Assembly (NCBI GenBank): GCA_010405405.1
Contig: MU004235.1
Location: 1,316,538 to 1,380,537 of the forward strand
Length of the DNA stretch: 64,000 nt
Direction: 5' to 3'
From: Microthyrium microscopicum
Taxonomy: Eukaryota
The translations under genes and the position numbers were made by a program. The notes under the pieces are model-generated. The model did no database searches. It had not been told where the DNA came from and was given only the letters and a program-made list of their open reading frames with translations. Shown in pieces: positions 1 to 64,000 of this stretch (position 1 is its first letter; every line of letters starts with the position of its first letter).

Positions 1-1190
1 TTCCAAGCGTCGATAGTTTTGGTGTCTTCAAAGACATAAGATGTTCCACCGGCAATTTTGAAAATGCGAGCTATTGGATGTAGATCCGTCGAATTCCAGT
101 CTATACTCTTCCACTTCAGCACTGGTGTCCATGGTAGAGCGCGCATTTTCATTGCCTTCTCCCAAATGTCACCAAATGATCGAACCGCCCTCTGTCCTGC
201 TACGGCATGGATACACCCGCGAGTACGCAGTGCAGTGTGCACAAGGATCCGATTCACAACCACATCGACGGGAACTTCGTCAATTTTGCTCTGAGCTGCA
301 GGATCATCAAAAGGTGATGCCCAGGTCATGCTCATTGACGTGCAAAGCACGCAGGCAGCAAGCATACCAGTTGCTGGCGCTGATCCTCGGATCTCATAGT
401 AGGGATAAGGCTCTCTAAGGGCAGGCCCAATAATAGAGGGCCTCACAATCAACAGCTGATCCACGTTGGCCGAGAAGTATTCAGTAAGTATTCTCTCTGT
501 AAGGTTTTTGGCGTATGAGTAAGGGTACGGGAAATTCGCTTTTTCAAAAGCAGTTGTGGAACCGGTTGCCAATAGTTCTTCGAGTTCCTGCTCTGGCTCA
601 ACAGGAGAAAGGGGATATATCTTCTCACTTATTGTAGTTTCAACATACTCGTTGACCATATGCAGGTGCGCGTTTGAATAGGCCGTTGAGATGTAAACGA
701 ATCGATCAACTCTCGGAGAGGCGATAGCCAGCTTTGCTAATTGAAGAGTTGGATATATGACGCTTTTTGCTATCTTCGGCAATGGATGAATGAGATTGAT
801 AGACGATGCTGTATGGATAATGATGGAGCATTCCGATAAGGCTTGAAGAGCGTCCTGATTGAGACCTAAGCTTTGCTGGGTAAGGTCTCCATTTACAGCG
901 TAGATGCGCCTACTATTGCGCAATCGTTCCCACGTTTGCAATGGCAAAGCTGATTGAAGCTGGCTCCACAGCCGTCTGCTTTCAAATTAGCACGTTCAAG
1001 ATCTGCTGTACAAGGAGAATTTCCCGTAGACTTACTGCTCCCCCCCTCGAACCAATGCAACGACCTTTTCACATGGCGTTGACATGACTAACTTGCAAAG
1101 CAGAGCGCATCCAACAAACCCTGTTGCCCCAGTCAGAAACACGTTACGACCCCGATAGTAAGAAGTGTTGAGCTGTGCCATGTGCTCCAT
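1..1190 (-). CDS. Fatty acyl-CoA reductase (male-sterility / NAD_binding_4 family), 3' end outside the window
   Basis: Manual translation: MEHMAQLNTSYYRGRNVFLTGATGFVG (Rossmann TGxTGF), intron 976-1035, then IIHTASSI, FVYISTAYSN, YPYSYAKNLTE (YxxxK), IVRPSIIG, DEVPVDVVVN. Absent from the ORF track, apparently because it runs off the window edge. Confidence 0.88.
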
Positions 1191-1912
1191 ATTGAATCAT
1201 ACGCAAATCCAAGTAGTCTAGGTAGACAAGTCCACAGAGCGATTCAACTTTTCAACATCTTTATGATAACTTTTCACGTGCTATAGATTATGGCAAGACA
1301 CTGTTTAGTAAGTGATTTGCATGACGTAGATCCTCCATATCTGACTACAGGCTAAACGATGGTAGACAGATGCTCCGCGGAATTCATTACGTTAGATCTG
1401 CAGAAATATCCGGAGAGCTCACAGAAGGCTCGCTTGCATGATCGAACAGAGATTGTAGTTAGAATATCCCGCCTTTACGCCCTCGACCCTTCTGCAATCG
1501 CTCATCGATAGACCTGAATGCGAATGATGATTGGTGGGATGCTCCAATTAGTGGTCATGCAATGTAACCAAAAATCTGTCACCTTGCATCATCCTGGATT
1601 GCTGCATTCGGTATACGTATAGACTTGGCGAGCCCAATCAAGAAGTAGGCTAAGGTGCACTCACCGCATTGAGCATACATTCATGCCAGCGCTTCGCGTT
1701 TGGATCGCGGACCAGCGTGCGACAGAATATGGCAGCCATTTGGATGCGACTCCGAGTGACTGCGATGTCTGCCATAACACTTCTCGAATGATATCTCGAC
1801 CAGTACTTTCCATTAGGTATATCATTCAATCAGTCTGTCTAAACGAATTGTTCCCTACTCTCCTAGTCTAAGAGAACAAAGAATCTTCACCATTACCAAT
1901 TATTACAAATCA

Positions 1913-2909
1913 CTACGCTCTTTTGGGCATCCATTTCCAGATAGCCATTACAACGACTAGCATTGGCACCGTGTATCTAAGCACCCGCCTGACACTCATG
2001 TAGATCGCTACCTTCCACAATTGCCTATGTGTGTCCATAAACTCCTTAGGTGTATTACCTGTGGGGAAACTGGAAGTTGGCACTGGCAAATCCAAGAACT
2101 GACACAACGGCTCCCAGCCCTGACTCACTCGATACTCTAGAATCCTGGTTGAATCAGTCGATGCTCGAACATTTTTGTTGTGCTCGAGATAACGCTGCTT
2201 GCAAAGTTCGCCTCGGTCCCCGCTACAGAATACCTGCCATATCAGGTTGACATGCTTGAACCAACGTCCACAAAGTCTTGGTTCGGTGTATTGCAACAGT
2301 TTCCAGGAGGGCCACTTGAACACGGTGAATAATGTCTTGTTCATTGACATCAACCATTGGTCAGGGTCATCGCGCACGTTGAGAATGACTTTGGCTTCAG
2401 GATAGGCCATAACAAGTTCGTCCACGAACAAGCAGCATGGGATGTCAAGCACCGCCTACAATGATGTTCAGTGTTTGTGCGCAGGCGGCAACGACAAGGG
2501 GTGTCAATAACTAACATCAAATTCGGCCGTAACTCGATCAAAGTCCGCCTTTTCCCATTGCCTTCCCTGACCGTGGTACTTGGCACGGATAGCCTCGTCC
2601 CAAAGGTGAAAATGCTCCTTGTAAAAGCGATCAATAAAGTCGTACGGACTGAAGCCAAGTTGCTTTAAAGCTGCGGCTAGTGCTGCGGCCCGATTGATTA
2701 GCGGATCGCTCAGACGCGGCTCGTCCCACAGATGGAGCTAGTACTGATTCATACTAGGGTGACATACAAGTGGTCCCTGTTCTCCCCATTCCGAGACAAA
2801 GCACTTTCATTGGTTTCTGTCGAACAATTCCATCCCTCTCATCTTTCTCAATGGATTCTAGCAAGCTTTGTACTCGCTCGAACTCAGGGTGTTCAACATT
2901 CGATGCCAT
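1913..2909 (-). CDS. Sulfotransferase-family P-loop protein (Sulfotransfer_4-like) with C-terminal TM helix
   Basis: Exon 1 MASNVEHPEF...KPMKVLCLGMGRTGTT (PAPS-binding loop), two introns, then AVLDIPCCLFVDELVMAYPEAKVILNVRD..W..SM and GWEPLCQFL, ending in a hydrophobic tail. Confidence 0.85.
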
Positions 2910-3346
2910 GGTGCTGGCTTGGTGTATGGAAGTTTTGGATGTAACTTTGTTTTCCCAAATTCATTCAATTAGTCCATAAAATAAAACTTGGGGATAATTT
3001 TGCATTCATCTGAAAACCATGAAGTCTGAAGACTGTCTTATAGGGCGACTTATCATCCCACTACATCTTCGGCCTTGAGTTGTCGATCTCTTGTCGTGCA
3101 TCCTGAGCTGAATAAAGAGAATACCGATATTCAAATATAAGTATGCATACAGTCTGACGCTGATCATAACACTTGTAATGGCGATGGCTTAGCTCAATAT
3201 CATGCAGAGCATCATCCTATCGCCAAAAGGTACTGCATTAGAAGGGCGCTGGAAATGGACCATTCAGCTACTGTTTTTGTATGTGAAGCGGAGATAGCAG
3301 CTGAATCACGCTTCTCTATCGTGCACTCGTTGCCAAATCACAGTTT

Positions 3347-3525
3347 TAATGGCAAGGCAAAATAAATGGTGTACTCTCATCAGCTCTAGACACTCTGCTA
3401 TATTATCGAGTGGTTTATTCGATATTCATCAGATACGATAGAAATTGAAGCATCTTGTAGTTAGCAGCGCTGGTGGTAGCCATCAGAGTTGATGGGAGTA
3501 CGCCACTTATCTTGCCATATCGTTT
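3347..3525. mobile_element. MITE, CAAC...GTTG family, degraded copy with internal deletion
   Basis: Left end taatggcaaggcaaaataaatggtgtactctcatcag and right end gttgatgggagtacgccacttatcttgccatatcgttt are inverted repeats matching the 61239-61450 copy, with several C>T changes. Confidence 0.8.
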
Positions 3526-3873
3526 AGATTATCCGGTAAATTGGCAGAGTGCATTGCACACATGTGGCGATCAGTGAAAGAGGATGTCGCCCTGAGGTCA
3601 TGCGCAGATGTAATATGCGAGAATGATGATATTTTCACACTCAATGCGTCGTTACATCACAATGGATGTTCAGGTCTTATCTTTTCTTATTCAACGGAAA
3701 TGAATAATGTGTGTCTTATCTTAGGCCAGAGTCGTGCTCGAAATCTGGGTGCAGATACTCCTTGTGGTCTATTGCCACGCACAACTTTGCAATTCTTATA
3801 AACGTTTCACTACCTACCTAAGTACCCAAGTGATTTCCGTGATAATTGGAAAACCCACTAGCAATCAAGACAG

Positions 3874-5766
3874 ATGGATACATCAAAATACGATATCAAG
3901 CTTAGTCGTCGTTCGGGGGGCAAAAAGATTTCTGTTTGGCGTATCAACACACTTCTTCGATATCTTTGTTTGGTCTGTGCCGTCTCCAATGCTTCCTACA
4001 TTTGTTATCGTACGTGGTCGACCCTCTCGACCAAGAGTATATCAATCGCAATATGGCTCGTTTTGCTATGCGAGATTGGATTATCACGTAAGCTTTTCAT
4101 TTTCTATCCATAGGCTGCTGGTTGACAATTATCAGTGCCCCATATACTTGCCTGCTTGCATGAAGCAGATATGTGCGCAAAATTCTCCGGCTGGAGACCT
4201 TCTTTGCGTCTTGCCGGTGATAATGTTCCAACCGTTGATGTCTTCATCACCTACTGCGGCGAGGGACTGGACGTTCTTCTGGACACAGTACACGCATCGT
4301 GTGCTTTGGACTATCCTCGCGAAAGCTTCCACATATATATCTTGGATGATCATGGATTCGATGGTGTCAGAGACGCACTGAAAGATGTTCAGGAAAAATT
4401 CTCTAATTTGCACTATGGCTGCAGAGGAGAAAAAGTTACTACGCATTCAAAGGCGGCGAACCTCAATTTCGGCGTTGAATATAGCGAGAAGCAATCCGCG
4501 TCCGAATTTCTTGCAGTTCTTGACGTCGATATGATTCCCAATCAAAACTGGCTTCGAGCTATGCTTCCCCATATTCTAAATGACGATCATGTGGCTCTGG
4601 CGAACCCTCCACAAGATTTCTACAACATACCAAAGAATGACATTCTCGGGGGGTCTTTCGAATTCAGATGGCTATCAGATGTCTTTATGCCGATGCAGGA
4701 CTGCGCAGGAAAGGCATGGTGTACAGGATCTGGCTTTGTGGTCAGAAGAAGAGCGATAGCCGATATTCAAGGCTTTCCAACGGCAACACTTGCGGAAGAT
4801 GTTCTAACATCAACACTGCTGTCAGGAAAGGGCTGGAGAGTCGTCCATGTCCATGAAGTACTACAGTGGGGATTGGCACCCACGGGCTTAGGAGGCATTC
4901 TGAAGCAACGTCAAAGAATGGCGGCAGGAATCGTCTCTGTGGCACTCCTCGGTCGGAGCTCAAAAGGTCGAGAGATTGGAAATGGGCAGAAAGCAGACAA
5001 CATGGCAATTGCCGTGATATACTCATTCGCTGCCATTGTTATCGCATCCTCGTCCATTTCAATCCCAATACTTATGGCTGCTGGATCTCAATTGATACAA
5101 TTCAAGACTCATACACAGTTATTGATTTGCTTTTGGCTTGGAAGTTTCGATTGTGTCTGTCAGTTATTCTATGGCATTGTTGAGAGCTCTCTGTCCGATT
5201 ATCGACTTCCAATCCTCAATCGCTTCAAAGGCTTATGGTCGGTACCCCATCGCCTACTATCTGTCTTTCAAGCACTCTACAGGGATGGGGACACAAAATT
5301 CAAGCCAACTGGACTCTCACTGCGCAGCGAGGAGATCCTGTACACCAGCGCTCTCCGAAAGAGGCTCAACTATGTTTTCCTTGAATGTTATCTTTTCGGC
5401 CATTTTGTTATTCTTCTGGCATGTCTACTAGGAGCATGGAAAACTTTCCAGCCGTTGACACGCATTTCGTTTTCAAAATCTTCGTCGCAAGCAGTATGGA
5501 CGGAGTTAATGCTTCAAGCTGGCTGGCCTCCTTTGTTACTCTTCTGGACGTCCGTTCTCGCGAACGCTTGGGTTCCTCTGTATTATGGGATTGCTCCTCC
5601 GAAACCTATTCTTAGACAAAGCCTTCTGAAACACTGTCCGAAATCAAATGCGCTAGTGCCGACCGAAACAGCTAAAGAGAACGATGAGCAACCGGTTACG
5701 CAGTGGCAGGGCCTATGGGTTGGTCTGTGGGTAGTGATGGGGGGAGCATGGTGTATTGTGCTGTAG
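3874..5766 (+). CDS. Glycosyltransferase family 2, cellulose-synthase-like membrane protein
   Basis: Exon 1 3874-4087 (two TM segments), intron 4088-4134. Motifs DVFITYCGE, HSKAANLN, DVD, AED and QRQRM (QxxRW variant), plus multiple C-terminal TM helices. Confidence 0.9.
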
Positions 5767-5970
5767 CGGTGGAGATGAGGCTCAGTGAGATTGTGAAAGC
5801 TTCGCCCCGTGGGCTACTTTTCGTTTGCCAGCTGAAACGTGGATCTAGTGTTGAATTTGCTGCTTCATCATGGAATATCTATTTTCATTGCTTCCAAAAT
5901 GCATGCATACCTAGTAGAAACATGCTGTTCTACGATACAATTCCGCTACTTTAGTTCAGAGAACAGAACC

Positions 5971-6004
5971 ACTTTACTTTACTTTACTCTACCTTACTTT
6001 ACTT
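5971..6004. repeat. (ACTTT)n simple repeat
   Basis: actttactttactttactctaccttactttactt. Confidence 0.7.
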
Positions 6005-6155
6005 CAAGAAGAGCATCTCAACTTCTTAAGCAAAAACTTAGAGTTGTTCAATTGACTTTCCACATGCAATAAGTAGTTAACACGATACGGGAGGTGATAG
6101 CGAGATAAATCGCAAAACACGATATCGTCATAGACTATTGAGGAATTAACTTGTT

Positions 6156-6970
6156 TCAAACTCTACAAAGCATCCCGTTTTTATCCTCCCAGCGTTCATT
6201 CACAGCACAAGCTTCGCACCAGAGAACGTCTTCTAGATCAACCTCTCGCTTGATCTCAAGAAGCCGAGGATAGTTGGTGCCCCAGAAAGCTTCCTGGAAA
6301 TCCGGCTCATATGTATGTGCCAGAATCACTACGTGTCAGCAAGTCTTTACACAAGTCAATGTATACCTTACTTCGTTAAGATAAATGCCCGAATCTGGTG
6401 CCAGTTCTCGTAGAGCAGCTGACCAATTATACGTCAACTTCTCAAGTGCTTCTGCTTTGGCGGTTGCATTCAACGGCGGCCAAACAACCCCTATTACTGT
6501 TTGCCTGTCAGATCACTTGCCTTTCGGCATAATAATACGTGTACGTACTTGAAAGAGTCCTCTATGCTGGGCTGATGGCACTGAAATTACTGGGGTAAGC
6601 ATGTGTTCCTGGGCCAGCTACAACATTGAATGCGACTGCTCCCGACCTGGCAGCCTGTTGTATGAGCCTGCTGAAGTTGGCATTATTCAATGCTCTGTCG
6701 TCTAGAATCCTGGATGCAAAGGCGATATCAATGCCAGCCGGAGTCGCGGCATCGGTCTGATGCTCAAGATACCAATCGTAGTAAGACGACCAGTCGTGTG
6801 CTTCCAAAATTTCCGATTGGATGTCAGAGCCATACGAGGAGTTGAAATGCTGTGCGAGTGGGTTGACAATTGCTAGAATCTCATCGAGTGTTTGAGTTGG
6901 CCCCTGAAACGTGCCAGAGAAAACCGATGGAGTGGTTACGTTACCCGGTACAGCACTGGCATACACTTAC
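6156..6970 (-). pseudogene. 5'-truncated FAD-linked oxidase (berberine-bridge-enzyme C-terminal domain)
   Basis: ASRILD, SPA*R (conserved PAWR with TGG>TAG at 6562-6564), SGIYLNE, YEPDFQEAFWGTNYPRLLEIKREVD...ERWEDKNGMLCRV*. No FAD-binding N-terminal exons are visible upstream, and a MITE end lies at 7012. Confidence 0.8.
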
Positions 6971-7011
6971 TACTGTTAGTAGGATTTTGCTACCTAGACT
7001 TTAGTGCCAGA

Positions 7012-7115
7012 CAACCGGGGGCCAAAATAACTGGCGTGCTCCCATCGAGTCCGATGGCTCCCACATAGCACGCTTTGCTATTAAGTGCTTTATTCCATTC
7101 CCATAAACGGCGTTC
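7012..7115. mobile_element. MITE, CAAC...GTTG family, left end (right end degraded or absent)
   Basis: caaccgggggccaaaataactggcgtgctcccatcgagtccgatggctccc...aagtgctttatt aligns with the left arm of the other copies. Confidence 0.65.
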
Positions 7116-8971
7116 ACACTACTACAGTTTGTTAAACGCAACAGAAAGTCTTTGTAAGAAGGGGTGTCTTCAGCTTAGAGTTGAACTTCATGACGGGGAA
7201 GGTGATTATGTCGCCCTTGGTATTTTGACTCCTTGTTTGTGAGAGCGTCGAGGGGCCACTTGTTGTACAAGTATAAGACTTATCCAAGCAGAAGGTCATA
7301 CAAGCAAAATGGAAAAGTAAGATACACAGAAACACTTCTAGAACCAGCCATGAACAGAAGGTATATCGCTCTCTTGTACCTGCCCAGATAATCACCAACA
7401 TTACAACGATGGACTGCAATAACTGTATATCATAAAGCTCAAGACGTTAAATACTAGCAAAGCTGGACAACAATGGCTTTCCCAGTTTAAAGCTTTAGAT
7501 AACGCCGTGTTACGGCTCATAAAACAGAATTGGCTGCTTGTTATTGATATGTGCGGCTCTGCACGGGTTGAACGAACATGGCAGCCCCTGTGAAACAGTC
7601 CATAAACTTATACTTGGAGGATTCGCCCACTTTCGCCAGGTTCACCAATATCAAGCATAGGCCAAAATTTAATGGAACCCTCTAATGCCCAACGTACGAA
7701 CATACCTTGCTTTGGATTCGAAAACATCCGCAGTGAATGGGTTCCACCAGAATGAAACAGGTAGGCATCTTGGACGATGATAGCATAGGCTCGATACCAA
7801 TCATGCATTTTTTCCAGAATAGATGGCGTGAACAATGGCATAATCATGCACATCTGCCACCATATACATCTGGCTTCTTTGAATGGCTTCGTTTGAATTC
7901 TTTATGGCCGAAGCAACAGAGGAGGCTGGGAGAGCTGAGGTGGCTTGCATATCGACGAAATAGCGGAGGTTGACAGTTGTCAATGCCTACATATGTATTG
8001 TTGGGGTTTTTACTCGAGTGTGACGTTAGTTCTCAATTGGTAGAAACTTAGTTCTTGGGTATTATGCAGCTCGATTTGGTTTACGTCTGAACTGTGCGGT
8101 ACGGACCGTCCGCTTGTTAGACGAAGAGCCTTCTAGGATTTTGATGTACTTACCAATCCCACTGCTATGAAGAGCATTATATGGTCAAGGCCGTCAAACT
8201 GTACTTACCTACTTGCCTGTTTTCCATTATAATTACTTCTTGGGCGCAGTGATTTTGTGAAAATTTGCTGGCTCCATAGGCCTGAGGATAAGCCAAGTTC
8301 TATTGCGAGTACATGATACTGTAAATATCGTAACGAACTCCGGTATGGAACCGCGGAAATAATGCATTGCATAATGTGCAAACCTCTAGTGAGGAGGTTG
8401 TAAGAAGGTTGATGAAGCAAGGTAGTAGAGCACAAGCGTCGAAGCCGGAACATGCCTCCGATTGGTCATGGAGAGCTCAGAGGTGATCATCTCAGCCTTT
8501 AAATCCCACTAGTGTATAGACATAGATCGAATCGTATGATCTGTGACCAGGAAATGGCTGGACTATAGCCTGCAGGGCTGCAGGGCTACTGTAGATCTTT
8601 ACTTTGAGAAGTTCAGTACTGGCTGATCATTACATCTCGTTACTGCAAGTCTCAGCCAGCTCTTGAACTTCATGCATGCATCGTGAGAATTTAAAGTTTA
8701 GATTTGTGGCTCGTCGGATCTCCAACAAAATGGACAATCAACCAACAGATCGCGATGTTTTATGGCTGGCGGTGTGCAAAAGGGTAATGCAGATCTCCCA
8801 AACGTCACCTCGCATTTCCTCAATCCGGAAGATGGGAATATTGTGGAGAAAACTATGAAGCTACAGCTTAGATGTATCCACTGGCGTCACTAGGTGAAGC
8901 TCTTAAGCTCCTGTTTCCGCTTCCTTGAATGGAGCCTTTTTTAGAATCCTCATCAATTGATATCAGCAAAT

Positions 8972-9296
8972 ATGGGCGTGTAAGTTTACAATCAAAAATG
9001 GCACATTGCAGCCAACTGATCCTTAACTTACCAGAGATCTCCTTGACAAACCCGAAAACACGCCCTTGGGCCGTCGTCGTCAGCTCAGCGACATGACCAA
9101 GATGTCCGATGATGAATTGAAGAATCTCACACCAGCGCAAATTCGGTCTGCACTCAAGAATGGTGCCGACTTGGACGAGTCAGGAAAGCCAAAGCAGAAA
9201 GATAGCAGTTTGAAGATTCGCATCGAATTGGATTTGGAAGTCGAGGTACACTTGACTGCTCGTGTACAGGGTGATGTTACTATTGGCTTGCTGTGA
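8972..9296 (+). CDS. Small conserved fungal hypothetical protein (~89 aa)
   Basis: ATG 8972, intron 8980-9034 (gtaagt...ccag), giving MGVDLLDKPENTPLGRRRQ...SLKIRIELDLEVEVHLTARVQGDVTIGLL*. I recognise this C-terminal motif from uncharacterised ascomycete proteins. Confidence 0.75.
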
Positions 9297-9791
9297 GAGC
9301 GTCCGTACCAGCCCTTGGAACAGAATAGTGGTGGTTGCTAATTCTTCGCAGAACAGAATGAGCGGCCAAACAGTGCTCGAATGGAGTCGTGGAGAGTTAT
9401 GAAGCTGAGCAACGAGAAACTAGGAATGAATTCACGTTTCAATCAGGTGGAATTGTCATACTGGCCATCAACCGAAAAACTGTATATATTCAAGATCAGT
9501 AATAACAGGTACACCTCGTTTCCTTGACGATTGCTTCGTATGCTATGTGAACGCGAAAAACCAGATTTGTCCTTGCATTGCGCCACATCAAGAGATCAGC
9601 CGAGCCTGTATAAAAACGGCATTGATCACGATTTTCATGCACTCCTCCACGTACCGTATAGTGGAGCTCCCTTGTCCTGCATCTTCATGACCTAAAGTTT
9701 GCAACCTCCAATGATTCACAATTCCCCCTAACATACATTGCATTTTACTTGACCTTTCAAATTATTACTGAGTTCTCTTTGGCACGACATC

Positions 9792-10499
9792 ATGGTCTTT
9801 GGACTCCTCACAGCAGTCGCAGCATGCCCAGCCATCATCGGCACTACCGAAGCAATTCGCCACGGCCAAAAGGAAAACAATCGCGAAGAACATCGAGGTC
9901 GTAAATACAACCTACAAGTCAGTTTGCTCCACCGAAGTGCCTATTCACCCTACTTTGAAAAGGCACCCATCGTACTCAAAAACAACAAACTCTACGTCGA
10001 CACTAGAAAGGATATTCGGAATGACCATTATTTCCACGCAGCAGTAAATTACCTTCCATTTCCAGGAAAGAAGGAAGTTTGGCGAAAAGCTGGATTCGCA
10101 CTTGGAGAAGGATTAGTCACTTTGATCAATGACGAGAGAGTTCTTAACTGGGTTTATGTGGACTCAAATACGCATGAACTCAAATACGGTATAAGGGCGG
10201 AAGCAGAGCCTCACATCTGCGGGCCTTGGGACTGTACGAAACTAGAAAGAAGGTTGACTTTCCAATTATGGGAAGGTTTCATTGTGGTGGAGGAAGAGCC
10301 TGATGATGACTTGTGGGCGCTATATTTTGATTGTGAAGATGATGGATTGACTGGGAAGGATCAAATTGGAAATCAAAACAAGCGGATGCTGGAAGTACAA
10401 GTTTTGAGAAAGGAGATGAGAAGGGACATGGCTGATGCAATGCATGAGCGTATTGAGCGAATGGAGCAAAGGGAAGAGCTAGGCGTCACTGTAGAATAA
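9792..10499 (+). CDS. Conserved fungal hypothetical protein (235 aa)
   Basis: Intronless ORF, MVFGLLTAVAACPAIIGTTEAIRHGQK...LNWVYVD..THELKYG...GPWDCT...WEGFIVVEE...WALYFD. Confidence 0.8.
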   Translation: MVFGLLTAVAACPAIIGTTEAIRHGQKENNREEHRGRKYNLQVSLLHRSAYSPYFEKAPIVLKNNKLYVDTRKDIRNDHYFHAAVNYLPFPGKKEVWRKAGFALGEGLVTLINDERVLNWVYVDSNTHELKYGIRAEAEPHICGPWDCTKLERRLTFQLWEGFIVVEEEPDDDLWALYFDCEDDGLTGKDQIGNQNKRMLEVQVLRKEMRRDMADAMHERIERMEQREELGVTVE

Positions 10500-10563
10500 A
10501 TGTGTATGGTGGGTGTTTAATTCTCATCTAACAGAGCAAATCGATGAACAAAACCTCTTCGCA

Positions 10564-11779
10564 TCATTTCTTAGTCGCAGAATCCTCTGTTTCTTTCTCT
10601 GTGGTGGTTGTATTCGCTTCTTGGTTTGCAGAGGAGGATGGCTCTGCGTTCCGATCACTCAGGATGGATCCAACATCCCACCTGGTGATGGCGTGGTGGC
10701 CAGCCTCCCACTTCTTCAAAAGTACTGGATCATATCCACTCGGTATGCTCATTGCTGGCTTCTTTTGCTCTGGTCTTTTGATCTCTAGTCGGCCCATACC
10801 CGAGAAGCGTGATCCAGTTGTTGCTGCTTTCGCGACTTCTTCCTTCGCTGCTGCGAGCTCTGCCTCCAGGCGCCTATTCTCTTCAGACAATTCGCTGTCA
10901 CTGCGTGATTCCTTCTTTGCTTTAGCGAGCTCGTCGGCAAGTTCTCGATTTTCCTTCGCGAGTGCTTCGCTATCACCAGCTGCTGCAAGTCTTTTTTCTT
11001 TTTCTGTCAGCTCTTTCTCGCGAGCCTCGAGTTCTTTCTCTTTCTTCTCAAGTTCACTACCAGTAGAACCACTACTTGTACCTGCTTTCTCTCGTTCTCC
11101 CAGAGCCTTAGTTCGTGCTTCCAGCTCTTTCTTCTTCTCGTCGAGTTCTTCCTCTCTCTTCTTCATTTCTTCGGAGAATGAACCTTGAGCATCTTTTTCT
11201 CGGGCGTCCAATTGCTGCTTTCGGTCACCAAGTTCTTTTTCTCTCTTCTTGACCTCCTCCATCAGCTTTTCTGCCTCTGAATTCTTTTTCTCGTCGTCCT
11301 TGCCCACCTGAGACAAGAAGCCTGGCGATTTCGCATCTTGCAGGAAAAAAGTGAGTGCATGAATCCAGCCTTGCTGCTTTGGCCACATATATATCACATT
11401 GTTGTCACCAAGGCCTCCTCCCGCATTCGCCAAGTATGCATCTGGAAAATCAAGACACTTCAGCCTGTAGGATGGAGTCAGTAAGTTGTGTCAATTTGAA
11501 CAGCTTCTCATACCAATAGGAATCATAAGCTTGACCCGGCTCAGCTCGCCAGTACTGCTTTTCCCCAGTCTCAACCGGGGCAGAAGCTTGACCTCCCTTT
11601 GCACGAAGATATTTTCCATCTGCATTACAGCGGATGGCAAACTCATTTTCTGATCCTTCTTTCCGCTCAATAGTCCAGCGTTGGGCATCGCTGTTGTCCG
11701 GTTTCTTGTTTAAGATTCTTTCGCCGGATTTCGTGAGACAATTGCCGTAGGCAGAAACCGTAGTAATATAGACGGACAT
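10564..11779 (-). CDS. Ricin-B / beta-trefoil-like lectin domain plus coiled-coil protein
   Basis: ATG 11779 (MSVYITT), intron 11465-11513 joins the two ORFs. QRW and QYW motifs, followed by a long K/E-rich coiled coil. Confidence 0.7.
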
Positions 11780-12809
11780 GTTAGGCTGTAAACCATTCAA
11801 TGATGGGTACAATGTGTGGACGAAACTATTCAGCGAAAAATGGTTGTTAAGCCTTGTAGGCGACGGCCTCATTCAGAGTCAAATCTGGCACAAACGACAT
11901 TACAATATCATCTCCAATTCCTACCAGGTATGTATTCAGCCAACGAAGCCTTGGAAGCTCATGGCTTGTGACGAAATGATACAGAACTACTGTAGAGCTG
12001 CATAGAAGCAGGGATGTAGCTCAATGCAAGTTCCACATCAGATTTGTGGATATCAAAATATCGACAAGGTCCACGTCACGGCTCCTCCCGCAAGTTTAGA
12101 TCGGCATCGATATTTACGAAATAGCATGATACCCAAATCCGGGCTTGCGGTTGCAGATTAGCGAACGAGTGGCGTGAGAAACAATTCGTTTATGCAGCTG
12201 ATCGCCTCTGTCTCGGCTCTCAAGGTACACGAGTTGCTTCGCAGCTTTGAACTGCAAGTTGTTTCCAAAAATGATTTGTCGAGCATACTTTTTCTCAAGT
12301 AGCTGGTTGGCAAAACAAATGGCACGGCACGCTGATATCAAAAGCGGTGGTTTCCGTTAACGCGAGTAAGCAAGAAGTGCCATATTTTCCATGTTGTTTA
12401 TGAGCCTCCAACATATGAGCGATCCCTGTGGGAAATAAAGCAATCGATCACGAAGCGCAGTAGAAATTCGGCATCGTACTAGATGGGAGCAATTCCATTC
12501 TTTGTTTGCCCACCGCACAATCATATCTCTTGACTACAACAGCAGGAGGTGTGGTGAGAAATGAAATCCGAGGTTTGAAGGCAAGCTAGTGGAATGGTAT
12601 CCAAACTCTCTCATATCATTCTGTTGTACTTACATTGGAAAAGCTTTGATAGTTAGTCGGGTCCTGTTGCCTGGAGAATAGGAGAGAAAGGCTCCAGCCC
12701 AGCCTTTCCCAACCTTCCCCAACCTCATCTCGAGACAATAATTTTGGCTGTTGAATCAGAGAGTTTGGAAGCTCGATGTGTTAATCTTACCAGCCGCCCC
12801 TAACTCATC

Positions 12810-14295
12810 ATGAATGACATTACTGCAGAAAACCCAAGTTTTGATTGGGAATTATGTGGGTTGTTACACAATAAGATTATTGACATCGGATGGGCTGCAG
12901 GTGGCTATTCAGAAACACACGATCATCGTAGTTGGTGGGAGTATCATTCTACTTCTCACTCTCTGGATGGACATACTTGTCATGTTCATAATCAACCATT
13001 ATCGACAAATTCAATTCTAGAGCAGCTAGAACAACGACTGCCCCTGGATCTGATCAAGTTCCTCAAATTAGCGAAGAACTGTGATAGTGGTGGACCTTTT
13101 TGCTTCATATTCGCTGACCTATGTCGGCCATATGAAATCCTGGATTACTTAGATGCGGCTAACCCATTTGCAAGCATCCTCGCGCAATCAGGTGGAGCGT
13201 ATCAGATATGTTTATACAGGGCCAACCTTTCTCATGGCATCGGTATTCTGTAAGTAAGATTTCATTGTCAATTGGATGATGAGGGTATCTAATGTGTGCT
13301 TACCTAGATTTAACATACGGACCATGGGCGCCTTTACGCTCTATTGTGTTGAGGACCAGCCTGGCTATGGTCTGCCCGCCGGCATGATCATTCCACTTGA
13401 AACCATCCTATCTGGCTTGCTCGACATGGAGAAAGAAAAGCGAATCGAAGCTGCCGGCAGCCAACTGCACCCGGGTACTGGAAAACCAATAAATCCAGGG
13501 AAATGGTCTTGGAATACTCGAGATAATCCAGAAGTCATCACGCCTAAAACTGTTCAAGCATGGGATAGCTTGCTTGATGCTATTGAGGAGAAGAATCCAA
13601 CATTGAGACACGAACAATGTAAAGTGGGTTATCCTCCCGAGGCTTTGAGCTCCGCTGGTCTTTGCACTTTTTGGGTGGAGCATAGATTCATCATCGAGTT
13701 CCTCAGTTCCATTCGAATACCAAACTTCAAATACATTGCCCCAGGTCTACGTCTTCCAACGTCCGCAGAGCTAATGAACCAACCTTTTGGAGACCAGCAG
13801 AAATTCAGAAGGCGACTCGACCCTCCAACTCAAGTGCACGTCTTCCCTTTTGTTTTCCTTCGGACCGACCAGCCCGTGCCGATGCCTCCATATGGCTGGC
13901 TTTCACCACAATGGGCCAAAGTAACCCAGAATGAAGCAGGCTTGTACCTAAACAGCATGTATGGATACCCAGATGGATGTAGACTTTTCTTGCCCATAAG
14001 AGTTGGTGAAAACGGTTGGGCCAAAAAAGGTGATTTGACGAAATTCAAACCAGGTGGTATGGCATGGTCATGGTACAATATCTTTTATGATGGGCTCTAC
14101 CAGCCAGGAAATCATAGTCACATATTTCGGTACCCTGCACTATCACTGGAAAGGTTGCTCACAAATTGGACAGATATGGTGAAAAATGGGCATTGGAATG
14201 TTGGCCCTGATGGAGTAAGTGATGGAATTGAAAAGTTCAAGGAGGCTGATACGGAGGAGAAGTGGCGGTTATACTGTATACAGAGTCTTTGGTGA
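12810..14295 (+). CDS. Conserved fungal hypothetical protein
   Basis: Two ORFs joined by intron 13250-13307. C-terminus LERLLTNWTDMVKNGHWNVGPDGV...FKEAD...W..Y. Confidence 0.75.
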
Positions 14296-15151
14296 AATGT
14301 CTCCCTTCCTTCGAAATCGCTAGTTTTGGAAATATTTTCGCTACGGTCCGTCATGATGATAGAAATGAGTGGTGATCAGCTCAGCTACCTTGTAAGTGCT
14401 CGCCTAGATGGAGATTGCAATCCGGCAGTATTCGTCCTTTTTCACATTATACACATTGCGTGTAGAATAAACTATAGCCATCCAGGGCAAACTTGCGAAG
14501 GTGTTAGTACGTACCTAAATAGCGATAGCTCATCACGTTGTGAAAGTAGGTAGTTTTCAATGCTTACTAGAACCTAATCGACATTAACACATAGTACTCC
14601 TTAAGTCACTGCAGACTTCATTTCAGCTACTTTGACTACAAAATCAACGAGCGGACGAGAAATATAACAGAACCGAATAGCTTAGTGGTCAGAAAGACTC
14701 GCACTAGTGCCATTAGCTACGATGATGAGTTTGAACAATTGTTGTTTACCTTTGATAAAGGGGTTGAAAAGGGGCTAAAATAATCTTTTTCCCTTCGAAA
14801 TTGAGATATAAAGTTGATGGGAATCCATGACACATTAATTCAGGACATTGAAAGAAAATGAAGACGCTCATCGATCGGGAGGTGTCATTCGACAAATCGA
14901 ACAGCAGTTTTCGTGTTACAACAATCCTGTATCACCACGCAAGGAGACCTTTCATTGCTGCTGAAGCCCAGAAGCTAACTTGAACTGGTTCTTGAAGGGA
15001 TTTCTGCCTGTTTTTCGTTCCTGGGAAAATATCTTAAAATTTATTTTTCCTCGTCAAGAGATCTCTATCACTTCTCCTTTCTTTCATTCGCATCATTGAT
15101 TATCTCAATCTTCCTTTCTTTATAGCCACTAGTCTATTCTTCACCGTTGTT

Positions 15152-18100
15152 ATGGGACGCTATGAAGAGGAGTCGACGGATGGAGACTCCGGCAGTGGAG
15201 TTGAAAGAGCCAATCTATTGTTAGGCTTCATCAACGCGATTGATCATACTGGAGACTTTGCCACCTCCAACGTTTATGAAGAATTCCCTCCGCCTAGCAT
15301 CGAAGTCAAGAATGTTGGTTCAATCGGAATACCTTTGACCTAGGAAATAATGCAAGCTCTGATCGAAGAAAGTCGTGCTGCGCCATTCGGTAAACATGAC
15401 CAAACGGTAATTGACGATACTGTCAGAAAGACCTGGGAAATCGACAGAGAGCACATTACTTTCCGAAACCCGCGATGGTCAGAACGGCTAGCGAAGGTTG
15501 CGGGAGAGGCTACTGTAAAGCTCGGAGTGGCTGGTGATGCGAATAATATACAAGTCGAGCTGTATAAGATGCTAATTTATGAGCCTGGTGCCATGTTCAA
15601 GCCTCATCAGGGGTAGGTCGATCTTCAAAGAGTGGAGTTGCACGGTTTTCTCACTGATGTTGTATAGTACAGAGCGTTCTGATGGCATGTTTGGTACTCT
15701 CGACATTTACTTGCCTTCGGAACATCAAGGCGGAGCAGTCGAACTACGACATGGAGATCGCAAAATGTGTATGAATACTGCAGATATCTCGGCTTTCATA
15801 ATCGCATCTCTTGCGTGGTAAATATCAAATGCAGCGAAGTCAATAATAAGAACTGACGTATCCTCAGGTATTCTGATGTCACACATGAGGTACGTGGAAA
15901 GAGATCAGACAATTCTAGTCCTCACACGGAGTAGATCAAGCCTGTTGAAATTGGTTGTAGGTGGGTCTTAACTACCATCTCATTCTCAAAAGCTTCTCTC
16001 CAGAGTCTACATCCGCCGTTACTACTGAAATGTCAGTATTTCAGTGCCTTTTGAACGATTGGAAAGAAACTTCTTCCACTTTCTTTGCCTATGCACTCGA
16101 GCATCAATATACGGACTCGGCATTGCAGTTGACCAACTTCAAAGGTGTAGATTATGCACGTGGCCGCTTCATTACTAACGCTTGTGCTGATGGAGATGAC
16201 TTCCAAGTGCTTTTAGCTAATTTGGAGAAACATGTTCTCTTGGAGGCTGATGAATATCACGAGGACGACCGGAAGAGGATTCAACTGGCTAAGATCGTGG
16301 ATTCAAATGGCCTTGCGATGGTTCTTTATCGGCGAACGAACATTCTTCCCAATGATATTCTTTAATCTATTTACGATGAAGAACGAGATCCGGACAAACA
16401 ATGGGGAGGTGAATTTACGGGGAATGAGCACGCAGAAGTTGGTCGCATCTACAAGAAGTCTGTATGTCATCCTGCTACATAACCACGATCTCGACTGATA
16501 TATATTTTTAGGTCCTCTTGATTGTCAAAGCCTCTCACGTAGGTGAGCTTCTACTCGATCCATACTATACCTCAGCTGTTTTTGGAACACTTCTGGCACA
16601 TCTTTGCAAACTTCGTGCGTCTCAAATGAAAGATTCCCTGGATTTTGGCAAGTTGGTTACTCAAACATGTTCTTCATACCTCAAAGAAGGATATACACAC
16701 AGCAGTAAAGGTCTTCGAGGACGCGCATTCGAGCACGAGAAAAGAGACAAGTATTTTGTTCATATCCTTTACGCAGCTTTCAGGACGGACAATGCGGCCA
16801 TGTTGTCTGAAGTCATAAACCAGTTTGAGGAAGAGATTCCAGCAGAAGATTTTAGAGCTCTAGGATGCATACTAGATTTTGAGACAAGTTCAATACCACA
16901 AGAAGAGTAATTTGACTTTCTCTCTGAGGTCAAAAACACCAGAATCTAATGAGAAATTTACAGTGTTGCGAGTTTATTGATAAATCACACTGCACTTTAT
17001 CATCAGATATGGAGACGTATTTCATATTTCAACCAAGGTCAAAACATTAGTTTGGCTGGAGCAGACCCTGTCAAAAGGCAACGAATGCATCACTGGACTT
17101 TGGAGAGGCTCTCAGATGGTCTTGAATCTATCGATAATGTCTCAGCACTAGATGCCGGTGCAGTGCTGGACAGTGCCAATGCATGTCCTCAGGCCGAATT
17201 CTTGGATAGGTATATTTTGCTCAGCCTTCCAAATGACTCATTCTAATCTAACAGGATCAAAGTGTTTGTTATCAAAAGTAATGAATGTGAACATTTCATG
17301 AATGCAATGGCCACCGAAACATTGAGGTAAGACCTTGTTGCATAGAAACATATGAAGCTATGAGTACAATAAGCATTCGTGACGCCGGCTTTGATACTGC
17401 CCTTATCATTTCAGGCTAACATGGCCCAGCGTTTTACATCCGACCTATTCTAAAGAGGGAGCACAAGCAATGAATTGGTTGAAACCCCTTGCTACAGAAC
17501 TGTTTGCACTAGTTTTCCATTCATCGCGACCCAATTCCGGCTTTCAAGCTTCTTGTCAACGAAGAAAAAAAAATTTGACTACCCATTTTCTGTAGCTTCC
17601 AACATAAGAGATGACAGGCGCCGGATCCACAGGAGACAACATGACGCATGGCTAATTGGCGAATTCTTTCGACGACTGAGCTCATCCAGTGGACCCGACA
17701 GCGAAGATGACTTCCTCAGCTTACTCGGAAATTAACTCAAATGCCTTGATCTGGCTGAGCTGTTGAGAATTGCGCCGTATCTTTTGCATCAGAGGGTTCC
17801 AGATCTCCAGGCCGAGTCTGTCCATGCCTCCAAGTTTTGTCATGAGCTGATGCAACTTAATGCTCGGCATTTCGTGAACATGGAACTAATTGAGCCAATG
17901 GAATGGACCAGATCTGCCGAGTTTCGTGTACCGCCTGATCATTGGGACAAAGGAGAATGTGAACATTGCAGACTCATGAAGAACTTCTTCGAAGATCCAC
18001 AACTGGAAACACAACTTTTCACCACGGAGGTGTTCGAAAACTACAAAGACGACGGAAAATATAGTTCCCTAGAATGGGTATCGCATGGAGCTAGTTACAT

Positions 18101-18323
18101 TGCTAGGAAGACAAACAATATATGGCGAAACGAGCATATGCTATGGAAATCGCGTTGCTACTAGATGCAGGACTTCTTTGGGCAATTGCCCCAGGACAAG
18201 CTCAAGTGGCTTTTGGGTCCAAATTATGTATCAGTCATGGATCTGGCTGTTGTCAAGCCGAAGGCGCAGACCGACGATTCTGCTGGTGCTGGCCACGCTG
18301 ATGACATGCCTCTAAGAAAGTGA
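15152..18323 (+). pseudogene. 2OG-Fe(II) oxygenase-superfamily protein, inactivated
   Basis: Motifs APFGKHDQTVIDDTVRKTWE, LYKMLIYEPGAMFKPH, GMFGTL, LPSEHQGG, YSDVTHE, LEHQYT, FTGNE. In-frame stops at 15341, 16363, 17733 and 18162, with coding sequence continuing in frame after each. Confidence 0.82.
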
Positions 18324-19198
18324 ATCCATCTGTAAGACCCTGAGAGCTCGACGACATAAAGGCATGCTGCCACTTCCGCTTACAGTTGAAGCTCATGTCC
18401 TTGATAAATGAGATCAACTGATGTTGGACATCATAGCCACGATCTTCGCGCCCTGTTTTCACCATCTGATTGGAGTATTGATATCATGTGCAACAGAGGT
18501 AGCGCTTTTCGCACTTATTGGTACCTTATAAACATATGTTCTGCTCACTCAACTCTTCTGCCATTCTGTAACTCACATTGGCTGTTACCGCTTGACAGGT
18601 CGTGAACTTGTGTTTGGGTCGAAGGACTCCAAGTCAATAGTGACCTGCAACTGATCGGACAGATACATATAGTGTGGGAGGGAGCTAGGCACTCTCAGAG
18701 GCAATATACCCGCTCTCTCAATTTTCATCGAGCGCTTTAAGCAAGCTTATGATGCCGATCGGTACGTCGCAGACATGGACCGGACCGTCAAATAGGACGT
18801 CAAGGCGGAGTGGTTGGATTTGATGAGCTAGAACTTGATGAAGAAGATGTAAAATGGGTTCAAATTAACTTCTGGGGGCAGCCGAATCACAAAGAATGGC
18901 CAACTGAGCTGAAGGCGATTTGTTTCTGTGGCACCAAAATTGCGTATGTTCCGATGAAATGATCAATGAATGATACGATCATCATGCGTTTAGTCTCGCT
19001 TTCTTTTAAATTCGGGTTCCAAGGCCTCAGTTCTGTGTATCTAGTCTTGCCGGTGGAGAACTAACAGCTAACCACGCTTTCGATCTGATAGCGCCCGATA
19101 GGCAGAAAGGCTCCTCGGCGGCTCGGCCACAGCTGAAGTTGCATTTGTATTCCGGCTCGTGCATACTGTAAAGCTTAAAGGTAGGCTTTGATACATGT

Positions 19199-19410
19199 CA
19201 ACGGCATGGCAAAATGAACGGCCTTGTCCCATCAGCTCTACGGCGGCCATTAACGCTCTTACGCAAAAAGTGCTGTACTTTTTATTATACGTTATAAATT
19301 ATTCGAATGTAAACACCGTTTATGTTAAATAAAGCACTTAATAAAAGAGCGTAGCGTTTGGAAGCCAGCGAGGCTGATGGGAGCGCGCCATTTATTTTGC
19401 CGACCCGTTG
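19199..19410. mobile_element. MITE, CAAC...GTTG family, 212 bp
   Basis: caacggcatggcaaaatgaacgg...gcgccatttattttgccgacccgttg, flanked on both sides by acatgt. Confidence 0.85.
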
Positions 19411-20138
19411 ACATGTATAAACCTTATGATATTGGACCCGGAGATCCGACAAGGAATCCCTGAGATCAAGCGCAGCTCGGGCCGCGGCAGAGATTCAAAG
19501 CAGCTTGTTGATGTGATGTCACCGACAAGTGAGTTGTGAAAGGAAGACAAAGTTCATGAAATCAAAGTGCTTTAAAGAAGAAGTAGAAGAAGTTGAAGAA
19601 GTTGAAGAAGTTGAAGTTGAGTTTGAAACGGCCTCTAAAACAGCTGGAGGTGAGGCGAAGCTTCTGACGCCACCAAAACTCAGCCACAAGAGTTTATGAT
19701 GATGACCAGTTGTCTCACTCCTGAGTCTTGACCAACAAGTTATCAATAACATTCTCGTGCTTCTCCAATAACCATCAAAATCCCACAATCCGGCCCAAAT
19801 GCACTTCGTCTCGCTGCCTAGGGCACGGTCAGCTTTCATCAGCTACATGTTATTCAGCCAAATTGTGACTCCAGCAGCCTAACCGGAACTCCAGGCATAC
19901 TCACGCCAGCAACCGGCCATACAGTACATCTGACTGGATCCTGGAACCACGTCGCTCACGTATAAGAATCCCAGTCGACTACCTCTTGGAAGTTGCAAGC
20001 TGATCGACAATATATGAATACCCGGCCATAGCTTTACCCGCTGCGCCGGTTTGGTACTTATTTTTGTCCTTCTTTCTCTGTATTATTGTTTTCTTGATCT
20101 GTATAACTTATACTGGATACTCCGTACCCCGCGATATC

Positions 20139-22175
20139 ATGGCGGACTCACCGCTTGCGGGAGCAACCGCAGAGGCCACCGCTGCTTATCAGAATGGCTC
20201 TAATCTCTCCGGCCATTCGAGTAGAAGCCATGGACAGCCAGAGCCTGTGAGAAGTACAATACCAAAAGCTTCACCGGCTCAGGGACCTATGCCTCCACCT
20301 ACTCCTCCACCTAATGATGCAGAGGAGAAGGAAGCGAGGCATTACTGGGGAGACTTGTTTGCTCAAGATAAGAGGTGTACAGAGACATTGGACAGGCTGT
20401 TGACAGCGTTGTGCAAATACATCGTATGATCTCCCAAAAACCGCAAGGGAAGAGTACTAATGAAAGTGGTGTAGTCAGCGAACTTTTACCCCAACGATCA
20501 TAACGATCTAACTCCCCCACAACTCGCCGCCTTCTACAAGGCTGTGGGTGGAGATTACGATATTCTTTTCCTCAAGACTCCTCCCAATGCTATCGCATAT
20601 ATATACCAATCTCTCGGATGCCTTCATTCCCTTCAACCCGAACCAGCCAACGATGGCTTCTCAAATCCTACCGTGCCAGCACTCAAAGCAAGAGGGTTCA
20701 TAACCTGGCAAACCATTCAACTACTTCTCGGTCCTGAGGAGCACGTACCTTTCCTCCAATCCGCTCTCGCGCAATTCGACGTCATCGATCCAGATACTGG
20801 ATCTCCATTCCCTAAGCTCCTCCCCAAAGCTTGCTTTCCCGACCGTCCAGATGCACAAATGACAAAGTGGTACGAAGAAGTTTCGGACCGTCTAAGACGT
20901 GAACAAGAAGCCTCGACTCGCCGTGATGCCGAAACGCATCGTGGCCATCAACACGCTCCTAAACGAGACCACACCCCTGACTCGTCTGCCGACGATGAAC
21001 GGCAAGAACGTAACGAGGCCGCTCGCTACTTTTCCAACCCTCTATATCGCGACCGCGCCGGCCGACCAGCCATTGTACGTCAATGGTCGCGCCCCTCACC
21101 TCGATCGGGCATTGGATTCATACAAGATCGCGGTCGCGCACTTGCAGCCAACGTACGGCACCTATGGAATCCGCACCTTGCGCCGCCCTCTCCCTCAGCC
21201 AACAACCCAAACCACGCACGTCGAAGAAGTTGGCACGCAGATTCCAGTGATATTGATGACAGGGACGATCGCACGCCAAAGGGCACGTCACCAGCCCGCC
21301 AACCCCGTCGAGGCCGTAGTCTATCCAGCGCCTCTAGTTCCGGCAGCGAAAATATAGATCCTAAACACACACGCCCGTTACCTCCCCGCGCTCGTCTATC
21401 ACCACAAGATCGTCCACCTCGTAGTGCTAGCCGCACTTCTCCACCTATACGCGAACCCTCTGCAACGCGCCGCAGTTCACATAATGACGCGGCTATACCT
21501 CCTGTCCCCCCTATACCCGTGCCATCAGACGAATACTTCCCTCGATATGCCAGTGCCGCCAGCTCACGACGTCACTCATCCGCCCACGCACCCGCACCTC
21601 TCGGCGACGCAGCAGGCTTCGCACCCTCCAACGCCGCTCCATTCGCTGCGCGCGTGGCTCGATTACAAAGTGTCTCAGGGTCAAGCAGCGTAGTCAGCGG
21701 CTCAGGCACAGAACGAGACAGACGGCGTGACCGCGATCGCAGTACCAATGGCCGTCCACCAGAACGCAGCGGTAGTGGCCGAGATGCCAGCACCAGTCAA
21801 CGAGACCGTGACAGAGAACGCGAAGCAAGGGAACGCGAAGTAGGCATGCGATATTTACGCGGCACAGGCTCCGAAGCAGCGACACGCGCACGCGCAGCAC
21901 GAGATCGAGATCGAGATCGAGAATACGAGGAACGCATCAAACGGAGTCGATCGAGTGATGATCGTGGACGCAGAGATCGAGAACGGGAGAGGGAGGATGA
22001 TCGAAGACGGAGGGAGAAGGGCCGGATGGGGGAGAGTCAGAGTGTGGAGAGGAGGGATAGGCGGATGCAGAAGGTTAGCAGGGAGGAGGGCAGTGATGAA
22101 AGAAGTCGAAGACGGAGATCGAGGGTGGATCCGGATTTGGTTGGTGTTGATGGAAGGGCATATCCAAATTATTGA
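20139..22175 (+). CDS. Conserved fungal hypothetical protein (DUF7514-like N-terminal domain, Arg/Ser/Asp-rich tail)
   Basis: ATG 20139, intron 20424-20474. WGDLF..DKRCT..LDRLL, LAAFYKAVGGDYDILF, IYQSLGCLHSLQP, PALKARGFITWQTIQLLLGPEEH, then a low-complexity C-terminus. Confidence 0.75.
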
Positions 22176-22966
22176 TAATGATTATTTGATCTGGATGGGC
22201 GGGAGACATGTCGTCTCTTAGAGGGAAGATGGTGTAATCTCAATTCTATTGGCATTAGCGATTTCATACATGACGATAGTTTTTTGTTCTGTTCTTGATG
22301 GCGTTTTATCAATATCAAAATGCTGATGCCGGCTGGTATACAATATAATTGGCGTTCTCCCATCGACTTCGGTGGTTTCCAGACGACTCGGTCTGCTATC
22401 GAGTGTTTTATTTCCTGACAGGGCATTCAGAAATGGACAGTTTATTAATTGCAATGCAAGATATAGAATCCTTTACCTGATAACGTGCGTGGGACCCAGC
22501 GAAACTGCATTGTGATAGGGCACGCCAGTTATTTTGTCCATCGGCTGGATTTGATGCTGAGAATTACATTGAGGGGCTAAGCCGCTTTGAGATGGCGTAT
22601 GAACCCTCCAGCTTCTTTTTATCCCCTGCCACTATAGCTCCGTAGCCCCTTGACCCCTATATCGGCAATACTTTCCTTATTGTTCCGTCCACGGTCTCAC
22701 GGTCAACGTCGTTCGAACAATCCAGTACTGAATGGTTGTATTCAGTACTGGCCATAATTCTTATCATCTTCATAATTGAGATTTGAGTCCTAGTAGTGGT
22801 CAAGCTGCAAGTCTCATTGGAATCAAAGTGATAAATCCTATATTCACCATCTCATTATCATCGATACATGAATATGGATGTCTATGGCTCCTATCATGTA
22901 TCATGCGAAAGAGCTAACTATATGCTTCTTGGAATGCTTGATTCAAAGCAAAAGTTCTCTCATATA

Positions 22967-25900
22967 CTAGGAAGTGGCACCTGCTGTAGTTCCCTTGTCA
23001 ATCTGAAGACCAGCAGTCTCAGAAGTGGTTGCTTTTTCAATATCAACCAGAATCTCATCTTTGGAGTAGACTCTCACTCCAATAACACAGACAGCATTCC
23101 ATTTCTCAACACCATCGTCATCATCTTCCTCTTCCGCTTCAGCGGCTGGAGTTTCGTCTGCTGGAGCTTCTTCGCTTTGCTCCTCATTTTCCTCCTTATC
23201 TTCATCGTCGGTCTTATCGTCGTCGTCCTTGGTCTTCTTTGCCTTCTTGCTCTTCTTGGCCATCTTTTTACTTTTAGTAGGTTTAGCATCAACTTCGGCT
23301 TCTCCACCTATTCAGGTTAGTCCATGACATTCTTGCTCAATGTTGGATAATACTTACCAACTCCTTCGCCTTTAGGTTTATTTTCGCCCTTTGCGTGTTG
23401 ACCATGCTTTGCCTTGGCTTTTGGTTTATTCTCGGACTTTGATCCTTCCGCAACTTTTTCCTCCATGTCCTCACTGCTTCCATCATCATTATCATCATCA
23501 TCGTCTTCTTCCTCGTCTTCCCAGTCTCCATCTCCGGCTTCCACTTTTGCCTTCTCCTTGGTATCCTCGGATGCCTTAGCAATTGTTAGTTCAAGATAAT
23601 GTTCGGAGCTAACACGCTATGCGAAAAGACCATTAGGTTCTTTCGGTGTAAATCAGTATACCTCCCAGCGTATTCAGTGGCTCCTACAGTACCCGACCAG
23701 AGCCACTTTCTATGGGAGCAATCAAATACGCTAGCAGCACCACTGGTCGTGTACACTCTGAACAGCATCAAGACCGGGGATTAAGAGAGAAAATCCTTAC
23801 CTCATCGTCATCTTCATCATCATCAGAGCTTTCCTTTTCAGTGTCGCTGTCAGTTTCTTCTGTAGCTTTCTCTTTCTCTTCTGGCTTGGCATCATCTTTA
23901 GCATCTTTTGCCTCAACTTCCTCAGTCTTCGCAGCTTTCTCGGCCTTCTCATTGTCCTTTTCAACTTCTTTCACTTCTTCCTCATTCGCATCTTTAGCTG
24001 CTTGAACTTCCTCTGCAGTCAAGCCCTTGGCATTCGCAATATCGTGGTTGATGCCAATCTGTCGAAGTTTCTGTGGATTCGCTTCGGCATATTTCTTCAC
24101 CACGTTCTCAACTCGAGGAACATCATCCCAACGTTGAGCCAAGATCTTGGGAATAACCTCGTACTCGCCAGGCTCTAGGTCAACCTCGGCACTGATAGAG
24201 CGGCGATCACCGCCTGGGTTATCCCGAGCCCGAACAATCTCTTCATTATCTTTGATGCTTCGCAAGATGAAATGAAGCTCAAAGCTGTATGGCCCTTCCA
24301 AGCCTTTGAAGTATCGACTATCAAGCTGTGGTAGATTAGCCTGAAGTCTTGCTCATTGTGAAGGATAGGAGAGCTTACCTGGGTAAGAACAACAACGACT
24401 GGGCCAGCCTTTTTGATGGTGACCTTGAATTTGTGTTTCATATATCCAGCAACCCAGGCAACGTTGACACTGGTCCATTTCTGAACAACATGCCAGTCAG
24501 GTCCAAATAGTCTGGTGCGATCAATGATTCTAAATCGCTTCAACAAGTCTTCGTATGAGATCCAGAAAATGCCATCATCGCCAAAGGTGTGATCAAGCTT
24601 CTTCATCCAGTAGGGGGTCCTGTCATAATTAGTAAAACAATGAAGGTGCTTTCAATCGGATCATTACCATTCTTTGGACCCATCGCTCCAAGGACCATCC
24701 CACTCTCCATTTCCAGCTTGATTCCTCTTGCCCCATGGGTTTCTCGAAGCTGTTAGCACCGGATCAAGAACAGCTGCAGAATGACATACCGAACTTTTAC
24801 TAGTTTGACAGTTTTCCCGTCCTCACCTTTCACTTCTACAGCTTCCGAGATGGAGTAAGCATGGCTCAAGGCTATACCATTCTTTGCAGTAGTATCACTT
24901 GCTCCTGGCGAGCCAAGTGCCCATAGAAACTCTTTGTTCTCATTTTTCAATTCAGTCCAGAGGCGGTTCTTGTTCAAAATTCTGTTGGTGTAAAGACAGC
25001 TGGTGACTCCACCAGTCATGTCTTCAACACCTTCGCCCATAAGTCCGCCCTCAATGGAGCCATAGTCACCGTGAACTTTAGCAAATGCCTTTTCTAGTAG
25101 AGGTAGCCATGTTTCGTTCAGATCCGATGATCTGGCAAAATAGAGCGCAGTTGAACCAGTTTGATATCGTTCTTTCCACTTGCGTTCTTTCTCGCCTCGA
25201 GCATCATAATCATCCCATTGATAGTCAGAGGTGTTCAAGTAGAGATTGTCATCAATCACGGTCCAGATCCATTCGCCGTCTCGGAAAAAGACGAAGCCGT
25301 AAACACCACATTCTTCATCACGAGCCACACAAACTCGATCCATCACGCCCTCTACACTGGGTCGAGTTAGCCTCCTTCAAGCCAAAGCCATGAGCACTCA
25401 CCTGCAAAGCGTAGCAACCGCCGCCAACCACCAACAATCTCCATTTGCACCCTGCTGCACATCCAAGTCCGAAAAGCCATCAATCAAAAACTCCGGCTTC
25501 TCATAAATCCAATCAACACGATGTACGGCTGATGGATATCTAGGCGGACTAGCCGGCTCTCTGTTCAACACACTACTCAACGCTGCCAAATTCAACGGCG
25601 CATTCTGCGTATCAAACCCCAGAACACCACTCCCCAAGATCAAGCTCAATCCCGCCCGCAAATCACTAACATCATACCCCGTATCTGGGGCCTGATCTTC
25701 AACATTAGCCGCATCGCTCGAATTCGTGAGACCCCTTAAACAATTGAAGCGACCAAAGTCGCCCTCGAGGTCGAATTCAGCGTCAACAAATTTCTCGTTG
25801 GTGCGATGGCATTCGCGCACGATACGAGCGACGCGCGCTTTGCACTGTGCGACAGCGGCATTGTAGCTTTCGGCTGCAGAGCGGCTGACGCTGGTGCCGG

Positions 25901-26090
25901 TGCGTGCGGATCCTTGAGGGAGAAGATCGGCGTATAGAGTTGGTGGGAAGACGGCGGTGATTTTGGAGGGTGCTTTTTCGAGGTATTTGGACCAGAAAGA
26001 GGCGATGGTGTCTTGGGGTGCTTTGCCTTTTTTGCCGGATGGGCGGGCGCCTGCTGCGCTTTCTGGGCCGGCGCCGTAGTACATTGACAT
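22967..26090 (-). CDS. Calpain-like cysteine protease (peptidase C2) with acidic C-terminal tail
   Basis: Catalytic triad motifs QQGANGDCWWLAA, HAYS and RNPWG; also WLPLLEKAFAKVHGDY and DDGIFWISYEDL. Multi-exon. Confidence 0.92.
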
Positions 26091-26450
26091 GTTGTTCTGG
26101 CTGAGAAATTACCTTTTTAGATTTTTGGAAGGTTGATGACAGCGTAATCAGAGCTTGTGGTGTTCTGTAGTACACAAGCTTGTGCGGCAAGGGAATAGGA
26201 TTTCAATGCTCCTTCAATGCTTCCTTCAGGGGTCGGGATTGGTAGTAAGATGTTGCAGTTTCGAACACGGAGGGGACGTCCCACTACTTCTACTATTTAA
26301 CCATTGCTTACTTTTCTTTAAAAGCCTAGAATAGCCTGATACACCTAAACGCGATGAGGATGCATTGGGTTTGGGGGCCAAACGCCTCAAAATAGAGGTT
26401 GAGCCGTCCATCGTGCAGCCATCCCGCCTCAGCCTCAGTGACGGCGGTTA

Positions 26451-26925
26451 CAGTGCTATTGGAGTTGTCTTCCCCCAGCCCTGAAATTATAAAATGGCGC
26501 TTCAGGGCCTGATTGGAGGGCGAAAGGATCTGAAGAGTACGTTAGTATGCAAATTTAGCGGCGTAGCCCCTTAGATCAATCTTACCAACTCCATCATCTT
26601 CCCAAACAACAATATTATCAGTTCTAAAGCCAAATTTTTGTTGAATATCTTGAATTCTAGTGTTCTAATATATCTTAAAGCTAGTAGCGAGTAGTTTTTA
26701 GTACTAGAATCTTGCTCTTTGCGTCGCGAATATGGCTTCAAAAGCGACCCAAGATATGGTATTTAGGAAGGATAGTTTTTAGGGGCTGCTAATAGGCCGC
26801 GACCGGGAGGCGCCCTACAAATTTACACTGTAACGCCCATCCCGCCCCGAAGATTCACCCAATTACGGCCTGAAGCGCCATTTTATAATTTCAGGGGGTA
26901 GGGGAAGACAACTCCAATAGCACTG
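26451..26925. mobile_element. Non-autonomous Tc1/mariner-type element (475-bp MITE)
   Basis: ~55-65 bp TIRs cagtgctattggagttgtcttcccc...cctgaaattataaaatggcgcttcagg, TA on both flanks (26449-50, 26926-27), AT/TA-rich interior with no ORF. Confidence 0.88.
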
Positions 26926-28265
26926 TAGAAGACTGGGGCCAGCGCAGGGTGGTGATAACACTAATGCATCAGACCTTTCAACATTTCTTGTCAACGAGAA
27001 GAACATCCAGTGAGTTATACTTTAGCTGGTCGTTGGCCGTAACAATTGGACGACCCCGGGTCAATAGATGTAAGCACAAGGGGGGGTTGGGAGAAGTTGT
27101 GGGTCGGCACGAAAGGGACAACAAGGCTGAACGATTTTCAGCCTGATGAAGTCTTTTGTTCGGTGGTTGATTTGCATATCATCTTTCGGTAAATAGTTTT
27201 GACAAACTGATAGTTGTAAGCTCAAATAGGCACCAAATTAAAGTAGAGCTGTTTCATTAAAAGATCATAGAGCAAGAGAGAGGCTCGCATATCAGCAACC
27301 AGAACCTTAAAGATCCTTCTTGAAGGTGGATTTGCAGTGCTTACTGTCAGTTTCGAAAAAGGTCAAGACAATGCCCCATTGAGCGAAATAAAACAACCTA
27401 GTGTGAGAGTTTTCCTAGGTCGTACTGCTTCGGGGTCAAATCTGGTGCACGACACCTAGTCTTTTGCTTGTATCTTCTATAAAATGAATAGAGAATTTAT
27501 AAGAGAGTTGCTAGTGTTGATTCTATATTGTTTTGGTGTCTGCGAATGGACTTTTAGGCGGTATATATGTGTCGCTAGGAGAATGCATACCTACTCGCCG
27601 AGCATCAAAGCAGCTTTAATATAATCGTTGACTTCTCTCCTACTATATCCATTTCCTTGGATTAGCCATATAAGAGGCTGCTATATGAATCTACAGGCCG
27701 AAGTCCAGCACTCTTGAATACCGGCCACGACAGTGAGTCAGTCTCATGACATCTTGATGTGGGTCTCAACCATGTTCCCTGATGGTTGGTTATACAAAGC
27801 CAAAAAGTCAAACTCATACCGCCAGCCATATAACCCTCAAAGAAGTCGATCAGGCCAAGACCCGAAACCACATCCGTACTCCTCATCGCAAGCGTCCTAG
27901 CTCTTTAACCGTACGACAGCCACTAACTTGGCACGAAACCAGAACAACAAACACCAGCCAGCCTCGTCTCATGTACACCACACCATACAATAGACATCGG
28001 CGACGACAGATCGGAACAAAGAAGCGAAGTAGACGGAATATCAATAAAACGAAGAAATCGCTGGCAGCAGGTATTGACACGCCCCCGTTCCCATCGAAAA
28101 ACCATACAAAAAAGCTCAACGCCACGCTCACTCATAAAACATCTTCTCACTCATACTGCCACATTACTCCAACTCCCACTCATCAACATTCCTCAAACTT
28201 CCCATCGTTTTGATCTTTCTCAACGTCTTGACCCTTCTTACCCGACCAGATGCAGCCGACGTCCT

Positions 28266-31200
28266 CTAAGCCGGCGTCTTCTCCCGCCCATGCCTCGCAA
28301 ATCGTCCCAATTTACTAGGCGCCAAACTCGCACTATCTGCCGCCTCCCAGCCTCCACTCAATACTACTTTGCCCTCTCCCTTAGACATTTTGACGACCGT
28401 CTCACTACCTAGTTCCGCGAGACTAACAAGGCCCTCGCCAAGGTCGTCGTCGCGTCCAAGTGTATGGTGTCCCTGTACAAGGACACGCAGTGCAGCGTCC
28501 GGACCAGACGCAAAGCGCGAAGATTCGCCATCGAATTTGACTTCGCCTGATGGAGCACGAATAGCTTTCGTCTTGATGAGTTCGCGGCCAGTAGCGAGTT
28601 TAAGCACGACGCGAACGTTCGCAGCAGGTGGGAAGCCAGATGTGCCAATGACAGAGATATGTGCAAAGCCCGAGTCTGCACCGGCACTACCATTTGGTGA
28701 TGTTGCGCCATTTGGACTGGCTGCCATGCTCACATTCCTACTATGTGGGGTTGCTGGTGGCTGTGGACTATCATAGTCTGCGAGATTTGCGCCAGTTGGC
28801 ATAGGTGGAGGTGTGCCGTTTTGGTCTTCTTCCATGTTATTGGGGTCAAAGTCGCTGCCGGCTCTGCTCTTGCGACGGCGGAACGATTTTCCAAGGAAGG
28901 AGGCGCCTTTGACGACACCGCCGCCGACACCACCAACGACTTTCGTAGCGCCTTTGACTGGTGCGCCGGCGACTTTACCCGCTACGTTGAAAGTGCCGTG
29001 GAAAGTAGATGAGCCTTGACGCGTGCGAGAGATCCAGTCCGGTGTAAAGAGGAGGCGGAGTTTGATGGACCCAGCTTTGTCGCCCTTTTCGCCACTTAGT
29101 GGGAGGTTGATTTCGCGACGCATATACGGTTCGATTGCGGCGAGATCTATCGTAGCTTTGCCGAGGAAATCGTCAGACGCGGCCATGTCCCAGTCAAAGA
29201 CGTGTACTTCCATCTTGGCGGCAGTGCGAGAGCGGACGGCAGTTTCGAAAGTCTCGTTCCATTGCGGGTTGAGTGTCTTATTCTTGCGCTCTGTTTTGTG
29301 GACTTCCTTTTCGTTGAGAATGAATTTGCAGTAGGGGTCGCTGTAACCGTTGCGATCAGCAGCAGGAAGGCCAGAGGCTTCCACAACATCGACGCGCAAT
29401 TGACCCATGTTGCGGAAGCTTTCGCTTGGGTCGAGCTTCATCTTGATGGGGATGAACTTTAGCTTGACAGTGACAGTGCTTTCGGTACCATGGTCGTCTC
29501 TAAGCACTAATGGTGTAGCCGTGTACTGCTGCAGTTAGTAAATGCAGACAAGTGGTTGCTGCTCAACTTACCAAGCATCGTTGAAGAGTCTGGAGCGTAG
29601 GGCCAGACAGTTTTGCAAGAGTTTCGTTGCCCGAACTATCACCTCGATCGACATGCTGCACCAATCTGAGTGTGATTCTGGACTGATCCAACTCTCGAAT
29701 CATAGCATCACCAGCTGGAGAATATTAGTTTTGCCTAGGCACAAAGCGAATCAACTTACTCTCATTGAATTCAAACTGCTTCGTCTTGACCTTGGCGCTA
29801 GAGTGCGAAGGGAAGACGTGATCATCAATGATGACCTCAAGATGGCAATTCGTTCGCTGGAAGTTCCCATCAACGAGCTGGAAGATAAGCAATCCGGATT
29901 CTATAAGCAGTCAGTATCACCGTATAGCTTTGTATGGAGCCAGCAACTTACCATAATCTATGAGATTATCCGCATTAATCGTAATTTTCGGCACTTCGGG
30001 AATGCTCTCCTTTACAGAACCTTTCCCGGCCGTGCCCACGGTTCCCATCGAAAGTTGGCTTGCGCCTGTATTCGTGCGCGCCCTCGTCATCTTCTCTGTA
30101 CTATTCCTGCCACTCTCTGCTGTGCCTGGCCGTGGACTTTCGGGTGCCGTCTTAAGGCTCTCGGAGCTCAATCTAGGTGCTCCAACCTGTTGCTCTGCAA
30201 GCTCTCGCTCGCGCTCCTCCTCATCTGGATCAGCTGTGAGGATAGTAGGGAAGAATGAGCAAGTATAGTTGAGAGTGCCCTTGGGTGAGCGACCAGTGCC
30301 AAGAGATAGTGTCTGAGCAACCATTTTTTGAGAGTGGTTGACAATGTACTCGCCAGTCTCGCCACGCTCGATAAAGTCTTGAATCGGGACTTCAAAGTGG
30401 CCAAGTGAGCGATCGCGGCCCATGCTTTCCTCATCCATGACTTCAAGGGTGAGTTTTTCGCGAGGCGTGTGGACGGGCACGTAAAGGACTTCATCAAAGT
30501 CTGGATTGAGATTGTTTTTCCACGTTACGGTTCGAGCACGCTGAACACCAGAGAGCAAGGCGCGGACGTAGGGATCTGATTTGCCGACAGTTTCCAGGTT
30601 CTTGAGTTCGCGGGCGTTTTTGCAGTATATTCTCATGACGCCAATGGGCTTCATGTATCCACCTGAGCCGCCGAATGCACCTTTGAGATTGACAGGGCGC
30701 CATGTCAGCTTTAGCTTGACTCGGCCAGTTTTGGTGTTGGCTAGATCGAACCATTCCTTGCCTTTGGCGTTGGCATCAAGAAGGTCATCAACTTTGATTG
30801 TGTATTTGGCAATGACAGGATCAGAAGCCAATTCACGGTCATCCTTGATAAGCAGACCAAGCACAGCAGTTCGTCGATCCGTAATCAAGACTTCCTTGCT
30901 GGCTTTGGTCCAGACGGGACTGTTCACACGCTTGAGTTTTTCAGAGAGATGGAATTCTTTTCCATTGAGTAGGAGTACCGCATATGGGTTCAAGAGTCCA
31001 ATTAGACTCTTTTGACCATCCAAATCCTTGGCCTGTTCGACTGTAAATCGCGCGATGCCAGTCATGGTTTCCGGAGGTGGTTCCACGGTACCGTCTTCTA
31101 GCTTTGTTCCCTCCAAGACTGGGAAAAATCGCAAATCACAAGCAATACCACCTCGTGCTTTGCCATTATAGCTGAGTTCGAGTTGTTCGTTCTCATGTTC

Positions 31201-32850
31201 TTCAAGCTCCTCAAAGCGGTCCATAGGGAAAACAGCAGCGCCAAGCTCGCGATCTTTTCGGAATTCGTTGAAATCATAAACATGGAGATTAAGTGTATCC
31301 TTCAGAGATCCAACGAGAATATTGACAGTCTCGTTCCAATGCGGGTTTGCATTTTCCTTGATCGTCTTTGTCCTGCCTAGATCCACACGATCATTGATAC
31401 GGACAGTCGCATATGGATCAACAACACCAGAGAACTGATCCGGGTTCTTGAGTCCTTGAGCGTGGTGGAATGTGACTTGAACAACACCCATTGCCTGATC
31501 AATTGGAGCTCCCGCCAACATCTTGGCGATTTCTATGGGGAATACATTTGGTGAGTACATCATTGGACCCAAGTTGCCGTGAATTTGTTCGAGAATGAAT
31601 CCTTCTAGACCAGGAATAAAGTTGATGTCGAAACCAAAAGTGTCTCCACCGAGAGGTTTGCAAACATAGTCGATGGTCGGCTTTTCCGTAAAGCAGATTT
31701 CGACGCGCTCGATATGTGGATAGTCGAATTGTAGCTTGACTTTGACGCGCATGATGCCTTCACATGCCATGTCTTCCACAATAACATCAAGGCCTTTACT
31801 GACAATACCCTTTCCAAGTCGAACTTCTAGCACAACTTTTGGATTTTGTTTGACCTTGAGTTGGCGATAGGTCATATCGGCCGTGTCATTTGGGTTAAAG
31901 CTGAATTTCCAATCCATGACCACCGTATCGTCTTCCATTTTTGGGTATGTCTTGACATGTTCCAGACGTGGTGGTTTCGTACCAAGGATAAACTTGGTCA
32001 TTTTCAGGCTCTCAATCATCGGCGGTGTAGCCACTGACAGAACCTGATCAACCGATGCGACGATGGTCTTTGCCAGCACCGGCGCATAGATCGGCCAAAA
32101 TTTGACCAAGAAGCTGTTAATCCACTCAAGCGGCTCGGTATCGGTTTCCAGTTTAGCCTTTGCCATCTCGCGCTTTATATCGTCTCGGAAATTACGCCGC
32201 ACCCGACGAATTGACGTGCGATAATATGTACCACATGTAGCCATGATCAAAAAGACCCAGCCGAGTCCACCACCAAGTGTAGCAACAACCCATGACGCCA
32301 GACTAGCGAAAATGATGACACCAGCATTGTAATACCAGTCACCGAAAAACTTGTCTTGTAGTCGTTCTTCGAGCCACGTCGCTTGGTCCGATAGGTTGAC
32401 GTTCATGTCGAGACCTTCAGGTATGCCATCGCCAAATCGCGGTTTCCAGCCAACTCGACTCCAAAAATCGTCGTCGTCTTCCGCTTCAGCAGAGCTTGGT
32501 ACAGCAAGGCTAGCATTTTTATCTTGTTCGCCTTTTGTGTCGATGGCGCCGAGCTTGGCTGGTGGAGGCATATCGTATTGAGGTGGACCTGGATCTGCAT
32601 CGGAGACGAGTGCTGTGGCGGCTTGAGCTTTGAGATTTGGACGGCCAATTGAAGGAGCTTGAGAGCTTATTTGGGCGCGTTTTTCTTCGGGAGAGGAGTT
32701 TGGATCGAATTCGTAGACAGCGGCGCCAGATTTGCGAGCTTCGTCCATGATTGTCTTTTCGGCATCTTTAGCAGTGATGGATGAATTTGGATCTTGTGAA
32801 GCTGAAACGGCAGCTTGTTGTTTGGCCTCTGTGGCCTTTGGAGTGGCCAT
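28266..32850 (-). CDS. TCB1: Tricalbin (ER-plasma membrane tether; TM hairpin, SMP domain, multiple C2 domains)
   Basis: EPLEWINSFLVKFWPIY (SMP), repeated C2 signatures (DPYATV, SDPYVR, SDPYCKF, NPxWNE). Introns between ~29530 and 29950. Paralog number not determinable. Confidence 0.95.
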
Positions 32851-34983
32851 TTCGGCGATGGAGGATAGATATGATAATATCCTAGAATCTTCCGTAGGTA
32901 TTAGGGATTATGTAGGGTTTGCGGTTGGAAGAGAACCCAAGGTATTGAGATGGAGAAGTCAATTGGCGCGGAGTGATGCGTGTTCAGAAGACATGAGCTT
33001 GGTTCGAGATGGAGGAAGTGGCAGCGCAGTAGGAATAGCTGGTGTCGCTGGCTATTCTAGGTAGTAGGGAAGGAGTATCTGGCAATGCAAGGTGGTCGGG
33101 ATGTACTCTAGATGAGCTTGCTGGCTGGGATTAGCTATACGACTCCAATGCGATAGTGTAATCAATGGGGTGAAATACCAACCTGTAACTTGATAGTCCC
33201 AAGGCGATTACCAGTCAACGATGTGTTGGGGTATTGTTGCTTCTTAGAAGAGAAGAGACGAGAGGACAAACGCAATGGTGGTAGGATGAAGTTGTCGGGC
33301 TCGAATTGTTGGAGGACCAAAGAGGCAGGGATTGCAAGAGATTCCAGGATGTTGGTTGGTGTAATAGGTGTAACAGGCAGAGCTCGACCAAAGATACTCT
33401 AGGATTGTCTAAGAGAGAGATTGAACCGGGCTGGGACTCTGGGCTTTCTGGGAAAAGAAGCGGTTGGTCAATGGTCTTGAGATTAACGCTGGCGCTGAGT
33501 TTGATCTGTGCTTCAAGCCTTGTAGCCGATCAGCCTATGACGTTGAAATCCTTCAATAAAGGCACAAGATATTAGAATCAATGCTATTCTCTGCTCTGAA
33601 CAAGTACACCTCAAGTTGTACAACAGATGATAGAAGCGAAGAAAAGAAAAACAGTTAGTAAAGAGAGGAGGTTGGAGAAAGGGTCCATCAAGGGTCAAGA
33701 CTCAAGACGATGAAGCTATCAGCTCCACTCTATCCAGATCAAAGATCCACACCACCAGCGCAAAGCTCCCAAGCTCGCTACCACTTCTGGCCCAGCTCTC
33801 TTGATTTCTTGCTTGCTGAAGAAAGACAGTACAAAAGTGGAGCGTGGGGAAGCTGGAACCAGTCAGGTAGGCCGTGGTTCATTGCCCTTGTTCTCGTCTG
33901 CATATATCGTGCATCCTTTTGCTGCAACACCACGTAAATCTCAGACGGGAACTCAACTGTATACGCTATGTATTCCTCCCGCTCCCGCAGTGAGCTGCTT
34001 AACGAGAGAACTGACAACCGTGTCCAGCTCCTGTTTGCGGATGTGACTGCTGCATATCATTGCCCTTTGGAGCCTGTGTGAATTATCACTACTTCTCAGC
34101 GTCAAGCCTGTGGGAGCCTCCCATCGAGTTTGACATTGTATGATTGAACATACCCTGCCGCAGTCCCAGATGCCGCCATAATACCTGGTCGTCGGGAAGA
34201 TGTACCCAACCCGCTTCTTAAGCAAGAAAAGCCTGTTCCGCTATGAAGTTATCTTCATTTCCTCAACGAGACAGTTATGTCTGCACAAGAAAGGCAAGAT
34301 CGCCATCATAACAATGAAGTCAGTCACTAAAGTACTGTACATTGAGCATGACATTGCCGCTGAAGTCTCGTACTACCTCCGTACCATCTCAGTCACTTCC
34401 AAATATTGTATTTCAATGTCATTTGTTGTGAATATCTCAAAAGATTTATCATAGCATGTCGTAATAACCACGCTCGATGTTCAAATTGCACTGCTACAGC
34501 TCAGGCAAGAAGAGATCTCATCTTTGACCGCAATTAGATGGTCCATTCAGAATTTAGAGAGGCTGTTGCAAGCTCATCAAGCCAAAAACAACTCGATTCT
34601 CATAGTCTTTCAGACTTGTGAAACCCAAACTTGAGGCTCAGTTCTTAAGCATGTTCGCATTTGGCGTGAATTTTCCTGAAGACATCTGACATGGCAGGTT
34701 TGGGCGGTATTGCTAGTGCGATGAGGATGAGAATTACCAAGAACTTTGGCAAAAAACGAAGCCAATAAATCTGTGAGCTTAACAGAAATGACGAAATGGA
34801 ACTTGCCATAAAACAACCTCCAGAATTCAATTAGCTGCGTTGAGGTGACCGATGAAGATATTGTTAGGTTAGAGTCTGGAGTCGTGACTTGTGAGAGTCT
34901 TGAGAGTGAATCGTGATTCTGAAAAGGGAATGCGGAACCGACGCCGACCCCAGTTCAAAGTTGCCAGTTGGAGCCCCTCACTA

Positions 34984-37900
34984 CCCATCGGTTAAGAACA
35001 CGATCGCCGCAGGCGATTAGGGACACCTTAACGAGGAGGACACCTTAATGAGGACTCTATTTACTGTAGATTACTAAATAATTAATCCTATATGCAAATT
35101 ATGATATTATTTAATGCAATTAATATAGGATGTGCCTATAGTACTATTCTATAGCTAGTATTAATTTTAGTAATTAATATTAACTTTTGGGGTATAATCC
35201 TATGTAGTAATTAAGTTATATAGAATATATAAAAATTATAAAATCTTTTAATTTTAATAATAACTAGAACTACCTAAAGTAAATAATACTTAAATTTTAT
35301 AGTAAATATAGTAAATGACGTACGTACTCTTATATTGTACGCTAGGAAGCGTTAAAGTCCTAAACGGTTAGTAGTACTTTAAGATTAATGTCTTTATCGC
35401 TAAAACTAGCTAAAGATTAATATTCTTTATTAGTAATTATATCTAGATTGTTTAGCGCTTTATTACTATAGCGTACTTTAATAAGATCTATAGGAAGCTA
35501 AGGAAGAGTAGGAAGCTATGAATTAAGATACTATTTAATTAGTATATCCTTTTCGTAATTATACTTAGGGCGATTGATTTCTATACCTAAAAGGTTACTA
35601 AAATACTACTACTAAGAGTAGGTTTGAGGGTAATACTACTATGGTAGAGTAAGATCTTTAAACTATAGTAGTAGTAAGTAATTTTAATAGAAATCTGCCT
35701 ATTCGTGCCTCTATATTTTTATTATCTTTTTGTCCTTAGTAGCGCGCATATTTAGAGGCTTAATTTCTTCCTTTTTAACCCTTATTTTATGCTTCTTCTT
35801 TAGTGGCTAAGATTCCTTAGCTACTACCGCCTAAGATGCTTAAATGAGAGTAATTTTAAGCTTAGAATCCTTAAGATCTATAATCTGTGAAGCTTTCAAA
35901 GCTTTCTTGATGGTAGTATTCTTTCGTCTTATAATAATACCCTAAAGATTGGTCCAATTCTAGTTAGCAGCCTTCTTAAACGACTTAACGATAGAGTAAT
36001 AGAAGAGAGAGGGATAAACGTAATTGTGGAGGGCAAGTTAATAAAGAAGCTATAGATCTATAATATAAGGTTAAATTCTATGCTAAGTATTTAGTAATTC
36101 TAACGAGCCTATAATATTATAATCTTAAAGGTTCGTAGCGTAGATAAATCTACCTTTTTAAGCCTATTTCCTAGATCTAGATTTTATTTGTTTATTGTAA
36201 AGTTAAGCTAGATATAAGTTAAAGTAGTAATTAATTAATTGCGTGTAGAGAGAGGCTATTGCTTTAGTAGCTATTAAAAATGTCTTCCTATTTATTCTTC
36301 TTTGTTACTATAGATCTATAGGAACTAAAAATACTAAAGAATGATTCTATGATTGTACCTATATTAACATCTCTTTAAAGATTGCTAAATGCGTTAGAGG
36401 AAGCTAAATCTTAGGTAATTCTATAGCTTTAGGTATTATAGTACGTTTTCTAAACTTCTAAGTCTTCCTATTCTAATTAGGGTGTATTTTTAGGCCTACT
36501 AAAGGATTTACTATAGGTATATGATTAAGTACTAAATAAGAATTAAAGGGCACTATTCCTATATGTCTCTAGGTACTCCTAATATTATTTTTAGTAAAGG
36601 TTTAAGATCTAATATGCTTAATTGCGGTAAAGAAGTGTTATTTATTAAAATTAATAATTCCTTAATAGGCGTAGGTATTAATTTCCTCTAAATGCTAGTA
36701 TTTCTATAGTTGAAAGATATTAATATCTAATAGTTATAGAAAGTGCGTTAAATATAGAGGTAGAAGTAATAATTTGATCTTATTTAGCTTATAGAATAGT
36801 ACGAACTAGTAGGTAAGATAGCTCTTATATTCGTTGATTATTAGAAGCTACTAGCGAGCCTTCTTTCGTGCTTAATCCTTTAGCTAGTATTGCTTTAAAA
36901 GTTGTTAAAAATGCTATATCTAGATAAATCCTAGGTAGTCGTTTAAATAACTACTATCTAATACTACTGTAGCGAAGTTAGTACTCTAGATTTAGTAGTT
37001 TTAAAGCTATTAACTTACTAATCATAATATCTCTTAATATAAGCCTATTGAACTAAGATTTTAAGATAATATGGCTTTTAGTAATAAAAAAAGGCGTAAT
37101 AGTTCTTTTACTAGTAGAATAGGCCTCTACGGACGTTAAATTCTCTTAATTACTAAGCGATTTAATATAATTATAATAGCTATTAAAGAACTTGCGATTA
37201 TTAAGCATAACTACTATCTAGCCTCTTTCTATACTAATTTAAACGCCTATTTTATTTATATTCTACTAATCTTTAGTTAGAATATTATATTTATTAATTA
37301 TCTCTTTATAATTCTAATAGAACTTAGTAATAGCATCTCTATTTATTACCTACTTATAAGCAGCTTTAATAGTAGGTTAAAATCGTAAAGCAAAAGATAA
37401 GCGCTTTATTTAATGGCGAGCCTATTTTGAGCTAACTTAAGGTTGGTTTTGGAAGAGAATATTATTAATATTAAGGATATCTTGTTATAGGATCTCGTTA
37501 GTAGCACTCTATATAAGCTTAACCTAAATAGAGACCCTAATCTTTGCTATAAGGTTAAAATATTGCTTTAGGGTACTTTCTTGCGCTTTAGAGAGTTTTT
37601 ATTAGTTTAATTTGCGTAAAGAATAAGATTTAGCGCGACTAGTATATTATTGGTAAAGTCGTTTAGGGTGAATTAAAGGGAATTTTATAGTAAGGATCTT
37701 CTATATAGTCCTAGGCTATTTATCTTTAAATTCTATAGCTTTTTTAATAGTTACTTCTTTATCTATATATAACGCGTAATTCTGCTTTATTTACTAGGTT
37801 TTTAAAGGTATATTAGTAGTAGTAGAAATAATTATTAAAGTAATAAATTATTAAAAGAGCTAGAATTATTATATTATAAATAGTAGAACTAGAACTGCTT

Positions 37901-38360
37901 TATTATATAAAGTTAGATCTACTAAGAGGGTCTAAGCGTTAAATTCTTATTTATTATAACTACTTTGCTAAAAGTGTATATTATTTTCTAAAAATTTAGT
38001 AGTATATTTAAACGGGTATAAATAAAGTTTAGTAAAAATATGAAAACTATCTAATAATTAGTTGCTAAGTAGTTATAAGGAACGTATAGAAATTAAGAAA
38101 TACCGACCTAATTCTAAGTTGAACTAATGATACTTAACTATTTATACTATAGCTAGTTTTTAAGATATAATTCTTAAAATAATATAGGATTTATAGCTTC
38201 TGCTATGGAATATAATTCCTCTTTTAGAATTTGAAAATATTACGTTTTGGCTACATGGCAGCTATATAAAGCAAAGGGTACAGAAAGAGTCCTCGTTGAG
38301 GTGTCCTCCTCGTTGAGGTGTCCCCGATCGCCTGCGGCGATCGTGTTCTTAACCGATGGG
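34984..38360. mobile_element. RIP-inactivated DNA transposon (3377 bp) with 75-bp TIRs and TA flanks
   Basis: TIRs 34984-35058 and 38286-38360 (cccatcggttaagaacacgatcgccgcaggcgat...ggacacctcaacgagga x2). Extremely AT/TpA-rich interior with no ORF. TA at 34982-83 and 38361-62. Confidence 0.92.
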
Positions 38361-38400
38361 TAGTCTGGCCTGATCCCTATCTGTCGCGCAACCCACCTGC

Positions 38401-38407
38401 TATAAAA
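38401..38407 (+). promoter_or_regulatory. Putative TATA box of the IMPDH gene
   Basis: tataaaa 85 bp upstream of ATG 38486, followed by a pyrimidine-rich tract. Confidence 0.5.
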
Positions 38408-38485
38408 TCAAGCGGTCAAAACTTTTGCTTCCTCTTTTTCTCCTTGGAAAAGACCCAAATAATCAATCTTGACCCCGTCTTCGTT

Positions 38486-40383
38486 ATGTCCAACGGAAAT
38501 GTCCAATCTTCCGAGCCTGCCAAGATGAATGGCGACTCCTCTCACTATCTCGATTTTCGACGCGCTGTCGAGTTCTGCAATGAACTCGACTCTGGCGATG
38601 GACTCTCGGTGCAGTCTCTGATGGACTCGAAAGCCAACGGCGGTCTGACGTACAATGACTTTCTGATCTTGCCTGGATACATCGGTACGAACTTTGGTGT
38701 TTGACGTCGCGCTATCTCGAGTCTAACTTTTGCAAGGATTTCCTGCCAGTGAAGTGACACTCGACTCGCCTATTACCAAGAAAATCACACTCAAGACACC
38801 ATTTGTCTCCTCTCCTATGGATACCGTTACCGAACACAACATGGCTATTCATATGGCTCTTCTTGGTGGACTCGGTGTCATTCACCACAACTGCTCTATC
38901 GAAGAACAAGCCGAGATGGTTCGCAAGGTCAAGCGATTCGAAAACGGCTTCATCCTAGATCCCGTCGTTATTTCCCCAAATACTACAGTTGGCGAAGCCC
39001 GCGCCTTGAAAGAGAGATGGGGCTTTGGAGGTTTCCCAGTCACAGGTCAGTCATATGCTCTTTGTCTGCCCTTGAGTTCGATGATGTTCAACCTTTATTA
39101 TAACTTTCGTTCATCCGCAGCATCAGTATTCGCTGATGTAATGGGGAGTCATAATGTTTTCTATCTGAGAAGAACTACCAGTTCAAACCCACGTCAATCT
39201 TCTGGCTGCAATTTACTGACATGATTGCACAGAGTCCGGAAAGCTACGATCCAAACTTATTGGAATTGTCACTAATCGTGATATCCAATTTCATGATGAT
39301 CTCGACGCTCCCGTTACAGATGTCATGGCGACCGATCTCATAACTGCTCGAGAAGGCATTACCTTGAAAGAGGCAAATACCATTCTCCGAAAGTCGAAGA
39401 AGGGCAAACTTCCCATTGTCGATGACAGCTCCAACCTCATCTCTCTTCTATCACGATCCGATCTTACCAAGAACCTTCACTATCCTCTTGCGTCCAAATC
39501 TCCTTCCTCTAAACAGCTTCTAGCTGCTGCGGCTATTGGCACTCGACCAGATGATAAGACACGTCTCCAGCACTTGATTGACGCTGGTCTCGACATTGTC
39601 ATCCTCGACTCCAGCCAAGGCAACAGCATGTACCAGATCGAAATGATCAAATACATCAAGGCAACTCACCCACAGATCGAAGTCATCGGCGGAAACGTCG
39701 TGACTCGTCATCAAGCTGCTTCACTAATTGCTGCTGGTGTCGATGGTCTGCGCATTGGTATGGGCAGTGGTAGCGCCTGCATTACCCAAGAAGTTATGGC
39801 TGTTGGCCGACCACAAGCGACTGCAGTATACAACGTTGCGACTTTTGCTGCTCGCTTCGGTGTTCCATGCATTGCTGACGGTGGTATCCAGAACGTTGGC
39901 CACATCGTTAAAGGTATCGCAATGGGTGCTTCCACGGTCATGATGGGCGGTCTTCTTGCTGGCTGCAACGAGAGTCCTGGATCATACTTCGTCAGTCAAG
40001 ACGGTAAGCTCGTCAAGTCTTATCGCGGTATGGGTTCCATCGATGCCATGGAAGACAAGAAAGCTGCCGGTGGAGCAAAGGATTCCAAGACATCCAACGC
40101 TGCAAATGCAGGAACTGCCCGTTATTTCAGTGAAGGCGATCGTCTACTCGTTGCTCAAGGTGTGAGTGGCAGTGTGGCGGACCGTGGTAGTGTGACCAAG
40201 TTCTTGCCATATCTGAATGCTGGTGTGCAGCACTCGATGCAGGATATTGGTGTGCAGAGCCTCGAGCAATTCAAGGCTTCGATTCTGAGTGGAGCTGTCC
40301 GCTTTGAGCTGCGGACTGTGAGTGCTCAGGCGGAGGGTAACATTACTGGCATGACGACCTATGAGAAGAAGCTCTATTCGTAG
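38486..40383 (+). CDS. IMD4: Inosine-5'-monophosphate dehydrogenase
   Basis: [24 protein letters not shown] pair, [20 protein letters not shown] (catalytic Cys), YRGMGS. Introns ~38685-38736 and 39046-39232. Confidence 0.97.
39075..39176 (+). ncRNA. snR54: Intronic box C/D snoRNA, snR54-like (18S rRNA 2'-O-methylation guide)
   Basis: C box atgatgt (39081), guide taactttcgttca (39101-39113) complementary to 18S UGAACGAAAGUUA, D box ctga (39165-68), terminal stem agttc/gaact. The host is an IMPDH intron, as for yeast snR54 in IMD4. Confidence 0.85.
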
Positions 40384-40507
40384 TCTTATCATGGGATTGG
40401 CGTTTGTGTTGGGTGGTATTGTTGCGGCATTGCTGGGTCGGATGTGATTAATGTGATTCCAAAATGAGGCGACGTTATGTATGAAACTAAATATTCTGCT
40501 AGTCAGA

Positions 40508-40722
40508 CAACCGCATGACAAAATAACTGGCGTTCTCCCATCAACCTTGCTGGCTCCCACGAAAGCTTTTAATCAAGCGGTGTTATACTTTCCATCGCAT
40601 TCGATAAACGATCCAAGTCTGGACACTATATATGATGAATAAAGTACTCGATACCAAAGCGGGTGTTGTGTAGGAGCTCTCGAAGTCGATGGGGGCACGC
40701 CATTCATTTTGTCCATTGGTTG
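40508..40722. mobile_element. MITE, CAAC...GTTG family, 215 bp
   Basis: caaccgcatgacaaaataactggcgttctcccatc...gatgggggcacgccattcattttgtccattggttg, with 5-bp TSD tcaga (40503-07, 40723-27). Confidence 0.82.
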
Positions 40723-40938
40723 TCAGATAGAAATAAAATTCTCAGGAACATAAAATCCGAAGTGATGTTGAGCAACCATTAATATGCTGAGCGAGATCCA
40801 AAGACTGCGATGTGATGAAATTCTGATTTTTATAGCCTCGAACTCCTGCCACTTCTAACCTCTGACTTTATCAATTTCTTATCCCCGCAACAACTTGTTC
40901 TATCACAATTTCTGTCTCGTGGAAACACATCTAGAAAG

Positions 40939-41795
40939 ATGGTCAATGCATTTGACCAAAAGAAGCAAAAAATACTATCCGCTCTCAACGTTTCAAATGA
41001 CGACTACACCGATCTCTCGCCAAAAGGATCCGTGGACGCTGGCATTCGCGACCTCATCGACGAAATCAATGCCGTGCCTGGCCTAGTCACTACAAGCAGT
41101 TGCGCAGGAAGAGTGTCTGTATTTCTCGAGGGCAAGAAACGGAGTGCTGCATTATTATCACAACAAGCACCACAAGCAGCTGAAAGTGAAAAGAGCAAGG
41201 AATCGGGTCCAACTGGCAAAGGCGGCGGACGATGGCTGTTTGTCAGTCACGATCCTGTCGCTCTCTCAATCAGTAAAGATGAAGAATCCATTAGTTTACT
41301 GGAGCGGTTGGGCTTGAAGCAAAGGACTGGCGAAGATGTACCTGAGGGAGCAAGTCTTGTTCACTTCAAATTCGAACCCATGGTACTGCCAAACATACAT
41401 CTCTACGTAACAAAAGATCTGACGGTACATAGATTCTGCACATCTTTACAGCATCTCTCCAAGAAGCCAATAAAGTACTCAGCGCCGCAAACGCAGCCGG
41501 TTTTCGCGAAAGTGGTGCTCTAAACCTAACAGCTGCCCAAGGTGCGACTGTGACACCGATGGTGGCTGTACGATCTGCTGGATTATCTTTTGATAGTATT
41601 GTAGCCTTTGAGTCTTCTGATGGGCGTGTTATCAGTTTGGTAGACGAGGGATATCTGAAGCTGTTGCTTGGGTTGTCGGATGAGAGGTTTCGTACGAATA
41701 CAGAGCGGATTGAGCGATTTCGATCACATCTTAAGCAGCAATGGGCAAAAGAGGGTAAAGGAGCGCGCGAGAAGAAAGTAGCGATATCAAGCTGA
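40939..41795 (+). CDS. TYW3: tRNA wybutosine-synthesizing protein 3 (methyltransferase)
   Basis: DLSPKGSVD, TTSSCAGR, GGRWLFVSH, FKFEPM|ILHI (intron 41383-41432), AGFRESG, MVAVRS. Confidence 0.93.
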
Positions 41796-42180
41796 TTCTC
41801 ACATTTTCTTGAAGCTCTCAAAAACTCGAGTTATGGCGTTTGGTGGTGATATAGAAGGTTCTGGAAGGTTCCATAATAAGTGAGACCATGGCCGGTGATG
41901 TAATTGGCAGGAGCGGGGCAGAACTGGTTTGCAGGTTGCTTTGGCAGTGTTATGCTTGCAGTTCTCAACCAATGTGAGATGCATAACGAAGCTTTCATGT
42001 CATTCAATGATCGTCTGATAGCACTAATACTACTACTCCATACCAACACTACTTCATTCCACCTCCTACAGTACAAAGCACAACCTACTGTTGTCCTCAT
42101 TACCAACCAACCTCTCCCAATAACCTTCTTCGCTTACCAAGTTACCATCATACATTTGCCCCTCCATACTTCCATTCGCT

Positions 42181-43526
42181 ATGGTAGCTGAGACAAAGCT
42201 CTACGACCAATTAGGTATGTCTTGACCGACTGTTTGCACTCAACTGTTTCTAACCACGCTTTTCTTCCCAGGAATCAAGTCCGACGCAACCCAAGATGAG
42301 ATCAAAAAAGCCTACCGCAAAGCCGCTCTCAAGTGGCATCCCGACAAGAACAAAGACAATCCCGTAGCGACCGAGAAATTCAAAGGTATGTTTCTCTATC
42401 TCTCTTGCATAAGCCCCGCGTTTTTGCTCTGTTTTGCCGACACCGGTGTCTTTGGATACAACAAAGTTTAGTTTGAAACAAAAGTTTTGGTATAGCAATT
42501 GATTGCTGATTACAATTGTGTCTTAGAGGTCTCGCAAGCATACGAAATATTACACGATCCCGAAAAGCGGAAAATATACGATCAATATGGTCTCGCCGGC
42601 ATCCTCGGTGGTGCCAACGCAGCCCCTCCAGACCAAGATAGTGGAATGGGAGGCATGCCAAACTTTGGACAAGGTGGTGGATCGCGTGGAGGCGGCTTTG
42701 AACAGTTTGGAGGCTTTGGTGGTGGTGGAATGCCGCGATCTACTCAATTCCATTATTCGACCAGTGGTGGGCCAGGCGGATTCTCATTCTCCAATCCTGA
42801 GGATATCTTTGCAAATTTCTTCCGGAATGGTGGAATGCCTGGCGGATTCGATGATGATATGCCGAAAGGTAGAACTTCGAGGCGGTCATCGGCGAGAGGG
42901 TTTGATGGGATGGGGTCAAGAGCTTCGAAGCCAGAAGTAACTGTCGTGGAGAAGAAGTTGCCGCTTACGTTGGAAGAGATGTATTCAGGTACAACGAAGA
43001 AGATGAAGATTAAGAGAAAGAAGTTTGACCCGGATACTGGCAAGCAACAACTGGAAGATCGAATACTGGAGATGGTCATCAAACCGGGTATGAAAGCTGG
43101 CAGCAAGTTCAAATTCTCTGATGTCGGCGATCAAGTGGAAGGAGGTACACAAGATCTACATTTCATTGTAGAAGCCGTAAGTTACACCACCATCATCCAT
43201 TTTTGATCTACAATCAACTAACTTTGGAGCAGAAAGATCATCTACTCTTCACACGCGACAACGACGACATCAAACACACCATCGAAATTACACTCAAAGA
43301 AGCTCTTACCGGATGGACCCGGCAAGTCCCAACCATCAACGGCCAACAAGTTCCCGTCAGACACAGCGGACCAACACCTCCAGAATGGACTGAACGGTTC
43401 CCTAATCTCGGCATGCCCAAGCCCAAGAAACCTTCTGAGCGAGGTGACTTTGTTGTGGGCGTTAAGATCAAGTTCCCAACGAGTCTTACTCAACAACAGA
43501 AGGAAGTGCTCCGAGATGTCCTGTAG
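42181..43526 (+). CDS. SIS1: Type II Hsp40/DnaJ co-chaperone
   Basis: [25 protein letters not shown] (J domain), G/F-rich region, C-terminal DnaJ domain; three introns. Confidence 0.92.
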
Positions 43527-44174
43527 TAAGCAAATGATAATACGAATTTGAACGAAGTAGAACGAGTAGAATGGTCAAAAAAGGGATTACTCCATTCTCA
43601 GATGTATGAGTTATGATAATACGTTTAAGCGCTTGTGGCGCTAACCAAGTAGTGTTTTCAAGAGTTGCCTTTGCATTACGATGTCCTTTTGGCAGGGCGG
43701 ATATAGCACTATGAATATGAAATAATACATATCGACAAATAATTCTTTCCAGTCGATCAAGATATTCCAGGATATAAATCTTAAAGTCATGCTCTTCAAT
43801 CAAGTCAGCAATTATGGAGGATATACAGTGTTGTGAAGCTGTAGAGATAGAAAGTTCCTGCAGATCCTATTTAGGAAGTTGTATGTTACCTGATTGGGAA
43901 GGTACTCGATCTGATGAGTTCGCCCTAGCTCATTTGACGGCGCTAAGCGCGCTAACCATAGTTCAAGAATGTCAATATCGAAATGGTGGCCTTTTTTTGG
44001 CTTCACCTTTCCACTTCCCTTTCACACTCCAACATCCACAACTATAACTCTCTCCAAACCAAAAGCACACGAAATTCTGAGAACTGAAACTCCACTCTCT
44101 ACCAATCTATAGAACAATTCAACAGCCACCACAAAAACCACACTTACACCAACTGCCAAACCACCATCCTCACC

Positions 44175-44777
44175 ATGGAGACATTCACCCAACTCCCACT
44201 ATCCTACGACCCATCCACAAAACACACCACCATGCCCTCCCCCACACCCGCTCTAACCACCGAGCTCTCCGCCCTCAACACATTACACCGCGCTCTCACC
44301 GCCTCCCAATCAGACGCCCAATCCGGTATTCCCCCACCCCCTACCGCCGTAAACCCTAAACGCTCCGCACAAATCACCAAACTGCGCGAATCCGGTAACA
44401 CATCCTTCCGCGCGCAGAAATACGGCGACTCCATCCGTATGTACAGCCTCGGCATCGATATGGCTGCTGGTCGACCACTCTGGGAGCCAAGCGCAATTGC
44501 GAGGGAGGAGTTGGCTGGTCTATATGCGAATCGCGCGCAAGCGCATATGGCGATGAGCAGTTGGCCGGAGGGCGCGGTGGATGCAAAGTGTAGTGTGGAG
44601 TTGAAGAAGCAGGGGAATGTGAAGGCTTGGTGGAGACGGGGGAAGTGTTTGGCGGAGATGGGGAGAGGGGAGGAGGCGGAGCGGTGGGTGGGTGAGGCGA
44701 TTGAGTTTGAGGGACAGGAGGCGGAGTTGGTGGAGTTGTTGGAGGAGGTTAGGAAGAGTTTGGAGAGGAAGAAGTGA
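44175..44777 (+). CDS. SEC72: Sec63-complex subunit Sec72 (TPR protein)
   Basis: FTQLPL..D, PPPP..VNPKRSAQITKLRESGN, RPLWEP, LYANRAQA, KAWWRRGKCL. Confidence 0.9.
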   Translation: METFTQLPLSYDPSTKHTTMPSPTPALTTELSALNTLHRALTASQSDAQSGIPPPPTAVNPKRSAQITKLRESGNTSFRAQKYGDSIRMYSLGIDMAAGRPLWEPSAIAREELAGLYANRAQAHMAMSSWPEGAVDAKCSVELKKQGNVKAWWRRGKCLAEMGRGEEAERWVGEAIEFEGQEAELVELLEEVRKSLERKK

Positions 44778-44931
44778 TGATTGAGTTGGGGTTTGGGGAT
44801 TGGATGGCGTTTGGGATTTCATGGGACTGGGAAACTGCTCAGTTTGACAGATCATAAGCATGTAGGATATGCAGTATTGAAGCCGCTACACTTATTAAGT
44901 CTTTAAGAAAATCTCCTTCAAGTACAGCTGC

Positions 44932-45140
44932 ATTCGGATGCGATGACTCTAATTGAGTGCGATAGCTCTGATCGAATGCGATAGTTCTGATCGAATGCGA
45001 TAATGCAGATCGAATGCGATAGTTATTATCGACTGGGATACTTACTATCGAGTGGGACACTTATTATCGAGTGGGATACTTATTATCGATTGGGATACTT
45101 ATGATCGACTCTGATACTTCCGATCAAGTGTGTTATTCAT
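44932..45140. repeat. 19-bp-unit minisatellite, ~11 units
   Basis: Units in exact 19-bp register, e.g. gatcgaatgcgatagttct and tatcgagtgggatacttat. Confidence 0.85.
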
Positions 45141-45263
45141 TTGTCCAATGTTTTCACTTCTATTGACACTCCTAAGCCTTGGATGGCCTAACGGGTATAT
45201 AGAGCTAGTTCCCAACGTCTCATGAATCATGATAGTGTATCTTTACCACTCCCAAAATCCCCG

Positions 45264-46979
45264 TCAAATACCTCCATATTTCCAAGAACACCACTCAACC
45301 CATTGTCCGATAATTGAATCAACCTCTCTAACCGCCCCCGTAGTCCCCTCAATCTCAAACCACTCTCTATGCTCCGTTCCACACCCACACTCTTTGCTTA
45401 CACGCATCCCCAACATCTCTAAATGCAAATGCACGAGTCTCTCCACCTTGCCCACATACACCACTTTTGCCTCCTCGCCCTGTGGATAGTACCGAAGTAG
45501 TGTGATCGGATAACCGCACTGTTTCGTCCACTGCGCCATCCGCTGATGTACGTTCGCTGCGCGGCCAATCTTTAGCGATATGGTGCGCCGTTCGCGGGGT
45601 GGGAGACGTGCGTTGGAGGATGTTTGGAAAAATCGGCGCCTCAACACGTCTTCTTGGTCCCCAGAAGAGCGAGAGAGGGAAGCGGCGGAAATAATGGAAG
45701 CGGCAGCGTCGCTCTCCGCGCGGGTTACGGCGAAAGGCGTTTGCCAGAACATGTAGATATATCCTTCATCATCGTGCTTGGTTGGTGGCTCGCTCATGGA
45801 TGTGAGGAGTTTGGCGTAGGCTAGGCGGACGGTGTCAGTGGCATTTGGGGGTAGGGCGGGTGTCCAGTTGGCTAAGTTGGAGGGACGGTTCTCTGGGCTG
45901 GATTTGGAGCGTGGGGCAAGTGGTTTGCGGGTGGGGAGTGGTTGACGAGAATCGGAGTGGGTGAGATGGGGATGTTGATAAGGAGTTGGGTTAATATCGC
46001 GGTAGACGTGGAGGGTGTCGCTTTTGCGGCGTTGTTTGGACTGTGGTGCGGGTAGATGGGAGAGAGATGTTGGATATTGTCGGCATGGGTTGCTGGAGAG
46101 AGCGACGCCAGAATCTGGTCGGTCGATATTTGATTGACGACGACTTTTGGCTGTTGGTGTCGCTGGTAGAGGAGCATTTCCTGCCGTTGGGACTAGAAAG
46201 CGGTCCTCTGGAGCGACAGTGGATATCATTGGCTTCGGAGAGCGCCGTGGTGATCGGCTTGTATTCTGGCTTGAACGTCTTCGTTCTCTGACGCGCGGCG
46301 GAGAAGTTGATGAGCCGGATCCCGAAAAGCATGCAAATAGGCCAGAGAAAATGCTCTCCTTCTTCTGCAGCCTTGGACGCCGTTGTTGTGGTGATGGTGG
46401 TGATAGACTGACTTTGGTGAGGTTGATAGGCGACCCGCTGGAGAACTCTCTCTGGTCTCGATGTCTACCAGCGACTCTCACAGCTGGTGGCCGTGCCAAT
46501 CTCTCTGAGAAGCTATCATAGCGTGGTGAACCAACCGGCCTGCGTCGGACTGCTGGAGGTTGTCGAGATGGTTGTGGAGTATCTAGAACAGATACATCGT
46601 CGTCTGCTTCCTCTTCGACCTCTTCAAGGCCAAGGTTTCTGAATACAGTTTCCAAACTCGCGCGCTCTTCTATATCAATACTATCGACTTCCGAGCTCTT
46701 GCTTTCCCGTTTCAAAATGTTCGCCTGTTCTTTATGTTGCCAACAGAAGAAAACTGCTGGATCTTGGTCCTTGTGAGGAATGAGAATAGTTCCTTTAATG
46801 GTATATCTTGCTGAAGGTACAGAGTCTTTTGCAGCTAAAGACCTCCTGCATGCTCTACCTTTATCAGTAGTGCCATGACAGGTTAGTAAGGCCTGTTTGC
46901 TGTCTTTGCGACGTAGTCCAGAGTATGATGATTCCGGTGTCCGTCCGAATGATGGTCTTGAGCTAGATGGAGAGGACAT
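45264..46979 (-). CDS. T5orf172/MUG113 (DUF1766, GIY-YIG-like) domain protein
   Basis: N-terminal CHGTTDKGRACRR...FCWQHKEQA; C-terminal GYIYMF, LKIGRAANVHQRMAQWTKQC, VERLVHLHL, C.CGTEHREWF. Confidence 0.87.
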   Translation of the reverse strand: MSSPSSSRPSFGRTPESSYSGLRRKDSKQALLTCHGTTDKGRACRRSLAAKDSVPSARYTIKGTILIPHKDQDPAVFFCWQHKEQANILKRESKSSEVDSIDIEERASLETVFRNLGLEEVEEEADDDVSVLDTPQPSRQPPAVRRRPVGSPRYDSFSERLARPPAVRVAGRHRDQREFSSGSPINLTKVSLSPPSPQQRRPRLQKKESIFSGLFACFSGSGSSTSPPRVRERRRSSQNTSRSPRRSPKPMISTVAPEDRFLVPTAGNAPLPATPTAKSRRQSNIDRPDSGVALSSNPCRQYPTSLSHLPAPQSKQRRKSDTLHVYRDINPTPYQHPHLTHSDSRQPLPTRKPLAPRSKSSPENRPSNLANWTPALPPNATDTVRLAYAKLLTSMSEPPTKHDDEGYIYMFWQTPFAVTRAESDAAASIISAASLSRSSGDQEDVLRRRFFQTSSNARLPPRERRTISLKIGRAANVHQRMAQWTKQCGYPITLLRYYPQGEEAKVVYVGKVERLVHLHLEMLGMRVSKECGCGTEHREWFEIEGTTGAVREVDSIIGQWVEWCSWKYGGI

Positions 46980-47628
46980 TGAACCTGTCAGTATTTTGAG
47001 AAGCAAAAAGAAGAAATGGCTAAGTGGTAATAATGGCTAAAAGGTTAGATATACACTAGCAGAAACATAGGATCTACAATCGCCACGGAATGCACAGCTT
47101 TGACCCTTGAGCCAGTGAGGTCTTTCCTGACCGCGTTTGCAGGAGATGTCACTGAGGTACGCAGTCCCTCTGACTGGCTCTCAGTTTTCCAGGAAACATT
47201 GTTGCCTACAATACTCTACTGGCGAAGGTGGCTGGCTGTTGATGATTCACTTGAGGAGGTTGGGCCGCAACCTTGGAACTCCTGAACGGCCAGGGGCCAT
47301 CTCCATATGTGGCGCAGTAAGTTGGCTGCGCCTCATACATACTCGCCCAAAAACAACAACTATTCCTCATTATCGCTCAGCCTACTTCTTGATTTTCGAT
47401 ATCCTCATTCCAATCTTTGATGTCTAATGTGATGTTAGAGGAAACGTGTCATTCTGGTAGCTGTGTTGGATATCAGTCGCTACACAAGCTTACTGTCAAA
47501 CCTACCTAACCGATCAATCCGACAGCATCTTTCAAGTGCTAAGGTATGCTCCAAGTCTTGTCCTTGGATATTACCAGATAGCACTCCCTCTTCTTTACAG
47601 ACAGTGCTGTTGATTGTTGTTGTTAGAG

Positions 47629-48250
47629 ATGAAGCTCTACAACACTTGCTTGACTCTAAACATAACGGCGAACAAATTCAATCGCCAAGACGATGAGGGT
47701 CTTGATGCGGTCAATGCCGGATTTGATGGCAAAGGTCTTAAAATGAATGAGAATAGGATTTCTTGATGACTTTTATCGTCGAAGTGAATACTGCCCGTTC
47801 TGTCGTTTAGTATACGCAGCAGCACATTCAAAGAATGGAGTGGGTATTGGCCATGATGGAGTAGGCCGCGAGGGCAATCGAATACCTTGTTGGCTAGACT
47901 GGCAGCGGGATGGACGGCATCCCGATCAAACGAGTGCTACACAATTTTCCCAAGCTTTGACTAGGCGTCTTCGACTTTTCAGCGAGAAGGATGACTTTGA
48001 GCCTTGCTACCTTGTTCCTCTTCAAGAAAATAGGAATTTCGAAAAACGATCCTTCCAACCTCTCAGCCGAAACCTATGCCATGATGGATCAGATTATCGA
48101 AATGGTGGAAGTCATGGTCGCGGCATCATCTCATGCCTAAGGCCTTCTCGAGTACGGGCATCAAATCTACCTGAGAGGAGAAACCGCTCGAGTTTTCCCT
48201 TGAGCATCCGGTTTGAAGCTATTTTGATGTCCATACTTATTCTTTAAGCA
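47629..48250 (+). pseudogene. Remnant of the N-terminus of a HET-domain-type protein
   Basis: MKLYNTCLTLNIT (LCxxC with C>Y), frameshift, IGFLDDFYRRSEYCPFCRLVY, then decay with no HET core. Confidence 0.5.
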
Positions 48251-48383
48251 CTTCGAATCGGTCGACCTCAACTCTTACAGATCGCGCTGGCTCCCATGTG
48301 ACGTGAAGCATTCTATCATTGTTACAGGGGATAATATATACAAATTTGAATGAACCAACTGATTCTTTCATAAGTCAAATCTC

Positions 48384-49640
48384 CTATGGTACTCCTACAT
48401 AAATCTTGAGAATGTTAGCACAGTGATCCGAAAAGAAAACATAGGAGACTTACATTGTTAACAGCCATGATCGCCTCCATCCCATTGTTCTTCATCGACG
48501 CATCGAAGGGATGTTTAGTTGAGTCATAAGAAGCAGTGAGGTGAATCTCATCGCCCTTCTTGATATTTCCGATATTGGTGCACACGGCGTTGTCACTGAT
48601 ATGTTGCTTGCCAGATGGATCTACTGATGTCTTCTTTCTGCCGTACAGCTGTTGAGATGTGCAGACTGGCTTATCATTGACGAATAAAACGGTGTTCAGA
48701 CCACCCTAGAGATGTCAGTTCTGGCGATAGTCAAGCTGCGAGATATCCATACCTCGTGCACATGTCCCGCAACAAAGATAATCTTGCCAGTGATGCTAGA
48801 CTTCCAGGTATATGATTTTAGATCATATTTTCCAGATTGTGGAGAGAACCAAGTTCCTCCGCATCCACCGAGATCTAGCCAAGCAGTGATAATCTTTTTA
48901 AAGTCCTTTGCTTCCGCTGCTGGAATATATTCGTATGTCTAGAGGGTTAGCTAATGAGAAAATGGAGATTTAGAGAACGTACTTGAGTTGCGTACACCTC
49001 GACAGAGGTATTGCCTGTATTGATGGCATTAAATCTCAGCGCGAAGAAATCCTCATTATCGGAATAGTAGCCATACTTTTGGCCATCAGTGTTAAATCTT
49101 GCTGTTATTCTCTCATTGCCAGTGATGTACAACCGATTTGGTTGCGGAAGATTGAAGCTTCTGCAGACTTCATCTCTATCGCCTCCAGTAAGAACATAAA
49201 TATGCTACATCGGGTCAGTTTGACATCTTTAAGTCAACGTGATCGCATCATGTCCTGGAGCATACCTGAAGCATTGGTCCTTTGTCAAGAGTTGCCGGTG
49301 TTCCATCTTTAAACTCAAGTCCGCCTTGAACCGCCGTAATCCAGCAATCTTTACATGGACTTCCTCCATCTGTGATCCATTGCAGCATATCATCAACTCC
49401 CTTTCCTGGCGCCAGCGTAAAAGGTCCCTGTCGAAGCTTTATCGTCTTGGTGCCTTCTCTTGGTTTATCTGGATTAAGATCTGGCTCCGTCTTGAATCCA
49501 GCCGGAAGTGGAAAGATATCATTGCCACCCGTGCTATTCGCCGGCACTTCTAGTGACGGAGAAGTGCTTGATTTCCTGTCTATAACAGCAGCTTGCGCCA
49601 AACATGCTGCTAACAGTGAGACGAGAGCAAGTCTTGCCAT
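48384..49640 (-). CDS. Secreted protein, copper-monooxygenase / SURNod19-like fold
   Basis: Signal peptide MARLALVSLLAACLAQA; PCKDCWIT, PMLQH, GNER, GHVHEGG, C-terminal MEAIMAV; four introns. Confidence 0.7.
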
Positions 49641-51330
49641 TTTGAGTCCAAGTGAGCGATTGGTAATGGCAACAGATAGTCTTGGCCTGCTGCTCCATAT
49701 CGAGAGGTGCTGGCGGGTATGTTATAAGATCTAATATGTAATATATGAGAGACGCACCAACCCACGGAAAACGCGGGGAGATGACCTATTGTCAGATCGC
49801 TATCATTACAGGGCCTGTGGAGATTGCACGAGAGCTCTATAAGTTCTTGCTACCGATTCACTCGTAAGCTTGTAGAAATTCTCTCAACTATAGAAGGTGA
49901 GCGCACCTCATTCACATATGATGGACTGGCAAAGCTGTGATGACTACCAGACACGCGATGTGGTGAACCTCGCTCTTTCTCTGAAACTGCATTTGACAAG
50001 ATGATCTGCGCAGGGTTAAAGTGCTTATTGCATAGCTAGCTATCGAACCCTGTGAACGTGATTTCTAGAAATTCTATCGCTTGGATAGGGCGAGGAGATC
50101 GTGTCCATCATAACAAGCCAAGTTAGCGAAGATGATTCCTGTCCATTTACAAGCATTATAGATCGACCACGCGGCTCTTCTTCTTAGTTAGTGCTTTGAC
50201 CAGAGTCTGGTGAGACTTTGACCAATTCCAGGAGTCTGGCCAAATATAGCGACAATGAGATATCGGTGAACTTGGGCCGCTAATTGAGGTTTCAAGGTCT
50301 CTTTTCCCATCGCGTGTTGCAGCCGTGAATTCCCACTATGGGCCCCTGCGCAGTTGCGAAGATCTCTCACACATCTAGTAGAGGTTGAGTGGTGCTCCAG
50401 AAGCCCTCATTTTTTGTTTTGAAATTGGGGTGGCAGGGCATCGACGCGCAGCTACCTCTCGAAGCCTTCAGACTGCTAGGAACAGCATCAAGCTCCAGTG
50501 TAAGGATCGCGTTTAGTCAACTTGCAAAAACAAGTTACTGCCTGTATCGCAGTGGATAAGTACGATATAACATGATGACACTTACGATGGTAGAGATGAA
50601 AGCTGACTATTCTCGTGAATGTTTGTCTGAACCTCACGGGAGTCACAAACTATTTGATAAGTTTATGCTTCTTGAAAAGATTCTATTTAGTCTCCCCTTG
50701 AGTTTCAACCCGCAACCTTGGAAGCAAAGCAATTGACGGTCAAATATCTGGGTGACAACTTTCATGAGAAAAGGAAAAGGAAGAGAAAAGTCGCGGTGGC
50801 AGAAATTATTAAAACTTGGTGCTGTAGCTTGCCAAGGCGCTAGCCCACTATAGGACTAACGTAACTGATCTCATATGATGCCTCAGACTGCAGGCTCCAA
50901 GGCGCCGACAACTGTTTCCACGGCCATTTCCATGAACAGCGTGTCCGGACAACGTGTAACAAGCTCTTACAGGTCTCGTTTCTTTCCACAAGTGCTAGAA
51001 ACCATGGTGAAGCGGTTGGATGAACCCCCACGCGCCGTCGCGCGCTGTGCTCACTGTGAACCTGCACCCATCACGCCTTGTGACGTTGTGAGTCAATTCT
51101 GGGCTTCTTTGGGGTGAACGCGATGCCAGTAACTGTCTTCACAAACGATATATATCTCGTTGAATCTTAGGCCAACCTTTTCATTTTGGTCTTGATCGGG
51201 CTTGTACAACCTCTGATATCTGCGACAACGGGCCGAAATCGTTGTGTAATCCGCTTAGCGTCGGCTGACTGTACGAAAAAAGCTTGACGGAAGAGCAAGA
51301 AGAATCGAGACGACGTCAAGGGACGAAGGA

Positions 51331-52419
51331 ATGCCAAAACCAATTGTTCTCCATCTTGGAGACGACATCCGGTGGAACCATGGCCTATACCAGGAACTCC
51401 AGCAGAGCTTTGATATCGTTAGAAGCTATAGCATGAAACGACCAGAGTTCATTGAGGCATTAAAGTCGAAGAAGTTTGGAGACTTTAATGCCATATACCG
51501 ACCATTCTGGAACACAGGTGGTGAAATGGGACCATTCAATGACGAGCTCATGTAATACGACTTATACCAGATGTATTGGATCAGAAAGCTGACAATTCTC
51601 AGATCGCTACTCCCTTCTTCGTGCAAAATATATGCGAGCGCTGGTGCTGGTTTCGACTGGGTAGACACTGTGAGGCTGGCAAAGAACAACATCATATACT
51701 GCAATTCGGCCGACGCATGCACCGAGTCGGCTGCAGATGCCGCGCTCTATCTCATTCTCAACACCTTTCGACGATTCACACAGTCTGCTTTGGCTGCGCG
51801 ATCACTAGACCCCGAACAGTTCAGAGTTGCCACAAGTTCCATTCCAGCGATGACACATAACCCAGCTGGTCATGTCCTAGGAGTTATTGGCATGGGTCGC
51901 ATCGGACTGCGAGTGGCTCAGAAGGCATATGCTGCATTTGGCATGAAGATCCTCTACTACGACGTGGTTAGGAAGCCGTCCAAACTTGAGGAAGAGATCA
52001 AAGCGACTTTCGTCAATACTCTGGATGAACTTCTAGCCATGTCTGACTGTACACTTCTTGCAACTCCTTATGTAGGAGACATTCTCGTCAAGCGAGAACA
52101 CTTCCTGAAGATGAAGGAGGGTAGTCGATTCGTCAATATTGCACGGGGAAAGCTAGTAGATGAAGACGGTTTGATTGCTGCCTTGGAAAGCAACCACCTC
52201 TTCGCTGCGGGTTTAGATGTTCATTTCGATGAGCCTCATGTCAATCCAAAATTGGCTCACATGATAAATGTGGAAGTCCAGTGCCATATCGGAGGTGGAT
52301 CGTTGGAATCTCATATGGGATTCGAGAAACTGGGCATGGAGAACATAATGTCTTTCTTCAAGACTGGACAACCGATTAGTCCCGTTAATATGCATTTGAT
52401 CGATCAGTCCAAACTATAA
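51331..52419 (+). CDS. D-isomer-specific 2-hydroxyacid dehydrogenase (D-mandelate dehydrogenase-like)
   Basis: ASAGAGFDWVD, GVIGMGRIG, VNIARG, GLDVHFDEP, HIGG; one intron ~51552-51603. Confidence 0.92.
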
Positions 52420-53029
52420 CTTTCTGGCTCGAAGAATTGGCACGAGTGGTTCAGGGTCAGGCATTAGGAGGATATACCCTTAGGAGTTAAAGTCGATTAC
52501 ATTCACAGTCATGTTCATAGTACATTTAGAGTCAAATGAGGCCACTTGTAGGTGTAGAATTCCGACGGAATGGCAAGTATAATATAGTTGAGATCTCTCA
52601 TGAAGAACGGAATAGCTTCGAACGCGAATATCGCACCCTAGCCTTTGAATCGTAAGTTGTCTCCAACCATATCCAGGCTTTGAAGAGCCAGTTTCGAACG
52701 CCAGCTTATATATTTTAGCCAGTCCGAGCCTTTCCGCCACCATCTTTTCAGCATTCCACTGAATCATGAGCGCATAATATAAAAACCATTCGGTCTCTTC
52801 ACGTTCTCCGGGCACATAATAGTTCCAATGTCGTACTCCGATTGCGAAGTTGCGAGATAGACTTGGTGTTGGAGAAACATCAGGCTAGTATCACTTTGGG
52901 ACTAGCGCATCGCGAACTTTAACTCCTTCCAGCATTGTCTAGTTCTCTGACATCCAAAACAACAATCTACACTTCTTGCCAGCTCTTTGACCTACCTACT
53001 GCTATTGATCGGCTCCCAATAAGCTTGCA

Positions 53030-54270
53030 ATGATGCTCGTCTCATTAACGGTCGGCAAAGTCGACGCCGGCATGGCCGTCCTACTCACAGACGACAAGCG
53101 CATCGTGCGTTCTATTTATACCCCTTGATATAGCACCAGCTAACCTGATATCAGATAGAATTTCCATCCATCCTGCTACCCTCTAACATAACCACCGGCT
53201 CCATAGTTGACATCACAGTTGCCCGCAACCATAAAACCGAAGACTCCGTCACCAAGTCCTTCTCCGCCCTACAATCCAATATCCTGCAAACATTTGGCTC
53301 GCGCGCTCCTACACCACCCACCCTGCGCTGCCGCAATGCTACCCAGACCGCCGTCGTCCTTGAATGGGACACCATCGATCTCGCGACAGCTGATCTGCGC
53401 TCTCTATCACTCTTCCGCAATGGCTCGAAAGCAGGCACCATCCCACGTCCCACTGAACTCACCGCCACGAAAATCTCCGGTCTTGCCGTTGACACTGACT
53501 ATACTTTCCACCTCGTGCTCCGGACTTCCGCCGGCACATTCTCCTCGCCGCACCTGACCGTCCGCACCCATAAAATGGAAGATCTCACCGGCATCACCGT
53601 AACCCCAGGCATAATGCCCGGCAGTCTACGCACCTCCCTCGCCGAGACCCTTGATCGCATCGGCGGGAAACTAAGCGAGACCGTCCGTATAGACACCACG
53701 CACTTTATTTGCACAGAACCGCGCGGGGCTGCATGGGAACGTGCACGTGAAATGAACATCCCCGTCGTCGTTCCCGACTGGTTGCTAGGCTGTGAAAGCG
53801 AGCAGCGCATCATCGGCGTAAGACAGTACTATCTGGACGCAGACCCACGGCTGCGGCAAGTCGGACCAAGCGTCGTCACGAATCAAACTCAGGGGCAGAA
53901 ATCGCCAGAGGGTGAAAGGCCACGGACGCCATTGGGCACGCCGAGTACGAAGATTACGCCGCCGACGCCAGAGCAGCCGCATGCGCCGGAGGTGCCACCC
54001 AAGGATACACCACCGATGCGTAATGGGGGCATTGCAGAGGAGGATGAGGACAAGTCGGAGGCGGAAGACAAGGAGAGGAAGACTAGTGGAGTGTCGCGTG
54101 AGGCGGATGATGAGGATGAGGACGATGATGATGTCTCGTCGGCTGATGTGAAGAGTCCGACGAGCGAGGCTGGTGGGCAAAAGGTGGATTTGCCGGTAAG
54201 AGGGAAGCCAGTGACCCTGGAGGAGGAGAAAGAAGAGAAGGATACAAGCTTCCAAGACGTGGCATTATGA
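53030..54270 (+). CDS. CHS5: Exomer core subunit Chs5 (FN3 + BRCT)
   Basis: MLVSLTVGKVDAGMAVLLTDDKRI|IEFPSILLP (intron 53105-53155), LRCRNATQT, IDTTHFICT, NIPVVVPDW. Confidence 0.95.
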
Positions 54271-55307
54271 TAACCTCGAAAAGCGTTGAGAGTTTGGTGA
54301 GCATGGCGTTGTGTGAGGATATGTAGCTTATTTCGTATCTATGCATGGTACGATCTATCATGGTCATATATTTTGAACTACTAGGCTAGAGTGGTTATTG
54401 GACGATGATGCCGCTTCCCCTGTTAGGAGCTTGCCGCTTCTTTTGCTCTGAAATATTATTGCGAGGCCAAACATGTCACGTATAGAAGAGGTCAAAAGGT
54501 GTTGAATCGCCAACATTCATGCCATTCAAGTTATCCACAGTTTAAGCGTTTACAAGGTCTATGTTACACCCTCCGCTCCTATCCATCATTCATCAAGCAG
54601 GCCAGCAAGCCTCTATGGAGCGATGAAGAACAAAAAATTAGAATCGACGTACAAGAAAAGTGGGGTTGAGAAAGAAGAAAAGGGTAGGATATCTATGCCG
54701 GAAGCAATGGAAGTATTCATCGCTTCTAGCCAATTGACCATTCAAGGGTGACAAGATGCTTTTTGCGGTATTTAGACCATGCCAGTAAGATGTTTGGTTG
54801 TGGGATTTTAGCATTCGTCATGTTGAGCCAGGCGAACGCGTACCAAGTGCCGTGAGAGTAATGCATGAGGGGGAGACAGTGAAAAAAGAAGGAGGGTATC
54901 AAACATGAAACGACAGAAGTAACTGCTCGATATTGGCTTCGTGAGATGGCTTGATAAGTGAGACAAGTGCCGACCCGATTTTGTATGCCTAACCACAAGA
55001 TAAAGGAGATGTAATGCTGAATTCGTAGAAAGCGCTTCATGAATGATCAGTCTTCGGTTGAAAAAGCCTCATTTCGCTTTTGGTGCCGATTCAGAAGGTT
55101 GACAGTTTGTCAAAAAGCCTCATCTTCGGTTCGTCGGCCTGCAGCGATTTATGCTCTGCCTCGCTCAAATTCACTTCCTTGAGTAATCGTCGAGCCTTCT
55201 TTCGATTGATCGACGGGGTTGCGGAGCGAGAAAGTCGTCCCCTTCTTCATGTATTAGCCAAAGCAAATCAATGGCATAATATTAATGTTGTTCGTTGCAG
55301 TCTTTCA

Positions 55308-57943
55308 TCACCTAGCAAACACTTTGACGACGCCATCCCCACCCGCCGAAACAACGAATCGCCCGTCCTGGCTCCAGACAACGCTGCATACACCTTCGCC
55401 ACGCATAACTCGATGGCTAGTGATCTCCTGTGTGCATATGCGCTTTTCAAGTGACCAAAATCGAATGCTAGCGTCGTGACCTGCGGATACTGCTTCTCGG
55501 CCATCTTTGCTCAGGGAGAGAGAAGAGATTGCAGAAGTGTGAGCGAGCATGTTGTAAGTACATTGTCCTGGTAATATATTAGTGACACTATATTGAAAAA
55601 CGATTGAATATCATACCGCTGTTGGCGTCGAAGAACCGGATAAACTGATCTTCGTGGCCGCTAATTATCACGCCTTCTACACCTCCGTGAGACATTGAGC
55701 CTGTTGGGCCACCAACGTTATCATCTTCTCCGAGACCTCGGCCAATATCAGACATTGACCCTTCTAGGCCCAAAGAAGTAGCAACGACAGCATTCACTCC
55801 AGTTGCTGGAGTTCCGTCATAGGTTTCATTGCTGGCCATCCCAATAATCTCTTCTCCTGTTCGGGTATCATAGATTAAGATCGAAGAGTCGTTATAAGCA
55901 ACCACAAAGTTCTCTCCTGTGGAAGACAGAGGGCTGATGGAAGTTGGAGAAGCCGACCCAGGCCGTTCAATAGAGTGGATGAGTGAGTAGTGGAAGGGAG
56001 TTGTGGTAGCAATGCTCGGTTGTGGGGAAGACGGGTAGTTTGAGCCAGATGTCACAGAATGTCTTCTGCTTCCTCCAACTCCGCGTCTTGATCCTGCTTG
56101 AGGTGATGCAAGTTGCGGGGGTGCACTGACAGCCCATATTTTGACCGTTCCATCGGCTGAGCCAGAAGCTATGAGAATCCGGTCAGATCCAAAATCAGAG
56201 CCGTCAGAGCCAAAAATTGCTTGGCAACTGCCTGGTAGTACACATATAGACCAAACGGCATCCGTGTGCCCGTGTAACGTCGCTTTTGGGTCCACACGGC
56301 CTCGTTCCCAAACTCGAATAGTAGAATCTTGACCGCCAGAGAATATCCAGCCGTCGCCAGAAGCACGGCCGCCCGTTGCAAAGTTTGCAGTAGCTGGTGC
56401 TGCAGCTAGAGAGGTCACGACTCCATCATGTCCTCTGTGAGTAAAAAAGCTTTGAATGTCTAGATCAGTAGCTGATCCGTGTGGTCCAAAATTGCTATAA
56501 CTGGCAGGGATTATCCATCGCTTGATCATCCCATCATCACCAGAGCTGCAGATTTCTGGTTCTGAGGGGCTTCCCCCTCCAGTGAAGATCACAGATCGTA
56601 CTACGTCAAGGTGACCCCGTAGCGCAAACCGAACTTTGAACTCAGTGGGTTCGGATTTCGCAAGTTGGCTAGTAATCTCTTTGGCATCCGGTTCTTGACT
56701 TCGCCTTCGAGCCATACCACCAGAGCCCGAGCTTCGTCTACGGTGCGGTGCGGCATTGGTTCGTGGTGGTGACCGTACCGGAATGCTATTAGCACTAGGA
56801 AACTGGTCTTTGTCTGGCCGAGTCGTTTGTTGCGGATCGGATGGTTCGTCGTTAACTACCGGTACATCTCCGAAAACGAATGCTTCTCGGCTGTCTTCTT
56901 TGGACATTTGCGGATGCCCTGAATACCCTTGGTAAGGATTCATTAGCTTTTCTTGCGCCTCTTCAAGACGTTGAAAGTTGTTTGCGTTGTTCTGGTAACC
57001 ATGATCTTGGTTATTAGAATACGCTGCGGAGGATAACAGTGTAGAGTTGGAAAATGGCATCTGGTAAGGCTCACGGCTCATCAATTCAGATTGAGGATGA
57101 TGCTGGACAGGCATACTCCGGTTTTGATCTTGGTCATTATTAAATTGTTGGTGATGATTCTGCTGCTGGACATGCAGAGGATTTGTCTGGTGCTGAGCTT
57201 TTTGGCGCTGCATAAAAAGCTCCTCCATTGTCATTTGAGGAGGACCGTCCTGATTGAGGTATGAAGAAGAATTGCCCATTTGCTGCGGTGGCTGAAGAGG
57301 CGGTGGAGGATGAGAGGGAGGTAATAAAAGGTAGGTAATCTCTTCAACGCATTTGTTGAGGAATTTTCTTGATTTTTCAATCTCGACATTGGACTCTGCA
57401 TCTCTTGCGTTGGGGTCCGAATCGAGGATGGATGTAAACAAAGACTTGCCTGTGTCATAAGGTTAGAGGTGTATATAACTCGATAATAGGTTTGGTACCG
57501 TTCTTAAGCTCCGCTTTCAAGGCAGCTTTGGCCTTTAGATCAATGTCATCCTTGTCATCAGCTGAAGGTTTCTCTCCAGCGTTTGCAGCTTTTGATTTGG
57601 CTCGTTCGTCCACAAGAACTTTTTCAAGCATTTTAACATGCCTTTCCAGTATTTGTGTAGTTCGCTTCAGATGGTTGTTTTCGCCCTGCATTTTCGTGAT
57701 TTTTTGCTTCATTTCGGCGCGTTCAATATCCCAAGCATTTCTCGCTCGCTCATGATTATGCCATTCGATTTGAAGAAAGCGCATGACACCTAAGAAAGGG
57801 GTAATATGTTAGCATTGGTTTCGGCATCAAAAAGAGGGCGCATTGGATCTCGTACCTTGCAAGGTGTACTCGGTTCCGGCAGGGCCATGGTCGCCGGCCG
57901 CAGGACCTCCATTATTCATGGCGACCGGCGATTGCCAGGACAT
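55308..57943 (-). CDS. PRO11: Striatin (STRIPAK scaffold; Pro11/StrA/Far8)
   Basis: [32 protein letters not shown], coiled coil, WD40 repeats ([27 protein letters not shown]), ending [11 protein letters not shown]. Confidence 0.95.
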
Positions 57944-58783
57944 CAATCTCCCAGCTTAGGGATTATTAAAGAAGAGGATCCGCAAGGATATCGTCGACAT
58001 GCGCAAGGGAAAAGTACGGGAGGCAGCGAATTGGGCGGCAATGCGGCGCTTGGAGGAACCGCGGTGGTCAAGCAAAGGGGTAGAGGGGAGTGCAGCTCCA
58101 GAAGAAAAGGGCAAACGGGGAGCTGGAAGAAGAGAATGGAGGGAGTAAGTGAAAAAGGGGTGGAGAAGAGTTGGTGATAGCTGGAAGAGGGGGTATGAAG
58201 ATGACAGGAAGTTGGTTGGAAGTCGCGATGCTCTCCAACGTTGGCGAGTTACTGAATGGGAAGGAGCGACACAAGACACGAACGGCATGTCTTGGCAAAC
58301 CATTTGGTGCCTTGTGGCCTTGGTGCCCTAATATCTCCAACCTCCCAACATTGAACTCAACTTCATCTCATCTCCTACTTATGATAAGTTGATAACTCAA
58401 GATCTAAAGACTTTATGCACTAGCCTATGGCTCTGGTGCGCTCATACATACTCTACTTTGGCATTAGCATTGTGATCCAAATCACCGCTATCGCGCTCAC
58501 ATGAAACATTTTCGGCGTGGTCACTTTTGGCCGCAATCAGGACACAGAATCAAGGGGTCAGTAATATATTTGGTGTCTTGAATGACATACATACTTTCTA
58601 TCTGGCCAGATCTTCAACGAACATAGTATGTACAAATTCAGCGAATCTGCTTGATCAGTTGATAGCCATCAGCAAAAATAGTGTGATCACAAGAAAACGA
58701 AGAGACAAGTTTTGGGCAAAAATATTGATTGAAAACATGCAGGGGCATCTTTCTTTGGTGCAAAGTACAAAGGAAAACGCTAA

Positions 58784-58833
58784 TAATGAATGGACGTGAT
58801 CACTCTACTAATGAATGGACGTGATCATTCTAC
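58784..58833. repeat. 25-bp tandem duplication
   Basis: taatgaatggacgtgatcactctac followed by taatgaatggacgtgatcattctac. Confidence 0.8.
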
Positions 58834-58878
58834 TAGGGGAGCATCACAATGAAATCAGGACCAAGAAGATTTGACACT

Positions 58879-59844
58879 CTATGCCAGGTAGAAGCCAGGC
58901 ATGCGTGTCATCTCATGACACCAACAGGGGCATCGGCGACCATCTTCCTTGTAGCCAGAGCAGCCCTCTGGGCATTGAAATGTCCGGCAGTGGTTACGCT
59001 GCATTGCTATGACGGTAGGATTTGACATAGCTGCAATGCGTGAGGCCTGAACCTCGTTCCAGTGCTGCTCGGATACACCACTGCCAGCGCGGTAGCCTTC
59101 GCGACGACCAGTCTGAACGAATGGCGCAGGTCCAGGATAACCACCAGCAGCAGCGGCACTATGTTGGGTTGGATAGCCAGGGTAGCCAGGAGCGGCTCCA
59201 GCTGGTGGACCATATTGGCCAGCATTGGGAGGATAGCCTGGATAGCCTGGGGCAGCGCCAGCAGGAGGACCATACTGGCCAGCGTTTGGAGGATAGCCGG
59301 GCATCGCACCGCCATAGTTGGCAGGAGGATAACCAGGCATGGCACCGCCGTAAGCACCGCCCTGGTTGGTTGGCGGAAGTAATGGGGCTTCAGCCGTGTT
59401 CATGCCATATAATCCAGCGACTCCCGTTGCTGCATTGCCCTCACGTCGAGATGGTTGGCGTTGAGGAGCGGCGGGAGGTGGAACATAGGTTGGCACCCGG
59501 GTTGGTTGGCGAGGTGCCTGCTGTTGAGGTGCCTGCTGTTGAGGTGCCTGCTGTGGGTAAGCAGAGGGTGGTGGAACGTATGTTGGCACCCGAGTTGGTT
59601 GGCGAGGTGCCTGCTGAGGGGCGGCAACGGGTGCCGGAACGTATGTTGGCTGGCGAGGTTGTGGACGTTGTCCACTGCCAGCCATGGTAGCCGTAGCTCG
59701 TCCCCAATTTGGGGGAGGAGGCTGGCTATAGCCTGGAGGACCTTGTGGAGGACCACCACCTAGAGCTTGTCCAGCACCAGCGAAGTTGTTGCGAGGAGGA
59801 GGAGGAGTTTCGTCGCCTTGACCGTGAACATTAGCGGGAGCCAT
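58879..59844 (-). CDS. Pro/Gly/Gln/Tyr-rich repeat protein with C-terminal Cys/His cluster
   Basis: ATG 59844 (MAPANVHG). Internal repeats QAPRQPTRVPTYVPPP and GYPPNAGQYGPPAGAAPGYP; tail HCRTFQCPEGCSGY...CPCWCH. Confidence 0.75.
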   Translation of the reverse strand: MAPANVHGQGDETPPPPRNNFAGAGQALGGGPPQGPPGYSQPPPPNWGRATATMAGSGQRPQPRQPTYVPAPVAAPQQAPRQPTRVPTYVPPPSAYPQQAPQQQAPQQQAPRQPTRVPTYVPPPAAPQRQPSRREGNAATGVAGLYGMNTAEAPLLPPTNQGGAYGGAMPGYPPANYGGAMPGYPPNAGQYGPPAGAAPGYPGYPPNAGQYGPPAGAAPGYPGYPTQHSAAAAGGYPGPAPFVQTGRREGYRAGSGVSEQHWNEVQASRIAAMSNPTVIAMQRNHCRTFQCPEGCSGYKEDGRRCPCWCHEMTRMPGFYLA

Positions 59845-61238
59845 TGTAGATAGAGAGAAACGTGGTGTTGGGGTTGATTGTGGTTGTGCTTGCGCGCTTA
59901 AATTTGTTTGTAAGGCGGGTGGTTGCGAGCACAGTTGGAAATGGTATGAGGAAAGAAGAAGCCTAAGACGGCAACTGGAAGCGTATAAATTGATTTCATT
60001 ATTCGAAGCGGCTCGAGTGGACAAAGGAAAAGTGACGGAAAGATGCTTTTGTTACTCTCCATCATCGTAATTATTGTATAAATACTTAGGTAGACGTATA
60101 GATCTTTCACCTTTGTAAGTGAACATGTCAACAAAGCTATTGTCCAAAGACTTGAAAGCCATTGCTTAGAGGAAACTCTTCCTTATAAAGGGGTTTCGAC
60201 AAGAAGATAGTCTATTCGAAGACATTGTTTACGTCAAAGACATGGCCTACACAAAGAAATATCTGTATCAAAGAAACATTCTGATGGATACCGGCGAAGG
60301 TGACAATCTTTGTTCCGCGCAACGTGCAAATGGTCGGTAAATAATATCTAGCATATGGTGGTAAGAGGTCAGGAGACATGCTCCCTAGATACTGCCTCTG
60401 GATCATAAAACAACAAGATTTTCAGGATTGCCACGCTGTTGACGTGATGAAAAAGTGGCTTTAACAGACTTTTGAAGCTTAGATATTGCGTTGACATGGT
60501 AAAAGTGCTTTCTATATGATTGAACATGCTCTTTGCTGAATGACAGTATCTAGGGATAATTACTTGTCTCCCCTATCATATGTCATAGTAGTCCTGATTG
60601 TTGAAACAGTTGCGAGTACCACTATGTCAATTTTGTTGTAGACCAGATTAAGAATGGCCAATTTGATCATTTCTCTCACCATTCATTCAACGAAATGTAA
60701 TATTTTCCAAACCTTACAAAGTTAATCAGTACCTAGATTACCCTCCGGGTCGATGCTTGTCACGATTACGTCCCATGGGCGTCAGAATGGCGTAGGAGTT
60801 TTACCACATCCACAGGGAATATACATGGCGGGAATCTGACGGCCACAGTCAAAGACCGCAATAGGCTGGTAGCACATCTTGGTTATTTGGAACTTTGATC
60901 CTGGTAAGAACGTTAGAACGTTACTAAGTGCATTTAGTTACTACTTGGTGGTAAGTTTGAGAAGAAGATAGGGGGTCTAGTGTCTACCAGTGCACCGATA
61001 TGTAGGATGTGAAGATGCTGTATTGCGTACTGACTACTGAAATTGTTTATGATTCAGGATGAAAAGATTGTCGATGCAGTGTTTTTGTAGGGCTAGATAC
61101 AGCATACTGACGCATGTTGGTTGTAGTATATGCGACGTCAAAGCTGGTCGTAACGATTGTGTGTATTCATCATTCAGTTGACTGCCAATTGCAATGGGTA
61201 GGCCAGCAGTTACTGAAAGATCACGTAGCCTGTAGCGC

Positions 61239-61450
61239 CAACGGCATGGCAAAATAAATGGCGTACTCCCATCAACTCTGATGGAGCCCAGAGGCTACAG
61301 TCTGTTATCGAGTGCTTTATTTGCCATCAAGGGCGTTCGGCTGGGAGTATTTATCAGATACGATGGGAATCAAAGCACCTTTTAGTTAGCAGCGCTGGTG
61401 GTAACCATCAGTGTTGATGGGAGTACGCCATTTATTTTGCCATGCCGTTG
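61239..61450. mobile_element. MITE, CAAC...GTTG family, 212 bp, best-preserved copy
   Basis: Perfect 38-bp TIR caacggcatggcaaaataaatggcgtactcccatcaac (46 bp with one mismatch), with TSD agcgc (61234-38, 61451-55). Confidence 0.92.
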
Positions 61451-63635
61451 AGCGCCTCCAGATTTGAAGCTATAAAACTCCCCGGTGCCAAATCACTCCT
61501 CTTGACCGCATTCGATGAAAATAATTGTTTTCAGGAGTGTTAATTCGGATTCCAATTTTATGCGATCGAATTTCAGAGTGGCTAGGTATATTCCCATAAT
61601 ACATACAGTAATGTGAAGAATATGACCTGCTGGCAACCTAAGTTACCTAATAAACTTCAAAGGCTTCTGAGAAAAACCTCTCCAGTCGAAACTGTGCGCT
61701 CCTAGATCTTCTATGAATCATGATCAAATCAAGTCTGAGTCCTGACCCTTGTTATGAGGAGCTCTCCAAGCTTAAACCAACCTACTCTCGTTTTATAGAC
61801 TTACCTTCATCACTGAAACAAAGAAAATAGAAGACGTACCTGCGTCAATTTGGCGTCCAAGGCTGTGAGTTAATGGTATCTTATAGTTTTTGGATATTTT
61901 TCATAGAAAGCTGTACGAAGACGAGCACAAAGCTGTTTGGAGATTTCGAATATGATATTTTTCCTTTGATGCAATGGCACTACTTTGATGCTGGAATGTA
62001 ATTGCCTCAAATTATACCTTTTGTTCTTGAACCTATTTCGAGGACGACCTTCCAGCTATAGTCGACATGACTGGAAGGTTCGCAGGGCTTTTGTAAAACG
62101 AGTACGTTGCTGATATTTGGAATTCATCCCCAATTCATACACGCGGGTATTGTAAGCAAGACTCCACTACAGCACGACTACCTCTTGATTAGCTCTATCA
62201 GACCCGTTTACTAACACAAATCAATAGACCTATACCCAGATCTTAAGGTGTACTTGTTTCCCAGCAGTCATTTTCTCGATTTCTAAAAGAGCGAGAGAGT
62301 GATGACGGTCTGACCGGCTGTGTCCCACTGCTAATACAAACCAAAAAAATCTCAAGTTCAGTACTTGCTCAATTCTTCTCAGCCCAGTTGTGAAGCTTTC
62401 AAAGGCATGGTTCTAGGTCAGGCTACCTCTAATGTCTTCACATAATGATTCCAAAGTAGTATTCAACGGACTAACGCTTGCTTATGTGCCCCTATCAATT
62501 CCTATACTTCTAATCAGCACTTCTAAACATAAGACGCCATATTTCTTGTTGCAACCAATGAATGGTCAAGTAATCAACACCATCTTTGGGAGCCACGTAG
62601 CTTGATATGGAGCACGTCAATTATCCTGTCCAGTATTTGACACTGGGCATCCAATAGAAGTAGATCTCCAATTTCATAGAACTTTTTGCTCAAGCAAAGC
62701 TCACAGGCTCACAGGCTCAGGGTCCACTTGCATTTCGTACTTTCATGTGAGCTGTTTCCTGGAAGATTCGTCGTTGAAAGCCTACAAATCCAGCAACCAA
62801 GTCCCCGGATCTCCCGTGCCAACCATTCAAAAAGCAAAGAAATTTCCGAGACATGGCTGGAGCCAGCCCATTGGCCAGTCTCCACCAACGGAATCCTGCG
62901 GAGATCCACCAATTTCTCTTTGGCCGGTTACTTGGCCGTTAATCCAGCAGTTACGGATCATGACTGGTCAAGAAACGGTTCATTTGTCTGCAGGAGACAG
63001 AAGTGACTGAAGAAAAGCGGTTGCCTTCAGAGGCCTCCGGTCAGCATGCATGATTGGTTGTAGGCTTGATTGGTTGTTTAGCTGTCAGCCTTGGAATTAC
63101 TTCACATGCAGTATTGCAGCAGCTAGGCAGGCCCGATAGTGGAGGATATTTGGAACCTGCAGATGTCGTTGCTTCCAGTACATCGTACAGACCCTGGAAT
63201 TGTCAAAGAAATGGAAGGCAAATGTGGGTTAAGATGGCTGCACTGCAGGTCAGGGGAGCAATGTCTCAAAACAAACTGACCAACCGGAAGTTACAGACGA
63301 CTTTCTTCAGCACAGCATCATCAAAACGAGATGCTGTCCCAAGCACATGGATGATTGCCCTTCAGGTCATGAGATGCTTCGAAAAGGATTACCTACCAGA
63401 GAACTTTGCGCGTGCAAAGATTAGTAACTGGAGTCTGACATGCCATAACGCTCTAGGTCGCAATTTAGAGTCAAAGTATGAAGGCACTGAGAAAACCGAA
63501 TTGCACAACGTCAGTTTGCCTACTTTTCCCTAAAAAAGGTAGTGATATCTCGATGCTGTGCCTCCCAGCAGACTAGGATGTCATAAGGCAACGTGATGAC
63601 CTTGCCTTCTTGGTGAAAACTTGCAGGACCGCTAC

Positions 63636-64000
63636 TCATATTGCTGCAAAGTGACTGAAGACTTTTAAGGCAGAACAAAGCAAGCCTTTCTCGCAGCAAA
63701 GTCGATTGACAGGTCTTGAATGAAAGGGCATGAACTCCAGAGTCCATAGGGCCTTCTTTTCTCTTTCCAGTTGTAACATGAAGATTTGATTGTAGAAATT
63801 GTGGTCCAAGTTCAAGTGTCGTTCAAAGAACACACCAGAAGTACGCCACCAACCAACTTTCAACGTCACCTTCACCCGGCATCCACAGGCTCGGGCCCAT
63901 GGCGCTCTGCCATCGGCCCGCTTCTCTGGCTCGAGATGAGCGAAATCGTTGGTTTTTATTTCTCGGATTTGGTCTGTGGAAGCTTTTAGTGCGTTGGATG
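63636..64000 (-). CDS. Possible 3' end of a hypothetical gene entering from the right edge
   Basis: Frame is open from the window edge to the stop at 63636 (SNALKASTDQ...FSHFAAI*); no recognised motif. Confidence 0.3.
   Translation of the reverse strand, partial: SNALKASTDQIREIKTNDFAHLEPEKRADGRAPWARACGCRVKVTLKVGWWRTSGVFFERHLNLDHNFYNQIFMLQLEREKKALWTLEFMPFHSRPVNRLCCEKGLLCSALKVFSHFAAI

Follow-up and report, generated by a model that had tools for sequence, protein, structure and literature searches.

Several routes to amphiphilic glycolipids have been described. The sophorolipid and ustilagic-acid clusters are PKS-free; in them, a hydroxy fatty acid formed by a P450 is glucosylated by GT1-type UGTs, and the resulting lipids retain their carboxyl group. 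Cyanobacterial heterocyst glycolipids act as surface barriers and are made by PKS-type enzymes together with another GT family. To our knowledge, the fungal glycolipid clusters known to date begin from hydroxy fatty acids or polyketides. The structures of sophorolipids and of ustilagic acid (a cellobiose lipid) are covered in section 4.2 of a review that also describes heterocyst glycolipids as hexosides of long-chain alcohols; fatty-alcohol glycosides do not form a class in its table of simple fungal glycolipids, and its text nowhere contains the string 'sulfat' (PMC5884252). In burnettramic acid (bua) biosynthesis, P450 hydroxylation of a long chain is followed by β-glycosylation (BuaG/BuaB) (PMC9685919). 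Burnettramic acid and epicoccamide (epi) are among the systems closest to the locus presented here, with a P450 and a glycosyltransferase yielding a two-headed amphiphile (PMC9685919, PMC11905612). Unlike this locus, however, they rely on a PKS-NRPS to build the chain, and the six epi genes listed there include neither a fatty acyl reductase (FAR) nor a sulfotransferase.

The locus lies at the left end of a 64,000-nt stretch of Microthyrium microscopicum DNA (GCA_010405405.1, contig MU004235.1), referred to here as the window. In contrast to the sophorolipid and ustilagic-acid clusters, it encodes a FAR, which would remove the carboxyl group, a multi-pass GT2 and a sulfotransferase; heterocyst glycolipids differ from the product proposed below in being bacterial and unsulfated. 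No publication on this combination was found in the literature covered, from which subscription journals were mostly absent. The three genes are adjacent and undamaged, at the site and in the orientation given by the initial annotation, and the gap of about 960 bp reported between the divergent sulfotransferase and GT2 genes measures 964 nt (2910..3873), a putative shared promoter. Comparison of the three cluster intergenic regions gave no convincing common motif, only chance-looking 8-10-mers (without a shuffle control). The genome holds at least one FAR of the window type, at least three Sulfotransfer_4 loci and at least three GT2 loci of the window type; the chance that random placement would put both a sulfotransferase and a GT2 within 5 kb of the FAR is about 7e-7, a post-hoc figure that is indicative only. 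In a search of the genome contigs the FAR was single-copy, and ORF listing of the paralogous GT2/sulfotransferase loci on C3, C7, C12 and C17 revealed no second FAR cluster.

The FAR gene (minus strand, 1..1190 in the window) starts at ATG 1190, has one intron (1035-976) and ends at a stop codon 196 nt left of the window start, encoding 441 aa in two exons. Its N-terminal domain matches NAD_binding_4 (PF07993, E 7.6e-26) and carries the cofactor motif TGATGFVG (TGxxGxxG) and the catalytic YxxxK. A fold search with a model of exon 2 (pLDDT 90.5) returned rice DPW as the best match (7eoz, E 2.7e-14), followed by PKS/NRPS terminal R domains (3.6e-9), and the predicted whole-chain fold appears nearer to FAR enzymes than to epimerases or to the R domains of CAR and NRPS enzymes. 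The modelled fold thus supports the earlier identification as a FAR. DPW and other male-sterility FARs also gave the top sequence-profile match and share cofactor and catalytic motifs of identical type; the window enzyme differs in being only about 17% identical to DPW and in having no Pfam match to the C-terminal Sterile domain (PF03015), with a structural alignment to DPW that covers 440 columns.

The sulfotransferase gene (minus strand) runs from ATG 2909 to a stop at 1913, with introns at 2767-2683 and 2515-2456, and encodes 283 aa in three exons. Exon 3 matches Sulfotransfer_4 (PF17784) with an E value of 3.2e-43 and 148.5 bits against a cut-off of 22.8; the 5'-PSB loop GMGRTGT is intact, and the C-terminal tail is moderately hydrophobic, below the hydropathy threshold of 1.6 applied. 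Among PDB sequences it matches best the Schistosoma oxamniquine-activating SULT and SgdX2 (E from about 3e-16 to 6e-15), both solved Sulfotransfer_4-type structures. A 2024 survey describes fungal sulfation as largely unexplored; in its accessible part, the characterized fungal SULTs are aryl types of PF00685, and PF17784 is not mentioned (PMC11677658).

The GT2 gene (plus strand) extends from ATG 3874 to a stop at 5766, with one intron (4088-4135), and encodes a membrane protein of 614 aa in two exons that matches PF13641/PF00535. It combines a GT-A fold bearing DxD and catalytic ED motifs with membrane helices thereafter, and its top sequence and fold matches are BcsA/CesA, a fold typical of processive synthases. 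TFT1 is a demonstrated glucan synthase, and members of its lineage are 70-96% identical to AfTFT1 (bioRxiv 10.64898/2026.09.17.752320). The window GT2 would seem to fall outside that range, being 34-37% identical to the genome's own TFT1-like paralogue on C3, against which identity was measured; comparison with AfTFT1 itself used its printed 11-residue switch motif alone, of which the window GT2 has 2/11 residues at the aligned place and the C3 paralogue 6/11. The enzyme resembles A. fumigatus TFT1 and A. nidulans CelA as a fungal BcsA-like GT2, and differs from them in its altered QxxRW motif (QRQRM, with Q and R intact), its FAR linkage and an Arg at the pore position aligned with AfTFT1 I551. 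Arg or Lys occupies that position in 53/69 rows of the FAR-linked GT2 clade described below vs 1/51 outside it and, on alignment, this suggests a changed acceptor or product. Loss of the QxxRW tryptophan was rejected as a family-wide mark of non-processivity, since the residue is retained in 51/69 clade members (and in five of the six GT2s linked to a FAR in the first pass). Overall, the window GT2 looks like a diverged paralogue of the fungal TFT1 mixed-linkage glucan synthase and not like a known lipid glycosyltransferase; the lipid-glycosylating role given to it in the initial annotation finds no backing among its nearest characterized relatives, which make glucan polymers, not glycolipids. 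A Nod/Myc-LCO route was also considered and rejected, as the GT2 does not match the model of NodC-type chitooligosaccharide synthases; the flanks read contain no deacetylase or N-acyltransferase of such a route.

The cluster had been suspected to extend leftward, and the upstream sequence bears this out. A cytochrome P450 gene (L002:7478-9151, plus strand, about 0.35-2.0 kb left of window position 1; 509 aa, three introns) is convergent with the FAR; its P450 motifs are intact, and from motif resemblance it may be CYP52-like. Beyond it lies an AT-ACP-TE gene (P0001; L002:4155-6460, minus strand, about 3.0-5.3 kb left of position 1; 752 aa) with an ACP motif GLSSM and the C-terminus -AKL. A 138-aa ORF between the two was dismissed as a non-gene, as it overlaps the P450 start on the opposite strand and has no Pfam match. 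The AT-ACP-TE protein departs from a non-reducing PKS in having neither a KS nor a PT domain and in lacking the malonyl-binding Arg, which at Ser+25 of the AT is Gln in both AT-ACP-TE copies and Arg in 6/6 PKS controls. Because this protein has no ketosynthase, the locus is without a chain-building PKS, as had been proposed, yet it is not free of PKS parts. Membership of the AT-ACP-TE in the pathway is uncertain.

One run, X1, whose RNA nature was deduced from its splice joints, provided contigs in which the P450, FAR and sulfotransferase are spliced; the joints match the FAR intron, the second sulfotransferase intron and all three P450 introns. Contig depths were not used, and expression levels cannot be ranked. 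The GT2 lacks cover in X1 and, since a single contig set cannot demonstrate silence, its absence was counted neither for nor against the pathway.

Linkage in other fungi was assessed from FAR and GT2 homologues on contigs of exactly equal size, a measure that does not read gene order. In a first pass, six of 120 FARs shared their exact contig size with one of 119 GT2s (0.2 expected), all among the 47 closest FARs and none among the remaining 73. The window FAR and every first-pass linked FAR fall in one 46-row clade (support 97), with lichen-forming fungi among its members, and every first-pass linked GT2 falls in one 69-row clade (support 98), with sister pairs concordant between the trees; both are FastTree trees only, with long-branch warnings around the window GT2. 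A prediction based on the trees then matched 16/46 members of the FAR cluster plus one additional pair, giving 23 equal-sized contigs in total where 0.28 would be expected; 19 are shorter than 22 kb. These span five lineages besides that of the window, 16 of the 23 coming from one lineage (P0101/P0103/P0105). The other 30 of the 46 listed FAR clade members have no GT2 match, and none was found for the named lichen FARs P0107, P0116 and P0539 among the best 120 of 181 GT2 matches. More distant FARs have unrelated neighbors: none of 32 metagenome loci, many of them short, has a GT2, sulfotransferase or P450 beside the FAR. As searching the metagenomes by FAR alignment yielded distant FARs only (24-43%), it is no test of the close clade.

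From contig sizes, then, FAR-GT2 linkage appears to be conserved in other fungi, including lichen-forming ones. The synteny check proposed for all three families therefore came out in part, as sulfotransferase linkage outside this genome comes down to one gene model. In P0334 (cf. Caloplaca, a lichen fungus), a GT2 model runs into a Sulfotransfer_4 N-terminus; over 74 aa this shares 53% identity with the window enzyme, as against 35% and 42% shared by the paralogues within the genome. The P0334 GT2 is not a member of the FAR-linked clade and has no known FAR neighbor; no other of the 257 FAR/GT2 matches carries a sulfotransferase, P450 or AT piece.

Our preferred, though tentative, reading, held at somewhat under even confidence, is a small lipid-tailoring cluster with a FAR + GT2 core that converts a fatty alcohol to a β-glucoside and then a sulfate, possibly two-headed via P450 ω-hydroxylation. 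The FAR, assigned by family and fold, would use NADPH to reduce what is presumably a long-chain acyl-CoA or acyl-ACP to a primary alcohol. To this putative acceptor the GT2, which by fold and catalytic motifs derives from an inverting enzyme of the TFT1/cellulose-synthase type, would attach a single sugar or a few, with β-glucose donated by UDP-Glc the likeliest choice. The sulfotransferase, assigned by family, could then transfer sulfate from PAPS to a hydroxyl of the sugar or to the opposite end of the chain. By analogy, the P450 probably ω-hydroxylates the chain, which would make a two-headed glycosyl-alkyl-sulfate possible, and the AT-ACP-TE might either provide or attach a non-malonyl acyl group, or else play no part. 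Such a pathway would presumably yield an anionic amphiphile destined for the surface of the cell or thallus.

Alternatively, the FAR and GT2 might make a neutral alkyl glycoside, with the sulfotransferase (perhaps also the P450 and AT-ACP-TE) a local passenger or active on another substrate. This is unlikely, even though the FAR-GT2 linkage alone is repeatedly supported and the sole outside GT2-sulfotransferase link involves another GT2 clade: the sulfotransferase is located between the FAR and the GT2, divergent from the latter, and P0334 joins its close relative to a GT2 of the same family. Moreover, no shared FAR-GT2 contig is below 8.6 kb (0/28), a weak hint that other genes could fit in between. 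A serious rival is a glucan coat linked to lipid and possibly sulfated, because the GT2 has a cellulose-synthase fold and the look of a TFT1 paralogue; here the enzyme would still be a processive β-glucan synthase, and the fatty alcohol a primer, an anchor or a co-secreted wax. The BcsA/CesA matches, the TFT1-like switch motif of the C3 paralogue (37% identical) and the QxxRW retained across most of the clade favor such a product. Its probability nevertheless seems low, given the M or L in place of W in the window GT2 and its two nearest relatives, the basic residue at the I551 position, and the poor match of the window enzyme to the TFT1 lineage in both switch motif and identity.

It is improbable that the substrate of the FAR is a non-fatty thioester, whether a polyketide or some other acyl group delivered by an AT-ACP-TE shuttle or by a PKS at another locus, which would make the aglycone something other than a simple fatty alcohol. 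Speaking for such a substrate are the loss of the malonyl-binding Arg in both known AT-ACP-TE copies, the PKS/NRPS R domains placed second to DPW in the fold search and the reducing PKS genes adjoining more distant FARs in two of 13 loci examined (L030 and L032). On the other hand, the AT-ACP-TE has one full-length relative among the matches listed, the FAR-GT2 pair being far more widespread; its ACP motif reads GLSSM, and its gene is crossed by spliced antisense RNA. Finally, it is very improbable that the genes are neighbors without a common pathway, brought together by hitch-hiking synteny in a variable region or serving as separate detoxification enzymes. The repeats and pseudogene in the flanks would fit, as would the lack of a transporter, regulator or common promoter motif in the locus; however, linkage is kept among proteins whose identity to the window copies is mostly just 32-36% for GT2 and 45-54% for FAR, whereas more distant FARs have other neighbors.

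A bolder and rather doubtful extension of the preferred pathway is that a cellulose-synthase-like lineage was repurposed, along with a FAR, for the synthesis of alkyl (oligo)glucosides, which at this locus would be completed as sulfated two-headed amphiphiles, the conserved pore Arg binding sulfate. The FAR + GT2 pair would then mark a class of surface glycolipids, so far unannotated but widespread among lichen-forming fungi and their relatives, controlling wetting or photobiont signaling; if true, sulfated alkyl glucoside surfactants would become accessible by enzymatic synthesis. The conserved pair offers a way to search for clusters that have no core synthase. The cluster could also link a fungal Sulfotransfer_4 enzyme to a natural substrate class and reveal a glucan-synthase scaffold that has turned to a lipid as its acceptor; with three to five genes, it is small enough for reconstruction in yeast.

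The flanks of the locus contain repeats and a probable pseudogene. The latter, on the right flank, is the C-terminal remnant of a BBE-type FAD oxidase (6159..6966, minus strand; PF08031, E 1.8e-7) with an in-frame stop at 6562-6564, and it was left out of the proposed pathway.

Three adjacent genes occupy the left edge of the window, which belongs to a 2.5-Mb contig in a fungal genome of 37 Mb. One protein encoded 3 kb left of the window is identical to P0001, whose source names it as Microthyrium microscopicum. The fatty acyl reductase (FAR) gene starts at an ATG at position 1190 on the minus strand and runs past the left edge of the window by 196 nt; it has one 60-nt intron and encodes 441 aa (PF07993). 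The sulfotransferase gene (2909–1913; two introns, 283 aa, PF17784) shares this orientation, and the plus-strand glycosyltransferase gene, GT2 (3874–5766; one intron, 614 aa, PF13641/PF00535), diverges from it, the two starts lying 964 nt apart. The initial annotation had described this layout, with a gap of about 960 bp and no disabling lesions, and all three reading frames proved uninterrupted. The genome contains at least one FAR of this type, at least three Sulfotransfer_4 loci and at least three related GT2 loci. Within the cluster, two intergenic segments, each about 37 nt long (window about 1681–1717 and 3466–3504), are matched by contigs of the RNA run X1 that diverge on both sides; these are short elements common to other transcripts.

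A leftward extension of the cluster had also been suggested, and two further genes were indeed found beyond FAR. A P450 gene (L002:7478–9151; 509 aa) lies directly left of FAR and convergent with it, followed by a gene with AT, ACP and TE domains by Pfam (L002:4155–6460). Because of this AT-ACP-TE gene, the description of the pathway as PKS-free was too strong, although the locus holds no chain-building PKS. Identification as an NR-PKS cluster was rejected, as the AT-ACP-TE protein has no ketosynthase or product-template domain. Further left come degenerate repeats and unrelated genes; degenerate tandem-repeat arrays with a weak zinc-knuckle match (L002:1300–3800) form the left boundary of the locus. 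On the right flank, a BBE-type FAD oxidase survives only as a C-terminal part (window 6159–6966, minus strand) that has an in-frame stop and no recognizable FAD-binding part upstream, and is possibly a lost cluster member.

Conservation of the locus was assessed through FAR and GT2 matches on contigs of exactly equal length from the same source, with chance estimated from near-misses. Comparing the best 120 of 241 FAR matches with the best 119 of 180 other GT2 matches gave six such pairs (0.2 expected); all six linked FARs are among the 47 closest, and none of the 73 other listed FARs matches. In FastTree phylogenies, the window FAR and the six linked FARs fall in one 46-row clade (support 97), which includes the lichen fungi Lecanora helva and Heterodermia aff. 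obscurata, and the window GT2 and the six partners in one 69-row clade (support 98). Sister pairs are concordant between the trees: FARs P0113/P0123 with GT2s P0287/P0295, P0101/P0115 with P0317/P0298, and window FAR/P0086 with window GT2/P0220. The matched pairs also include P0104/P0225 and members of the P0105/P0327 clusters. A prediction set beforehand, that members of sister sequence clusters should match too, held for 16 of 46 listed FAR cluster members (11/15, 0/12, 4/7, 1/6 and 0/6), and one further pair (P0093 with P0544) was matched. In total, leaving out the 73 outer FARs, a comparison of 87 FAR lengths with 136 GT2 lengths gives 23 in common (0.28 expected). The matched contigs measure at least 8,617 nt, and none of the 28 FAR contigs below that size matches. 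Sixteen of the 23 matches come from one lineage, with five lineages in all besides the window; among the GT2s listed there is no partner for the three FARs of named lichen fungi, one of them Heterodermia speciosa P0539. This indirect evidence suggests that FAR and GT2 are co-inherited in other fungi.

The most likely mechanism, put forward tentatively, is one in which FAR would reduce an acyl thioester to a fatty alcohol, GT2 would β-glycosylate the alcohol at the membrane and the sulfotransferase would add an O-sulfate, with ω-hydroxylation by the P450 allowing a two-headed product. The enzyme families, the intact motifs and the splicing of three genes are observed, and together with the indirect FAR–GT2 link they partly support the glycolipid proposed in the initial annotation; every substrate, the step order and the product are inferred. 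The predicted structure of FAR exon 2 (pLDDT 90.5) matches rice DPW first, with PKS/NRPS R domains behind. The GT2 model (pLDDT 91.4, without exon 1) matches BcsA first, and a lipid-primed or lipid-associated glucan is an unlikely but serious alternative product. The DxD and catalytic ED motifs of GT2 are intact; the Trp of QxxRW is Met here, but 51 of the 69 GT2s in the clade have Trp, as do five of the six first-pass partners. Aspergillus fumigatus TFT1 has been shown to be a mixed-linkage glucan synthase whose product is altered by mutation of I551 (bioRxiv 10.64898/2026.09.17.752320). The window GT2 was rejected as its orthologue, retaining 2 of 11 switch-motif residues versus six in the genome's C3 paralogue. 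Arg or Lys occupies the position aligned with I551 in 53 of the 69 GT2s of the FAR-linked clade versus 1 of 51 others, a clade mark among related rows and not a significance test. Distinctly less probable is a non-fatty aglycone supplied via AT-ACP-TE. Only one of 81 matches to this protein is a full-length relative (P0002, 66% identity); apart from it, the best 150 matches of a representative search are much longer proteins (27–37% identity), with PKS motifs in all five inspected. The malonyl-binding Arg, present in six of six PKS controls, is Gln in both copies. Because its ACP serine motif is GLSSM, versus the canonical GLDSM of P0002, the window-genome protein, which ends in -AKL, may be poorly pantetheinylated or decaying.

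Equally doubtful as the glucan is a neutral alkyl glycoside with the sulfotransferase as a passenger. The synteny expected from the initial annotation is indirectly indicated for FAR and GT2 but, for the sulfotransferase, appears only in P0334 (cf. Caloplaca sp.), the one sulfotransferase-bearing protein in a screen of 257 FARs and GT2s, whose GT2 lies outside the FAR-linked clade (FastTree). This GT2 model, probably a merger of adjacent genes, runs on into a Sulfotransfer_4 N-terminus with 53% identity to the window enzyme over 74 aa; the genome's own paralogues show 35% (251 aa) and 42% (59 aa) and lack the PYDFIDRF stretch common to the other two. Among solved structures, the window sulfotransferase is closest to the oxamniquine-activating enzyme family and SgdX2. 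Fungal pathways can sulfate, as the echinocandin pair McfP and McfS shows, but there the substrate is a homotyrosine ring (PMC10832530). That the genes share no pathway at all is quite improbable.

In its mode of action the locus would resemble sophorolipid-type clusters. It would equally resemble the burnettramic acid/epicoccamide clusters in their tailoring half (PMC9685919, PMC11905612). Having different core enzymes, it belongs to neither group. A NodC/LCO locus was rejected as the identity of the cluster, and no description of the FAR, sulfotransferase and GT2 combination was found in the open-access literature.

Transcription was assessed from one set of contigs assembled from X1, which contains a 0.46 share of the words sampled from the stretch L044. 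At the predicted places, the contigs join across three introns of the P450 gene, the single intron of FAR and the second intron of the sulfotransferase gene; these three genes are spliced in X1, and a single set of this kind cannot demonstrate co-regulation. Spliced plus-strand RNA antisense to AT-ACP-TE was also observed (L044:≤159–1523, about 2.6–4.0 kb left of the window). Three further plus-strand GT..AG joints lie inside the gene, implying that spliced antisense RNA covers the promoter and the 5′ half of AT-ACP-TE. In this RNA no ORF beginning with Met exceeds 74 aa; the RNA could be regulatory or form an extended leader on the P450 transcript.

More distant FARs occur in other settings. 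None of 32 metagenome loci carrying them has a GT2, sulfotransferase or P450 neighbor, and Pfam neighbors in 13 of these are mixed (MFS, FSH1 hydrolase, GMC oxidase, reducing PKS). Some of these fungal FARs adjoin reducing PKS genes, at L030 and L032, or FSH1 serine hydrolases, at L024 and L027, which hints at further clusters that include a FAR. In the P0176 sequence cluster (Aspergillus flavus group), FARs are mixed with CRAL-TRIO lipid-transfer proteins; the accessions are consecutive and one model has 747 aa, reflecting a neighboring FAR and CRAL-TRIO pair. PF04032 or PF06516 domains occur in five GT2 models of lichen fungi that fall outside the FAR clade (P0222, P0226, P0239, P0240 and P0254); they probably stem from merged neighbors and mark another conserved context. 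Elsewhere in the window, a minus-strand gene (10564–11872) encodes a protein in which a long coiled-coil repeat comes after a ricin-B lectin domain, and an AT-rich block (35000–38000; 27% GC) that bears a strong signature of RIP (TpA/ApT 1.56; (CpA+TpG)/(ApC+GpT) 0.39) is probably a mutated repeat.
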